A stretch of DNA of 55,397 nucleotides, taken from positions 1 through 55,397 of the forward strand of contig CALJEJ010000025.1 in NCBI GenBank assembly GCA_938074745.1, written 5' to 3'. Below, one piece after another: positions 1 through 55,397 of the stretch (the stretch's first letter is position 1; every line of letters starts with the position of its first letter). The notes under the pieces are model-generated. The model was not told where the DNA came from, ran no database searches, and saw nothing but the letters and a program-made list of their open reading frames with translations. Source of the stretch: an uncultured Endomicrobiia bacterium (lineage in GTDB: Bacteria > Elusimicrobiota > Endomicrobiia > DTEH01). Both the position numbers and the translations under genes were made by a program.

Positions 1-12
1 CTGACGATTTTT

Positions 13-159
13 TGGAGTAGAGCCTTTAGCTCGTTAAATTATAAATTTTTCTTCACGTGGATAAATCCTTTACTCCCACGAGGCTAAAGCCTCTACTCCA
101 AGAATTTCAGTGGCTACTTAACAGTGTATGAAAGAGCAAAGTTTACGCTTTGCCGCTAC
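13..159. repeat. Cluster of REP-like (GTAG/GGAG-terminated) short palindromes
   Basis: TGGAGTAGAGCCTTTAGCTCGT (13-34), with related inverted copies at 54-76 and 77-100 (rc TGGAGTAGAGGCTTTAGCCTCGTG). GCAAAGTTTACGCTTTGCCGCTAC (136-159) recurs with 23/24 identity at 35613-35636. Confidence 0.6.
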
Positions 160-171
160 GTTTTCTACCGT

Positions 172-197
172 GGACTGTGGACTATTGACTATCAACT
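172..197. repeat. Degenerate heptamer tandem repeat
   Basis: GGACTGT GGACTAT TGACTAT CAACT. Confidence 0.5.
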
Positions 198-272
198 GAA
201 CATTTCCTATCACCTGCCACCCTTTTTTATTTTTTCAATTTTCTTACAACTACCACTTTCTTTCCCAAAAGA

Positions 273-290
273 TTGTGATTTTTTTCACAA
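273..290. promoter_or_regulatory. Rex/CRP-type operator
   Basis: TTGTGA-N6-TCACAA, close to the Rex box TTGTGAA-N4-TTCACAA, lying just downstream of a consensus -10 box. Confidence 0.6.
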
Positions 291-300
291 AGTTTTAGGT

Positions 301-329
301 ATTATATAAAACAAAAAATTTTTTGTCAA
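301..329 (-). promoter_or_regulatory. Sigma70 promoter (target gene lies outside the window)
   Basis: Exact TTGACA-N17-TATAAT on the minus strand. Confidence 0.75.
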
Positions 330-408
330 GTATGTTTAAAAAATTTTAGTTATTATTTGCAGGGTTAAAAATTTTAATGTGTATCTAATTTAGAGTAGAA
401 AGGCACAA

Positions 409-2445
409 CTACAACTGTAAACTTACACCTGCAAGAATAGTTCTTGCTGGCATTGGATAGCCAGGTTTTTCTTCATACATAGTATCAAATAAGTTATTTA
501 TTTTAAAATTTAACTTGAGATATTTGTTTATTGCATAACTCAAATTTAAATCTACAACAGTGAAATTTCCATATTCTATCTCAGTTTGACCTATATATAC
601 AGTAGTAAACCAATTGGGTTCAACCATTTTTCCTACATAACGAAAATTAAGTCTTCCTGCAAGTTTTTTGTCAGTATAACTTATTCCATAATTAGCCTTA
701 GTTTTTGCTACGTTGTAAAGGTCTTTATCGTTGGTAACATCTTTTGCTTGCAACAGATAGGTAAAATTAGAATATAACTCAACTGCCTGAGTAAGATTAA
801 ATAATTTAGCAAGATTAAAAGAAAAAGTGTTTTCTATACCACTCATTTTTGCCTCACCAATATTTTCAAAAGTAGTTTCAGTTGCGCTAACCCTTTTACG
901 TTGTATTTTATCTTTAACATCTGTATGGAAATATGTAATATCTATATTCAAATGCGAAATACCGACTTCCAAACCAAAGTCATAACTTAAACTAGTTTCT
1001 GGTTTTAAATCAGGATTACCACGAGTAGTCTTCCCCCAAACAGTATAATATCCAGCTTTCTCTCTAGGTTTAGGTACAACAAATGCAGTACCAACTGTAG
1101 AATGTAGTTTCGCAAAATCTTTAATCTTAACCACTACACCGCCACGAGGATTGAAACTTGAAAGTTTTTCTTGTCCGGGTTGATAGTTCCCAGCAAAATA
1201 TGGTGTTTCAAGTGTTTTAAGTGTATAATCGTCATATCTTGCACCTAAAGTTGTAATAAGTTTCTCATCAAGCAGAGACAATTTATCTTCTGCAAATATA
1301 GCAAAATTTATTTTTTCATTATCTGGTTCGTAAGGAGAAAGTCTACTACCGTCTGTAGTATATCTTTCTGAAACAGTTTTGTCTTGATTATAGTCAATAC
1401 CAACTGTCAATTGATTATTAAATGGCAATTTTATGGTATCTTGGACTTGAAAACCTATATAGTCTGTGTAAGAGAGATATGATTTATACCATGTAACTTT
1501 TTCCCATGTAAACGGGTCGTATTCACTATAATAAAGACTATTGTCTTTTGCGATAAAGATTCTACTAAGCAAAGAATGTTTTTCTTCGTGTGTCTTTACG
1601 TTGTAAACAAGGTCAACTGAAAATCTATCCAAATCTTTTTTCCCCGGTCCATATTCACCAAAAATGTCTCCAGCATAGTTTATATCTTTTCCTATAAACA
1701 TATCGGTTCTTAAATCTAACCGCTGATTTGTAGTAATACCATAACCTAACCGTATACTACCACTATAGTTGGTATAACTATTTCCTTTCCATGTCCCACC
1801 GGACCATTCCCAAGCACCAACACTATATTTAGGCACGTCGTAATCACCTTGAACTATTCTACTAAAAGAAAAGTCAAAATCAAACTTTTCGTTTATATTC
1901 CCACCAGTAACTAAACCTATTTTACCCGAAGAAAAACTTCCATATTCTAAATCTATCTTTGTTTTAACTTTCCCTTTACTTTTCTTAGTAATTACGTTTA
2001 TAACTCCAGCCATTGCTTCTGAACCATATAAAGAAGATGCTGGACCTTTTAATACTTCTATTCTTTCAACATCATCTAAAAGAATAGTGGAAAGATTTAT
2101 AGTCCCCGCTCTTCTTCCATCAACTAATAATGCGTGATGTTTGATATTTGTAAAAAGTTCCGGGCTAAATCCACGTAAGTTTACTACACTTGAAACTCCC
2201 GGGTAAGAAATTATATCAACACAACTATTTTTTGCTAAAACTTCTGTAAGTGTTTGTGCATTTGTTTTTTTAATGTCTGTAGAAGTGATCACATCTATGA
2301 CTGCAGGTTGGTTCTGTTTTAAAACTTCTGTCCTAACCGGTGTTACAACTTTTTCTAATTTTAACCATACAGTAGGCTCTTCTTGTGCAAAAGTTAATTG
2401 TAAAAATGCTACTGCGAATATTACTCCAAATATTTTTTTTCTCAT
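409..2445 (-). CDS. btuB: TonB-dependent receptor, probably cobalamin (BtuB-like)
   Basis: Signal peptide; plug motif VERIEVLKGPASSLYGSEAMAGVINVITKK; GNPDLKPE; C-terminal INNLFD..Y...PGYPMPART. SD AAGGAGG is better spaced to ATG 2445 than to 2451. Follows a B12 salvage operon. Confidence 0.85.
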   Translation of the reverse strand: MRKKIFGVIFAVAFLQLTFAQEEPTVWLKLEKVVTPVRTEVLKQNQPAVIDVITSTDIKKTNAQTLTEVLAKNSCVDIISYPGVSSVVNLRGFSPELFTNIKHHALLVDGRRAGTINLSTILLDDVERIEVLKGPASSLYGSEAMAGVINVITKKSKGKVKTKIDLEYGSFSSGKIGLVTGGNINEKFDFDFSFSRIVQGDYDVPKYSVGAWEWSGGTWKGNSYTNYSGSIRLGYGITTNQRLDLRTDMFIGKDINYAGDIFGEYGPGKKDLDRFSVDLVYNVKTHEEKHSLLSRIFIAKDNSLYYSEYDPFTWEKVTWYKSYLSYTDYIGFQVQDTIKLPFNNQLTVGIDYNQDKTVSERYTTDGSRLSPYEPDNEKINFAIFAEDKLSLLDEKLITTLGARYDDYTLKTLETPYFAGNYQPGQEKLSSFNPRGGVVVKIKDFAKLHSTVGTAFVVPKPREKAGYYTVWGKTTRGNPDLKPETSLSYDFGLEVGISHLNIDITYFHTDVKDKIQRKRVSATETTFENIGEAKMSGIENTFSFNLAKLFNLTQAVELYSNFTYLLQAKDVTNDKDLYNVAKTKANYGISYTDKKLAGRLNFRYVGKMVEPNWFTTVYIGQTEIEYGNFTVVDLNLSYAINKYLKLNFKINNLFDTMYEEKPGYPMPARTILAGVSLQL

Positions 2446-2520
2446 ATGCATGTCCTCCTTTCAGACAAAAGACTTTTTTTCTGTTTGGCTTTTTTTATAA
2501 AATTTAAAATCTCTCCTCAA

Positions 2521-2545
2521 CTGACATTTTGGGACATTATGTCAG
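2521..2545. promoter_or_regulatory. Inverted repeat, candidate operator upstream of btuB
   Basis: CTGACAT-N11-ATGTCAG. Confidence 0.5.
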
Positions 2546-2564
2546 CAAATCCGAATAAAAAATT

Positions 2565-2732
2565 TTAAGATTTTCTATTATTAGCAACTTTTTTAATAAT
2601 GCGCCAGATATGCCTTTCTGACAGTTTAAATTTATGTGCAATAATTTTTATTGGTACACCTTTTTTCCGTAAGTTCAATATTTTATTATTTCTGGAGTTC
2701 AGGTAATTAATAAAAACTTCATTGAGACGCAT
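2565..2732 (-). CDS. Small helix-turn-helix protein (Mor/CD3324-like), 55 aa, missing from the ORF track
   Basis: Hand translation: MRLNEVFINYLNSRNNKILNLRKKGVPIKIIAHKFKLSERHIWRIIKKVANNRKS. Pattern RN..I......G.....IA..F.LSER.I.RII. Confidence 0.7.
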   Translation of the reverse strand: MRLNEVFINYLNSRNNKILNLRKKGVPIKIIAHKFKLSERHIWRIIKKVANNRKS

Positions 2733-2802
2733 TTTTGTTTTTACTTTTTATACTATCTCCATTCTAACTGACGAATACTAAACTTTTTGAGTTCTACTAC
2801 AT

Positions 2803-3552
2803 TTAGAAATTGTGCCTGTATGAATTAAGTATTATAAAAACTGACAATATTGTAATTTCGGCAATTTCGTTAATCGCACCGATAGAATCGCCTGTCATAC
2901 CGCCAATTTTTTTAGTTAAAAATTTAGTAGTAATAATAACAACCAACACGGAAAATACAATCATAGCAATTGCAACGATTATGTTAAAAAACAACATAGC
3001 CACTATAACACAAACTATAGTTGAAATTGCTAAACTTTTCATATTTGTATTTTCGATAAAAAGTTTTCCGAGCCCATCTGGTTTTGCAGGTTTTGAAAAA
3101 AACATTGACACTACCATACAGTATCTTGAAATAACTGGAAAAATTAACAAAATATTCTGAAAGATTCCGACAGGAATTTTATATAGTAAAACAAACTTTA
3201 GTAGAATATCACACACAATTGCAACAACTCCTTCTGCACCGATATGGCTATCTGACATAACTAAAAGAATCTTTGTTTTATCTTTAATACTTGCTGAAAT
3301 ACCATCAACAGTATCTGATAATCCATCAAGGTGAAAACCGCCTGTAAGAATAATATAAATGACTAATACGAAACCAACAACTATTTCTCGAGGTAATAAT
3401 AAAAATTTCTCAAGTATCAAATCTAACAAAAAAAGTATCGCACCAAGAATTAAACCAACAAATGGAAAATATGCAGTTGTCAAAAAAGTTATTGAATAAC
3501 TCTTTATTGGCACAATTGTTAGAAAACTAATAGCAGAAAATAAATCTTTCAT
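2803..3552 (-). CDS. cobS: Adenosylcobinamide-GDP ribazoletransferase (cobalamin synthase)
   Basis: FLTIVP, FPFVG, LTGGFHLDGLSDTVDG, MSDSHIGAEGV, IGGMTGDSIGA; multiple TM segments. Confidence 0.95.
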   Translation of the reverse strand: MKDLFSAISFLTIVPIKSYSITFLTTAYFPFVGLILGAILFLLDLILEKFLLLPREIVVGFVLVIYIILTGGFHLDGLSDTVDGISASIKDKTKILLVMSDSHIGAEGVVAIVCDILLKFVLLYKIPVGIFQNILLIFPVISRYCMVVSMFFSKPAKPDGLGKLFIENTNMKSLAISTIVCVIVAMLFFNIIVAIAMIVFSVLVVIITTKFLTKKIGGMTGDSIGAINEIAEITILSVFIILNSYRHNF

Positions 3553-3580
3553 ATTTATCATCACTTTACGTGTTTACAAC

Positions 3581-4660
3581 TTACATTTTCTTTGTCACAC
3601 CAGCACTTTCAAACGTTGCCATTTCATTTAGAATTTTACAAGATACTTCTATAATACTCATTGCCAAACATGCACCTGTTCCTTCACCCAACCGCATATT
3701 TAAGTTTAGTATAGGTTTAATTCCAAGAAATTCAAGTTGAACTTTATGCCCGGGTTCTTCTGAAAGATGTCCTGCAAACATATACGGGATACATTTACAC
3801 GACAATGTTGCAGCGATTAACGCTCCTGCTGCAGAAACGAACCCGTCAATCACAACCGGTATTCTATTCGCTGCACAAGCAAGTATTACTCCTGCAATAC
3901 CACCTATCTCATACCCACCAAGTTTGTACAAAATATCAATCCCGTCAGTAATGTTAGGTTTGTTACACTCAATTGCCTTTTTTATTACTTCAATTTTAGT
4001 TTGATATGTTTTATTATCTATCCCTGTGCCATAACCTGTAACTTCTTCTACTGGTTTACCTGTAACAACTTGAGTAATTGCAGACGCAGAAGTCGTATTC
4101 CCTATACCCATATCACCTACCGCAATTAAACATATTTCATCTTTATGGAAAATTTTTTCTTTTAATAATTCTTCTACTAGTTCAATTCCTGTATTTATTG
4201 ATTTTATAGCTTCTTGTTTACTCATTGCAGGTCCTTTGACAAAATTTTTCGTCCCAAAAGAAATTTTTCTTAACTTAAATTTTTCATCTTGAATGTTCAA
4301 CTCTTTATCAACTCCAATGTCTACCACAATAACATCAGCACCAACATGTCGTGCAATAACATTTATTCCCGCACCACCATGAATAAAATTGTAAACCATC
4401 TGTGAAGTAACTTCTTTAGGATACGCAGAAACACCTTCTTGAGTAACCCCGTGGTCTGCCGCAAAAACAAATACTGTCTTACTGACTACTTTCGGAGATA
4501 ATTTGCCAGTGATACTACATACTTTTTTTACTATTTCTTCAAGATAACCTAATGAACCTATAGGTTTCGTGAGATTATCTAGACGTTTTTGTATTTCTGG
4601 AATTATTTGTTCATCTATAGGAGAAATTTTTGTTATTGTGTTATTAATTTTTTCCATCAT
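3581..4660 (-). CDS. cobT: Nicotinate-nucleotide--dimethylbenzimidazole phosphoribosyltransferase
   Basis: LTKPIGSLGYLE, FAADHGV, GDMGIGNTTSASA, LNMRLGEGTGA, MATFESAGV. Confidence 0.96.
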   Translation of the reverse strand: MMEKINNTITKISPIDEQIIPEIQKRLDNLTKPIGSLGYLEEIVKKVCSITGKLSPKVVSKTVFVFAADHGVTQEGVSAYPKEVTSQMVYNFIHGGAGINVIARHVGADVIVVDIGVDKELNIQDEKFKLRKISFGTKNFVKGPAMSKQEAIKSINTGIELVEELLKEKIFHKDEICLIAVGDMGIGNTTSASAITQVVTGKPVEEVTGYGTGIDNKTYQTKIEVIKKAIECNKPNITDGIDILYKLGGYEIGGIAGVILACAANRIPVVIDGFVSAAGALIAATLSCKCIPYMFAGHLSEEPGHKVQLEFLGIKPILNLNMRLGEGTGACLAMSIIEVSCKILNEMATFESAGVTKKM

Positions 4661-5357
4661 GTTTCACCTCTTTTTCTTCAACTGTGTATTTCTTAATATC
4701 TAAAAACCATGCAGACCAAAAAGTTTTTTTGAACACTTTCCGTGTAGCCAAAATTTTAATCTTTTTATTAAATATTGGTCCGTCATAAACAAATGTGTGG
4801 TATTCTCCGTTTTCTCCACAAGGACAAATTTTGTATTTTTTTATTTCTTTTAAAAAATTTTCGTTAATCTCTTTCCCGAGAAACTTCTGTGGTAAAAGTT
4901 TTGCATTTATACTTACTACTTTAGATTTAAACCCTAACGAAATAAACTCTTTTAACACTTCTAACACAGGTTTTTTCCATAACGGTTCTACTAATTTTAA
5001 TCCTACTTTCCTACATTGTTTTCTTATCCAATTAGGATGTTCCTCAAGATATATATCTCCACAAACAAAATATTCTATTCCTAAACTCTTTAACTTTTTT
5101 AACATTTTAATAAACTTTGTTTCATAAGATTTTTGTCCCTTACCAACTGTATATTGAAGTAAAGGTATACCCAAACATCTTGCCTGTAAAGAAATAACTT
5201 CCCGAGGAATGCCATGAAACGAACTTCGTCTAACTTTGCGAGAAATAAAATTTACTAAATATTTTACGTTATATCCTAATTGTAAAGCATACCATAAAGA
5301 TAAAGTAGAATCTTTTCCTCCACTAAAACTGCATGCTGCAAGTTTCTCTTTTTTCAT
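4644..5357 (-). CDS. Diphthine--ammonia ligase (Dph6/MJ0570)-family PP-loop ATPase
   Basis: SFSGGKDS, FHG, GDIYLEEH, EPLW, CPCGENGEYHTFVYDGPIF; ATGA overlap with the cobU stop. Confidence 0.9.
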   Translation of the reverse strand: MKKEKLAACSFSGGKDSTLSLWYALQLGYNVKYLVNFISRKVRRSSFHGIPREVISLQARCLGIPLLQYTVGKGQKSYETKFIKMLKKLKSLGIEYFVCGDIYLEEHPNWIRKQCRKVGLKLVEPLWKKPVLEVLKEFISLGFKSKVVSINAKLLPQKFLGKEINENFLKEIKKYKICPCGENGEYHTFVYDGPIFNKKIKILATRKVFKKTFWSAWFLDIKKYTVEEKEVKHDGKN

Positions 5358-5863
5358 TTTATCCTTAAACTTATACCACAAAACATAAGATATACCCTAT
5401 CAGCATAACTTGCTAAAATTTGGTTAGTTTTGCCAAGCAACTCTTGAAACTTCCTACCTAATCTGTTTGTTGAAACTAAACTCATCCCTACTTCATTTGA
5501 AACCAATACTGACATTTTAAATTTTTTTAACTGTTTACATAAATTTTCAACCTCAGATAAAATATCTTTCTCATCATGATACTTTCCCATCATATTAGCA
5601 ACCCACATATTAACACAATCTATTATTATATTTGAACCTTTTGGAAGTTGAGATACTAACGATACAATTTTAATAGGTTCTTCTATAGTAATAAAATTTC
5701 TACTTCTGTTTTTCTGATGAAGTTCTATCTTTATTTTTATTTCTTTATCTACAGGTTTTGCTGTAGCAATAAAATATACATGTTCTTTTTTGTTAACCAG
5801 TGAACAAGCAAAATTTGATTTCCCACTTTTTATCCCGCCAGAAATTAAAATTATTTTATTCAT
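5354..5863 (-). CDS. cobU: Adenosylcobinamide kinase / cobinamide-phosphate guanylyltransferase
   Basis: GGIKSGKS, YFIATA, IEEP, IDC, VSNEVGM. Confidence 0.93.
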   Translation of the reverse strand: MNKIILISGGIKSGKSNFACSLVNKKEHVYFIATAKPVDKEIKIKIELHQKNRSRNFITIEEPIKIVSLVSQLPKGSNIIIDCVNMWVANMMGKYHDEKDILSEVENLCKQLKKFKMSVLVSNEVGMSLVSTNRLGRKFQELLGKTNQILASYADRVYLMFCGISLRIK

Positions 5864-5868
5864 AATTT

Positions 5869-6405
5869 TTAATATTCTATACCTTTCCGTATTAAAATTT
5901 TTTTGTCATAAGGATGTTTTATTTTTTTTATATACGAAATATAATCAACATACTTTTTAAGTTTTTGGACAATTTTTTTATCTGATTGACCTGTTAAAAC
6001 CAGTTCTGTATTTTCTGGTTTTGATTTTAAAAGTTTTACCAGTTGACTTATGGATAAAAGTTTTTCTCTAACACAAACAAGTATTTCATCAAGTACTATC
6101 AAATCAAAGTTTTTATTAAAAATTTCGTTTTTGATAAAATTTATACTCGTAACAATTTCTTGCTTTATTAATTTTTTGTCATATTTTTTGTCAAAATAAG
6201 GACATATTTTAGCAAAATTGTAAATTTTTAAATTATGCAATTTTTTTAAAATATTAAACTCTCCATATCCGTATTTTTTAGGGTCTTTTTGAAAAGTTAT
6301 ATAACATACCTTAAATTTATGTCCTAACATACGAATTGTTAACCCAACCGCAGCAGTTGTTTTACCTTTACCATCACCCGTGTAGACATGTATTAATCTT
6401 TTCAT
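5869..6405 (-). CDS. cobO: Cob(I)yrinic acid a,c-diamide adenosyltransferase (CobO/BtuR)
   Basis: VYTGDGKGKTTAAVG, LIVLDE, ELVLTG, KHPY...RKGIEY; SD AGGAG before MKRLIH. Confidence 0.93.
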   Translation of the reverse strand: MKRLIHVYTGDGKGKTTAAVGLTIRMLGHKFKVCYITFQKDPKKYGYGEFNILKKLHNLKIYNFAKICPYFDKKYDKKLIKQEIVTSINFIKNEIFNKNFDLIVLDEILVCVREKLLSISQLVKLLKSKPENTELVLTGQSDKKIVQKLKKYVDYISYIKKIKHPYDKKILIRKGIEY

Positions 6406-6446
6406 AAAAAACTTTTCTCTCCTGTATTTTTGGTATAATAGAAAAA

Positions 6447-7226
6447 TCATTTTTTCCACATCATAGGAACAGGAAATACATACGGTTTGTCTGAAACAGG
6501 ATTAGTTTTTACTATAACAGTTGTTTTATACACTTCTTCTAAAATCTTATAATCTACAACTTCTTGTGGTGAACCCATTTTTCTTATTTCGCCATTGGAA
6601 AGAAGAATTATTTTATCACAATATTCTACTGCTAAATTAAGTTCGTGGAATGTTGACAATACTGTAATCTTTTGTTCCATACTAACCTTTTTTATAAAAT
6701 CAAGTATTGTAACTTGATGTGCAATATCCAAATGTGAGACAGGTTCATCTAAAAGTAACAATTTAGGAGTCTGAATAATACTTTGTGCTATAATTACCCT
6801 TTGTAATTCTCCGCTTGAAAGTTCACAAAGTTTTTTGTTTAATAAACTTTGTATTTCTAATGATGTAATAATTTGAGAATAGATATTTAAATACGATTCT
6901 TTTTCTCTAAACGGGAACCGAGCTAATAACAAAAATTCTTCTACAGAATATTTAAGCGAATAATCGGAAATTTTTGTTGCAAAAGCAACTAATGTTGCAT
7001 ATTTTGTAAATGTGTAGTTTTTTATATTTTGGTTGAATAAAAAAATCTCGCCTTCCCATATAGGTAAAATTTTATCAATGACTTTTAACAAAGTTGTCTT
7101 TCCTGAACCGTTAGGCCCGATTATCCCTATAAATTCGCCAACGTGAAGTTCAAAATTGATATTCCTTAACACAGGGAAATTTTTATATCCTGTAACTAAA
7201 TTTTTTATAGATAGAACAATACTCAT
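6447..7226 (-). CDS. btuD: Cobalamin/iron-chelate ABC transporter ATPase
   Basis: GPNGSGKTT, LSSGELQR, LLLLDEP; operon context. Confidence 0.85.
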   Translation of the reverse strand: MSIVLSIKNLVTGYKNFPVLRNINFELHVGEFIGIIGPNGSGKTTLLKVIDKILPIWEGEIFLFNQNIKNYTFTKYATLVAFATKISDYSLKYSVEEFLLLARFPFREKESYLNIYSQIITSLEIQSLLNKKLCELSSGELQRVIIAQSIIQTPKLLLLDEPVSHLDIAHQVTILDFIKKVSMEQKITVLSTFHELNLAVEYCDKIILLSNGEIRKMGSPQEVVDYKILEEVYKTTVIVKTNPVSDKPYVFPVPMMWKK

Positions 7227-8194
7227 AAAGTTATCTTAGATTTCTTAATATAGAAGATAAAAAATACACTACCCAAAATTCCCGTAAATACACTTATTGG
7301 TATCTCTATAGGGTAAAGTATGTTCCGGGACAAATTGTCTGCAATTGAAACAAACACTGCACCTGTTATTGCGGAAAATAAAATCCATCTGTTATGTTTT
7401 AATCCTACGAATGTTTTCATCATATTAGGAACTATAATCCCAACAAACATAATCACTCCAGATAAAGAAATACAAAAAGTTGAGATAAGAATTACTAAAG
7501 TCAACAAAATTTTTTTTAGTTTTATTTCATCTACTCCTAATGAAATAGATTTTTCTTTCCCTAAAACTAAAATATCCAGTTGGTCCGAATATATTAAAAT
7601 TATCACTATGCACATAGCAATTATTAATGAACAGAGATATACTTCTTTTGTATCTATTCCAGAAAATCCGCCAAGCAACCACAAAAGCACATAATGTAAC
7701 CTGTACGGTTCTATAAACAAAGTTAGCATTACTATCAAACCAGAAAACAAGTAATTTAATACTATCCCTGTAAGAACAAAACCTATATCTATGGTTTTAT
7801 GGAAAATCAATGTCAGCAGATAAATTGCACTGAAAGCAATAATTATACTAATCGTCGACATCAGAAATTTCCCTATTGGTAATTTCAATATCAATCCTAA
7901 CACCACTCCTAACGCTGCAGCAGAAGAAATTCCCAAAGTATAACTTTCACACAACGGGTTTAAAAAAATACTTTGTAATACACACCCTGCAACTGCTAAC
8001 CCCGCACCTACAATATATGTCGCAACAGTTCTTGGTATTCTAATCTGTGTTAAAATTTTATACTCTACATTATTTGTATCTCTGTTTACCAACAAACTTA
8101 TTATTTTGGGTATTGAAAAAAAGTGTTTTCCTAACATTATAGAAAATATAAAATTAGCAATTAATAAAAAAATTAAAAAGTAATACTTCTTCAT
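7223..8194 (-). CDS. btuC: FecCD/BtuC-family permease
   Basis: IRIPR, QSIFLNPL...LGISS, FVGIIVP. Confidence 0.85.
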   Translation of the reverse strand: MKKYYFLIFLLIANFIFSIMLGKHFFSIPKIISLLVNRDTNNVEYKILTQIRIPRTVATYIVGAGLAVAGCVLQSIFLNPLCESYTLGISSAAALGVVLGLILKLPIGKFLMSTISIIIAFSAIYLLTLIFHKTIDIGFVLTGIVLNYLFSGLIVMLTLFIEPYRLHYVLLWLLGGFSGIDTKEVYLCSLIIAMCIVIILIYSDQLDILVLGKEKSISLGVDEIKLKKILLTLVILISTFCISLSGVIMFVGIIVPNMMKTFVGLKHNRWILFSAITGAVFVSIADNLSRNILYPIEIPISVFTGILGSVFFIFYIKKSKITL

Positions 8195-8212
8195 AATTTA
8201 TCTCCATAAAGG

Positions 8213-9061
8213 TTACTGTGATTGTAAGTTTACTTCATATTTTCTTACACTTATTTTTAACTTCCTTTTAATTTCTTTAACAGAAATCCAAAAATTTTTT
8301 ATTGTAGGTTGACAAAAAATGTTGCTATTTAAAATGAATATATTATCATTCTTAACTGCTCTAATCTGAGAATATTTATTCTTAAAAAATTGTTTTATGT
8401 ATTTTTCATTATATCCCATATCTGTCACAAAAATAATATCTGGGTCGCACCTAACCATTTCTTCAACACTTATACGAGGATATTTTATTGAAGAGACAAT
8501 ACAATTTTTTACACCAACAAAAGAGATTATCTCTCCTAAATAACTTTTAGAAGAAGCTACTATCAACGGTTCTAAACTTACAACACATAAAGTTTTTAAT
8601 TTGTAAGGAAATTTTTCTTGATATTCCTGCTGATAGTATCTCTCATAATAAAGGACAACACTTTTTGCTATAGATTTTTTAGCTAAGATCTCAGCTAATT
8701 TAAGAAACTGTTCTACAAGTTCTGTATAAGTATTTACAGGTTCAAACGTGTATACTTTTATATTAAACCGTTCAATTTGTTCTACAATTTCTTTTTGTAC
8801 TCCTTCTTTTGAAATAAAAACAATATCAGGTGCTAACTGAACAATCCTTTCAATATTAGGCTGAAGGTACGTCCCTACAATTTGCTGTTCAGGGTAAAGT
8901 TTACGACAAAAACTTGTTATCCCAACAACTTTCCTACCTTCGTTAAGCAAATACAACTGTTCTGTAATAGATGGTGTTAAAGAAACGATCCTTTTTATTT
9001 CTGAAGAGACTAATGAACTTAGAAAAAACAAAAAAGTTATTACTGAAAATATTTTTCTCAT
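8213..9061 (-). CDS. btuF: Cobalamin ABC transporter substrate-binding protein
   Basis: Signal peptide, RIVSLTPSITEQL, PNIERIVQLAPD, AVKNDNIF. Confidence 0.85.
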   Translation of the reverse strand: MRKIFSVITFLFFLSSLVSSEIKRIVSLTPSITEQLYLLNEGRKVVGITSFCRKLYPEQQIVGTYLQPNIERIVQLAPDIVFISKEGVQKEIVEQIERFNIKVYTFEPVNTYTELVEQFLKLAEILAKKSIAKSVVLYYERYYQQEYQEKFPYKLKTLCVVSLEPLIVASSKSYLGEIISFVGVKNCIVSSIKYPRISVEEMVRCDPDIIFVTDMGYNEKYIKQFFKNKYSQIRAVKNDNIFILNSNIFCQPTIKNFWISVKEIKRKLKISVRKYEVNLQSQ

Positions 9062-9112
9062 TTTAAAACAAAATAAAAAAATTTGTTAAATTATTTCCCC
9101 GGATGGAATTTG

Positions 9113-9157
9113 TTAAAAGGAAAGAAAATACGTAAGAGGTATAATAAAGCAAGCCAT
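9113..9157 (-). CDS. Putative 14-aa leader/mini-ORF (MACFIIPLTYFLSF)
   Basis: Strong SD (GGGAGGGG) about 6 nt before the ATG, immediately after the riboswitch. Confidence 0.4.
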   Translation of the reverse strand: MACFIIPLTYFLSF

Positions 9158-9159
9158 TT

Positions 9160-9291
9160 TCTTCCCCTCCCATCGCGGGTACTTCCTAGGTTCAACGATA
9201 GACCGGACTCGTCCTATACCTAAATATTATAGGTTAGGCATCACCGTTGCGTGGGCAGTAATGGATTCTCACCATTTTCCCCCGTTGAACC
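9160..9291 (-). ncRNA. Cobalamin riboswitch, short class-II / AdoCbl-variant-like
   Basis: Minus strand: GGTTCAACG...CGTTGAACC closing stem, GGGAA, AATGG-TGAGAAT-CCATT T-loop hairpin, CTGCCCACGCAACGGTGA, GAGTCCG, and a downstream kissing-loop partner GCGATGGG. Lies upstream of btu/cob genes. Confidence 0.88.
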
Positions 9292-9321
9292 AGTTTGTCA
9301 AAACAAGAGAATTAATGTAAA

Positions 9322-9349
9322 AGTATAAATTTTGAATACAATATGTCAA
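9322..9349 (-). promoter_or_regulatory. Sigma70 promoter of the B12 operon
   Basis: TTGACA-N16-TATACT, about 30 nt upstream of the riboswitch. Confidence 0.7.
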
Positions 9350-9422
9350 TAGTTAGTTTTCTATGAAAAAAATTTCTTGGTTAAATTGGAAAAATTAAGT
9401 TTTAATTTCAAAAACTTGTTCT

Positions 9423-9830
9423 CTAATTTCCTTTATCAACCCGATTTTCTAAAGAATGATGTAAAAACCTTCTTACCAATATAAAAATAATTATTACCAA
9501 ATATCCAATTATGTTATATGGTGTAAATTCCGGTTTAATAAGAATTTTTCGAGAAATTGCAAACAACAAAACATCTACTAATACAGTATAATCTCGGACC
9601 AAAATAAGTTCTGCAAGTTCAATCCCTACAACAATAAGAATAATGGAACTTAAAAAATTAAAAACTTGTGTTTCAATATTTACATTTCCTAAAATGAAAA
9701 GTGAATAAATTACCCAACCAATATTATAAATTAGATATAATAACAAAATTAACGAGACAAGAAAAGTTAAACTTCTTACCAAAATCAAAATTTTCAACTG
9801 CATTTTTTTAAATATATCATTATGTATCAT
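9423..9830 (-). CDS. Small membrane protein, PsiE-like
   Basis: Four hydrophobic segments; VGIEL...DVLLFAISRKIL resembles the PsiE family. Confidence 0.65.
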   Translation of the reverse strand: MIHNDIFKKMQLKILILVRSLTFLVSLILLLYLIYNIGWVIYSLFILGNVNIETQVFNFLSSIILIVVGIELAELILVRDYTVLVDVLLFAISRKILIKPEFTPYNIIGYLVIIIFILVRRFLHHSLENRVDKGN

Positions 9831-9872
9831 AACTTTTTATCCTCTCTCTTAATTACTCTCCTGATAAAAAAC

Positions 9873-11825
9873 TCATAAATTAAATATTTTACTAACATTG
9901 GGGAACAAACCTAGATTAGTATGTGGAATAAACAATGTTGAAGTATACTCGTTCATAAACATAGGGTCGCTAGAAAGATCTATATATGTCATTTTTTGTG
10001 CCACAGCAGCAACTTTTTTACGAACATCTTGGGAATATAAAAACAACTTCGCACCCAACAAAGAAGAATTACCTACAACAACAAATTTTTCTTTAGGCAA
10101 GTCAGGAAATAATCCTAAAACTTGTGCTTTATGAATGTCAATAAAACTTCCAAAGCCACCTGAAATATAAATTTTATCATTATCTTCAAATTTTAAATTT
10201 AGATGGTTTAACAATGTATAAACTCCATGAAACAACGCACCTTTTGATCTGAGTATGTTGTTTATATCGCTTTCTGTAATTACAATATCTTTATTATTTG
10301 CTGTCTCGGTTTTTTCTGCTATAACAAACTCATATTCTCCTTCGTTATTAATTCTTACTCTATTATAAAGTTTAGAATTATGTTTTGTATCACTCTGTTT
10401 TATAAACTTTCCTGCACGGTCAATAATCCCGTTAAAATACAAAACTGCCGGAATACTTATTAACCCTGAACCACAAATGCCAATAGGTTTTACATCTCCA
10501 ATAACCTTATATATTACATCTCCGTTTTTAATTTCCACATCCTCTATTGCACCAACAGTAGCATAAATACCACAGGAAATATCTACACCTTCAAATGCAG
10601 GTCCTATAGAACATGCAGCACATATAATAAAGTCCTTATTACCAATAGCAATTTCTCCATTAGTCCCTAAATCTAACAACAAAGATATTTTCTCTTTCAT
10701 ATCTATACCACAAGAAATTATTCCTGCAACTATGTCACCTCCAACGTAAGAAGCTACCGAAGGGAAAGAATATATGATACCATTTGGATTTATCATAATT
10801 CCAACTTCTTTTGCATGCATAGGTGGTATTTGTGAAATTACAGGAACATATGGTTCTCTACGCACATATTTTGGTGGAATTGAATAAAACAAATGTATCA
10901 TAGTAGTATTTCCAGCAACAACCATTGTATAAATATCTTTTAACGGAACTTTTGCCTGCTCACTAATAACATCTATAAGTTGATTGATAGTATTAACAAT
11001 TTTCTGATTTAATTCATATAATCCTTGTGGATTTTCAGAATAAATGATTCTTGTAATAACATCGTCTCCATAAACCCGTTGTTGATTTAAACTTGTCCTT
11101 GTAGCAACTGTTTCAAGTGTAGTAAGATTTATTAGTGACACAGCAACAGTTGTTGTACCAATATCAACTGCTAATCCATAATATTCTTCATTTTCAGATA
11201 TAGATAAAACATCTACTAATTCGTGTTCTATTTTATCTTTATAAATATTTTCTAACAACAACATTTTTATTTCCCAATTATTATTTCGTAACTTTTCAGG
11301 TAATTCTCTAAGAAAAGAAAAATTATTAAATTTAACATTTTCTATTCCGTTTTCTGCAAGTTCTTTTTCTATACGTTCAAAATCTGCCGTAGGATTATTT
11401 AATGAAGGAGGGTCTATCTTCGGTTTTATAATTTTTAATGGCGGAGATTTTCCCCAACAGTTTTTTTCAAGTATGTGAGCTGGATTAATATTTTCTATAT
11501 AAACAGAAGTTTGGTCTTCTAGTGTTTTTATATATTCTAATTTTGCCTCTTGTAAAACTTCTATTGTTAAGTCTGACTCAGGTACTGTAAGACAGGCAAG
11601 AACTATATTTTGTTTTTTTTCATTTTCTGAAATAAACCTAGTTTCTGCAGTAAAATATTTACCTAAAAGAATTTTAACCTTACATTTTCCACAATTACCC
11701 TTACCACCACAACTCGCATAAATGTTGACCCCGTTGGAAATTAACGAATGCAACAAATTTTCTGTAGTTAACGACTCAAACTCTTTTTTTTCAGGTAGAA
11801 CTTTTATTTTAACTTTTTTCAGCAT
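9873..11825 (-). CDS. acsV: Reductive activator of corrinoid proteins (RACo/AcsV), 2Fe-2S plus ASKHA ATPase
   Basis: CGGKGNCGKC...LAC, DIGTTT, YGDDVITRI, YVGGDI, DLGTNGE, GPAFEG, GICGSG. Confidence 0.93.
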   Translation of the reverse strand: MLKKVKIKVLPEKKEFESLTTENLLHSLISNGVNIYASCGGKGNCGKCKVKILLGKYFTAETRFISENEKKQNIVLACLTVPESDLTIEVLQEAKLEYIKTLEDQTSVYIENINPAHILEKNCWGKSPPLKIIKPKIDPPSLNNPTADFERIEKELAENGIENVKFNNFSFLRELPEKLRNNNWEIKMLLLENIYKDKIEHELVDVLSISENEEYYGLAVDIGTTTVAVSLINLTTLETVATRTSLNQQRVYGDDVITRIIYSENPQGLYELNQKIVNTINQLIDVISEQAKVPLKDIYTMVVAGNTTMIHLFYSIPPKYVRREPYVPVISQIPPMHAKEVGIMINPNGIIYSFPSVASYVGGDIVAGIISCGIDMKEKISLLLDLGTNGEIAIGNKDFIICAACSIGPAFEGVDISCGIYATVGAIEDVEIKNGDVIYKVIGDVKPIGICGSGLISIPAVLYFNGIIDRAGKFIKQSDTKHNSKLYNRVRINNEGEYEFVIAEKTETANNKDIVITESDINNILRSKGALFHGVYTLLNHLNLKFEDNDKIYISGGFGSFIDIHKAQVLGLFPDLPKEKFVVVGNSSLLGAKLFLYSQDVRKKVAAVAQKMTYIDLSSDPMFMNEYTSTLFIPHTNLGLFPNVSKIFNL

Positions 11826-11875
11826 AACTGTTTTGGTATTTAATTGAAATTTTGTCTATAAGTTATATCTTCAAA

Positions 11876-13213
11876 TTACTTTGCTAAAGTTTTTAGAAAT
11901 TTAGGTATACCTGAAGCTTCCTTAGGTCCAACAATAATCTTCCAGTCTGATAACAAATCGTTTAATTTACCACTCATAACAGCAACATAACCAGGAATAA
12001 TTAATGTTTTATGTGTTATTAATTGTTCAACATTATGTTTTTTTATTGCATCAACAACTTTTTCTGCAGTAAACTTTTCCGCAGCCCAAGCAGTAAGTAC
12101 TGATAAACCATCAGTATCTACTATTAATAACCAAGAAGGTATTTTTGAATTTATTATTTCTGGTTCTACTGAATAATATGTTAAAGAAAAATTTGTAGTC
12201 ACCAACAATGGCGAATCTGGGGTTGGTTCACCACCAACTTTGTAAAGTTTAGGTTCTACAATAACAGGTTTTTGTGGGTCAGTATAAATGTTTAACCTCA
12301 GAGTTATCAATGATAAATAAACTTCAGCAGATGTGTTGTTCAACACCAACACACTTGCATATTTTAAAACACCTGTAGTTGCAATCACAAGTGTTTCATT
12401 AATATCTTCTGAATCTATTAATAAAAAAGTAGGATATCCAAAAGGACGAAAATTTTTTTTCAAAGCAAGTTTACGTATTTGTGTTAAATATTCTAAAACC
12501 TGAATATTGTTTCTAACAGGAATATCTAACAATATTTCTCTATATCCTGACTGGACCACAGTGTTCACTATAGATACAATATCGTCTAAATTTTCTCCAC
12601 TAACAATTAACGGAACATTGTATTCTTTTGCAATATTAACAAATTTTTCTATATTATTTTTTCTGCCAAATCCTATTAAATCTATCTTCCTTATTTTCAT
12701 TATTTCAGGGATAACATCAGGATTTTCTGTTCCTAAAGCTAATATTGTTTCTTTTCCTTGAAATTTTGTAATAACATTTTTTATTTTTTCTATATTTTCT
12801 TGAGAACTGCTATCCTCAATTTTGACAAATACCATTTCAGGATTATACTTTTTCCCCACACGGTCAAATACTAAACTGTTAAATATGTTTATTCTTCTAT
12901 CTATTTCGGTATCAGAAAATGTATCTTTTATTAACATACCAATGATACAAGGGTTATAAAATGTTTTCTCATGGCGGAACAACACTGTCTCACCACCAAC
13001 CTTGTATTTTTCAGCAATTGTAACAGTTCTTATAGGCGGTTCTGAGGCTTCCTGCAAGATACGTTTTGTTTCTTCGCTAACATCAGGACATTTTTCTAAC
13101 GCAACTTTTTTTGCTGCTAATGCCATTGCAAATGCCAAACATGTTGGAAATCCACATTTTTTACAGTTTGTTTTTGGAAGTAATTTATATATTTCTAATC
13201 CCGTTAGTGCCAT
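11876..13213 (-). CDS. acsC: Corrinoid iron-sulfur protein large subunit (CFeSP gamma)
   Basis: LLPKTNCKKCGFPTCLAFA...CP, GGETVLFRHEKTF, NIYTDPQKP, VTTNFSLTY, LSVLTAWAA. Confidence 0.95.
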   Translation of the reverse strand: MALTGLEIYKLLPKTNCKKCGFPTCLAFAMALAAKKVALEKCPDVSEETKRILQEASEPPIRTVTIAEKYKVGGETVLFRHEKTFYNPCIIGMLIKDTFSDTEIDRRINIFNSLVFDRVGKKYNPEMVFVKIEDSSSQENIEKIKNVITKFQGKETILALGTENPDVIPEIMKIRKIDLIGFGRKNNIEKFVNIAKEYNVPLIVSGENLDDIVSIVNTVVQSGYREILLDIPVRNNIQVLEYLTQIRKLALKKNFRPFGYPTFLLIDSEDINETLVIATTGVLKYASVLVLNNTSAEVYLSLITLRLNIYTDPQKPVIVEPKLYKVGGEPTPDSPLLVTTNFSLTYYSVEPEIINSKIPSWLLIVDTDGLSVLTAWAAEKFTAEKVVDAIKKHNVEQLITHKTLIIPGYVAVMSGKLNDLLSDWKIIVGPKEASGIPKFLKTLAK

Positions 13214-13214
13214 A

Positions 13215-13838
13215 TTATATAACCCTCCGTTTTTGTATTAATAAAATTTCAAGTTCTTTAGTTATTCTTGAATTTAGTCGTACTTGTGTAAAATATGGAT
13301 TGTAATCAGGATGGTTAATATATAAATTATAAACTGCCTCTTGGTTAGGAATAAATAAATCTATTTTAAACTCACCAGTACTATCTGAAAAAGTTTCGTA
13401 AACAATAAATTTATCATTTTCATCTTTTAACACTACTCTTGCATTAAAAACAAAATTTTGTTTATCTGTAGTATGAGAATAACCAATTATTTTTCCTATC
13501 AGAACAGTTTTATTTTCTTGTAAAACACTCATTTCTTTTTCATTTATAAAATTTGTTGGATGTCTAATTAGGAACATTCTCGCTGTAGTATATCCTAACA
13601 TAGCAAGTACAAAATTCGCTACCGACCAAAAAAATATTAGCATAAACAATATTTTTATAGTTTTTTTAGGAATAAAAATTATATCTTTTCGAGAAAGAAA
13701 AATGTATAAAACCAAAATTAAACTTATCCAAAAAACATTGCAGATTAAAAACCACAATTTGGAGGAGACTATCGGAAGAAAATAGGAAATTAAGATATTT
13801 GTAACGATAGTTATACTTAACAATAAAATTTGTTCCAT
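13215..13838 (-). CDS. Hypothetical membrane protein with C-terminal carboxypeptidase-regulatory-like domain
   Basis: Three TM segments followed by IGKI...ARVVL...SDSTGEF...Y.L...HPDY. Confidence 0.6.
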   Translation of the reverse strand: MEQILLLSITIVTNILISYFLPIVSSKLWFLICNVFWISLILVLYIFLSRKDIIFIPKKTIKILFMLIFFWSVANFVLAMLGYTTARMFLIRHPTNFINEKEMSVLQENKTVLIGKIIGYSHTTDKQNFVFNARVVLKDENDKFIVYETFSDSTGEFKIDLFIPNQEAVYNLYINHPDYNPYFTQVRLNSRITKELEILLIQKRRVI

Positions 13839-13850
13839 TAAAAGTATCTT

Positions 13851-14555
13851 TTATTTTATAATGGTTCCTACATCTGAAGAACCTTTTAATACTTTTAATA
13901 AATTGCCTTTCTTATACAAATTAAACACTATCACAGGCAAATTGTTATCCATACATAAAGTAAATGCTGTTGTATCCATAATTTTTAATTTTTTATTTAT
14001 GGCTTCTATAAAAGTTAATGTCTTATATTTTTTAGCATGGACATTCTTTAATGGATCATCAGTATAAACACCATCAACTTGAGTAGCTTTTAATAAAACT
14101 TCTGCTTTCAACTCTACAGCCCGTAACGCTGCTGTTGTATCTGTAGTAAAATATGGATTACCGGTCCCACCAGCAAAAATTACAATTCTACCTTTTTCTA
14201 AATGTCGTATAGCTCTACGACGAATGTACGGTTCTGCTATTTTAGGCATTTCAATTGCTGTCATAACACGGGTAACTAACCCAACATCTTCTAAGGCTGA
14301 TTGTAATGCTAAAGCATTTATTACTGTAGCAAGCATACCCATATAATCTGCAGTTGTGCGTTCTATAAAATCAACATCTTTACCACGTAAAATGTTCCCA
14401 GCACCTATTACTATTCCAAGCTGAACTTTAATAACATCTAATGTTGTCTTTATTTCCTTTGCCACATTATACAATGAAACTTTGTCAATACCAGTTTTAG
14501 AACTTTTTTTACCTAAACTTTCTCCTGAAAGTTTTAATATTACTCTGTGATACAT
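13851..14555 (-). CDS. pyrH: UMP kinase
   Basis: LKLSGESL, DYMGMLAT, GTGNPYFTTDT, VDGVY. Confidence 0.97.
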   Translation of the reverse strand: MYHRVILKLSGESLGKKSSKTGIDKVSLYNVAKEIKTTLDVIKVQLGIVIGAGNILRGKDVDFIERTTADYMGMLATVINALALQSALEDVGLVTRVMTAIEMPKIAEPYIRRRAIRHLEKGRIVIFAGGTGNPYFTTDTTAALRAVELKAEVLLKATQVDGVYTDDPLKNVHAKKYKTLTFIEAINKKLKIMDTTAFTLCMDNNLPVIVFNLYKKGNLLKVLKGSSDVGTIIK

Positions 14556-14577
14556 AATTTAGTTTTAATTAAAAAAT

Positions 14578-15201
14578 TTATTCTTCACCAAGTACATATC
14601 TTGTAAATCTCTTGATAGATATATTTTCGCCCAATTTAGATATAGCTTCTAAAATTAAATCTTTAACTTTTTGTTTTCCTTGGGTATCTCGAATATATGG
14701 TTGTTCTAATAGACAAGTTTCTTCATAAAATTTTTCAATTCTACCTTCAACAATTTTTTCTATTACTGAATGAGGTTTTGATTTGTTTTTTTCATCTTGT
14801 AGAAGTTGTTTTTTATAAATTTCTTTCTCTTGTTCTAAAACACTTTGTGGCACATCTTCTTTTTTAATCCACTTGGGGTTACAAGCAGCAATCTGTAAAC
14901 AAATTTCTTTTGCTAATTTCTTGAATTCATCTGTACGAGCTACAAAGTCTGTTTCACAATTTATTTCCAACAACACTCCAATTTTATCTCCAGCATGAAT
15001 ATATGCCGCTATAATACCATTATTTGCTACCCGTTCAGATTTGCTTAAAGCTTTTGTAATTCCACGTTCTCTTAAGAGTATTAATGCCTTATCAATATCA
15101 AAATTACTTTCTTCTAATGCTTTTTTACAATCAAGAATACCGGCACCTGAGATATTACGTAATTTTTGAATTAAATTAGTAATTTGTTGTTTAGAATCCA
15201 T
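14578..15201 (-). CDS. tsf: Elongation factor Ts (short form)
   Basis: LRNISGAGILDCKKAL, EINCETDFVA. Confidence 0.97.
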   Translation of the reverse strand: MDSKQQITNLIQKLRNISGAGILDCKKALEESNFDIDKALILLRERGITKALSKSERVANNGIIAAYIHAGDKIGVLLEINCETDFVARTDEFKKLAKEICLQIAACNPKWIKKEDVPQSVLEQEKEIYKKQLLQDEKNKSKPHSVIEKIVEGRIEKFYEETCLLEQPYIRDTQGKQKVKDLILEAISKLGENISIKRFTRYVLGEE

Positions 15202-15229
15202 TTTTGTATTTTACTCCTTTCTAAAAAAA

Positions 15230-16030
15230 TTAATTATCTTCTTCGGTAGAACTTAAATTTATTGGCTGGTCTATATCTTCCAACAATTCTCCTTCAGAGA
15301 TAGGAATTTCTTGGTCAGTAACTTTTTGTGCAATTGGCTTTTCTGAATACAACTGTTTACCTTCAATAACTGCGTCAGCAATTATTGAACAAATAAGTTT
15401 TATTGAACGGATAGCGTCATCGTTAGCAGGAATAGGATAATCCACAACATCAGGATCAGCATCAGTATCACATATTGCAACAATAGGAATTTTCATTTTT
15501 CTTGCTTCTTTAACTGCAATTTCTTCTTTCACTGTATCCACAATAAAAATTATACCTGGTAGACTTTCCATATTTCGTATTCCTTCTAATGTTGTGGCAA
15601 GTTTGTTTAATTGTTTCATTTTCATTGTAGCTTCTTTCTTTGATAATTGTTCAAATATACCTTCGTTTTTCATTTTTTCTAACTGGTTAAGTTTTTGAAT
15701 AGATTTTTTTATAGTCTCAAAATTGGTCAAAGTACCACCAAGCCATCTGTTGTTTACATAAAATGCGCCACATCGTTGTGCTTCTGATTTTATAATTTGT
15801 TGTGCCTGTGGTTTTGTACCAACAAAAAGAATTGTTTTCCCTTCTGCTATACTGTCACGAACAAATCTATATACACGTCTTAACTCGCGAATAGTTTTTT
15901 GTAAGTCAAGTATATGAATTTTATTCTTTGCAGCAAAAATATATTTTTTCATTTTAGGGTTCCATTTTCGTGTCTGATGACCAAAATGGACCCCAGATTC
16001 TAATAATGTTTTTATACTTACATTTACCAT
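15230..16030 (-). CDS. rpsB: 30S ribosomal protein S2
   Basis: [30 protein letters not shown]. Confidence 0.98.
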
Positions 16031-16099
16031 ACTTTATAACCCTCCCTTTTAGTTATCAATTTGTGAAATTTAAAAAAGATAAAATTACCTATTGTTTTT

Positions 16100-16921
16100 T
16101 TATAAAACTTTTGTCGAAATAGTTGTTTTTTCTATAACAATAGTTTTAGTAGGACATTTAGTTACACAAATTTGGCAATTATCACACTTTTCATATTTCA
16201 TAATTGCAAGATTGTTATCCAGATAAATATCGTTCTTAGGGCACGACTTTACACAAATCCCACAACCTATACATCCTGTGGAACACATTTGTTTTACAAC
16301 TACACCTTTATCTTTTGAAGCACATCTTATATGGACTTGAAATTTGCAGGGGACCAACTTTATAATTTTTTTAGGACATTCGGATACACAAAGTCCACAA
16401 CCTGTACATTTTAAGATATCAACTTCTGCAACACCATTTTTATTAATAAAAATAGCATCAAAAGGACAAACTTCTACACAATCGCCAAAACCTAAACATG
16501 CATATTTACACATTTTTTGTCCTTGGAAAAAATTTGTTGCATACGAACATTTTTGTTCACCTTTATATACAAAATCGTCCTTACAATTTGTTCCACCATT
16601 ACACATAACTTGGGCAACTAATCGTTCTATTTGTGAAATTTCTTTACCGACTATTGAAGCAATTTTTTTTGCAGTTTCTTCACCGCCAGGACGACATAAG
16701 GTTATGTCTACATTTTGTAAAAGTATAGCCTCTGCATATTGTTCACAACCTACATATCCACAAGCGCCACAGTTTGCTTTGGGTAACGAATCTAATATTT
16801 CATTTTTTTTAGGGTCGGAATGTACCTCAAATTTTTTTGCTGCAAAACCTAAACCTAAACCTATCAAAATGCTCGTTATTGCCATTAGTAGTGTGGAATA
16901 AATAATAATTTGTGTTTGCAT
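16100..16921 (-). CDS. rnfB: Rnf complex subunit B
   Basis: N-terminal TM, LPKANCGACGYVGC, several CxxCxxCxxxCP motifs; probable start MQTQII. Confidence 0.93.
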   Translation of the reverse strand: MQTQIIIYSTLLMAITSILIGLGLGFAAKKFEVHSDPKKNEILDSLPKANCGACGYVGCEQYAEAILLQNVDITLCRPGGEETAKKIASIVGKEISQIERLVAQVMCNGGTNCKDDFVYKGEQKCSYATNFFQGQKMCKYACLGFGDCVEVCPFDAIFINKNGVAEVDILKCTGCGLCVSECPKKIIKLVPCKFQVHIRCASKDKGVVVKQMCSTGCIGCGICVKSCPKNDIYLDNNLAIMKYEKCDNCQICVTKCPTKTIVIEKTTISTKVL

Positions 16922-17000
16922 ACGACTAAATAATAAACCAAACTTTTGTTTATAAGTGTTTGAAGTCAAAGTTGGTAATTGGTCAATTTTTATTTGTTTA

Positions 17001-17537
17001 TTATTTTTCTTTTACCATATAAACATTCTTTTCTTCAGCCCAACGCCTATCCATTCGTTCAATCATTTCGGCAATTTTTAATGTTCTTTCATCCATCTTT
17101 TCAAGCAACGCTCTTGTTTCTCTTCTTCCTTCTTCAATCATCTGTTGTACCTTATCAATCATCTGTTGTGTCTTCTCAAGCATCACTTGGAGCCTTTTAT
17201 TTCCTTCATCTATCAGCTGTTGTGTCTTCTCAAGCATTTGCTGTACTCTTTTGTTACCTTCGTCAATCATCTGCTGTGTCTTTTCAAGCATCTGCTGTGT
17301 CCTTTTGTTACCCTCATCTATCATCTGTTGAGTCCTTTCAAACATCTCTTGTACCCTTTTGTTTCCTTCATCAATCATCTGTTGAGTTATTCTATTACCC
17401 TCAGCAATCATTTGTTTTGCTAATTTATCTTCGCTTTTAAGCAACCTGTCAGTCCTTATGCTTAAAAAAACTGCAAATATTATACTCATTACTCCTAAAC
17501 CAATACCAACTAATTCCATTTTTTCACCCCCATCCAA
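17001..17537 (-). CDS. Membrane-anchored coiled-coil tandem-repeat protein
   Basis: One N-terminal TM, then 18-aa repeats of the type TQQMIDEGNKRxQxMLEK. Confidence 0.8.
   Translation of the reverse strand: MDGGEKMELVGIGLGVMSIIFAVFLSIRTDRLLKSEDKLAKQMIAEGNRITQQMIDEGNKRVQEMFERTQQMIDEGNKRTQQMLEKTQQMIDEGNKRVQQMLEKTQQLIDEGNKRLQVMLEKTQQMIDKVQQMIEEGRRETRALLEKMDERTLKIAEMIERMDRRWAEEKNVYMVKEK
17137..17420. repeat. Intragenic 54-bp tandem repeat
   Basis: ATCATCTGTTG-like anchor at 17158, 17212, 17266, 17320 and 17374 (exact 54-bp period). Confidence 0.9.
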
Positions 17538-17555
17538 AATAAAGGTGTCGTATAA

Positions 17556-18146
17556 TTAAAACCCGAACAAACCTATTAGCCCCATAAATGATAAAGACAT
17601 TATAGCTGCTGTGATAAACACAATCCCGTAACCTTTTACAGCGTTAGGCAACGGTGCAATTTCTAACCGTTCTCTAATTGAAGAAAACAAAATTATTGCT
17701 AAAGAATATCCTGTAGCAGTCCCTACAGCAAAAACAATTGATTGTAGAAAATTAAATTTGTAATCTACAACAAGAAACGTAACTCCGAGTATTGCACAAT
17801 TGGTCGTAATAAGAGGCAAATAAATCCCTAACGCTTTGAACAACATAGGCAAATTTTTTTTCATAAACAGTTCTACAAGTTGTACTAACGAAGAAATTAC
17901 TAAAATAAAAACTATAATTTTTAAAAACACAAGGTTTAACGGTATCAAAACAAAATTGTAAATTAACCATGAAATTGTTGTAGCTAAAGACATTACAAAA
18001 GTTACTGCTAAAGACATACCTAACGCAGACGAAAGTCGGTTTGATACACCAAAAAATGAGCACAGACCAATAAACCGCATCAAAATTATGTTGTTAACAA
18101 AAATTGACGAAACAAGAATTGCAATTAATGGAGTATTAGAATTCAT
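17556..18146 (-). CDS. rnfA: Rnf complex subunit A
   Basis: NNIILMRFIGLCSFFG, LGIYLPLITTNCAILG, IRERL. Confidence 0.95.
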   Translation of the reverse strand: MNSNTPLIAILVSSIFVNNIILMRFIGLCSFFGVSNRLSSALGMSLAVTFVMSLATTISWLIYNFVLIPLNLVFLKIIVFILVISSLVQLVELFMKKNLPMLFKALGIYLPLITTNCAILGVTFLVVDYKFNFLQSIVFAVGTATGYSLAIILFSSIRERLEIAPLPNAVKGYGIVFITAAIMSLSFMGLIGLFGF

Positions 18147-18158
18147 TTTTAGTAGAGT

Positions 18159-18854
18159 TTAACCAGATTTTTTAATATTTGCTTGTAGTTGTCCAATACA
18201 AATTAATTTCATTGTACAACCTTCACATTCTGAAGGTAGATTACTAACAATTTTCTTTTTATCTTTTTTAACCTTGTTTTCAATATATTTTACTAAAGTT
18301 ACCAAACATCCTATTACTAAAAATGCTCCGGGAGGTAAAATCATTATTACAGCAGGGTTAGATAATATAGGTTTTGAATTAAAAATTGTACCTGAACCTA
18401 AAAATTCTCGGATTATCCCTAAACTAACTATAGCAACAAAAAATCCAAAACCCATACCTAAGCCGTCAACAATTGAATGAACAACAGAGTTTTTATAAGC
18501 GAACGCTTCTGCTCGGGCTAAAATTATGCAGTTTACTACTATTAATGGAACAAACACGCCAAGGTTATCAGAAAGTCTTGGTGCGTATGCTTGCATTACG
18601 TAATCTACTATAGTAGTAAATGTGGCAATAATTACTATAAACACAGGGATCCTTATTTGAGTCGGTATTATTTTTCTTATCATTGAAACAATAAAATTTG
18701 AACATACAAGAACAAATGTTGCTGCTATACTCATACCAACTGCATCAGTTGCAGTAGTAGAACAAGCTAATACTGGACACAACCCTATCGCCATTATTAA
18801 TACAGGATTTTCTTTAAGTATCCCATTTAAAAAAATTTGTATTATTTTTTTCAT
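18159..18854 (-). CDS. rnfE: Rnf complex subunit E
   Basis: ENPVL...GLCPVLA, PLIVVNCIILARAE, LPPGAF. Confidence 0.95.
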   Translation of the reverse strand: MKKIIQIFLNGILKENPVLIMAIGLCPVLACSTTATDAVGMSIAATFVLVCSNFIVSMIRKIIPTQIRIPVFIVIIATFTTIVDYVMQAYAPRLSDNLGVFVPLIVVNCIILARAEAFAYKNSVVHSIVDGLGMGFGFFVAIVSLGIIREFLGSGTIFNSKPILSNPAVIMILPPGAFLVIGCLVTLVKYIENKVKKDKKKIVSNLPSECEGCTMKLICIGQLQANIKKSG

Positions 18855-18858
18855 AAAT

Positions 18859-19509
18859 TTAATGTACCGTTACAGTAGAAACTGAAATTTCGTTTGTCTC
18901 AATTAAAGTTTGAACTACACTTTTTTTTGTTCGTAGAGGTATTATAGGTGGACTGGTCTTTTCTTTTATATACTCTTTAATTTGTTGATTTGTCAATACT
19001 GCTCTTATAGAACTTGTTATTGCTCGTGAAGTTATCGTTGCACCTGTAATACCGTCAATTTCGCCAGAAGATAAGTCTTTTTTTAAAAATATTTTTTCTG
19101 CAGGTTTTCCTTTAAACTGGGACAAAAATTTTTCTGAAGAAACTTTTGCTCCAAGACCGGGAGTTTCCCTATGGGAAAGAATTTTTATGTTTATTATTCG
19201 TGGTTCTATTTCAGCAGTCAAACCAACAAGATATTCAATATCACCACCATAACCACGACATTTCTCTTTTATTAATAAACCCATAAACTCATCTTTTTCG
19301 TTATCCCCGCGATAAACCTCTGAAAATGCAGTTATTTCTTTTACAGGTAAAAAATTTTTAGCGTTCATAATTTCCTGTTTAATTTTTAATTCTCGTTCTT
19401 GTTTGTTTTTTAATATTCTGGGTTTTGTAGTAGTATATATAAATGATAAACTTATCCCAGAAATACAACATACCACTGCTAATATTATTACCAATTTGTT
19501 TATCTTCAT
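18859..19509 (-). CDS. rnfG: Rnf complex subunit G
   Basis: GYGGDI, HRETPGLG, FMN-attachment motif DGITGATITS. Confidence 0.94.
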   Translation of the reverse strand: MKINKLVIILAVVCCISGISLSFIYTTTKPRILKNKQERELKIKQEIMNAKNFLPVKEITAFSEVYRGDNEKDEFMGLLIKEKCRGYGGDIEYLVGLTAEIEPRIINIKILSHRETPGLGAKVSSEKFLSQFKGKPAEKIFLKKDLSSGEIDGITGATITSRAITSSIRAVLTNQQIKEYIKEKTSPPIIPLRTKKSVVQTLIETNEISVSTVTVH

Positions 19510-20450
19510 TTTTTCGCCATACCAAATTTTTTTACTATAGTATAATTATCAATTAAAGGTGTCAATAAATTCATTAACAAAATTGAAAAACAAGCACCTT
19601 CAGGATAACTGCCATAAAATCGTATCAAACATGTTAATATACCACAACCTATTGCAAAAATTACTTTTCCTTTTGACGAGACAGGTGTAGTAACAGGATC
19701 GGTTATCATAAACATTGCAGCTAAAAATATTCCTCCTGAAAACAAATATATTGCTATATTTTCTTTTGCTATAATAAAAGTAATTATACTTATTGTTAGA
19801 AGATATGCTATGGACATTAACGCAAAAACATGTTTCTTTATAACAAGGTAGATAAAACCTAAAGTTAACAATATTACAGAAGTTTCACCTAACGATGACG
19901 GATAATTGCCTATTAACAAAGTTGTTATCTCGGGAATTTTAGCAATTTGTTCTGGGAAATGTTTTAATATAGTCAACGGTGTAGCAGTAGTGATACTATC
20001 AGGAAACTGTGGTAGGACAACAAAATTTCCCATCTGTTGAGGGAATGCTATATGAACAAACGCTCTACCTACAAGTGCTGGGTTAAACGGGTTAAACCCT
20101 ATACCGCCAAAAACTTGTTTGCCAAACACTATCGCTACAAACGAACCTATCACTACAATCCATAAAGGTATTCTCGGAGGTAATGTATAGGCAAATAGTA
20201 TCCCTGTAATAACACAACTTAAGTCAGTAATAGAAAGATGTTGTTTACGTAACAAATTTGTTACCAATTCTGATAACATCGCAACAACAACTGAAACTAA
20301 TATTATCCCTGCAGCATACCAACCAAAAAATATCACAGAACCAATACCTGCAGGAAGTAATGCTATTATTGTATCTAACATCATTGTTCTAACAGAATGG
20401 TTTGCTTTAATATGTGGTGCAGGTGAAATTACAAACTTTTGTTGTTGCAT
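19506..20450 (-). CDS. rnfD: Rnf complex subunit D
   Basis: SPAPH, KQVFGGIGFNPFNPAL, TTATPL, FMITDPVT. Confidence 0.95.
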   Translation of the reverse strand: MQQQKFVISPAPHIKANHSVRTMMLDTIIALLPAGIGSVIFFGWYAAGIILVSVVVAMLSELVTNLLRKQHLSITDLSCVITGILFAYTLPPRIPLWIVVIGSFVAIVFGKQVFGGIGFNPFNPALVGRAFVHIAFPQQMGNFVVLPQFPDSITTATPLTILKHFPEQIAKIPEITTLLIGNYPSSLGETSVILLTLGFIYLVIKKHVFALMSIAYLLTISIITFIIAKENIAIYLFSGGIFLAAMFMITDPVTTPVSSKGKVIFAIGCGILTCLIRFYGSYPEGACFSILLMNLLTPLIDNYTIVKKFGMAKK

Positions 20451-20456
20451 AAATTT

Positions 20457-21755
20457 TTAACTTCTTAATTTTGTTTTAGCATATTTTATTTGTGCAGTGA
20501 TTGGACGTTTAGAAACACAAATATATGAACATACACCACATTCTATACAATCATATAAAGAAAACATTTTTACTTTATCCCAAAGTTTGTGTTCAATATA
20601 TAAACTTAAAAAGTTTGGCATAAGTTTCATAGGACAACATCTTACACATTTACCACAACGGATACAAGGATAATACTTTCCATCATCTACTTTAGAATTA
20701 CTTTTTATAAACAAAATCCCTGTAGTACCTTTTATTACAGGAATATCTAAAGAATTTACAGCAACACCCATCATAGGTCCACCCAAAATTACTTTATCTA
20801 TTGCTGAAATGTCAATATTTAACATTTTCACAATATCGCTTATCAATGTTCCTATAGGGACTAAAAAATTTCCAGACCGTGTAATATCTCCAGAAATAGT
20901 AACTACTCGTTCATACAACGGTATTCCTTTAACAATTGCGTTATGTATAGCATACAATGTACCCACGTTATGAACCACAACACCAACATCCATTGGTAAC
21001 CCGCCTGAAGGGACTTCACGGTTCAACACTGTTTTAATTAACTGTTTTTCTGCTCCTTGGGGATATTTGGTTTTTACTTTTATTATTTCCACATTTGGTA
21101 CACGGGAAACCACTTCTTTAAGTTTATTATACGCTTCAGGTTTGTTATCTTCTACTACAACAATACCTTTTATTGCATCAAGAATATACATTACAATTTT
21201 TAACCCGCTGACAATTTCAGCAGGATATTCTTGCATTAACCTTTCGTCACAGGTTAAATAAGGTTCACATTCACAACCGTTCGCTATAACATAATCTATT
21301 ATTTTATCTTTAGGTGGAGAAAGTTTTACTGCTGTGGGAAACATCGCTCCTCCTAAACCTACAATACCGTTCTCACGAATAAAACTTACCAGTTCTGAAC
21401 GGTCAAACCTAAAATATTCTTTATATTTTGTGTTGCAATGAATACTTCTGTTTAATTTGTCAGATTCTATTATTACCGAAGGAAGTTTTGTTCCTGTAAC
21501 AGGATGAACAAAATCTTTTATTTCCTTAACTCGGCCTGAAATAGAAGAATGTACAGCAGCAGAAATTAACCCGTCAGGTTCGCTAATTTTTTGTCCTTTA
21601 AGAACTGTATCGCCAACTTTTACTATAGGTCTTGAAATTTTCCCTGTATGCTGGGATAAATGTAACACCACTAGCGGTGGAACTGGAATAGGTTCTATAC
21701 GATAATTTCGTGTAATTTTGTTCTCTTTAGGATGGACACCACCGTAAAATTTCAT
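20457..21755 (-). CDS. rnfC: Rnf complex subunit C
   Basis: GIVGLGGAMFPT, NGCECEPYLT, KYPQGAEKQL, GGPMMG, two 4Fe-4S motifs. Confidence 0.96.
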   Translation of the reverse strand: MKFYGGVHPKENKITRNYRIEPIPVPPLVVLHLSQHTGKISRPIVKVGDTVLKGQKISEPDGLISAAVHSSISGRVKEIKDFVHPVTGTKLPSVIIESDKLNRSIHCNTKYKEYFRFDRSELVSFIRENGIVGLGGAMFPTAVKLSPPKDKIIDYVIANGCECEPYLTCDERLMQEYPAEIVSGLKIVMYILDAIKGIVVVEDNKPEAYNKLKEVVSRVPNVEIIKVKTKYPQGAEKQLIKTVLNREVPSGGLPMDVGVVVHNVGTLYAIHNAIVKGIPLYERVVTISGDITRSGNFLVPIGTLISDIVKMLNIDISAIDKVILGGPMMGVAVNSLDIPVIKGTTGILFIKSNSKVDDGKYYPCIRCGKCVRCCPMKLMPNFLSLYIEHKLWDKVKMFSLYDCIECGVCSYICVSKRPITAQIKYAKTKLRS

Positions 21756-21777
21756 TTTTGTCGTTCAACTATTTTTC

Positions 21778-22668
21778 TTATGTTTCTATTAAATTATATT
21801 TTTTAATATTGTTTTCAACTATTTGTTTAAGTTGTTCTATAACCTGTTTCCCTGTTTCTGAAGAGAATAAATGTTGGAACCGTCCTTGTAATTTTAAATA
21901 TTCTTCTATTGGTTTTAATTCTTTTATTTTTCTTACATTAATTAATACACCGTTCTCGTATTCTACTATAGGCCAAAAACCTGTCTCAACTGCCATTTTC
22001 GCTACTTCTATTGACAACGAAGGGTCATAACGCCATCCTAACGGACACGGAGCAAAGATATGTAAAAACTTTGCTCCTTTAAGTTTATTCGCTTTTTTAA
22101 CTTTGTTTTGTAAATCTATCGGTAAATGAATTGACGCTGTTGCTACATAAACACAATTATGTGCCAACGCTATATCTACAATATTTTTTTTGTGTGTAAT
22201 GTTACCATAACTTCTTGTTCCAGATGGAGAAGTTGTTGTCTCACTACCTAAAGGAGTAAGTCCACTACGTTGCACTCCAGTATTCATATATGCTTCATTA
22301 TCATAACATATAGTAAGCACATCGTGTCCTCGTTCCCATAAACCAGAAAACGCTTGAAACCCTATATCTGCAAACCCGCCATCACCTGCTTGTGCTATAA
22401 CATTTACAGAATCTTTTTTCCTTAAATATTTTAATGCTGATTCTATCCCTGAAGCAACAGCTGCTGCGTTTTCAAACAATGAGTGGATAAACGGAACTTT
22501 CCACGAACTATATGGATATCCAGTAGAAAATACTTCTAAACAACCTGTGTTGGTCACCACAATTGTGTTTCTCCCTGAAGCGTCTATTACTAACCTTGCG
22601 GCAAGTGATTGGCCACAACCTGCACATGCTGTATGTCCTGCAGTAAATAAAATTTTTTCATCAACCAT
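21778..22668 (-). CDS. porB: Pyruvate/2-oxoacid:ferredoxin oxidoreductase beta subunit
   Basis: GHTACAGCG, TGCLEV, GDGG, DNEAYMNTG. Confidence 0.93.
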   Translation of the reverse strand: MVDEKILFTAGHTACAGCGQSLAARLVIDASGRNTIVVTNTGCLEVFSTGYPYSSWKVPFIHSLFENAAAVASGIESALKYLRKKDSVNVIAQAGDGGFADIGFQAFSGLWERGHDVLTICYDNEAYMNTGVQRSGLTPLGSETTTSPSGTRSYGNITHKKNIVDIALAHNCVYVATASIHLPIDLQNKVKKANKLKGAKFLHIFAPCPLGWRYDPSLSIEVAKMAVETGFWPIVEYENGVLINVRKIKELKPIEEYLKLQGRFQHLFSSETGKQVIEQLKQIVENNIKKYNLIET

Positions 22669-22695
22669 ATTTATTCCTCCATTATCTGTGTGAGT

Positions 22696-23883
22696 TTATA
22701 TAACACTACCTAAATTTTCTTGTTTTACATTAATAAATTTTGCAGTTGGCGATTGTGTTTTACTTTCTTCATAAATAGAAACAATTTCTTCTTTAGTAAC
22801 ATCGCGTCCACCAAGACCACAAATATAACCACTTATTAAAGGTTTGTTTTTGTTGTTGTGGGTAGTATACAACAAAGAAGATATCTCGGTAAACAACGGA
22901 CCATTACTACCTAATGAAATCGCTTTCTCTATCACAATAATTTTTTTCGTAGAAGCTACCAGTTTGACTAAAGTTTCGTTAGGGAAAGGACGGTAAGAAA
23001 TTATTCTTACCACACCAACTTTTTCGCCTTTATCTCTTAACTCGTCCACTACTTCTTTAATAACCCCACAAATAGAACCCATAGCAACAAACACTGTTTC
23101 TGCATCGTCAAGTTTATACGATTCTACTAACCCGTAAGATTCCCTGCCAAACAGGTCTGTGAACTCTTTAGCAACTTGAGAAATTATTTTTATAACTTCA
23201 TTATTCATTGTTTGCTGAATAGCATACCGTGTCTCAAGATAATATTCAGGACCTGACAAAGGTCCTAAAGTAACTGGATTATCAACGTCAAGTTTATATG
23301 CAGGATTGTAAGGGGGTAAAAATTTATCCACGGTTTCTTGTAAAGGCAACTCTACAGGTTCATATCCGTGACTTAAAATATATCCATCTATATTAACTAT
23401 CACAGGCAACATAACTTCTTTATGTTCTGCAATTTTGAACGCTTGGATATGTAAATCACATGCTTCTTGAATTGTTTCTGCAAATAAAAGGATTATCCCA
23501 GCGTCACGAACTGTCATAATATCCTGTTGGTCATTCCAAATATTTAATGGAGCAGAAACTGCCCTGTTGACACAACACATCACTACAGGTAGTCTCATAC
23601 CTGCTATGTTAAATAATACTTCTGCCATTAACAATAATCCTTGTGAAGAAGTTGAAGAATATGCTCTTACACCTGTAGCTACAGCGCCAAGAACACAACT
23701 TGCTGCTGAATGTTCAGATTCTACATTAACAAATTCTGCGTTAAGTTCACCATTAGCAATTAATGAAGAAAGTTCTTCTACAATATGTGTTTGTGGAGTA
23801 ATCGGGTAAGCAGAAATTACTCCTGGCCGACATAACGCTACTGTTCTTGCAATTGCAACTGCACCTTCTAAAAATTGTTTCAT
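22696..23883 (-). CDS. porA: Pyruvate/2-oxoacid:ferredoxin oxidoreductase alpha subunit
   Basis: AYPITPQT, VESEHSA, SSQGL, GLGGRD. Confidence 0.93.
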   Translation of the reverse strand: MKQFLEGAVAIARTVALCRPGVISAYPITPQTHIVEELSSLIANGELNAEFVNVESEHSAASCVLGAVATGVRAYSSTSSQGLLLMAEVLFNIAGMRLPVVMCCVNRAVSAPLNIWNDQQDIMTVRDAGIILLFAETIQEACDLHIQAFKIAEHKEVMLPVIVNIDGYILSHGYEPVELPLQETVDKFLPPYNPAYKLDVDNPVTLGPLSGPEYYLETRYAIQQTMNNEVIKIISQVAKEFTDLFGRESYGLVESYKLDDAETVFVAMGSICGVIKEVVDELRDKGEKVGVVRIISYRPFPNETLVKLVASTKKIIVIEKAISLGSNGPLFTEISSLLYTTHNNKNKPLISGYICGLGGRDVTKEEIVSIYEESKTQSPTAKFINVKQENLGSVI

Positions 23884-23907
23884 ATATTCTATCCTCCATA
23901 AACCTGA

Positions 23908-24156
23908 TTATTCTTTTTCCATTACAATATCTTCTACTGGACAGACTACACTACAAATGCCACAACCTTTACAATAATCAAGGTCTACATCATAAAATTT
24001 CTTACTTCCAGAAATACATCCTTCAGGACATAATAAATAACACATTCTACATCCAGTACATTTGTTATGCAAAAACTTAGGTTTTTTTCCACTACGCCAC
24101 GAACCTGTTTTGTTATCCAACGAAGTTGCTGGTTTTATTATTAACTTAGCAAACAT
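23908..24156 (-). CDS. porD: Oxidoreductase delta subunit (2x4Fe-4S)
   Basis: KTGSWR...P, CTGCRMC...CP, YCKGCGIC...CP. Confidence 0.93.
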   Translation of the reverse strand: MFAKLIIKPATSLDNKTGSWRSGKKPKFLHNKCTGCRMCYLLCPEGCISGSKKFYDVDLDYCKGCGICSVVCPVEDIVMEKE

Positions 24157-24167
24157 AAGTTTTCTCC

Positions 24168-24707
24168 TTATTGTTTTTTAATAAATTTATACCCTGCTTC
24201 GGATAATTTTATATTCAATTCCGCTGCTTTCCCTTTAAATCGTTCTTTTATTGATTCATACAAAATTTCTATTGGAACAATACCTGTAACTGCACAAAAC
24301 GCACCTAACAACACAGTATTAGCGAACGGCCGACCAGTAATCTCTACTGAAATATCATTAGCAGGTACAGAAATGATTTGTTTTGTGTCAGTTAAAGGAA
24401 AATTTCGTAAAGAATTTATTATTGCTATCCCTTGCGGTTTTAATGTTTCAGCAGGATTTTTAAAACTAAACAAGGTTTCGTCTACTATAATAGAATAGTC
24501 GGCAATTTTTATTTGGTTTCTTAACCGTATTGGTTTATCGTCGTAACGTAAGAAAGCGTTCATAGGCGCACCCATACGTGCTGCACCAAAATGTGGAAAC
24601 GCGTATGCATATTTGCCTGATTTTACTATTGCTGAACCTAATATCTGTGCAGTAGTAATAGCACCTTGTCCTGCACGGGCAAAAATTATAATTTCTTTCA
24701 TAACCAA
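24168..24707 (-). CDS. porC: Oxidoreductase gamma subunit
   Basis: RAGQGAIT, FPHFGAARMGAP, NTVLLGA. Confidence 0.92.
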   Translation of the reverse strand: MVMKEIIIFARAGQGAITTAQILGSAIVKSGKYAYAFPHFGAARMGAPMNAFLRYDDKPIRLRNQIKIADYSIIVDETLFSFKNPAETLKPQGIAIINSLRNFPLTDTKQIISVPANDISVEITGRPFANTVLLGAFCAVTGIVPIEILYESIKERFKGKAAELNIKLSEAGYKFIKKQ

Positions 24708-24739
24708 CTCCTATTTTTCGTATAATAAACTTACGTTTT

Positions 24740-24928
24740 TTATTCTTCTATTTTTATCGCTTCCGTAGGACAATTTTGTGCTGCTTCTTTAACTTTATCT
24801 TCTAAATCTGTAGGGACAATATCTACTTTTACCACAGCAAAATCTTCCTTAATTTCAAACACTTCAGGACAAGTATCTGCACATAGACCACAAGCTGTAC
24901 ACAAATCTTTATCCACTTTAACTTTCAT
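24740..24928 (-). CDS. Monocluster ferredoxin (62 aa)
   Basis: CTACGLC...CP...CPTEAI; SD GGAGG before MKVKVD. Confidence 0.93.
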   Translation of the reverse strand: MKVKVDKDLCTACGLCADTCPEVFEIKEDFAVVKVDIVPTDLEDKVKEAAQNCPTEAIKIEE

Positions 24929-25148
24929 TTGTTCTACCCTCCTTTTGTTAATTTGTGTAAATAAGTGTAGATTCACAAAATCAAGACTATTGTAGCACAC
25001 TAAAGAGTATCATTAAACTAATATCCACCAACATACCGTTAATTTACTGCTGGATTATATAGAAAAGTTAAAAAAAAACTATATTTTATAACCTATTTTT
25101 TTAAAAAAACAAAAATTTTTGTTATTGTATAAAACTAAAAAATTTTTT

Positions 25149-26342
25149 TCAATAGATGAAATTCAAATTTTTTACCCCTAAACAAGACAGGTATTCTGAT
25201 AATATTACCGGAATAATTTTTTCAGGCAAATGTTCAGATATATCAAACTGTAAATTTTTCAATTGTTCTTTCTTTATATAAATATCTTTTATTTTTTCTA
25301 CAAGATGTGCTACTGTTTGGTTTCTATCTTGTGATAATGCTACTATATAACACCCTTTTTTACTATTTAAAATTTCCTTTACTCCGGCTACTTCTGTAAC
25401 TATTACTGGCTTATTAAACCACAACGCTTCAAGAACCACGTTAGGAGAACCTTCCCAGTAAGAAGTTAATAAAAACAAATCGCAACTGTTTATGTAATCA
25501 TATACATTTTCACGATAACCAATAAATCTAACATATTGGTTTAGTTTATATAAACTCACTGTATTTAATAAATTTGTATATTCTTCGCCATCGCCTACAA
25601 CAACAAACAAAATTTTCTTTTCTACAACTTTTTGTTTAACTAATCTGTGAACAACTTCTAATAATAAATCATACCCTTTTTGTTTATGTAATCTCCCTAC
25701 AGAAAGAATTAAAAAAACATTCTCGTCAATACCTAACTCTTGCCGTATCTCTGATTTTGATTTTAATATATTCATCTCTTGTGGAAATATCATATTTTTT
25801 ATAACTATAATTTTTTTAGGGTCAACTTGTTGTGTATTGATAACAAACATTTTTAATTCATTTGAATTCACAATTATTTTATCTACTAAAAAATTTGTGT
25901 ACCGAGATAATATTAAATGCCACTTTTTTTGTTGTTCTGTTACACGTTCTGAACTAAAAATTTTACAATTATAAAATGGAAAGAAAAATTTTATCATCCG
26001 AGATAAAAAGTTTGCTTGAAATAAAAAACTATGTATAATCTGTGGCCTAAACCAAAATATATAACATGCAAAAATTAAAAAGTATAAAGGTATACACAAA
26101 ACTGTGGCTGGATAAATTTTTTGTGGCATGCCTAAACTATAAACTGGAATACCTGCAGACAAAAATTTATGTTTCATTCTACCAAACTTCTTCAATGAAA
26201 CCACTACAGGTAAAATTTTGAAATTGTTAAGTTTTAGTTGAGTTATACTTTTCAACAAATAAAAAAGTTGTTTTTGTGTTCCCCCATAGTCTAGTGAAGT
26301 AATTACATACATCAACTTTATAGTTATATAATGTGATTTCAT
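25149..26342 (-). CDS. GT4 glycosyltransferase
   Basis: GGTQKQL, VGRLHKQKG, SYWEGSPNVVLEA. Confidence 0.9.
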   Translation of the reverse strand: MKSHYITIKLMYVITSLDYGGTQKQLFYLLKSITQLKLNNFKILPVVVSLKKFGRMKHKFLSAGIPVYSLGMPQKIYPATVLCIPLYFLIFACYIFWFRPQIIHSFLFQANFLSRMIKFFFPFYNCKIFSSERVTEQQKKWHLILSRYTNFLVDKIIVNSNELKMFVINTQQVDPKKIIVIKNMIFPQEMNILKSKSEIRQELGIDENVFLILSVGRLHKQKGYDLLLEVVHRLVKQKVVEKKILFVVVGDGEEYTNLLNTVSLYKLNQYVRFIGYRENVYDYINSCDLFLLTSYWEGSPNVVLEALWFNKPVIVTEVAGVKEILNSKKGCYIVALSQDRNQTVAHLVEKIKDIYIKKEQLKNLQFDISEHLPEKIIPVILSEYLSCLGVKNLNFIY

Positions 26343-27073
26343 TGTTTGAAAAACAATTTAGATTTTATAATTCCTGCCTTTGTTAAAAAATATTTTATTA
26401 TAGTAACGAATGTACCTATCCCGTATTTAATGCTCTGATAAAAGTTTATACTAGAAGAATATTTGAAATACTTAGACACTACAGGTACATCACCTATTCT
26501 AAAACCATAAAATACACATTGTATCAACATCTGTTGGTCAAAAACAAAATCGTTAGAATTATTTTCCCACGGGATTGTTTCTAAAACTTTTCTTGAGTAT
26601 GCACGAAGACCTGAATGCCATTCGGCAAGGTTCTGGCCAAAAATTATGTTCTCAAACATACTGGAAATACGGTTTAACAAATATTTCCATAATGGCATAC
26701 CATTAAACAACGCTTCTTTTCTTGTTCTTATTCTGTTTCCCAATACAACGTCACAAATATTTTCTTTTATAAAACCTATCATATACGGTATTATCCTCGG
26801 ATCATATTGATAATCTGGATGTAACATAATAACAATATCAGCTTGGTATTCTAACGCTTTCGCATACAAAGTTTTTTGGTTTGCACCATAACCTAAATTT
26901 TTTGTATGTTGAAGAACTTCTATACCTAACTTTTTTGCTTCATCTACTGTTTTGTCAGTAGACCCGTCGTCACATAAAATCAATTTATCATAACAATTTT
27001 TTGGTATTGATAAAACTGTATCCTTGATAGTTTTTTCTGCGTTATACGCTGGAAGGACTATTATAACTTTCAT
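26339..27073 (-). CDS. GT2 glycosyltransferase (DPM-synthase-like)
   Basis: VLPAYN, DDGSTD, NLGYGANQK, HPDYQYDP. Confidence 0.9.
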   Translation of the reverse strand: MKVIIVLPAYNAEKTIKDTVLSIPKNCYDKLILCDDGSTDKTVDEAKKLGIEVLQHTKNLGYGANQKTLYAKALEYQADIVIMLHPDYQYDPRIIPYMIGFIKENICDVVLGNRIRTRKEALFNGMPLWKYLLNRISSMFENIIFGQNLAEWHSGLRAYSRKVLETIPWENNSNDFVFDQQMLIQCVFYGFRIGDVPVVSKYFKYSSSINFYQSIKYGIGTFVTIIKYFLTKAGIIKSKLFFKQ

Positions 27074-27172
27074 AATTTAGAAATGACTACTCAAAAAATA
27101 CTGAAGAGACTTAGACATTTTTTAATACAGGAGAGCAACAGTTTCTATGAATATTAAGTAATTAAAAATTTT

Positions 27173-27245
27173 TGGGCGCGGAGGGATTCGAACCCCCGAC
27201 CAACGGATTATGAGTCCGCCGCTCTGCCTGCTGAGCTACGCGCCC
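27173..27245 (-). tRNA. tRNA with CAU anticodon, probably Ile2 (lysidine) rather than Met; CCA not encoded
   Basis: GGGCGCG acceptor stem, GCGGA-CTCATAA-TCCGT anticodon arm, GTTCGAATC T-loop. The GGGC start is Ile-like; there is no C1 mismatch or GGG/CCC anticodon stem of an initiator. Confidence 0.9.
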
Positions 27246-27250
27246 AAGGT

Positions 27251-28180
27251 TTAACCTATAACTAATGCATTGTTGTTCGTCTGTTCACTTTGTTGTTTGG
27301 CTATTTTACATAATTCTTTCACATAATCCAACACTTCTGCATAATGACGGAACTTCCCAGGGGTAACGTCTGTTATACCTATTAATACTTTCATTAAAGT
27401 AGACGTAGCAGTTTCTCCTGTTTTTGTTTTATATTCAAAACTACCTTTAACGATTGTTTCTTCATCGTAAAACTTTTTTATCTGTTCATTAAACAATGTC
27501 ATTATACTCTTTCCTATATCTTCTGCTTTGTCTTCAGTAGACAACACAACAAAATGGTCAGCATAAATATTATAAATAGTATCAGTAGGATTACCATAAT
27601 TTGTTACTATAGATCTTAACATTCCAGTGAAAAGTTTTAACACATTGTCGCCTGAAGAATACCCATATTTATAGTTATACGCAGCAAAATTGCTTAAGTT
27701 AAGATAAATTATACAAAATTGTTGGTTAGTATCCAGTTTCGTTTTTATATCAAATTCAAGATGGTTATTTCCGGGTAATTTTGTTATAGAAGAACCTATG
27801 TTTTCATAATACCGATAGACCAAATTTTCCGCACGTGTAAGAAGTTCGTACGGGTCAACAGGTTTCACAAGATACTCGTCTGCACCAAGTTTTAACCCAG
27901 TAAGTTTGTCTTTAGTTTGTGACAACGAAGTAAGCATTATCACCGGAATAAGACAAGTTGAAGGTTGTGTCCTCAGTTCTTCAATAACTTCAAATCCGTT
28001 TTTTTTAGGCATAATAATATCAAGTATAACAATTTCTGGTAATATCTCAGTAACTTTCTTTATTGCTTCTTCACCGTCAAACGCTTGGTAAACTTCATAC
28101 TTATGTTTTTCAAAAGTAAACTTTAACAAATCTTGCAGTTCTAAATCGTCGTCTACTATTAAGACTTTAGGCATAGACAT
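27251..28180 (-). CDS. Response regulator with degenerate GGDEF-like domain
   Basis: VLIVDDD, ILDIIMP, GADEYLVKP; then TKLPGN, YNYKYGYSSGD, and YADHF in place of GGDDF. Confidence 0.85.
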   Translation of the reverse strand: MSMPKVLIVDDDLELQDLLKFTFEKHKYEVYQAFDGEEAIKKVTEILPEIVILDIIMPKKNGFEVIEELRTQPSTCLIPVIMLTSLSQTKDKLTGLKLGADEYLVKPVDPYELLTRAENLVYRYYENIGSSITKLPGNNHLEFDIKTKLDTNQQFCIIYLNLSNFAAYNYKYGYSSGDNVLKLFTGMLRSIVTNYGNPTDTIYNIYADHFVVLSTEDKAEDIGKSIMTLFNEQIKKFYDEETIVKGSFEYKTKTGETATSTLMKVLIGITDVTPGKFRHYAEVLDYVKELCKIAKQQSEQTNNNALVIG

Positions 28181-28210
28181 ATCATCGTTTTTACAGGCAT
28201 AATTACACAA

Positions 28211-29767
28211 CTATCTGCTAAACGAAACAAACATAGGTCTACCATCCCTTATAATATCAAAAACTACACCATACTTTAAATCTACACTGTCAAGAACTTT
28301 CTTAAGTTGAGATATATTAGTAACATTTTTCTGGTTTATAGAAACTACAACATCGTATTCTCTCAGTCCAACATCTTCATAATCTTTTGCCCTATAATTA
28401 ATCTGAGAAACTACAACACCTGAAATATCTTCGTCAATATTTAGTTTTCTACGATAATAATCAGTTAAATTAACAAACTCGTGACCTAACCATGTAAATT
28501 TCTTTTCTTCAGATTCTGATTCTTGTGATTCTGAAGATAAAGAAGGTTTTAATTTAGTTAAATCTTCAGGCATCTCAGCTAATATTACGTTAACTATCTT
28601 TTCCTGTCTATCTCTAAAAATTTTCAGTTCTATTTTTTCTTTAGGAGAACAGGAAGAAATTATATCCTGTAACTCTTGTGGCGAGTTAATTTTTACATTT
28701 TTTTTAGCAGTGCGAACTTCAAGAATAATATCTCCTCGCCGTAAACCACTTTTTTCTGCAGGAGTGTTTTTTATCACATTGTTCACAAGCACACCTTGTT
28801 TTTCTTTTAACCCGAACTGTTTCGCTATTACATCATCCACAGGACGAATTTCTACTCCTAACCAACCACGGGTAACTTTACCTTTTTGAATTAACTCGGA
28901 CAAAATTTCTTTAGCACGGTTTATCGGAATAGCAAACCCTATCCCTGAAAAAACGCCTGTTGGCGCATATATTGCTGTATTTATCCCTATTACTTCACCA
29001 CGTAAATTACATAACGGACCACCAGAATTGCCACGGTTTATAGCAGCGTCTGTTTGGATAAAATCCCTATATTCTCGGCCTTCAACAACTATCCGCTGTC
29101 TTATTGCAGAAATTATACCCTGGGTTACTGTTTGTTCTAACCCGAATGGTGAACCTATTGCAAAAACCCACTCACCAACACGAATTTTGTCAGAATCGCC
29201 AAGTTTTGCATATACCAAATTTTTTGCATTAATTTTTATCACGGCGAGGTCAGTCCGAGGGTCACGACCTACAACTTTACCACGGAACTCTTTATTTTCT
29301 CCGTTGATGTTCACCAAAACTTTTATTTCATCTGCACCTTTTATTACATGTTCATTTGTTAGAATATAACCATCTTCTGAAATTATCACTCCACTACCTC
29401 CACCTTCTGCTTTATACTGTCGTTTAGGTACAGAACGACGTTTCTTAAATTTCGGTATACCAAAAAATTCTTCAAAAAACTCTTCAAACGGGTCACCAAA
29501 ATAAAATTCTATTCCTGGAACTTCATATGAATAAACAGTGGAAATACTTACTACTGCAGGACGGACTTTCTCTACAACTTGTACACAAACTTCTTGAAAT
29601 GTGTAAACGTCACTAACTTGTTCGGTTCTACTAGCAAGTTTAATTGCTTTATAAGAGCCGTTTTGTTGCGGAGTAAAAACTTTTATTACAGGATTGCCAG
29701 AAATTAAAACTATACCTATTGTAAGAACTAATATTATTATCCCGAGTTTAAAAATTTCTTTTTTCAT
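28211..29767 (-). CDS. degP: DegP/HtrA (Do) serine protease with two PDZ domains
   Basis: GSGVII, TNEHV, TDLAV, IQTDAAINRGNSGGPL, RGWLGV. Confidence 0.95.
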   Translation of the reverse strand: MKKEIFKLGIIILVLTIGIVLISGNPVIKVFTPQQNGSYKAIKLASRTEQVSDVYTFQEVCVQVVEKVRPAVVSISTVYSYEVPGIEFYFGDPFEEFFEEFFGIPKFKKRRSVPKRQYKAEGGGSGVIISEDGYILTNEHVIKGADEIKVLVNINGENKEFRGKVVGRDPRTDLAVIKINAKNLVYAKLGDSDKIRVGEWVFAIGSPFGLEQTVTQGIISAIRQRIVVEGREYRDFIQTDAAINRGNSGGPLCNLRGEVIGINTAIYAPTGVFSGIGFAIPINRAKEILSELIQKGKVTRGWLGVEIRPVDDVIAKQFGLKEKQGVLVNNVIKNTPAEKSGLRRGDIILEVRTAKKNVKINSPQELQDIISSCSPKEKIELKIFRDRQEKIVNVILAEMPEDLTKLKPSLSSESQESESEEKKFTWLGHEFVNLTDYYRRKLNIDEDISGVVVSQINYRAKDYEDVGLREYDVVVSINQKNVTNISQLKKVLDSVDLKYGVVFDIIRDGRPMFVSFSR

Positions 29768-29877
29768 ACACTAAAAACCTCTTTTTTAATTAGAACTTTG
29801 ATCTCCAAAAAATTAATATAAAAATATAAAAAAAATAAATTCAAGTCAAGAAAAAGAAGGTAAAATTTTAACGAATA

Positions 29878-31143
29878 TCAAATTCTTCTTGGTGTCCAGC
29901 AAGGAGTGAAAGAATTTCCTTTCAAAGCTGTTATGCGTCTTTGGTTAGACCCGTCAATAAACATTGTAAACAACTCATATTTTCCGAACCTGTTCGATGA
30001 AAAGACAATGTACCGTCCATCAGGTGAAAAGTACGGATTTTCATTACTACCACTATCTTGGGTGAGTCTGTAATATTCGTTTTTAGGGATATTATAAATA
30101 TATATATCAAACAATTTTTTTTCTGTCTTCATACAGAAAGCGATATGTTTTCCATCTGGTGACCATACGGGAGAATCTGTATATCCTGAAGTAGGTAATC
30201 TGCGAACATTTATACCGTCAATGTCAGAAATATACATTTGTGGAACTCCTGCACGGTCTGAAACAAAAACTATCTCACGGTTGTTTGGAGAAAAATATCC
30301 TGAAATATCCGCCCACGTACCTTTTGTAATTCGTTTCATTATCTGTGAGGACAAATCTAACAAAAATAGGTTTGGCGAATGTTGTGCTCGTGTCATTGTA
30401 ATAATAATTTTTTGTCCATCAAAAGACCAGTTGGCAGTAATGTTCAACCCCTGTTTTGTTGATAAAGGTTGTGGTTGTGAACCATCAATATTCATTATAT
30501 AAAGGTCCGGGTTGCCATATTTGTAGGTGGTGTAGATAATTTTCTTACCATCGGGAGAAACACGAGGATAAATTGTTATACTTTTGTAATCTGTAATCTG
30601 CCGTAAATTATGTCCATCATAGTCCATTATATAAATTTCTTTGTTTGAAGTCATATCGTTTACAAAAACTATTCTCGTAGTCGCAATACCATATTCGCCA
30701 GTAAAATATAATATCACATGGTCACAATACAAATGTGCAACGAACCGCGGATCCGCTGATTTAAATTCTTGCTCATAAATTTTTTGTGTTGTTTCAACAT
30801 CGTAAATTGTCCCTTTAAGGACGTATTCATGTTTGTCAACTGAAACTTCACCATGAACAACTAAATCTACACCATACCTTTTCCATTTTTCTGAGACTAT
30901 TTTGTCAGGTATATACTGCCATCCTGGGTCTATTATGTTAAACATTCGCGTAAACATTAAATCATCTCGTAAAGTATTCTGTATTTCTTGGACAACTTTG
31001 ATATTTTTAATATCTTTAGAAACAAATTTAGAAATACCTATATCTATCCGTTTTCCTTCCCTAACCATCTTTATCCAAACATCTACTGGCGCAGAACTTG
31101 CTACACAATTAATAAATATTAATAAAAAAATTGTTTTTTTCAT
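29878..31143 (-). CDS. tolB: Tol-Pal beta-propeller protein
   Basis: PD40-type repeats (SPDGKKI, WSPDGKHI, FSPDGRYI), EIYIMDYDG; lies next to pal. Confidence 0.92.
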   Translation of the reverse strand: MKKTIFLLIFINCVASSAPVDVWIKMVREGKRIDIGISKFVSKDIKNIKVVQEIQNTLRDDLMFTRMFNIIDPGWQYIPDKIVSEKWKRYGVDLVVHGEVSVDKHEYVLKGTIYDVETTQKIYEQEFKSADPRFVAHLYCDHVILYFTGEYGIATTRIVFVNDMTSNKEIYIMDYDGHNLRQITDYKSITIYPRVSPDGKKIIYTTYKYGNPDLYIMNIDGSQPQPLSTKQGLNITANWSFDGQKIIITMTRAQHSPNLFLLDLSSQIMKRITKGTWADISGYFSPNNREIVFVSDRAGVPQMYISDIDGINVRRLPTSGYTDSPVWSPDGKHIAFCMKTEKKLFDIYIYNIPKNEYYRLTQDSGSNENPYFSPDGRYIVFSSNRFGKYELFTMFIDGSNQRRITALKGNSFTPCWTPRRI

Positions 31144-31760
31144 TCTTTATATTTGAACTCAAAATATACACCTAAATAATCTTCTTCGTAACCTTGTGGT
31201 AGCGGAGGAAAAGGGTTCGCTAATTCTATTGCACGTAAACATAAATTATCATAAAAAGTATTTTTAGAAGTTTCTTTAATTTTTATTTCCTTAACTTCGC
31301 CCGACCTTAATATTTTGAAATATACTACTGTTCTAAACTCACCGGGATTATTTTGTGCCCATAACCAGTTTTCTTCCACTTTTTTTCTTATTTGACGAAT
31401 GTAATAGGTATAAGGAAACTTCGTCACTTCAAGAGATAAAGACGGAGAAACTGTCTGTGCAGAAGAAATTTGTTGTTCATCTTTTTTAGGTTCAGGTTTT
31501 TGTTGTTCAACAACTTTTTGAGGTTGGGGGACCGTTTTCTTTTTCTTCGGTATCACAATTTCTTCTTTTTTATGAACTACAGAATCTTTCTTAATTTCTA
31601 TAGAAGGTTTCTCAAACGAAGGTAGAGTAATCAGTTCTACTGGAAAGGTAACTATTATCGGTTGGTGTCTAAAAATAAATTTAAAATTTAAAAAAAATGT
31701 TAAATGTATTAAACAGGAAATAAAAAATGAAACTATTAACCGCGTATTTTTTAATTCCAT
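31140..31760 (-). CDS. TolA/TonB-family protein
   Basis: TM with SxxxH, Pro/Lys/Glu-rich linker, TonB_2-type C-terminus (YIRQIRKKVEENW...ANPFPPLP). Confidence 0.85.
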   Translation of the reverse strand: MELKNTRLIVSFFISCLIHLTFFLNFKFIFRHQPIIVTFPVELITLPSFEKPSIEIKKDSVVHKKEEIVIPKKKKTVPQPQKVVEQQKPEPKKDEQQISSAQTVSPSLSLEVTKFPYTYYIRQIRKKVEENWLWAQNNPGEFRTVVYFKILRSGEVKEIKIKETSKNTFYDNLCLRAIELANPFPPLPQGYEEDYLGVYFEFKYKE

Positions 31761-31785
31761 ACATAAAAGTTTTTTTAAGACGAGT

Positions 31786-32511
31786 TTATTCTATAGAAGA
31801 ACGAATATTTTCCGCTTCTTTACTGTTGGGATATGTTTTCATTATATAATCAGCAACATCTTTGGCTTGCTCCTCCATTCCTAAAGAAGAAAAACATTGC
31901 ATTTTTTTGTACAACATTGCAGGACAAAGTTCGTCTTTAGAATATTTCGTCAGAAACTCGTCAATAATTTTTAAACATTCATTAAACTGTTTTTTAACAA
32001 AATATGAATCAGATAAGTAATAGTATGCTTTAGGTGCAAGTTCGCTATTAGGATACCTTTCCAAATAATCTTTGAACCCACGAATTGATAAATCGTACAA
32101 CCCACGAGAATAATCGTTGTACGCCATATTAAACAGTTCCGTAGGTAGGGGTAAAATTGAAGTATCTACTTTGGGTAACTGTTTAGATAAAATATCCATC
32201 CTTTGAGTTAAACTTGAATGGATATCGTCCATCCGTTGGGCTAAAAAAGACATTTTATACTTGTTCTCTTCAAGTTTTTCAGTATAAACTTGTAAATTAC
32301 TATCTAACTTAGCCATTTTGGAATTTAGTTCTGCTTGGTTCTTTTTCAAAATACTCATTTCTGTTTTCAAAGAACTTATTTCTGTTTTCAGTTGTGCAAT
32401 ATCTTCACTTAAGGAAAGAATCTGATTTGAAGTCGCAATACAACTATAAAATGTAATACATATAAAACTCAAAATATAAACCTGAGCATATGACACTACT
32501 CGGAATTTCAT
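31786..32511 (-). CDS. cpoB: CpoB/YbgF-like coiled-coil plus TPR lipoprotein
   Basis: Lipobox-like FYSC, coiled coil, YLERYPNSELAPKAYY. Confidence 0.85.
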   Translation of the reverse strand: MKFRVVSYAQVYILSFICITFYSCIATSNQILSLSEDIAQLKTEISSLKTEMSILKKNQAELNSKMAKLDSNLQVYTEKLEENKYKMSFLAQRMDDIHSSLTQRMDILSKQLPKVDTSILPLPTELFNMAYNDYSRGLYDLSIRGFKDYLERYPNSELAPKAYYYLSDSYFVKKQFNECLKIIDEFLTKYSKDELCPAMLYKKMQCFSSLGMEEQAKDVADYIMKTYPNSKEAENIRSSIE

Positions 32512-32514
32512 TTA

Positions 32515-33054
32515 TTATTTTTTTATTCTCACTTTTGTTTCAGCTCTGCGGTTTGGAATACAACGTATTGAATCCGGAGGACCTGCATTTTTGTTTATCG
32601 GTTTTTCTTCACCATAAGATATAGTAGCAATTTTTCCTGCTGGAATGCCTAAATTTATATAATATTCCCTTACTGTCATTGCACGTTTCTGTCCTAAAGC
32701 AAGGTTGTATTCTGCAGTTCCACATTCACAACAATGTCCTTCTACTAAAATTTCATATTCAGGATGAACAGATAAATATTTTGCATTTTCTTCAAGAATC
32801 TTTTTTGCTTCATCTGTAAGGTCAAACCTGTCAAATTGAAAATTTACAGTCCTAAGTTCAGGAATTGAAACAAATTCTTCACCATGAATTGACGGTTCTT
32901 CAACAACTGTAGGTGTAAAAGTAGAAATTTCACTTTCTTGAGGTTGTGGCGGTAAAGGTTTTGGTTTTCGTTTTGGACAACTGTAAAAAAATCCAGTGAT
33001 TATAAATAATAGTAGTATATATATTACCTCTTTACTCCTTTTTCTAACTTTCAT
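32515..33054 (-). CDS. pal: Peptidoglycan-associated lipoprotein
   Basis: Lipobox FYSC, FQFDRFDL, EYNLALGQKRA, ISYGEEKP, NRRAE. Confidence 0.92.
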   Translation of the reverse strand: MKVRKRSKEVIYILLLFIITGFFYSCPKRKPKPLPPQPQESEISTFTPTVVEEPSIHGEEFVSIPELRTVNFQFDRFDLTDEAKKILEENAKYLSVHPEYEILVEGHCCECGTAEYNLALGQKRAMTVREYYINLGIPAGKIATISYGEEKPINKNAGPPDSIRCIPNRRAETKVRIKK

Positions 33055-33158
33055 TTTACCCTCCTTTTAAATCATACAGTAATTGGACAAATTATCGTTT
33101 GGCTGCTGTTGAACAACATTTTTCCATAATTAAATACAAAAATTTTTATTCAAATTAA

Positions 33159-33186
33159 ATTATAAAATTTAGGAAGATAAAGTCAA
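33159..33186 (-). promoter_or_regulatory. Sigma70 promoter for pal-cpoB-tolA-tolB
   Basis: TTGACT-N16-TATAAT. Confidence 0.6.
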
Positions 33187-33202
33187 GAGGATAAAAAAAA
33201 TT

Positions 33203-34801
33203 TTATATCCTTGTTTTGGGCGGGACGTATAATCCTTTTGACCATTTAACTATATCGTCAAAAGTTTGTGCTGAAAGTAAACCACGGGTTGCATCTTTAG
33301 GATTGATACCTAAATCTTCCGGATAAAACACTATTTTTCTATCACGCAAATTTTTTATCTGCGATTTTGTAATTTTTTTTCCTACTACAGTATCGCCTGC
33401 AATTGATGATATAGCCAACATCCTCGTTTTTAAATCAGGACATTTATGTAAACATGCGATACCCCGTTCCGTAACAATATGTGTAATCTGATCACCATAA
33501 ATCATTATCGGTGCTTGGGACAAAATTTTTTGTTTCACAAATTTTACAGCGTCAAGTTCTTCTACAAAAACAGGGATACCTTTAGGTGTTACCGTAGGCG
33601 TGATCTGGACAACAAGTTTTCTGTTCCCACATTTTAAAAAACTTTCAGAGAAATGTCTTCTTCCGGGCGGTGTGGAACCTAAATTAGGTGCACCGCCAAA
33701 CCCTGCAACCCTTCCTAAAGTTGCAGTAGAACTGTTCCCGAACTGGTCAATTTGTAAAGTAGAACCGATAAACAAATCAATCCCGTAAAGTCCTGCAAGA
33801 TGTGCGTATACACGGTTGGATTTTAACACACCGTCAGGTCCTACACTGAAAATGTTTTTTCTGTATTTTATATATTCCTCCATTCCGGGTTCACCACCAA
33901 AACTGTAAATCCTTTCTACAAACGACGATTCTATTGCAGGTATAAGTGTAGGATGAGGGTTTAACACCCAATGAGTTACATACTTACCTCTCATACCCAA
34001 TCGTGTTCCATAAGTCGGTAAAATAAGTTCAATTGCAGCCGTTGCATTACCGACCCCGTGGTTCAAACTTCTGACTTTATAAGGAATGTATATTCCTTTT
34101 AGCACCATCATTGCCATTAATATCTGTGTTTCTGTAATTTTTTCAGGGTCGCGAGTAAACAACGGTTGGATATAATATGGTTGACCTGTTTCAACAATGA
34201 AATCTACATAATCTTTAGGGATATCTACACGGGGCAATTTTTTTACCACGTTTTTTACCTGAGCAATAACAATACCAAACTTTGTCTTTGTCGCTTCTAC
34301 AATAACAGGTGTATCTTCTGTATTAAACCCGGTATAAAGATTACCTTCTTTATCTGCAGAATCTGCAACAACCAAACTTACATCCGGAGTTAAATCAATA
34401 AAATATCTGGAATAAAGTTCTATATAAGTGTTTATAGCACCAAGTTGGACTGTTTTGCTTGTTATAATTTCAGCAAGATTTTTTGCTTGTGGGCCAGAAT
34501 ATGAAAAATCTAATTTTGAAACAATCCCTGAAGACAAAATTTTTATATGTTCAGGTAACACTATTGACGACTGGACTAAATGTATATTATTTACTTTTTT
34601 AGGGTCTAAAGAAGAAAATTCTTTTGCTAAAAAATCTGCTTGTTTCTGATTGTCTCCTTCAAGACAAACTTTGTCTCCTGAATATATAACTGTCTCTAAT
34701 AATTTACGAACAAAATTTTTAGGGACAAATTTCGTATTTTTTATAACATACTTTTTTGCTGATTTAATTTTTTTTAGATATGTTTTATAAAAATCTTTCA
34801 T
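33203..34801 (-). CDS. mdcA: Malonate decarboxylase alpha subunit (MdcA/MadA)
   Basis: GDKVCLEGDNQKQADFL, LDFSYSGPQ, NLYTGFNTEDTP, SLNHGVG, LNPHPTLIPAIE, GFGGAPNLG. Confidence 0.92.
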   Translation of the reverse strand: MKDFYKTYLKKIKSAKKYVIKNTKFVPKNFVRKLLETVIYSGDKVCLEGDNQKQADFLAKEFSSLDPKKVNNIHLVQSSIVLPEHIKILSSGIVSKLDFSYSGPQAKNLAEIITSKTVQLGAINTYIELYSRYFIDLTPDVSLVVADSADKEGNLYTGFNTEDTPVIVEATKTKFGIVIAQVKNVVKKLPRVDIPKDYVDFIVETGQPYYIQPLFTRDPEKITETQILMAMMVLKGIYIPYKVRSLNHGVGNATAAIELILPTYGTRLGMRGKYVTHWVLNPHPTLIPAIESSFVERIYSFGGEPGMEEYIKYRKNIFSVGPDGVLKSNRVYAHLAGLYGIDLFIGSTLQIDQFGNSSTATLGRVAGFGGAPNLGSTPPGRRHFSESFLKCGNRKLVVQITPTVTPKGIPVFVEELDAVKFVKQKILSQAPIMIYGDQITHIVTERGIACLHKCPDLKTRMLAISSIAGDTVVGKKITKSQIKNLRDRKIVFYPEDLGINPKDATRGLLSAQTFDDIVKWSKGLYVPPKTRI

Positions 34802-35490
34802 TTTAATACACAACTTTTTTCACAAGTGTTACACTGTGGTAAAGGTCCTTTGAAACCAAGTTCTTCTCTTAATTTCATCAACGATTCAAATTGTTGTTTA
34901 GACAAGACATCAACTTTACCTAAATTCCGTGCAAGGTATATTACTTGCGCTAAATGTTCAACTTTTTCTAACCGATGGTACGCTGAAGTTACCGTAGAAC
35001 CAATTGTTACCACACCATGATTTTTTAACAAGAAAGCGTTAAAATCAGTTATATATTTTTTTAAAGAATTTGGCAGTTCTTCTGTATACAATGTAGCATA
35101 TTCTGTTAACGGAACACCGCCTAAGCTAAGAACAACTTCCGGTAAAACACATTCCATTAACGGTATCCCTGCAACAGAAAACGCTGTTGCATACGGCGGG
35201 TGTGCATGAACTACTGCGTTAACATCTTCTCGTTCTTTATAAACCATAAGATGCATCCTGTATTCTCCTGAGGGTTGTAAACTACCTGAAATTTTTTTAC
35301 CATCTAAATCTATAACTACCAAATCTTGAACTTCTATAGAACCTTTACTTTTGTTGCTCGGAGTAATGATTATTTCTTTTTCACCTATCCGTGCGGAAAC
35401 ATTCCCGTCTGTAGCTGAAACTAACCCACGAAAATACATCTGTTTACAAACTTCTACAATTTCTTTTTTTATATAAAAAATTGAACTCAT
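34798..35490 (-). CDS. Class II aldolase/adducin family protein
   Basis: DGNVSAR, ITPS, PSGEYRMH, VVHAHPP, LLKNHG. True start is MSSIFY because the longer ORF start lies inside the tRNA. Confidence 0.9.
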   Translation of the reverse strand: MSSIFYIKKEIVEVCKQMYFRGLVSATDGNVSARIGEKEIIITPSNKSKGSIEVQDLVVIDLDGKKISGSLQPSGEYRMHLMVYKEREDVNAVVHAHPPYATAFSVAGIPLMECVLPEVVLSLGGVPLTEYATLYTEELPNSLKKYITDFNAFLLKNHGVVTIGSTVTSAYHRLEKVEHLAQVIYLARNLGKVDVLSKQQFESLMKLREELGFKGPLPQCNTCEKSCVLK

Positions 35491-35511
35491 CACAGGACAA
35501 AATTTTCTTCT

Positions 35512-35585
35512 CGCGCCCAGCAGGAATTGAACCTGCAACCTGCGGGTTCGAAGCCCGACGCTCTATCCAATTGAGCTATGGGCGC
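35512..35585 (-). tRNA. tRNA-Arg(UCG); CCA not encoded
   Basis: GCGCCCA/TGGGCGC acceptor stem, D-loop TTGGATA with Arg-type A20, CGGG-CTTCGAA-CCCG anticodon arm, GCAGG-TTCAATT-CCTGC T arm. Confidence 0.93.
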
Positions 35586-35612
35586 AATATAATTTTGAAG
35601 AACACTACAAAA

Positions 35613-35887
35613 GCAAAGCTTACGCTTTGCCGCTACATTATTTTATAAAATTTTGTAACCAGTAATCGGTAATCAGTAATTAGGATATAAAATTTCTCCA
35701 ACGACCGTGTCGTTGCACTACTTCCCAAATAGGTAATCTTTGTAAACGGCGTTTAAACGCCGTCTATTATTTTCTGAAATTTCTTAAAACAAAACCTAAC
35801 TTTTGTAGACGGCAATTAATTGCCGTCTACTACTTTTTCACTCTTTCACTTCTTTCCCTCCACCTACCTGCTACCACCTACCACCTA
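35613..35887. repeat. Mosaic of REP-like palindromes and heptamer repeats
   Basis: Palindromes at 35613-35636, 35699-35721, 35742-35767 and a perfect GTAGACGGCAATTAATTGCCGTCTAC at 35805-35830. Heptamers (C[AG]GTAAT)x3 at 35660-35680 and CCACCTA-type x4 at 35860-35887. Confidence 0.75.
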
Positions 35888-35989
35888 TTTTTCTACACAC
35901 ACCCCTTGGTCCCTTCATATTTATCTTGACCTGTCCTGATTATCTCGCTAATAAAGAGAAATTATGTAATTTTTTAAGAAAAGTTATTT

Positions 35990-36781
35990 TTATTCCTGCG
36001 ATTCTGTGTTGTAAGTAACATTAACCTTGCTACCCTGCGGAACAGTCGCGCCAGAAGACGGTGTCTGACTTAAAATTATATCAAACTCTTTATCTTCATC
36101 TGTAACATTTTTAACTTCGCCTAATATTAACCCACGAGATTCTAAAATTTTTTTTGCTTCAACTAACGATTTACCGATAATATTAGGAACTGTAACTTTA
36201 CGAACAACAATTTTTTTAGGTTGAGGCCGAGGTTTAGGTTTACTTATTGTAAGATCTACAACAGAACCTTTATTAACTTGTTGTTTTTCTTTAGGATTGG
36301 AATCTATTACTACTCCGACAGGAAATTCGTCCGTCTCTACTTCAGTAACATTTCCTACAACTAATCCTGCGTTGTGTATCAACTTTTGCGCTTCTTGTAG
36401 TAACTTCAATTTTATCTCAGGAACAACAACCATTGGTATACCTTTGGATACAATTATGGAAATTTCCTCTCCTTTTTTTACCTTTGTTTTAGGTAAAGGA
36501 AACTGAGATATGATTTTACCTGTAGGAACCGTCTCTGATTCTTGTTCTTCTACAACATTGTAATTTAAACCTACGGATTTCAGTCTTGTATCTGCTTCAG
36601 ATATTGTAAGAAAACGAACATCAGGAACTTTTACTGTAAAATGTTCCTTCTCTATTTTAGGGAAAATATAAAAATATCCTAAAAAAGAAATTATAAACGA
36701 GATTAACAAAGAAATCAGTATAACTATCATTATACTTAAACCTTTAGAAACAGTTTGACTTTGTGGTATATTTTCTGACAT
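35990..36781 (-). CDS. Membrane-anchored PASTA-domain protein (3 PASTA)
   Basis: TM, then VKVPDV, VVVPEI and VTVPNIIG repeats each followed by a Q.P or S.P motif; no kinase domain. Confidence 0.9.
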   Translation of the reverse strand: MSENIPQSQTVSKGLSIMIVILISLLISFIISFLGYFYIFPKIEKEHFTVKVPDVRFLTISEADTRLKSVGLNYNVVEEQESETVPTGKIISQFPLPKTKVKKGEEISIIVSKGIPMVVVPEIKLKLLQEAQKLIHNAGLVVGNVTEVETDEFPVGVVIDSNPKEKQQVNKGSVVDLTISKPKPRPQPKKIVVRKVTVPNIIGKSLVEAKKILESRGLILGEVKNVTDEDKEFDIILSQTPSSGATVPQGSKVNVTYNTESQE

Positions 36782-36787
36782 ATTAGT

Positions 36788-38842
36788 TTACCTCCATATT
36801 ATAATTTCTACTCTACGGTTTTGCATTCTACCAGTACGGGTTTTGTTTGACGCAACAGGTTTTTTCTCACCCCAACCTTTCACTTCAATATTTTGAGGAT
36901 TTAAACCTAAAGTTTTTACTAAATATGAATACAAAGACCAAGCATAAGAAGAAGATCTTTGTTCGTTAGTTAAATCGTCGCCAACAGAATCTGTGTGCCC
37001 TTCAATAGAAATTTTTTTGTCTGCGAACTTTGTTTTTATTGTCTCTGCTAACGACTGTAATGAATCAAAAAATCGTGGGTCAATATCTGTCTTACCCTTG
37101 ATAAACAACTCGTCCGTAGGATACGTAACAACAACACCACGTTCATCTATCGTAACTTTTGCACCTTTGATATAAAGCAAAGTTTGTTCTTTTTCAACAA
37201 TTTTTTCATACACTTTTTGTGGAATGTGAACAATTACCACTGCATCTTTGTGAGATTTATTCCCTGCAAGATCTTCAGCAGAACATTTTATTTTATAACT
37301 TCCGTTCGGAACAATATTGTTATAAACTTCATCTTTGCCATCCCAACTAAAAGTTAACCTTACTGTTTTTTGTGAAATAGTAGAAAGTTCTATTGCATAA
37401 TTTTTTATAGGTTTATCAGTTAAAGTAGTTATTTTCAATGAAATATCTACTATCGGACTTAATAAATCTTCTACCGAAATATCAAATTTTAATTCATCAT
37501 CAAAACCATCACCATCAGGCGAAATTGTTGTCGTAGAAAGTGTGATTGAAATATCAGGTTTTTGGGTATCTACTACAAACATTTTCTTTTGTGTAACATA
37601 TTTTGTCTTTTTATTATCAGCTGTATCAATAACTATAAGGTCTACATTATAACACCCGTCAGACAAAAATTCGCCTGAAGGTAGTCTAGCATCGTAAACA
37701 TAAAAATGGTCAATTTTTGTTACTGTTGTAGAAGAAGAAATTTCTGTAATTGGTTTATTATTAGAATCGTATATTGTAAAACTCCAGAAAGTAACATTTT
37801 TAGTATTCGTAGCATCGTGGATAAAAAATACATTATCTTTATATCCATCATTGTTGGGAGAAAAATATACAGGTTCAACTTTAAGATTTGCGTAAGATGT
37901 TTTTTCTAAAACTTTTTTTATCTTAGGAAATTTTAAACTTAAACCTATGTTATGTGTAGTTTCTAATGGAATGTTCGGACTATACGCATAATCTATACTA
38001 AAGTTTCCTATACGTAAACTTATACCTGCACGATAAAAAGATATCGGTTGGTAAACACCAGAATTTATTTTATCTTCGTCATAAATATATCCCACACGTA
38101 AACCTATCACATCAGAACCCCAGTGTTCAATACCAAAATTGTATGTTTTAGAATTACTTTGAGAATCTATCTTTGTTGCAAAAACAAAATTTAATTTTGA
38201 CATCTGTTGAACAAAGTTAAGTTTTAACCCTATACCAAAATTGTAAAAAAAAGGTACTTTAGACTCAGAAGTGTAATTTATTACAGAACCAGAAATTAAC
38301 AATAGCTCATTCAATAATCTTAAAATTAAACCTGCATCGTATAAAAGTATGCTTTTGTTAGAATAAAAATTTTTCATTTCTTCAGAAACATATTTTATTC
38401 CTGCACCTATACCAAATATATCTGAGAAATTTAATCCCAAAGTTCCTCCAGCAAGAGTTGAACTGAATTTATATTTACCTTTAAAAGTATAATTTTGAAT
38501 CCAATCTATTTCAGGGGAGCCTACTTCTAAACCTATAATCCCAATACCTACCATCCCCATAGGAACACCTACAGTTACCTGACTTAAATAACTACCACTG
38601 AAATAAAGATGATGACAAAAAACAAATTCTGTAGTTGGAAGAACAGCTGATACTGCTGGATTATAAAATATTCCTTCGGAAGAATCGTCTAAAGAACCTA
38701 AATTTCCTCCCAACCCTAAAGCACGAACGCCTAACGGTATCGTTAAAAAATTAAATTCATAACTTTTCGTAAATACTAAATAGAAAATGTTAATACATAC
38801 AAATATACTAAGTACCTTCTTATCCCATTTATAACTTTTCAT
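36788..38842 (-). CDS. PorV/UPF0164-type barrel, FlgD-Ig repeats and OmpA C-terminal domain
   Basis: FLTIPLGVRALGLG...FYNPA, FSPNNDGYKD, ISPDGDGFDD, WDGKD...VPNGSY, EGHTDSVG...NRRVEI. Confidence 0.8.
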   Translation of the reverse strand: MKSYKWDKKVLSIFVCINIFYLVFTKSYEFNFLTIPLGVRALGLGGNLGSLDDSSEGIFYNPAVSAVLPTTEFVFCHHLYFSGSYLSQVTVGVPMGMVGIGIIGLEVGSPEIDWIQNYTFKGKYKFSSTLAGGTLGLNFSDIFGIGAGIKYVSEEMKNFYSNKSILLYDAGLILRLLNELLLISGSVINYTSESKVPFFYNFGIGLKLNFVQQMSKLNFVFATKIDSQSNSKTYNFGIEHWGSDVIGLRVGYIYDEDKINSGVYQPISFYRAGISLRIGNFSIDYAYSPNIPLETTHNIGLSLKFPKIKKVLEKTSYANLKVEPVYFSPNNDGYKDNVFFIHDATNTKNVTFWSFTIYDSNNKPITEISSSTTVTKIDHFYVYDARLPSGEFLSDGCYNVDLIVIDTADNKKTKYVTQKKMFVVDTQKPDISITLSTTTISPDGDGFDDELKFDISVEDLLSPIVDISLKITTLTDKPIKNYAIELSTISQKTVRLTFSWDGKDEVYNNIVPNGSYKIKCSAEDLAGNKSHKDAVVIVHIPQKVYEKIVEKEQTLLYIKGAKVTIDERGVVVTYPTDELFIKGKTDIDPRFFDSLQSLAETIKTKFADKKISIEGHTDSVGDDLTNEQRSSSYAWSLYSYLVKTLGLNPQNIEVKGWGEKKPVASNKTRTGRMQNRRVEIIIWR

Positions 38843-38843
38843 T

Positions 38844-39566
38844 TTATCTTCGTTTAATAATCCCAACAAGTTTTGTTACTGGTGGATTGTCATCAACAAT
38901 TAACACAACAACATACAACCCTTCAGGTAAAATATTACCATTTATATCTTTCCCATCCCAAACTTCAGTATATTCAACATTTTTCATTGCAAGACCGTTG
39001 TATAAAGTACAAACATATTCTCCTGAGAAAGTGAAAATATACAATTTGGCTTGCGAATCTTTGTCAGAAACTTTGAACCTAAACTTTGTAATTTCATTGT
39101 TATACGGACAGAAAGGATTGTTATAGTCTACTTCTAAACTTATTGTTCCAACCAACGAAACAGCAGTGGGTACGGTATAAAAATATCCTTCTTTTGTTAT
39201 ACTACTTGTGGAATTATAAAACGTAATATTCCAATAATACGTAGTGTGTTCTACTAAATTTGCTCCACGATATTCATATTTTGTCCTATAACCTTTGGGT
39301 AAAGACAATGTATTTATTGTATTTGTAGTGTCTATCACATGCCATATAGTATTCCCATTACTTAATCCTGTATGTGTAGTAGCAACTTTTATTTCAAATT
39401 TTGTTATTTCATTATAAAATTCCCAATGAAATATTGGGTTTCTGTTCTTTAGCACTACTTCTGCATTTGCACTACTACCATCTACACCATACGAAATTAT
39501 TTCAACAGCACAAAAAGTGTATACTGTTATAAATAACGAACCTAAAATTGGAAATATTTTTTTCAT
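38844..39566 (-). CDS. Exported protein with C-terminal FlgD-Ig domain
   Basis: Signal peptide; NNPF.P...IFTFSGEYV...WDGKDINGNILPEGLY. Confidence 0.75.
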   Translation of the reverse strand: MKKIFPILGSLFITVYTFCAVEIISYGVDGSSANAEVVLKNRNPIFHWEFYNEITKFEIKVATTHTGLSNGNTIWHVIDTTNTINTLSLPKGYRTKYEYRGANLVEHTTYYWNITFYNSTSSITKEGYFYTVPTAVSLVGTISLEVDYNNPFCPYNNEITKFRFKVSDKDSQAKLYIFTFSGEYVCTLYNGLAMKNVEYTEVWDGKDINGNILPEGLYVVVLIVDDNPPVTKLVGIIKRR

Positions 39567-40612
39567 AGGTTTAAAACTTTAAATATATTTAACAAAATAA
39601 AAAATAATATCCCAGAAAATATGCCAGAGGAAGGTAAGGTAAAAATCCAAGCAAAGACTATACGTTTTAAAACCATCCATCCAACATGTTTAGGTTTTTC
39701 TGCAAACCCTGAACCTATTACTGACGATGTAATAATATGACTTGTTGACACTGGAAAACCAAAAATTGAAGATGCATAAATCACTGCTGCACCACCAAAC
39801 TCCGCTGCAAAACTGTTCACCGATTTCACTTTATACACTCGCCTACCAATAGTTTTTATAACTTCTTTCCCACCAAACATTATACCTAAAGTTAATGCAA
39901 TACCACAACTTAACATCACCCATAAGGGTATCTTTCCTTTAGCTACTGTAACAGGGTCGTAAAACTGAACTAAATTTAGTGAAATTAAAGTGAACATTAC
40001 TAATCCCATAGGTTTTGCAGCATCGTTTGACCCATGTGAAATACCAAATAATATTGACGATATAATCTCCATTATCCTAAACTTTTTCACTACTGAAGGG
40101 GGTGAATTAATTGTTAAAAAGTATGACAATTTGGTTAATAAATAACCGATAAGAAATCCTAAGATAGGAGAAGTTATCATCACAATAATAATTTTGTATA
40201 CTACATTCTTCCATTGAACACAACCAATACCTGAAGCAACAATACCACTACCTATAAATCCACCAATTAGTGAATGAGAAGCAGATATAGGGAACCCTAA
40301 AATTGTACATATCCCGTTCCACAAACTTGCACCAAGTAAAGTTGCCCAAATTAGTGTTATACTTTCTAAAAAAGTTGCTTTAGAAAATATTTGTGGGGCA
40401 ATTATACCAAAACCTATTGTCTGTGCAACAGCTCTACCAAAAAATACTGCACCACAAAATTCAAAAATTGAAATAATAAAAACTGCTTTCCTTGGATTTA
40501 ATGTTCGTGAAGCTACAACAGTAGCAATTGCGTTTGCAGAATCGTTGAACCCGTTTGTAAAAGCGAATATAAGACATAAAAATATTGTTATAATACCTAA
40601 AATCAACACCAT
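39563..40612 (-). CDS. pit: PiT-family inorganic phosphate transporter
   Basis: NGFNDSANAIAT, HGSNDAAK, GFPVSTSH. Confidence 0.93.
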   Translation of the reverse strand: MVLILGIITIFLCLIFAFTNGFNDSANAIATVVASRTLNPRKAVFIISIFEFCGAVFFGRAVAQTIGFGIIAPQIFSKATFLESITLIWATLLGASLWNGICTILGFPISASHSLIGGFIGSGIVASGIGCVQWKNVVYKIIIVMITSPILGFLIGYLLTKLSYFLTINSPPSVVKKFRIMEIISSILFGISHGSNDAAKPMGLVMFTLISLNLVQFYDPVTVAKGKIPLWVMLSCGIALTLGIMFGGKEVIKTIGRRVYKVKSVNSFAAEFGGAAVIYASSIFGFPVSTSHIITSSVIGSGFAEKPKHVGWMVLKRIVFAWIFTLPSSGIFSGILFFILLNIFKVLNL

Positions 40613-40620
40613 AAAAAAAT

Positions 40621-41232
40621 TTATTTCCCAAGAAGAACACTCTTAATAGTCTCTCCAAAAAGTTTCGCAGCCTGTGGCCCTGAAGCAGTAATTATCTTAC
40701 CGTCTGTTTCCACACTTTTTCCTGTATAAGTAACACCACATTTTTTAAGTTCATCTATTTCTGACGAAAATACTGTTGCTTTTTTACCTTTTAACACACC
40801 TGCTCTCGCTAAAGTTACCGGAGCAATACATATCGCAGCAAGAACTTTATTATGCTTGAGAGCATCTTTGGCAATTTTATGTGCTACAGGGTTATCCCAA
40901 TATTCAGTAGAACCTGTCCCACCAACAAATATTATACCATCATACTCTTCTACTTTTATATTATCTATCGTAATATCTACTTTTGCAGTAGCGCCTAACA
41001 TCCCTGTTGCTGTCCCCAACGAAGAAGATGCTGTAACAACATCTATCCCTGCGGTAGATAATATCCTTTTAGGTTCAAGATATTCTTCATCACGGAAATT
41101 GTTTTTTGCAATTATCAGCACTACTTTCATAACTTTTTTAACCTCCTTATCAACAGAAACCTTTTTCTTCTTCACAGCAGAATAACTTAAAACTGTTGTA
41201 GTGACTAATATTGCAGTTATAATTTTTTTCAT
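40621..41232 (-). CDS. DJ-1/PfpI family protein
   Basis: FRDEE, FVGG.G, AAICIAP, GKKAT, ITASGP; alternative internal start at 41130. Confidence 0.92.
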   Translation of the reverse strand: MKKIITAILVTTTVLSYSAVKKKKVSVDKEVKKVMKVVLIIAKNNFRDEEYLEPKRILSTAGIDVVTASSSLGTATGMLGATAKVDITIDNIKVEEYDGIIFVGGTGSTEYWDNPVAHKIAKDALKHNKVLAAICIAPVTLARAGVLKGKKATVFSSEIDELKKCGVTYTGKSVETDGKIITASGPQAAKLFGETIKSVLLGK

Positions 41233-41236
41233 AAGA

Positions 41237-41905
41237 TTAAAACACTGTAATTAAAGCAAAAATTGAAAGTAGTAAAGAAGTGATAACTAAGTAAGGTGAA
41301 GTAAGTATACGACGTAAGTTTGGGTCTTTTATTTCAGAAACAGTATAAGTTTTGTGTAGTTCTTTAAGTTCATCCAACTCTTTTTTTAACAAATAAATTT
41401 TTTTGTTCAACTGTTCTATTTCGGTATCTTCTATAGAAAACCCAGGTAAATCCTGAGTAGAGGAAGAGAACACATTTTCTGTAGTTACATTTGACGAAAT
41501 GGCAATTCTATAAGTGGATTCTAATGTATCAGTTCTTTGTTGCAATTTCAAAATTTCAGTTTTTAACCAAGAAATTTCTTTTGTTATACCCTCAATTTTT
41601 TCCATGAGATTTATAACATCACTGTTTATCCGTTCCAGCTTACGATTAAGCTCTAATATAGAACCTACAGCTTCTTTTAGTTCATTAGAAGTATCGGCCT
41701 TTTGAAAAGTAATTTTACTTTTTATGTTCTCTAAATCTATTTTTATTTCTTCAAATTGTTTCATCAACAGCTTCAATTTTTTACTAAGTTCTTCAGTTGA
41801 AATTGGTTTATTTTGTGTTTCTGCCCACAAGGTTATTGTTGTAAACCACATAACAAGAGTATAGAACAAAAATCTTGTGGTAATTTTGCAGTAAATTCTT
41901 TCCAT
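41237..41905 (-). CDS. Hypothetical coiled-coil protein with N- and C-terminal hydrophobic segments
   Basis: Heptad-rich middle region and a C-terminal TM. Confidence 0.65.
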   Translation of the reverse strand: MERIYCKITTRFLFYTLVMWFTTITLWAETQNKPISTEELSKKLKLLMKQFEEIKIDLENIKSKITFQKADTSNELKEAVGSILELNRKLERINSDVINLMEKIEGITKEISWLKTEILKLQQRTDTLESTYRIAISSNVTTENVFSSSTQDLPGFSIEDTEIEQLNKKIYLLKKELDELKELHKTYTVSEIKDPNLRRILTSPYLVITSLLLSIFALITVF

Positions 41906-42786
41906 TGTTCTTCTCCACCAAAATCATTAAATTTTTTTAATCTAAACTTTATTTTATATGAATGTAACATTATCCGAGGAATTTTTTTGCCAAAAAGTTC
42001 TAAACTGCCATGGTATTTCACATCGCCTAAAATTGGATGGTTGATAAAACTTAAATGTGTTCTAATCTGATGTGTCCTACCAGTTAATGGATACAGTTCT
42101 AAATATGTAACTTCTTGGTTAGAAGAAAGCACCTTAAACTTGGTTACCGCATCTTTACCTGAAACACTTATCCGTGTTAAACTACCAAATTTTTCTAGCG
42201 GAGCTACAATCTCGCCTTGTTGTTCTCGGAATTTACCACTAACTATTGCACGATATACTTTCTTTATTTCTCGTTGTTGGAACAAGTTAGATAAATAATA
42301 TTGCATCTGAGGAGTCTTAGCAACCAACATCACACCTGAAGTATCTTTATCTAACCTGTGAACAATAAACGGACGGCCTAACGGCCATACAAAATTTTTA
42401 TTCTTAGGATATAATTCTAAAAGATAATCCAACAAACTTTTTCTAAAATCTAACTTTTTAGACGGATGGACAATTAAACCTGAATGTTTATTTATTACTA
42501 ACAAATCTTCATCTTCGTAGATTATCTCAAACGGTAACACCTCAGTTTTAGAAAAAAACTCTAAATCTTTATTTAACCAAATATCTTCACGTTGAGGTAA
42601 AAATATTTCTATCCTTTGGCCATTTTTCACTTTATCTGACGGAACAACATTCTTCCCGTCAACTTTTACATACTGGAGTTTACAAAGAAGTTTTAAATAT
42701 TCACGAGAATATTCTGGAAATAAAGTTTTTAAATATTTATCTATCCGAACTGACGTAGTTTGAACTGTAATAACCTTCCTTTCCAT
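41833..42786 (-). CDS. rluD: RluA/RluD-family pseudouridine synthase
   Basis: S4-like RIDKYL, HRLDKDTSG, TGRTHQIR, HPILGD..Y. Confidence 0.9.
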   Translation of the reverse strand: MERKVITVQTTSVRIDKYLKTLFPEYSREYLKLLCKLQYVKVDGKNVVPSDKVKNGQRIEIFLPQREDIWLNKDLEFFSKTEVLPFEIIYEDEDLLVINKHSGLIVHPSKKLDFRKSLLDYLLELYPKNKNFVWPLGRPFIVHRLDKDTSGVMLVAKTPQMQYYLSNLFQQREIKKVYRAIVSGKFREQQGEIVAPLEKFGSLTRISVSGKDAVTKFKVLSSNQEVTYLELYPLTGRTHQIRTHLSFINHPILGDVKYHGSLELFGKKIPRIMLHSYKIKFRLKKFNDFGGEEQWKEFTAKLPQDFCSILLLCGLQQ

Positions 42787-43543
42787 GTCTTAACTTAAAA
42801 GTTATATAAATTATAAAAATTAAATTCAATATCAACAACACTACACTAACAAACTGTGAAAAAGATAATCCTAAAATTGGACTTCCTCTGTCGTCATTAC
42901 GAAAATATTCGTTTATAAACCTAAAAACAGAATATAATATCAAACCTAAAAATATTCTTCTGGATTTAAACTTACCTTTTGTAGACAACAAATGCAAAAT
43001 TAAGAAAATTATTATACAATAAAACGATTCAAACAATTGTGTAGGAAAAATTTTTATCCCTTGAGGCGCTAAACTTTCTGGATGGGTAAAAACAATACCT
43101 AAAAAACTTTCCGTAGGTTTGCCATAACAACATCCGGCTGAAAAACATCCCAACCGACCTATACTCTGGCCAAGAAATATTGCAGGAGCATAAAGGTCTA
43201 AAACATCTAACAAATTTTGTTTTTTAAATAAAGTATAAAAAATTCCAAATAATAAACCAAGTATAAGACCTGGATAAAATACCATTCCACCTTCCCAAAC
43301 TTTTATTACCCCTAAAAAATTTTCTTTATAATATTCAAAATTTTGGATAACATATCCTATCCGAGAACCTAAAAAACCTACTATTATACAATAAAAAGTA
43401 AGGTTGGAAATAAACTCAACACTGAACTTTTCTCGAGAAGCGGTTTTGTAAAGATAACCATATCCTACAATAACTCCTAAAGCAACAAAAAAACCGTAAG
43501 TTCGTAAAGTTAAAGGACCAATTTTTAATAATATAGGAAACAT
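42737..43543 (-). CDS. lgt: Prolipoprotein diacylglyceryl transferase
   Basis: WEGGMVF, IGRLGCFSAGCCYG, PTQLFES, RFINEYFR. Confidence 0.95.
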   Translation of the reverse strand: MFPILLKIGPLTLRTYGFFVALGVIVGYGYLYKTASREKFSVEFISNLTFYCIIVGFLGSRIGYVIQNFEYYKENFLGVIKVWEGGMVFYPGLILGLLFGIFYTLFKKQNLLDVLDLYAPAIFLGQSIGRLGCFSAGCCYGKPTESFLGIVFTHPESLAPQGIKIFPTQLFESFYCIIIFLILHLLSTKGKFKSRRIFLGLILYSVFRFINEYFRNDDRGSPILGLSFSQFVSVVLLILNLIFIIYITFKLRHGKEGYYSSNYVSSDR

Positions 43544-43577
43544 ATAAAAGACTAACCTTTTCTTGAAGAGATATTTA

Positions 43578-44147
43578 TTATTTTGAAAATTTTTTTAAAG
43601 TTAATTTTTTAGATAACAGTTTAAGTCCTCTGTATAATCTTACTCGGACTGTAGACGGTTTAATTTTTAGTATATCACTGATTTCTTCAATTTTTAGTCC
43701 CTCTATGTATCTTAAAGACAATACTTCCCTATACTTGGGTTTCATACGATTCAATTCTATATATACTCTGTTAACCAACTGTGGGTCAAAAGTTGGCCCA
43801 GAAGAAGTTTCTGCAGTTTCTGTTAAATCATCAAAACTGTTCTCATCTAAAGGGACAAAATCTATCACCCTTTTAGAATTTGACCTACGTAGAAAATCTA
43901 TTACGTAGTTAGTAACAATTTTGTAAAGCCAACTTTTAAACTCGTATTTTAAATTATAACTTGGTAATATACTATACACTTTTACAAAAATTTCTTGTGT
44001 TAAATCTTTCGCATCTTCTTTATTGCCACATAACCGCAATACAATGTTATAAACATAGTCTTTATATTTATCAATTATAACTTCAAAGCTATTTATATCA
44101 CCATTTATACATCTGTGGATTAACTCAAAATCGTTGTCGTTGGTCAT
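43578..44147 (-). CDS. ECF RNA polymerase sigma factor
   Basis: DAKDLTQEIF, FKSWLYKI..N..ID, region 4 EEISDIL...TVRVRLYRG. Confidence 0.92.
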   Translation of the reverse strand: MTNDNDFELIHRCINGDINSFEVIIDKYKDYVYNIVLRLCGNKEDAKDLTQEIFVKVYSILPSYNLKYEFKSWLYKIVTNYVIDFLRRSNSKRVIDFVPLDENSFDDLTETAETSSGPTFDPQLVNRVYIELNRMKPKYREVLSLRYIEGLKIEEISDILKIKPSTVRVRLYRGLKLLSKKLTLKKFSK

Positions 44148-44901
44148 ATTGTTGTTGTATATCAACCTCTTGTTTTAATTCTGTTTTTATTTTTTGTTTT
44201 ATGATATTATCTATCTTTTGAACTAACTTTGAAGTTGACAATGAAGAAAATTTGTCCAATATTTCATAAATTTGTTGTTTATCACGAGTTACATGATAAA
44301 ACTTTGTAACTGCTTGTATTAATCTGCTCATTTCTTTAACTGAACGAGTAGAATATTTTAAAAAAATTATTTCTGCAGGATTTGTTATTCCGGGCTGTTT
44401 TTCAGGTAAGTATCGTTTCAATACAATGTAATAATTCAACATTATTATTGCATCGTCAAACCTTACCTTTTGTGCCATAAACAAAGTCATAAATTTTATA
44501 AATTCTTCTTTTGTAAGACCTGATAAGATAAGTGTAGATAATAAAGAAGTGCAATAATTAGTATCATAAGGAGAAAACTTTCCCGTAGGATCACTTTTTT
44601 TTATCTGTGCAATATATTCTTTGGCAAGAATTAAAGATTCTATAATACTTTTCATTGCAGGTAACATTTTTTCATAACTACCTTTTTTAGCTACTGTTTC
44701 GTTTATAAAATTTATTATTGGTGTTTGAGGTAGATCATGAACTGTTACAGACGAAAGTAAAATCTCAATATTATCTAATTGTTCTTTAGTAAAATTCAAA
44801 GTGGCAAGTTTCTGACGAGCAATTTTGTTAAGTTCTGTTGAATATATTAAAGGAGTGATAATAATTAAAGATAAGATAAAACCTGTAATCTTGAGGTTCA
44901 T
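44125..44901 (-). CDS. Hypothetical exported protein
   Basis: 258-aa ORF with a signal peptide, overlapping the sigma gene start. Confidence 0.65.
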   Translation of the reverse strand: MNLKITGFILSLIIITPLIYSTELNKIARQKLATLNFTKEQLDNIEILLSSVTVHDLPQTPIINFINETVAKKGSYEKMLPAMKSIIESLILAKEYIAQIKKSDPTGKFSPYDTNYCTSLLSTLILSGLTKEEFIKFMTLFMAQKVRFDDAIIMLNYYIVLKRYLPEKQPGITNPAEIIFLKYSTRSVKEMSRLIQAVTKFYHVTRDKQQIYEILDKFSSLSTSKLVQKIDNIIKQKIKTELKQEVDIQQQYDQRQRF

Positions 44902-44941
44902 GATTATTTTTTTATCAATTTAATTTTTTATTTTCAATACA

Positions 44942-44959
44942 ACGTGATTTAAATCACAA
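44942..44959. promoter_or_regulatory. Second Rex/CRP-like palindrome
   Basis: ACGTGATTTAAATCACAA (GTGA-N6-TCAC with a perfect inner palindrome) in the intergenic gap. Confidence 0.4.
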
Positions 44960-44970
44960 ATATTAAGAAA

Positions 44971-45993
44971 CTAAAATAATTCTTGTTGTTGAGGTTTGTA
45001 TTTTATTCCAAGATGTTTATAGGCGAGTTCTGTTGCTACTCTACCTCGTGGTGTCCTTTTTAAAAACCCTGCCTGAATAAGGTAAGGTTCGTAAACTTCT
45101 GATATAGTATCAATTTCTTCATTCAACGCTACCGAAATTGTTTCTATTCCTACAGGACCACCATTGAATTTTTCTATTATCGTAGACAATATTTTTCTAT
45201 CCATATCATCAAGACCATATTCGTCAATACCTAAAGCAGTCATAGCTTGTTTCACAATCGGAATATCAATTACACCATCGGATTTTACAATAGCAAAATC
45301 GCGTACACGACTTAAAAGACGGTTTGCAATTCTTGGAGTTCCTCTGGAACGTAAAGCAATCTCGTAACTTGCTTCTTTAGAAATTTTTATATCCAAAATA
45401 TTTGCAGAACGAAGAATAATTTGTTGTAACTCTTCAGGTGTGTAAAACCCTAAGTTTTCTATAATTCCAAACCTGGAACGTAACGGTGCTGAAAGTAAAC
45501 CGCTACGTGTTGTTGCACCTACTAAAGTAAATCTTGCTATTGGTAAACGAACTATTTTTGCGTTAGGTCCTTGACCTACAATTATGTCCATTTTAAACTC
45601 TTCCATTACAGGATAAAGTGCTTCTTCTACAATATGGTTCATCCTATGAATTTCGTCAATAAAAAAGACATCTTGAAACTGTAAACTTGTCAACACAGCA
45701 GCAAGATCTCCTGTTTTTTCTAATGCAGGTCCTGAGGTAACTTTTATTTCTGTATTAAACTCATGAGCAATGATATGTGCTAAAGTTGTTTTTCCAGTAC
45801 CTGGTGGGCCTGAAAATAAACAATGGTCTAAAGAAACATTTCTTAACTTGGCAGATTCTATAAATACACGAAGGTTTTGTTTCAATTTTTCCTGACCTAT
45901 AAACTCGTCTAAAGTTTTAGGTCGTAGGGCAATTTCTAAATCACGTTCCTCAGGAAAAATTTTTGTCGTAGTGATACGGTTTTGAGAAACCAT
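44971..45993 (-). CDS. ruvB: Holliday junction DNA helicase RuvB
   Basis: [38 protein letters not shown]. Confidence 0.97.
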
Positions 45994-45997
45994 TTTT

Positions 45998-46639
45998 TTA
46001 TTTATTCTCAATTATAGAAACTTCTTTAATTGCAAGTTTTATTAATTCTGACATTTTTTCAGAAGAGATATTTTTTTCCACAGGATTTGTTTTCAAAACT
46101 TTTTCAACAGCTATCTTAGCCACTTGTTCTTTATAACCTAAATTTACCAACGCATCTACAAGGTCAGAATATACATCTATATCCAACGAAGGAGATGAAG
46201 TTGCAGTCTCAATAAATGTTTTAACTGAATTTAACGAATCTACAATTTTTACTGCAGAAGAATGACGAAAGTTAAACAACGAAGTTAATACTTTATAATT
46301 TTTTTCTTTAACAGCGCGTCTAAACTCAGAAATGTTTTTTTCAACTTTATCCAGATATTCTAACGCTTTCTTAGGACCTACATTTGTAAGATTGTTTTTA
46401 AAAGATAAAAAAATTTCTTTCTCTTCAGTAGATAAAAATCCATATAATGTAGGAACGTTATTGCTATACAACCCACCGGAAATTTCTACAACATAAAATT
46501 TTTTTTCTTCACCTAAAACAATTTTATTAAATGTAGTGTTGGAAACAACAATTTCGTATCCAAGCCCGTTTACTTCTACTACACATAAGTTTTTATCATC
46601 AATTTTTTCTACTACTTTACCTTTAATAAAACTATACAT
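45998..46639 (-). CDS. ruvA: Holliday junction branch migration protein RuvA
   Basis: [33 protein letters not shown]. Confidence 0.92.
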
Positions 46640-46645
46640 ATCTTT

Positions 46646-47977
46646 CTAACCAGAAAAATTGACTCTGTATTTAAGTCTTACTGGACGACAAATACCACGT
46701 TTTGATGTTTTTATAAATTCTAACATATACTTTACTTCGTCAGAAAGATTTTTTTCTTGTTCAAGTCGAGCTACTGCTTCTGATAAAGGTAATTTTGACC
46801 TGAAAAGTTTTTTATAAGCTAACTTAATTTCTTTAATTTTCTCCCTACTAAATCCTTTACGTCGTAACCCTATAACATTTACTCCACGAAGTTCTGCACG
46901 GTCTCCTACAACCATCAAAAATGGAGGGACATCTTTTGATACCATTGCACCACCACCAAGCATCGCTAATTCACCTATTCTTACATACTGGTGAACAGCT
47001 ACAAGACCGCCTATCGTAACATTATCCTCAACAACAGTATGTCCAGCAAGTGTCCCACCGTTGGTTATAACAACGTTGTTCCCTACACGACAGTCATGTG
47101 CAATATGCGAATATGCCATTATATAACAGTTGTCTCCTATTAAAGTAAGTTTTGTAGTTGTACCTCTGTGAATAGTGACAAACTCACGAATTACACAATT
47201 TTCGCCAATTATTGCTTGTGTCTGTTCTCCTTTATATTTTATATCCTGAGGCAAAGTTCCAATGCATACACTATCAAACACTTTTGTATTTTTCTTAATT
47301 ATAGCATGTTCTATGTGACAATGAGCACCTATCTGAACATTTTCTTCTAACACAACATTTTCACCAATGACAGTATACGGTCCTATTTTTGCAGTAGGAT
47401 GAATTTTTGAAGTTGGATGAATAATAGCAAACGGATGGATATTAACTTGAGTTTGAACTGCAACGTTAACTTCTGGTTGTTGTGAAGTTTTTCGTGCATC
47501 TTTGTTATCAACTAATATGAACATAAACTCTGATTCAGCAACAACATCTGTGTTTACATATGCAACTCCACGAACTTTCCCTACACGTTCTTTCGCTTTT
47601 ACTACTTCAACTCTTAACTCTAAAAGGTTGCCTGGAAGGACGGGTTTTCTAAACTTCGTTTTGTCTATAGACATAAAATATGCAAATTTACCTCTTAAAT
47701 CTGGTCTAAATAAATACAAAACACAAGCAGTTTGTGCCATTGCTTCAACTACTAACACACCCGGCATTATCGGATTGTTAGGAAAATGGCCTTTGAAAAA
47801 ATCTTCTTCACCTGTAAGATATTTATAACCCACAGCGGATTTTTCTTCTTCAGTAATTTCTACTTTATCAATCAAAAGGAATGGTTCTCTATGTGGGATA
47901 ACTTTTTTTATTTCTTCTTTCTCAAGAGTAAGTTTAGGCGTTTTTGGTGGAACTGGTTCTAAATTATTTATTAACAT
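46646..47977 (-). CDS. fabZ-lpxA: Fusion of 3-hydroxyacyl-ACP dehydratase FabZ and UDP-GlcNAc O-acyltransferase LpxA
   Basis: N-terminal IPHREPFLLIDKV and FKGHFPNNPIMPGVLVVEAMAQ; C-terminal hexapeptide repeats, PQDIKY, IREFVTIHRGT, HIAHDC, LAGH, VHQY; one uninterrupted frame. Confidence 0.93.
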   Translation of the reverse strand: MLINNLEPVPPKTPKLTLEKEEIKKVIPHREPFLLIDKVEITEEEKSAVGYKYLTGEEDFFKGHFPNNPIMPGVLVVEAMAQTACVLYLFRPDLRGKFAYFMSIDKTKFRKPVLPGNLLELRVEVVKAKERVGKVRGVAYVNTDVVAESEFMFILVDNKDARKTSQQPEVNVAVQTQVNIHPFAIIHPTSKIHPTAKIGPYTVIGENVVLEENVQIGAHCHIEHAIIKKNTKVFDSVCIGTLPQDIKYKGEQTQAIIGENCVIREFVTIHRGTTTKLTLIGDNCYIMAYSHIAHDCRVGNNVVITNGGTLAGHTVVEDNVTIGGLVAVHQYVRIGELAMLGGGAMVSKDVPPFLMVVGDRAELRGVNVIGLRRKGFSREKIKEIKLAYKKLFRSKLPLSEAVARLEQEKNLSDEVKYMLEFIKTSKRGICRPVRLKYRVNFSG

Positions 47978-48103
47978 ATTTAAACCCTCCTGAAAATAAA
48001 GTATTATTAATTTTCTATGAAATTTAATCTTTAGTTTGCAATAAAATTAAAAATTTTTTATTTATAAAAAAGTTATCTACTCAAAATATTGGTAGGATAT
48101 AAA

Positions 48104-48811
48104 TTAAACAAGACGGTTTTCAAAAAGAATTTTCTGGTCGGAAAAAATTTCGGAAGGCAAAGCATCTTTTATTATTCTACCTTGATTGAGCAAAATTACT
48201 CTTGTAGAAATTTCTTTTATAAACTCAAGGTCGTGCCCTGCAACAATTTTTGTATGATTAAAATTTTTTAATAATTCAATAAATTCTCTTCTAGTAGCAG
48301 GGTCAAGGTTCCCTGTGGGTTCATCAAGGAGTAAAATCTCTGGTTCCATTGCAAGAATAGTTGCTAATGCAACCCTTTTTTTCTCTCCGTAACTTAAATG
48401 GTGAGGAGACCTTTCTTCAAAACCAGCCATTTTTACCTGTTCAAGCGCATTTTTAACTTTTTGAATTACAATATCTTTAGAAAATCCTAAATTAAGTGGA
48501 CCAAAAGAAACATCGTCAAAAACAGTTGGCATAAACAACTGGTCTTCAGGGTCTTGAAATAATAAACCAACTTTACTCCTTATAGTTCTTAAATTTCCGT
48601 TGTTAAGTTCTTTTCCAAAAATTTTTATTTTACCATTTTTACTTTTTAGAATTCCGTTTAAATGTAAAAGCAATGTTGTTTTACCTGCACCATTGGGACC
48701 AATAATCCCTACTGATTCACCTTCAAAAATATCTAAACTTATATCTTGAAGAGCTAACTTTCCGTCAGGATAAGTATAACTTAAATTTTTTATCTCAATT
48801 ACTTTTTTCAT
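48104..48811 (-). CDS. cbiO: ECF Ni/Co transporter ATPase (NikO/CbiO)
   Basis: GPNGAGKTT, FQDPEDQLF, LSYGEKKR, LDEPT. Confidence 0.9.
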   Translation of the reverse strand: MKKVIEIKNLSYTYPDGKLALQDISLDIFEGESVGIIGPNGAGKTTLLLHLNGILKSKNGKIKIFGKELNNGNLRTIRSKVGLLFQDPEDQLFMPTVFDDVSFGPLNLGFSKDIVIQKVKNALEQVKMAGFEERSPHHLSYGEKKRVALATILAMEPEILLLDEPTGNLDPATRREFIELLKNFNHTKIVAGHDLEFIKEISTRVILLNQGRIIKDALPSEIFSDQKILFENRLV

Positions 48812-49548
48812 ACAAGAATTTTTATTACTAAAATAATAAGTGAGAATACAATACAAAAACTAAAATCTAAACTTGTCAACTTTAAATTATTCAATATCCT
48901 TATATTTCCGTCAAACCCTCGTGAAACCATATTTTGATAAACTCTTTCTGCACGGTTGTATGTTTTTATAAAAAGTAATCCAATTATGTTTGCATACACT
49001 TTTAACTGTAAAAAAAATTTTCCACCAAAATATCTTGAATCCCTTGCTCGTTGTAACCTTTGTACTTCGTCAATTAAAACAAAAATATATCGGTACATAA
49101 AGGATACACACATTATAAGAAATTTTGGCAATTTTAGTTTTTCAAAACCTTTTAACAAAACAGAAAATCTTGTAGTAGAAGTTAAAACTGTTATAGCAAT
49201 CACAGAAAGCCAAGATTTAATTAAAACATTCCATACTATAAAAAACCTACCATATCTGTATATCTCCACAGGATTATCAAATTTATAAAAAGGAACAAAT
49301 ATAACAACAAGAAAAACAAAAGGAAAAATTACAAAAGAACGTCTAAGAACATATCCGAAAGGAAGGCGACTTAAAAAAATCAGTATAAAAATTAATACTG
49401 AATACCCAAAAAACTCTGAAAATTTATTTGGCGAAGTTAAAACCACGAACACTACATAAATAAAAATTGAAAGAATTTTAGTCCTCGGGTCTAAACGATG
49501 AATTATACTATCTAAATTACTGTACTTATCTATGAACGAGTGTTCCAT
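48808..49548 (-). CDS. cbiQ: ECF Ni/Co transporter T component (NikQ/CbiQ)
   Basis: HRLDPRTK, MYRYIFVL, ARDSR, RAERVY..M.SRGF. Confidence 0.92.
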   Translation of the reverse strand: MEHSFIDKYSNLDSIIHRLDPRTKILSIFIYVVFVVLTSPNKFSEFFGYSVLIFILIFLSRLPFGYVLRRSFVIFPFVFLVVIFVPFYKFDNPVEIYRYGRFFIVWNVLIKSWLSVIAITVLTSTTRFSVLLKGFEKLKLPKFLIMCVSFMYRYIFVLIDEVQRLQRARDSRYFGGKFFLQLKVYANIIGLLFIKTYNRAERVYQNMVSRGFDGNIRILNNLKLTSLDFSFCIVFSLIILVIKILV

Positions 49549-49823
49549 TTTTTAAGAACAACTGCACCAAAATAAGATATTAAGAAAACAAGAACTGTAC
49601 CAATCAGTCCTGCAAAAGAAGTTGAAATTGATTCATTCTTTATAAAACTTACTGTATAGTCAGGCAATGGTGCTTGAAAAACTTCTTTACCTTCTGCTTT
49701 TTCTATAAAACCTTTATCTTCTGCAACTTTTTCAAGACCATCAGGTAATTGTGAAGCAAAAGGTGAAAGAAAAACAGCAATTGATAAAGAAATTAAAAAC
49801 ATAATTATTGTTATTTTTTTCAT
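49530..49823 (-). CDS. PDGLE-domain protein (NikN-like)
   Basis: SPFASQLPDGLEKVA, APLPDY, two TM segments. Confidence 0.9.
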   Translation of the reverse strand: MKKITIIMFLISLSIAVFLSPFASQLPDGLEKVAEDKGFIEKAEGKEVFQAPLPDYTVSFIKNESISTSFAGLIGTVLVFLISYFGAVVLKKWNTRS

Positions 49824-49837
49824 TTTATCCTCCAGGT

Positions 49838-50470
49838 TTATATTTTTTCAATATCAATTAAATCAGGTCTTATCTTACTTATAAAACCTAAAACCAAACA
49901 GGTAATTATACCTTCGCCAATTCCTATCAAAGAATGAATTCCTGCCATTGCAGGTAAAGCTACTTTTAGTGGTACTGTTGCTGATATTGCAAGTTCAACA
50001 GCACAGAAACTTGCTGAAAGAACAATTGATAACCAACTTACTATAAATACACCAATAATAAAAATTTTTGAACCAGCAAGTTTTTTTATCATACTATAAA
50101 GATAATAAGAGAAGAAAGAACCAATTATCCCCATATTAAAAATATTTGCACCGAGAGCAGTCAACCCACCGTCCTGAAAAATAAGACATTGAACAATTAA
50201 TACAGTTGACATCACAAGAAGACCAGCAAAAGGACCAAGTAGAATAGAAGCAAGTGCTCCACCCATAAAATGTCCTGAAGTTCCAGCTGCAACCGGGAAA
50301 TTAAGCATCTGTGCTGCGAAAATAAACGCAGACATAACTCCAATTAAAGGAACATGTTTTTCGCCAATTTTTTTGCCAACTTTTTTAACAGCATAAGCCA
50401 GTGCTACACCTGAAACTATACTTAAACTTAACCATGTTTTTGTATCTAAGAAACCGTCCGGTATATGCAT
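49838..50470 (-). CDS. cbiM: ECF S component NikM/CbiM
   Basis: Start MHIPDGFL, FAAQMLNFP, GTSGH, DGGLTALGAN. MHIPDG together with a PDGLE partner favours the Nik subtype. Confidence 0.92.
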   Translation of the reverse strand: MHIPDGFLDTKTWLSLSIVSGVALAYAVKKVGKKIGEKHVPLIGVMSAFIFAAQMLNFPVAAGTSGHFMGGALASILLGPFAGLLVMSTVLIVQCLIFQDGGLTALGANIFNMGIIGSFFSYYLYSMIKKLAGSKIFIIGVFIVSWLSIVLSASFCAVELAISATVPLKVALPAMAGIHSLIGIGEGIITCLVLGFISKIRPDLIDIEKI

Positions 50471-50495
50471 TTTATTCCCCCTTGGAAAAATTATT

Positions 50496-51012
50496 ATACC
50501 ACGAAGGCACAAAGTAAAAACAAAAGTTTCACAAAGAAAAAATGATTGAAACTAAAAAATTTATATATTTCTTTTGTGAACCTTTAGTTTTTCTCTGTGA
50601 CACTTATAAAACAACTCTTTTTATTCCTTTCTTCAATACCTCAGTATTAAAATTAAGTATCAATCCTAACCTTAGCCCAGTTAATCTTAAATAAGTTAAT
50701 ACCTGTGCCTGATGAACAGGCAAAATTGCTTCTACACATTTTATCTCTACTATTACTAACTCTTCTACAATTAGGTCAATTCTATATCTCTCCGATAACT
50801 TTATATTTTTATAAATTATTGGCAGTTCTTTTTGCCTGGTATATTTGATTCCATTTAACTCAAATTCTTTACATAGACATTCTTCATAGATAGATTCTAA
50901 TAGTCCAGGGCCTAATTGTTTATGTACCTCTATAGCACATTTTATTATCTTCTGTGATATTTTATTTTCTAATTCTAATGTATTACTTTGTGTCACTGTG
51001 CCTCTGTGGTAT
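50496..51012. mobile_element. Putative inverted-repeat-bounded GxxExxY cassette
   Basis: ATACCACGAAGGCACA (50496-50511) versus the rc of 50997-51012, ATACCACAGAGGCACA (14/16), plus internal CACAAAG/CACAGAG subrepeats. Confidence 0.45.
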
Positions 51013-51023
51013 GCATTTTTCAT
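50604..51023 (-). CDS. GxxExxY protein (PD-(D/E)XK nuclease-like)
   Basis: VHKQLGPGLLESIYEECL, RIDLIVE..VIVEIK, AQVLTYL, GLILNF. Confidence 0.93.
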   Translation of the reverse strand: MKNAYHRGTVTQSNTLELENKISQKIIKCAIEVHKQLGPGLLESIYEECLCKEFELNGIKYTRQKELPIIYKNIKLSERYRIDLIVEELVIVEIKCVEAILPVHQAQVLTYLRLTGLRLGLILNFNTEVLKKGIKRVVL

Positions 51024-51042
51024 AGAACTTTTGACATTTCTC

Positions 51043-51693
51043 TTATTTAAATTCATAATGAAATCCGGAAGTGATTTTTTCTCTTTTTTCATTAAAACCA
51101 TTTCCATAGGCAAAACTAAAAGCAACTCCGTCAATAAAATTATATCTGAAACCTAACAAATAATCTTGAAAACCATCTTTGTCACCAAGAATTTCGCCAA
51201 CAATGTCAAATTTTTTAATAGACCACTCAAAAGCAGAACTATAAGTTATACTACCTTCAACATCTTGTTGGCCTGTTGACTGATAACCAAGATTAAGATG
51301 TAAAATAACTGGTGAAATTTCGTAAGAAAAGATACTATTAAGAAAATACTCCGACGAACCAAGTGGATTAGTTATTGAAAAAGTAAGTAAATCTTTAACT
51401 ACTGAGAATTTCAACCCGATTGACGCTTGGCCAAAAGATTCTTTTGGTTCAAACAAATAGGGAAAAGAAACTCCTATATCCATTTTTTCTGTCAACCCGT
51501 GCTTAAAAGATAAGCCAAATGATTGTTCTTGTGAATCAGTCACTTTAGAGTAGTCATAAGAGAGTTCCAATTCATAACCCGACTGGTCCACTGTTTTTGC
51601 ATCATCTGTTGTTAGAGGATGTGCACTGAATAAAAAAGAACAAATGCAAACAAAAAAACAACAAGAAACAAAATATCTAAAAAACTTTTTCAT
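51043..51693 (-). CDS. Putative small outer-membrane beta-barrel transporter
   Basis: Signal peptide followed by HPLTTDDA, alternating beta-strand pattern, aromatic-rich C-terminus GFHYEFK. Confidence 0.7.
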   Translation of the reverse strand: MKKFFRYFVSCCFFVCICSFLFSAHPLTTDDAKTVDQSGYELELSYDYSKVTDSQEQSFGLSFKHGLTEKMDIGVSFPYLFEPKESFGQASIGLKFSVVKDLLTFSITNPLGSSEYFLNSIFSYEISPVILHLNLGYQSTGQQDVEGSITYSSAFEWSIKKFDIVGEILGDKDGFQDYLLGFRYNFIDGVAFSFAYGNGFNEKREKITSGFHYEFK

Positions 51694-51953
51694 TTTGCTC
51701 CTCCTTTTTTTAGTATTGTTAACTTTTCAATACTGCTTCGGTAGAGAAAAAACAAAATATCTCACCTCCTTTCCTCTATTAAGGTTTAGCATTTTTAAAC
51801 AGAACATAAAATTTAACACTTACTCAGTGTTAATTAATTTTGTTTAAAAGTTTATATGACAAACCATGCTCAAGCGAAGCAAATGATTCCAGCCAAATAG
51901 AGCGAATTTTGGAAAAGTGAGTGTCTCAGCATTATGACTCAGTTGCAAGTTAG

Positions 51954-54900
51954 TCATTCAATTTCACCTTCCATGTTTAATATTATACCTTGTAACTGTT
52001 TCAACTTTTCTTTTTCCACTTTCCAATATCCCCTCCTTTCAGATTCTATTAAAAGTTCGCAAATCTTCACAGTAGCATATGGGTTGTTTTGCTGAAGTTT
52101 TTTTCTCATCTCATCGTTAAATATTAATCTATCGGCAACTTCATCAAATATCCAATTTTCAACCTTACCAGTTGTAGCAGCAAAACCAAGAAGATATTCC
52201 ACCCTATCCTTTATTTTCTTTGCACCATGGAAATCATGTTTTAACATTCCATCTATCCATTTGGGGTTAAAAATTCTTGTTCTACTTGCTCTTTCAATAG
52301 ATATTTTCAAATCCTCCACTACTACGTCCTCTTCTGTTGAGTCTATCACCAAAATGTCTGCCTTTTTACCTCTCTTCTGCTGAACTGTTCTTGACAACCC
52401 ACCTAAAAATTCATAGTAATGGTCGAGATCGGTGACCTCGTACTCTGTGTTATCTCTTTCCTGGGTTACAATATCAACAAGTTTAAGCACATGGGAGAAT
52501 GCACGCTCATTTCTTTCTATTCTTCCTCTGAAATAAGCATAACTCATGCTATCATCGTAACTTTTAACCAAGTCTTCCTCATCCCTCCAGGCACCACTTT
52601 CAACCAATGTTCTCAATGATGTGGCATATTCTGTAGGAGAGGGACCAAAGATTCTTGCAAGTGCAAAATCTTTTAGTTCATCTTTAGATTGTAGGAAATG
52701 CTTTCTTATATAATTTTTTTCAGGCGGTTCCTCAAGACATGCAACCATTTCTATTCCCCTGTTTATCAAATCTATATGTGTTCTGAATGTGTCTCTAAAT
52801 ATCCCACAAATAGTTATTATAACATCTATCCTTGGTCTATTCAATTCTTCTAACGGTATAACCTCAAGCTCTTTAAACCATGGTGACTTTTTGTGTTTTA
52901 TTCTTATTCCAAGTAGAGAAAGTATGGTGGAAATTGTATCTCCTCCTGTTTTCATAGTCTCAAATCCCCAGAGGACAATTCCTACACTCTCGGGATATTT
53001 TTTATAACTTTTCAAGTAGGAATCAACTAAGAGTTCAGCAGCTTTTTTGCCTCTTAATTCAGCTGAAATGGTTGGAATGAGTCTTGGGTCAAAAGCATAC
53101 ATTGCTCTTCCAGATGGATATACTTCAGGATCACGGATAGGGTCACCTCCGCGGGCGGGAAGAATATATTTTCCTTCCAATGCACACAAAAGTGCCTCGC
53201 TTTCCAATCTTTTATTAGCGTTTTCCACAATATTTCTTACAAAGCCATCATATCCTTTGGGTAGCCATTCAGGTGATTTACCATGAATTATTTCCCCGAT
53301 TACTTTCCTTGCTTTAGTTTCTATTTCATCTGCCAGTTTAGATTCTTTTATTTTATCCCAATCAAGTCCATTTTGTTTTGCCAACAATTTCAAAATGGAT
53401 GGAAATTCTCTGTCAATTCGTAAGACACCAAACAGATAATCAATCATCTCTTCTTCTGTCAATTTTCTATCCATTATATGTAATCCATAAGGGATAAGTC
53501 TCCGCTTCATTTTGTATAACTCTTTTCTTAACTCAGAAGTGTCCAAAGGCGAATGTAATTCAATAGCGGTTTCTTTAATCGCTTCTAGGGTAGTTTCATC
53601 CTTGTTTTCATCATATTGGTTGAGTAAATCCTCTAAAATAATGTATTTTTCATAAAGACCAGAAACTTTCATTGGTGGAGATGCATGTGATATACAAATT
53701 GCATAAGAGCGTCTCTTAGCAATCGTTGACTCTGAAGTGTTTCCAATCCAGTAATAATATATGTGAGGCATATTTCCGATAAGTATATCCGGGAAGCATT
53801 CTGATGAAAGTGCAATCTCTTTCCCTTTTGTAAATTCAAGGGTTCCGTGCATTCCAAAGTGTATCACTGCATTTGCACAAAACTCTCTCTCTAAGAAGAA
53901 GTAATATGCGAGATACTGGTGATGTGGAGGTAGGTTTTTATCGTGATAAGCTTTGTCAGGGTCTTCATGATGTACACCTCTTGAGGGTTGAATACCCAAG
54001 AATACATTACCTAAAATAATACCAGGAATTAAAATATTACCGACATCATCAACCATCACATTGCCGGGCGGTTCTCCCCAATGTCTTATCACATCTTTTT
54101 GGACAGATTCCGGAAGTGATTTAAACCATGTTGCGTATCTATCTGCAGATATCCTCAATCCTGATTTCTGTATATAGTTTGGACTATTAACTACTCCTGA
54201 GGAAAGAAAAAGTTCTTTTAAAGTTGTATTTGGAATTTCTACCTTATACCCTCTCTCCTTGAGTTTTTCCAAAAATACATTCAAACTTCCAAAAACATCA
54301 AGGTAACCAGCACTTGCTAAATTGTCCTCCCCGGGTGGGTAATTGTAGGTAAGGATGGCGATACGTTTTTCATTATTTGGGGTATTTCTTAAAGCGAGCC
54401 AATTTTTAATCCTTTTGCTTAACTTTTTTACCCTATCTTCTAATACTTTCGGTCTTTTTACTTTACCAAGGATAGGATCGTCAAAACTTTCCAAACCCGA
54501 TATGAAAACAGGTTCTATACCTCCGTCAAGTTCTGGAAGAGTCACACCTATTACAATCTCCAATGGATCTAATCCCTCTTCACTATTTTTCCATTTTTCT
54601 ATATCAGTTGAGTACGATCTAAGCCCTATGAAAAGTGGCACATCTGCTCTTTGTAGAAATTGGTAAGTTGGTTCTGGTTCACCACCATAAGGTCCTCCAT
54701 GAATTCTGAAATATTGCCAATTCAGAAATAGGTCAATCTTCAAATTCTTTAGGTATTTGTTAATTGCTTCAAGGTTATACTCCACTTTAGATGTAATGAA
54801 AATCAAATTAACATCATTTCTCAACTCTTCATAAAGTGCATCTGCTATTACTTTACATTCCCCAAAATGCATCCCACCATACAGTAAAACAGCAACTACT

Positions 54901-55397
54901 TGCTTTTTAGGATTATACGGAAGCATTTTTTTGTATTCTTCAATGTTATCAATGAAGCCTTTTGTTGGTAAATAAAGACTATAATTAAAAATCTTCGGTG
55001 GCGGAATTTTTTTAATTTCTCCAACTCCACTATATTCTTTAAGCAAAAGTAGGAAAAGGTTTTTTAAATTCTCTGCTCCTCCTTCAGTGAAATACTGCTG
55101 TGCTAAAACCCAGTTCCGCATATCTTTGAGTGCTCCAAAAGGTATGATTTTCCCCAGTTTTTTCACAAGTTCAGAAAATTTTTTTGCTTTGATATAAGTA
55201 TGAATATTGAATTCTTTTTCTTTGCCTTTAAAAATCATTTCTCCATTAAATTTGCCCATTTTTATGAATCTCCAGATGTGTTGTCCACCTGCAACTAAAA
55301 CGACTACAGTTTTTTCTTTTCCTTCAAGCAGACGAGGTAGCTCTCGTCCTACTCTACAATCTCCCCTTATATCCACAAGTATAATATCCGATGAGTC
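51954..55397 (-). CDS. CobN / Mg-chelatase H-type metal chelatase subunit (5' end outside the window)
   Basis: PELDGGIEP, YNYPPG, LGIQPSRG, PHHQYLAYY, HFGMHGTLEF, AKRRSYA, PSGR, SRTRIFNPKWIDGM. The frame stays open to the window edge. Confidence 0.92.
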   Translation of the reverse strand, partial: DSSDIILVDIRGDCRVGRELPRLLEGKEKTVVVLVAGGQHIWRFIKMGKFNGEMIFKGKEKEFNIHTYIKAKKFSELVKKLGKIIPFGALKDMRNWVLAQQYFTEGGAENLKNLFLLLLKEYSGVGEIKKIPPPKIFNYSLYLPTKGFIDNIEEYKKMLPYNPKKQVVAVLLYGGMHFGECKVIADALYEELRNDVNLIFITSKVEYNLEAINKYLKNLKIDLFLNWQYFRIHGGPYGGEPEPTYQFLQRADVPLFIGLRSYSTDIEKWKNSEEGLDPLEIVIGVTLPELDGGIEPVFISGLESFDDPILGKVKRPKVLEDRVKKLSKRIKNWLALRNTPNNEKRIAILTYNYPPGEDNLASAGYLDVFGSLNVFLEKLKERGYKVEIPNTTLKELFLSSGVVNSPNYIQKSGLRISADRYATWFKSLPESVQKDVIRHWGEPPGNVMVDDVGNILIPGIILGNVFLGIQPSRGVHHEDPDKAYHDKNLPPHHQYLAYYFFLEREFCANAVIHFGMHGTLEFTKGKEIALSSECFPDILIGNMPHIYYYWIGNTSESTIAKRRSYAICISHASPPMKVSGLYEKYIILEDLLNQYDENKDETTLEAIKETAIELHSPLDTSELRKELYKMKRRLIPYGLHIMDRKLTEEEMIDYLFGVLRIDREFPSILKLLAKQNGLDWDKIKESKLADEIETKARKVIGEIIHGKSPEWLPKGYDGFVRNIVENANKRLESEALLCALEGKYILPARGGDPIRDPEVYPSGRAMYAFDPRLIPTISAELRGKKAAELLVDSYLKSYKKYPESVGIVLWGFETMKTGGDTISTILSLLGIRIKHKKSPWFKELEVIPLEELNRPRIDVIITICGIFRDTFRTHIDLINRGIEMVACLEEPPEKNYIRKHFLQSKDELKDFALARIFGPSPTEYATSLRTLVESGAWRDEEDLVKSYDDSMSYAYFRGRIERNERAFSHVLKLVDIVTQERDNTEYEVTDLDHYYEFLGGLSRTVQQKRGKKADILVIDSTEEDVVVEDLKISIERASRTRIFNPKWIDGMLKHDFHGAKKIKDRVEYLLGFAATTGKVENWIFDEVADRLIFNDEMRKKLQQNNPYATVKICELLIESERRGYWKVEKEKLKQLQGIILNMEGEIE

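Follow-up and report, generated by a model that had tools for sequence, protein, structure and literature searches.

A predicted bifunctional FabZ-LpxA fusion protein in a family of uncultured Endomicrobiia

A single open frame spans FabZ and LpxA

The stretch of DNA analysed here (the window) comprises 55,397 nucleotides of contig CALJEJ010000025.1 from an uncultured Endomicrobiia bacterium (assembly GCA_938074745.1). On its reverse strand, positions 46646..47977 encode one polypeptide of 443 amino acids that starts with ATG, ends with TAG and contains no internal stop. This single open frame holds a complete FabZ (3-hydroxyacyl-ACP dehydratase) domain at aa 21-156 (47510..47917), a polar linker of 20 residues at aa 158-177 (NKDARKTSQQPEVNVAVQTQ; 47447..47506) and a complete LpxA (acyl-ACP--UDP-GlcNAc O-acyltransferase) domain at aa 178-432 (46682..47446), all on the reverse strand and with both families scoring above their cut-offs. 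A Shine-Dalgarno-like AGGAGGG, read directly from the sequence, lies 7 nt upstream of the ATG (47985..47991, reverse strand). The gene stands outside the lpx cluster in this genome and is followed 6 nt downstream by ruvA. A scan of positions 44800-48300 found 11 promoter-like sites against a shuffle mean of 13.7 and 0 terminators, thus no excess, and none of the sequencing runs listed was an RNA run containing the stretch.

The DNA of the junction offers no second point of entry for the ribosome. From Met152, inside the last FabZ strand, to the LpxA core there is no in-frame ATG, GTG or TTG, the linker valines being encoded by GTT and its leucine by TTA, and no Shine-Dalgarno-like run crosses the junction. 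A separate LpxA start at the junction is therefore impossible. The open frame, the junction DNA and the domain profiles thus confirm the initial annotation, which had described a FabZ-LpxA fusion with a polar linker of about 20 residues, no stop and no internal ATG.

Both halves match the enzymes that they are named for

Pfam detects FabA (PF07977) at aa 27-149 with 102.2 bits (cut-off 23), Hexapep with 97.7 bits (cut-off 27), and at aa 349-430 the C-terminal helical domain of LpxA (Acetyltransf_11, PF13720) with 104.5 bits (cut-off 24.5). The more specific NCBIfam equivalog models agree. For LpxA, NF003657 (343.3 bits, cut-off 226) and TIGR01852 (324.9 bits, cut-off 231.05) are both passed over aa 177-432, and for FabZ, over aa 21-154, NF000582 is passed with 165.3 bits (cut-off 113) and TIGR01750 marginally with 156.4 bits (cut-off 155.15). 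Matches to solved chains place the FabZ half (aa 21-156) with H. pylori FabZ 3b7j (E 2.1e-32) and the LpxA half with 4eqy (E 8.1e-68). The LpxA half is distinct from its paralog LpxD, models of which score 80 bits here and have cut-offs of 207 and 242.5. We also considered the bifunctional LpxC/FabZ family (NF009667) and rejected it, as the match reaches 169.1 bits against a cut-off of 465, covers model positions 317-463 only, and no LpxC domain is found in Pfam.

The FabZ half is 40% identical to its E. coli counterpart and the LpxA half 41% over 255 aa, and the catalytic residues are retained throughout. Indeed, H54 and E68 of E. coli FabZ, which we take to be catalytic in the hotdog active site, align with His64 (codon 47786..47788, reverse strand) and Glu78 (47744..47746, reverse strand) of the fusion. 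Similarly, K76, H122, H125, H144, H160, G173 and R204 of E. coli LpxA are all conserved as K247, H291, H294, H313, H329, G342 and R373. Of these, H125 (His294 of the fusion, codon 47096..47098, reverse strand) is presumably the catalytic base, and K76, H122, H125, H144, H160 and R204 together presumably serve catalysis and substrate binding. Across 77 aligned fused proteins, H64, E78, Q244, H291, H294, N367 and R373 are invariant. The earlier claim that both sets of catalytic motifs are intact is borne out by these alignments, which suggest that both domains are active.

The fusion supplies the only FabZ and LpxA found in its genome

In the metagenome-assembled genome that contains the window (93.87% complete, 85 contigs), the FabA/FabZ family PF07977 has one match, and a whole-protein search of the same assembly finds no second LpxA. 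A further copy of either gene could lie on DNA missing from the assembly. Given the intact catalytic residues and the single copy found of each gene, we rejected the idea that either half serves as an inactive regulatory domain. The remainder of both type II fatty acid synthesis and the lipid A (Raetz) pathway is present in the genome, including LpxB (202.9 bits), LpxK (210.1 bits), the WaaA N-domain (122.7 bits) and a ketoacyl synthase (206.2 bits). LpxC (224.7 bits, 281 aa) has a gene of its own on contig C6, and another, on contig C4, encodes LpxD (362.5 bits). The initial annotation had noted that lpxC and lpxD are not adjacent to the fusion; this holds for the genome of the window but not as a trait of the fusion, which directly follows lpxC in a sister genus. 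It had also proposed a fixed stoichiometry. As the two enzymes are fused and no second fabZ or lpxA is found in the genome, FabZ and LpxA would be made in a 1:1 ratio, in line with that proposal.

The fused frame is shared across one Endomicrobiia family

The frame runs uninterrupted through both domains in all ten genomes of the family to which the window belongs (family f1 of Endomicrobiia, Elusimicrobiota) and in none of the 391 other sampled genomes of the phylum. In 60 of those 391 genomes a match spanning both halves contains at least one stop, and in each of the 20 that were inspected fabZ and lpxA are separate genes in the same frame. We further note that 119 of the 120 best database proteins contain both domains, and that the uninterrupted frame is also carried by 36 more clusters (built at 90% identity) with 70-80% identity.

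These counts bear on the concern that two genes are really separate and that the stop codon or frameshift dividing them was missed in assembly or sequencing. The metagenome assembly behind the window has low coverage (word depth of about 5.7 in run X1), and a single stop is what divides the two genes in relatives. Against this, the same uninterrupted frame recurs in nine other genomes of the family and in the 36 other clusters, which derive from several sources, and the linker here amounts to 20 codons, as opposed to a stop and a few codons in unfused relatives. In addition, a Logan contig of 659 nt, built from run X1 by an independent assembler (the run is probably the source sample, so that the assembly is independent and the sample is not), matches positions 47010-47668 with 0 differences and 0 gaps. 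This contig bridges the linker, where the initial annotation had suggested a check of read support; the bin 47688-47741 is without cover by Logan contigs of this one DNA run. We regard an artefact as extremely improbable.

The architecture is recurrent and infrequent. When clusters at 50% identity are compared, at least 18 of the 150 best representatives, out of 1707 matches at E <= 1e-30, are fused. Fused forms come from several phyla, and they are a small minority of LpxA clusters, which argues against a strong general advantage of fusion. The FabA domain is undetected in protein P0147 and weak in P0172, and a further protein (P0121) has the architecture FabZ-FabZ-LpxA. Two candidates were discarded. 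L105 (Gemmatimonadetes) was suggested by the length of its open frame, in which no FabA domain is found, and the 544-aa frame of L066 is LpxI extended upstream rather than an LpxA fusion.

Public annotation (NCBI) names these proteins LpxA only. In the literature searched we found no paper describing a natural FabZ-LpxA fusion, although the gene clusters and fused genes compiled by Opiyo et al., 2010 (PMC3087551, Additional file 3) may include a fabZ/lpxA entry. Matches to 'fabZ-lpxA' in the literature are names of operons or plasmids (in PMC12152623, and apparently in the others). Thus, of the initial concern that the architecture might prove common and already characterised, its recurrence is borne out, while the architecture is apparently undescribed.

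The linker varies in length and sequence

Among 37 close relatives the linker ranges from 14 to 26 aa and has a mean pairwise identity of 21.3%, as compared with 87.0% for the FabZ domain and 81.3% for the LpxA domain. It is rich in E, Q, K, V, S and T. Judged by this pattern of variation and composition, the linker is flexible and unconstrained. A linker of this kind is as compatible with a fusion that is merely tolerated as with one that is useful. In 56 of 82 fused proteins from outside Endomicrobiia, the gap between the two domain envelopes is only 6 aa.

Fusions arose repeatedly, probably from adjacent in-frame genes

The same genes stand next to each other in many unfused genomes. The lpxD-fabZ-lpxA-lpxB cluster is described in the excerpted text of Opiyo et al., 2010 (PMC3087551). 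The fabZ/lpxA pair of E. coli K-12 (b0180/b0181) encodes the same enzymes in the same order and with the same catalytic residues as the fusion. The E. coli genes already share one frame, the junction reading fabZ-TGA-TAC-GTG-lpxA, with only the stop and one codon in between; the fusion differs in that the stop is absent and there is neither a second start nor a second copy, and forms one 443-aa chain with a 20-aa linker. All 20 unfused loci inspected in Elusimicrobiota, and 68 of 71 loci in other phyla, have the two genes adjacent in the same frame, with 0-102 nt from the fabZ stop to the LpxA core; the ranking of matches in the searches biases both sets towards in-frame pairs. Since fabZ and lpxA lie side by side in one frame both in E. 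coli K-12 and in relatives that lack the fusion, loss of a single stop codon would suffice, and no special selection story is needed for the origin of the fusion, which likely lies in the loss of the fabZ stop codon.

In a tree of the domain sequences, obtained by a 'quick' LG+G4 search, the fused clade of the family (16 rows, SH-aLRT 100) is nested within a clade of Elusimicrobiota (37 rows, support 99), the other 21 rows of which are unfused. The tree requires at least nine changes between the fused and unfused states. Forcing the fusions of the family into one clade with the Margulisbacteria-type fusions costs 120.9 lnL (p-AU 0.0018), the groups for this AU test having been named after the tree was seen. 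The fusions in Margulisbacteria/Saganbacteria (L036, L037) and Acidobacteriota (L078) show the same domain order and conserved catalytic residues, but are only 40-46% identical to the protein of the window, and in most of them the join measures 6 aa as against about 20 aa. On these phylogenetic grounds, the fusions of Margulisbacteria, Acidobacteriota and other lineages arose independently of that in the family of the window; for several fused clades (P0103/P0111/P0113/P0114/P0120, P0049, P0064 and P0068) the placement is by the tree only.

Other links between FabZ and lipid A enzymes

FabZ has been joined to a lipid A enzyme in another manner as well. Fused LpxC/FabZ is described for Bacteroidetes, Chlorobi and Verrucomicrobia in the excerpted text of PMC3087551 and for Chlorobium in that of Dillon and Bateman, 2004 (PMC516016), and we also find it in seven Elusimicrobiota loci (L016, L018-L020, L022, L025 and L034). 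Like the fusion described here, LpxC/FabZ (NF009667) joins FabZ to a lipid A enzyme encoded next to it in one cluster, through what would be loss of a stop codon between the neighbouring genes. The two differ in that FabZ is C-terminal and its partner LpxC in the former, whereas in the protein of the window FabZ is N-terminal and its partner LpxA, a direct competitor for the substrate of FabZ.

A non-covalent counterpart is the E. coli hub LapB (YciM), which binds LpxA, LpxC, LpxD and FabZ (PMC13477621, in excerpt). The hub and the fusion are alike in bringing competitors for the branch-point substrate close together; the hub is non-covalent, membrane-anchored and coupled to FtsH proteolysis, whereas the link in the window is covalent. 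No LapB scores above the cut-off in the genome of the window (best 37.8 bits against 363), and among 14 control genomes only one has a LapB above it.

Discussion

FabZ and LpxA compete for R-3-hydroxyacyl-ACP at the point where phospholipid and lipopolysaccharide synthesis diverge. The reading that we favour, with a probability of about 0.85, is that the window encodes a genuine bifunctional FabZ-LpxA, the sole dehydratase and the sole acyltransferase of the organism, which was born inside its Endomicrobiia family by loss of a stop codon. The stop between adjacent, in-frame fabZ and lpxA would have been lost within this family, and the short intergenic stretch, together with the flanking tails, would have become the flexible, unconstrained linker of about 20 aa. 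Both enzymes of the branch point would then be held together and could be made only in a 1:1 ratio, and how R-3-hydroxyacyl-ACP is divided between phospholipid and lipid A would be set by the kinetics of the two active sites instead of by separately tunable enzyme levels. Assembly could proceed via the trimer of LpxA and via dimers or hexamers of FabZ.

A fusion of this kind may nevertheless be neutral and merely tolerated, its domains being as independent as separate proteins and co-translation its sole consequence. Several observations suit such an account: the same-frame adjacency of fabZ and lpxA in the sampled loci (a sampling that favours in-frame pairs) and likewise in E. coli, the unconstrained linker, the scattering of the fused state over the tree as a minority form, and the undetected or weak FabA domain in P0147 and P0172. 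It accords less well with the persistence of the fused frame, without reversion, in all genomes of the family and the 36 further clusters, or with the strong constraint on the FabZ half, and the joining of a hexamer-former to a trimer-former must have some structural consequence. We rate a neutral fusion as a real contender, at somewhat less than even odds.

At the other extreme, in line with the balancing device and the capped hexamer that the initial annotation had suggested, the fusion may have been selected as a particle. FabZ is a hexamer of D3 symmetry. LpxA is a homotrimer (PMC10863985, in excerpt). The two symmetries are compatible, so that a FabZ hexamer, as a trimer of dimers, could carry an LpxA trimer on each three-fold face and serve as a metabolon at the branch point, partitioning or channelling R-3-hydroxyacyl-ACP. 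Consistent with this are the repeated origin and the persistence across a family, and the 6-aa gap in most fusions outside Endomicrobiia, which demands that the FabZ C-terminus lie near the LpxA N-terminus. P0121, with its doubled FabZ, would supply six FabZ domains per LpxA trimer, and the joining of both enzymes on LapB in E. coli, with no LapB above the cut-off here, points the same way. However, LapB is as a rule lacking outside Proteobacteria, so that its absence here says little, the variable and unconserved linker of Endomicrobiia suits a loose tether better than a fixed interface, easy loss of a stop codon accounts for recurrence without selection, and fused forms are rare among LpxA clusters. 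A complex prediction with three LpxA domains (aa 176-443) and one FabZ domain (aa 14-160) scored, in a run without controls, 0.00 against a mark of 0.32 and speaks neither for docking nor against it. A selected particle thus seems unlikely to us, and equally doubtful is the extended proposal that it keeps both consumers of R-3-hydroxyacyl-ACP in a fixed ratio and spacing and serves as a hard-wired partitioner of phospholipid and lipid A in place of the LapB/FtsH-type control of Proteobacteria, with selection explaining at least nine convergent origins.

In our favoured reading, the bifunctional FabZ-LpxA is real and only a modest variation on known enzymes, in an uncultured marine bacterium. 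Annotation of these proteins as LpxA only will make fabZ look missing from genomes of these lineages when pathways are reconstructed. The balance of phospholipid and lipopolysaccharide in E. coli is essential and depends on the LapB scaffold and on regulated proteolysis. Mutations in E. coli fabZ suppress defects in lpxA and lpxC (PMC12152623, in excerpt). The fusion offers a Rosetta-stone hint that unfused FabZ and LpxA may interact and, as a natural covalent link between the two, a ready-made experiment on whether fixed stoichiometry and proximity suffice to set that balance.

FabZ and LpxA in a single open frame

The gene fabZ::lpxA (window 46646-47977, minus strand) is a single open frame of 443 codons that ends in TAG, with an AGGAGGG run 7 nt upstream of its ATG start. 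Pfam assigns the product a FabA-like hotdog domain at residues 27-149 (102.2 bits), hexapeptide repeats (97.7 bits) and the LpxA C-terminal domain PF13720 at residues 349-430 (104.5 bits). In NCBIfam, residues 21-154 exceed the equivalog cut-offs for FabZ (NF000582, 165.3 bits against 113; TIGR01750, 156.4 against 155.15) and residues 177-432 those for LpxA (NF003657, 343.3 against 226; TIGR01852, 324.9 against 231.05). Together with the linker at residues 158-177, NKDARKTSQQPEVNVAVQTQ, which is present as quoted in the initial annotation, this bears out the FabZ-LpxA fusion in one polypeptide that was proposed there. The absence of a stop and an internal ATG at the linker is likewise confirmed in the junction DNA, which reads through with no stop and offers no in-frame ATG, GTG or TTG beyond Met152, leaving LpxA without an initiation site of its own.

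The fusion is not an artefact. An uninterrupted frame runs through both domains in all ten genomes of f1, the family of the window within the Endomicrobiia (Elusimicrobiota), across three genera; two of them (G067 and G091) carry one flagged stop each that leaves it intact, and their stop-to-stop frames of 441 and 437 residues hold both domains. NCBI labels proteins identical to those of f1 genomes as Endomicrobia or Endomicrobiia bacterium and as Elusimicrobiota bacterium, and in both domains a locus under the name Endomicrobiia bacterium matches without a difference that of another genome of the class. Among the 120 best matches in a search of 5.8 billion proteins, two profile searches recover both domains in 119, the exception being a 284-residue fragment. 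Across the linker, where the initial annotation had called for read support, a 659-nt Logan contig from a run labelled as marine metagenome spans 47010-47668 with no differences, although this run is probably the source sample and the contig thus adds an independent assembly only.

Aligned with the proteins of the E. coli K-12 lpxD-fabZ-lpxA-lpxB region, the FabZ half is 40% identical to E. coli FabZ, with H54 and E68 equivalent to H64 and E78, and the LpxA half is 41% identical to E. coli LpxA over 255 residues, with K76, H122, H125, H144, H160, G173 and R204 equivalent to K247, H291, H294, H313, H329, G342 and R373. We take these E. coli residues to have active-site roles. When 77 fused proteins representing all groups are aligned, four counterparts of the E. 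coli residues (H64, E78, H291 and H294) never vary, in agreement with the earlier description of both sets of catalytic motifs as intact.

Between the domain envelopes lie 14-26 residues (median 19) in 37 Endomicrobiia-type proteins; in 82 other fused proteins the median is 6, and 56 of them have exactly 6. Pairwise identity across 36 Endomicrobiia-type proteins averages 21.3% in the linker versus 87.0% in FabZ and 81.3% in LpxA. This low identity relative to both domains, the variable length and a composition rich in E, Q, K, V, S and T are the signature of a predicted flexible tether.

Fusions on different clades

A scan of GTDB species genomes gave at least 600 matching stretches. Among the best 80 loci, 73 hold both genes, which are fused in three (L036, Margulisiibacteriota; L037, WOR-1; L078, an Acidobacteriota MAG) and separate in the other 70, including those of Serratia, Bordetella, Geobacter and Bacteroidota. 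A search of 1.84 billion representatives at 50% identity returned 1707 matches at E <= 1e-30. Among the best 150 of these, 16 match both domains with a single stretch, P0131 and P0136 are fused with two stretches, and the remainder are plain LpxA except for fragments of 179 and 202 residues (P0156 and P0263) and an LpxC-FabZ fragment (P0186). We further note that the linker joining FabZ to LpxA in P0131 runs to about 90 residues and has a high content of Ala, Pro and Ser. The alignment of P0147 extends across the FabZ region, yet Pfam gives no FabA match at 1e-5, and the FabA match of P0172 reaches only 37 bits; these two may carry decaying FabZ halves.

In a quick LG+G4 tree of the FabZ and LpxA domains (90 rows, 394 columns), the f1 fusions (16 rows, support 100) are nested in an Elusimicrobiota clade of 37 rows (support 99), the other 21 of which are unfused. 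A clade apart from this one unites the Margulis-type fusions (13 rows, support 96), the Acidobacteriota fusions are nested among unfused Acidobacteriota (supports 99 and 98), and further fused rows adjoin Armatimonadota, an alphaproteobacterium and Fibrobacteria; a GC-rich fused clade is also found. The fused or unfused state requires at least nine changes on this tree, and the f1 fusion represents an independent lineage. A constraint that unites the f1 and Margulis-type fusions lowers the log-likelihood by 120.9 units (p-AU 0.0018), the groups having been named after inspection of the tree.

The known fusion at the lpx locus is LpxC-FabZ (Opiyo 2010, PMC3087551; Dillon and Bateman 2004, PMC516016), which also occurs in Elusimicrobiota; the window protein matches only the FabZ part of the bifunctional LpxC/FabZ model (169.1 bits against a cut-off of 465). 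In the main text of Opiyo 2010 the word "fusion" is absent and the sole "fused" refers to lpxC/fabZ, and "hexapeptide" is absent from the hotdog-superfamily survey (PMC516016). NCBI names the fused proteins as LpxA only. A natural FabZ-LpxA fusion is described nowhere in the literature searched, which for Opiyo 2010 comprised the main text. The fusion is thus real, conserved and recurrent, and undescribed in that literature.

Probable origin by loss of a stop codon

With the fused protein as query, 393 of 401 Elusimicrobiota genomes give a match, which is full-length in an uninterrupted frame only in the ten f1 genomes. In sixty others the match extends over both halves and is broken by at least one stop, and the rest match the LpxA half only. 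In all 20 inspected among the 60, lpxA is a gene of its own that lies past fabZ or an LpxC-FabZ fusion and shares its frame, often past a single stop, a count that, like that of 68 of 71 loci from other phyla, comes from a sample ranked by the search in favour of in-frame pairs and is not a frequency. One such locus (L017) reads lpxD, lpxC, fabZ, stop, lpxA and two further ORFs. E. coli K-12 also has fabZ and lpxA in one frame (L116 3055-3063, ...GCC TGA TAC GTG ATT...), with only TGA and a single TAC codon between fabZ and the GTG that starts lpxA. This in-frame adjacency indicates that one lost stop codon suffices, and stop loss between neighbours is the mechanism proposed for hotdog-domain fusions generally (Dillon and Bateman 2004, PMC516016). 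The fusion is two textbook enzymes joined by the simplest possible mutation.

In other Elusimicrobiota families, seven loci carry LpxC-FabZ (L016, L018, L019, L020, L022, L025 and L034; stop-to-stop frames of 441-538 residues) with lpxA next, in frame, past one or more stops. A few stop codons (one to seven) stand between such loci and a triple LpxC-FabZ-LpxA protein, of which none was seen in the Elusimicrobiota loci with LpxC-FabZ.

Genome content and gene neighbourhood

The genome of the window (1.52 Mb, 85 contigs, 93.87% complete) has one match to the FabA/FabZ family and one to LpxA, both being fabZ::lpxA. A separate lpxC (281 residues) lies on contig C6 after bamA and an OmpH/Skp-like gene, lpxD lies on C4, and LpxB, LpxK, WaaA and a ketoacyl-ACP synthase are spread over four further contigs. 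Both pathways are therefore present, with the fusion supplying the shared branch-point enzymes. The reported non-adjacency of lpxC and lpxD holds in this genome and fails as a trait of the fusion: in L011, from a sister genus, fabZ::lpxA directly follows lpxC and is itself followed by lpxI and a Gfo/Idh/MocA oxidoreductase gene, so non-adjacency describes the genus of the window.

Downstream, ruvA and ruvB (44971-46639, minus strand) encode the Holliday-junction helicase; only 6 nt separate the end of fabZ::lpxA from ruvA, which in turn overlaps ruvB, spacing that suggests that fabZ::lpxA probably heads an operon with them. Upstream, within 48104-55376 on the minus strand, lie an ECF cobalt-type transporter (cbiM, a small ORF, cbiQ and cbiO), a GxxExxY protein and a 1140-residue CobN/BchH-like chelatase subunit. 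This neighbourhood is not conserved; none of the nine other f1 loci has ruvA, ruvB, cbiO or cbiQ within 1.5 kb. A 258-residue ORF (44125-44901, minus strand) with a hydrophobic N-terminus and no match in NCBIfam or Pfam overlaps the start of an ECF sigma-factor gene (43578-44165) by 41 nt, and might encode an anti-sigma or partner protein.

Assembly and the branch point

FabZ is a trimer of dimers. LpxA is a homotrimer (PMC10863985), and the putative D3 particle of the initial annotation, a FabZ hexamer with LpxA trimers, is geometrically reasonable. P0121 is a 586-residue FabZ-FabZ-LpxA protein in which two tandem FabA-family domains, each with its GHFP His and LE(S/A)MAQ Glu retained, precede a full LpxA; an LpxA trimer built from three such chains would carry six FabZ domains. 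Judged from sequence, the 6-residue joins of other lineages and P0121 would fit coaxial three-fold assemblies.

In E. coli the branch point is managed via the LapB hub and FtsH (PMC13477621), and fabZ suppressor genetics also bear on it (PMC12152623). LapB does not exceed its cut-off in the genome of the window (best 37.8 bits against 363), which is weak evidence since the same holds in 13 of 14 control genomes. Both active sites are intact in the single fused chain, which is the only FabZ and the only LpxA of a genome with a complete pathway context. As one chain and the sole copy of both, it implies that FabZ and LpxA are made 1:1 and kept tethered. It would thereby fix the enzyme ratio at the R-3-hydroxyacyl-ACP branch point, and, in contrast to control by LapB and FtsH in E. 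coli, the ratio in the fused lineage would be set by the fusion itself.
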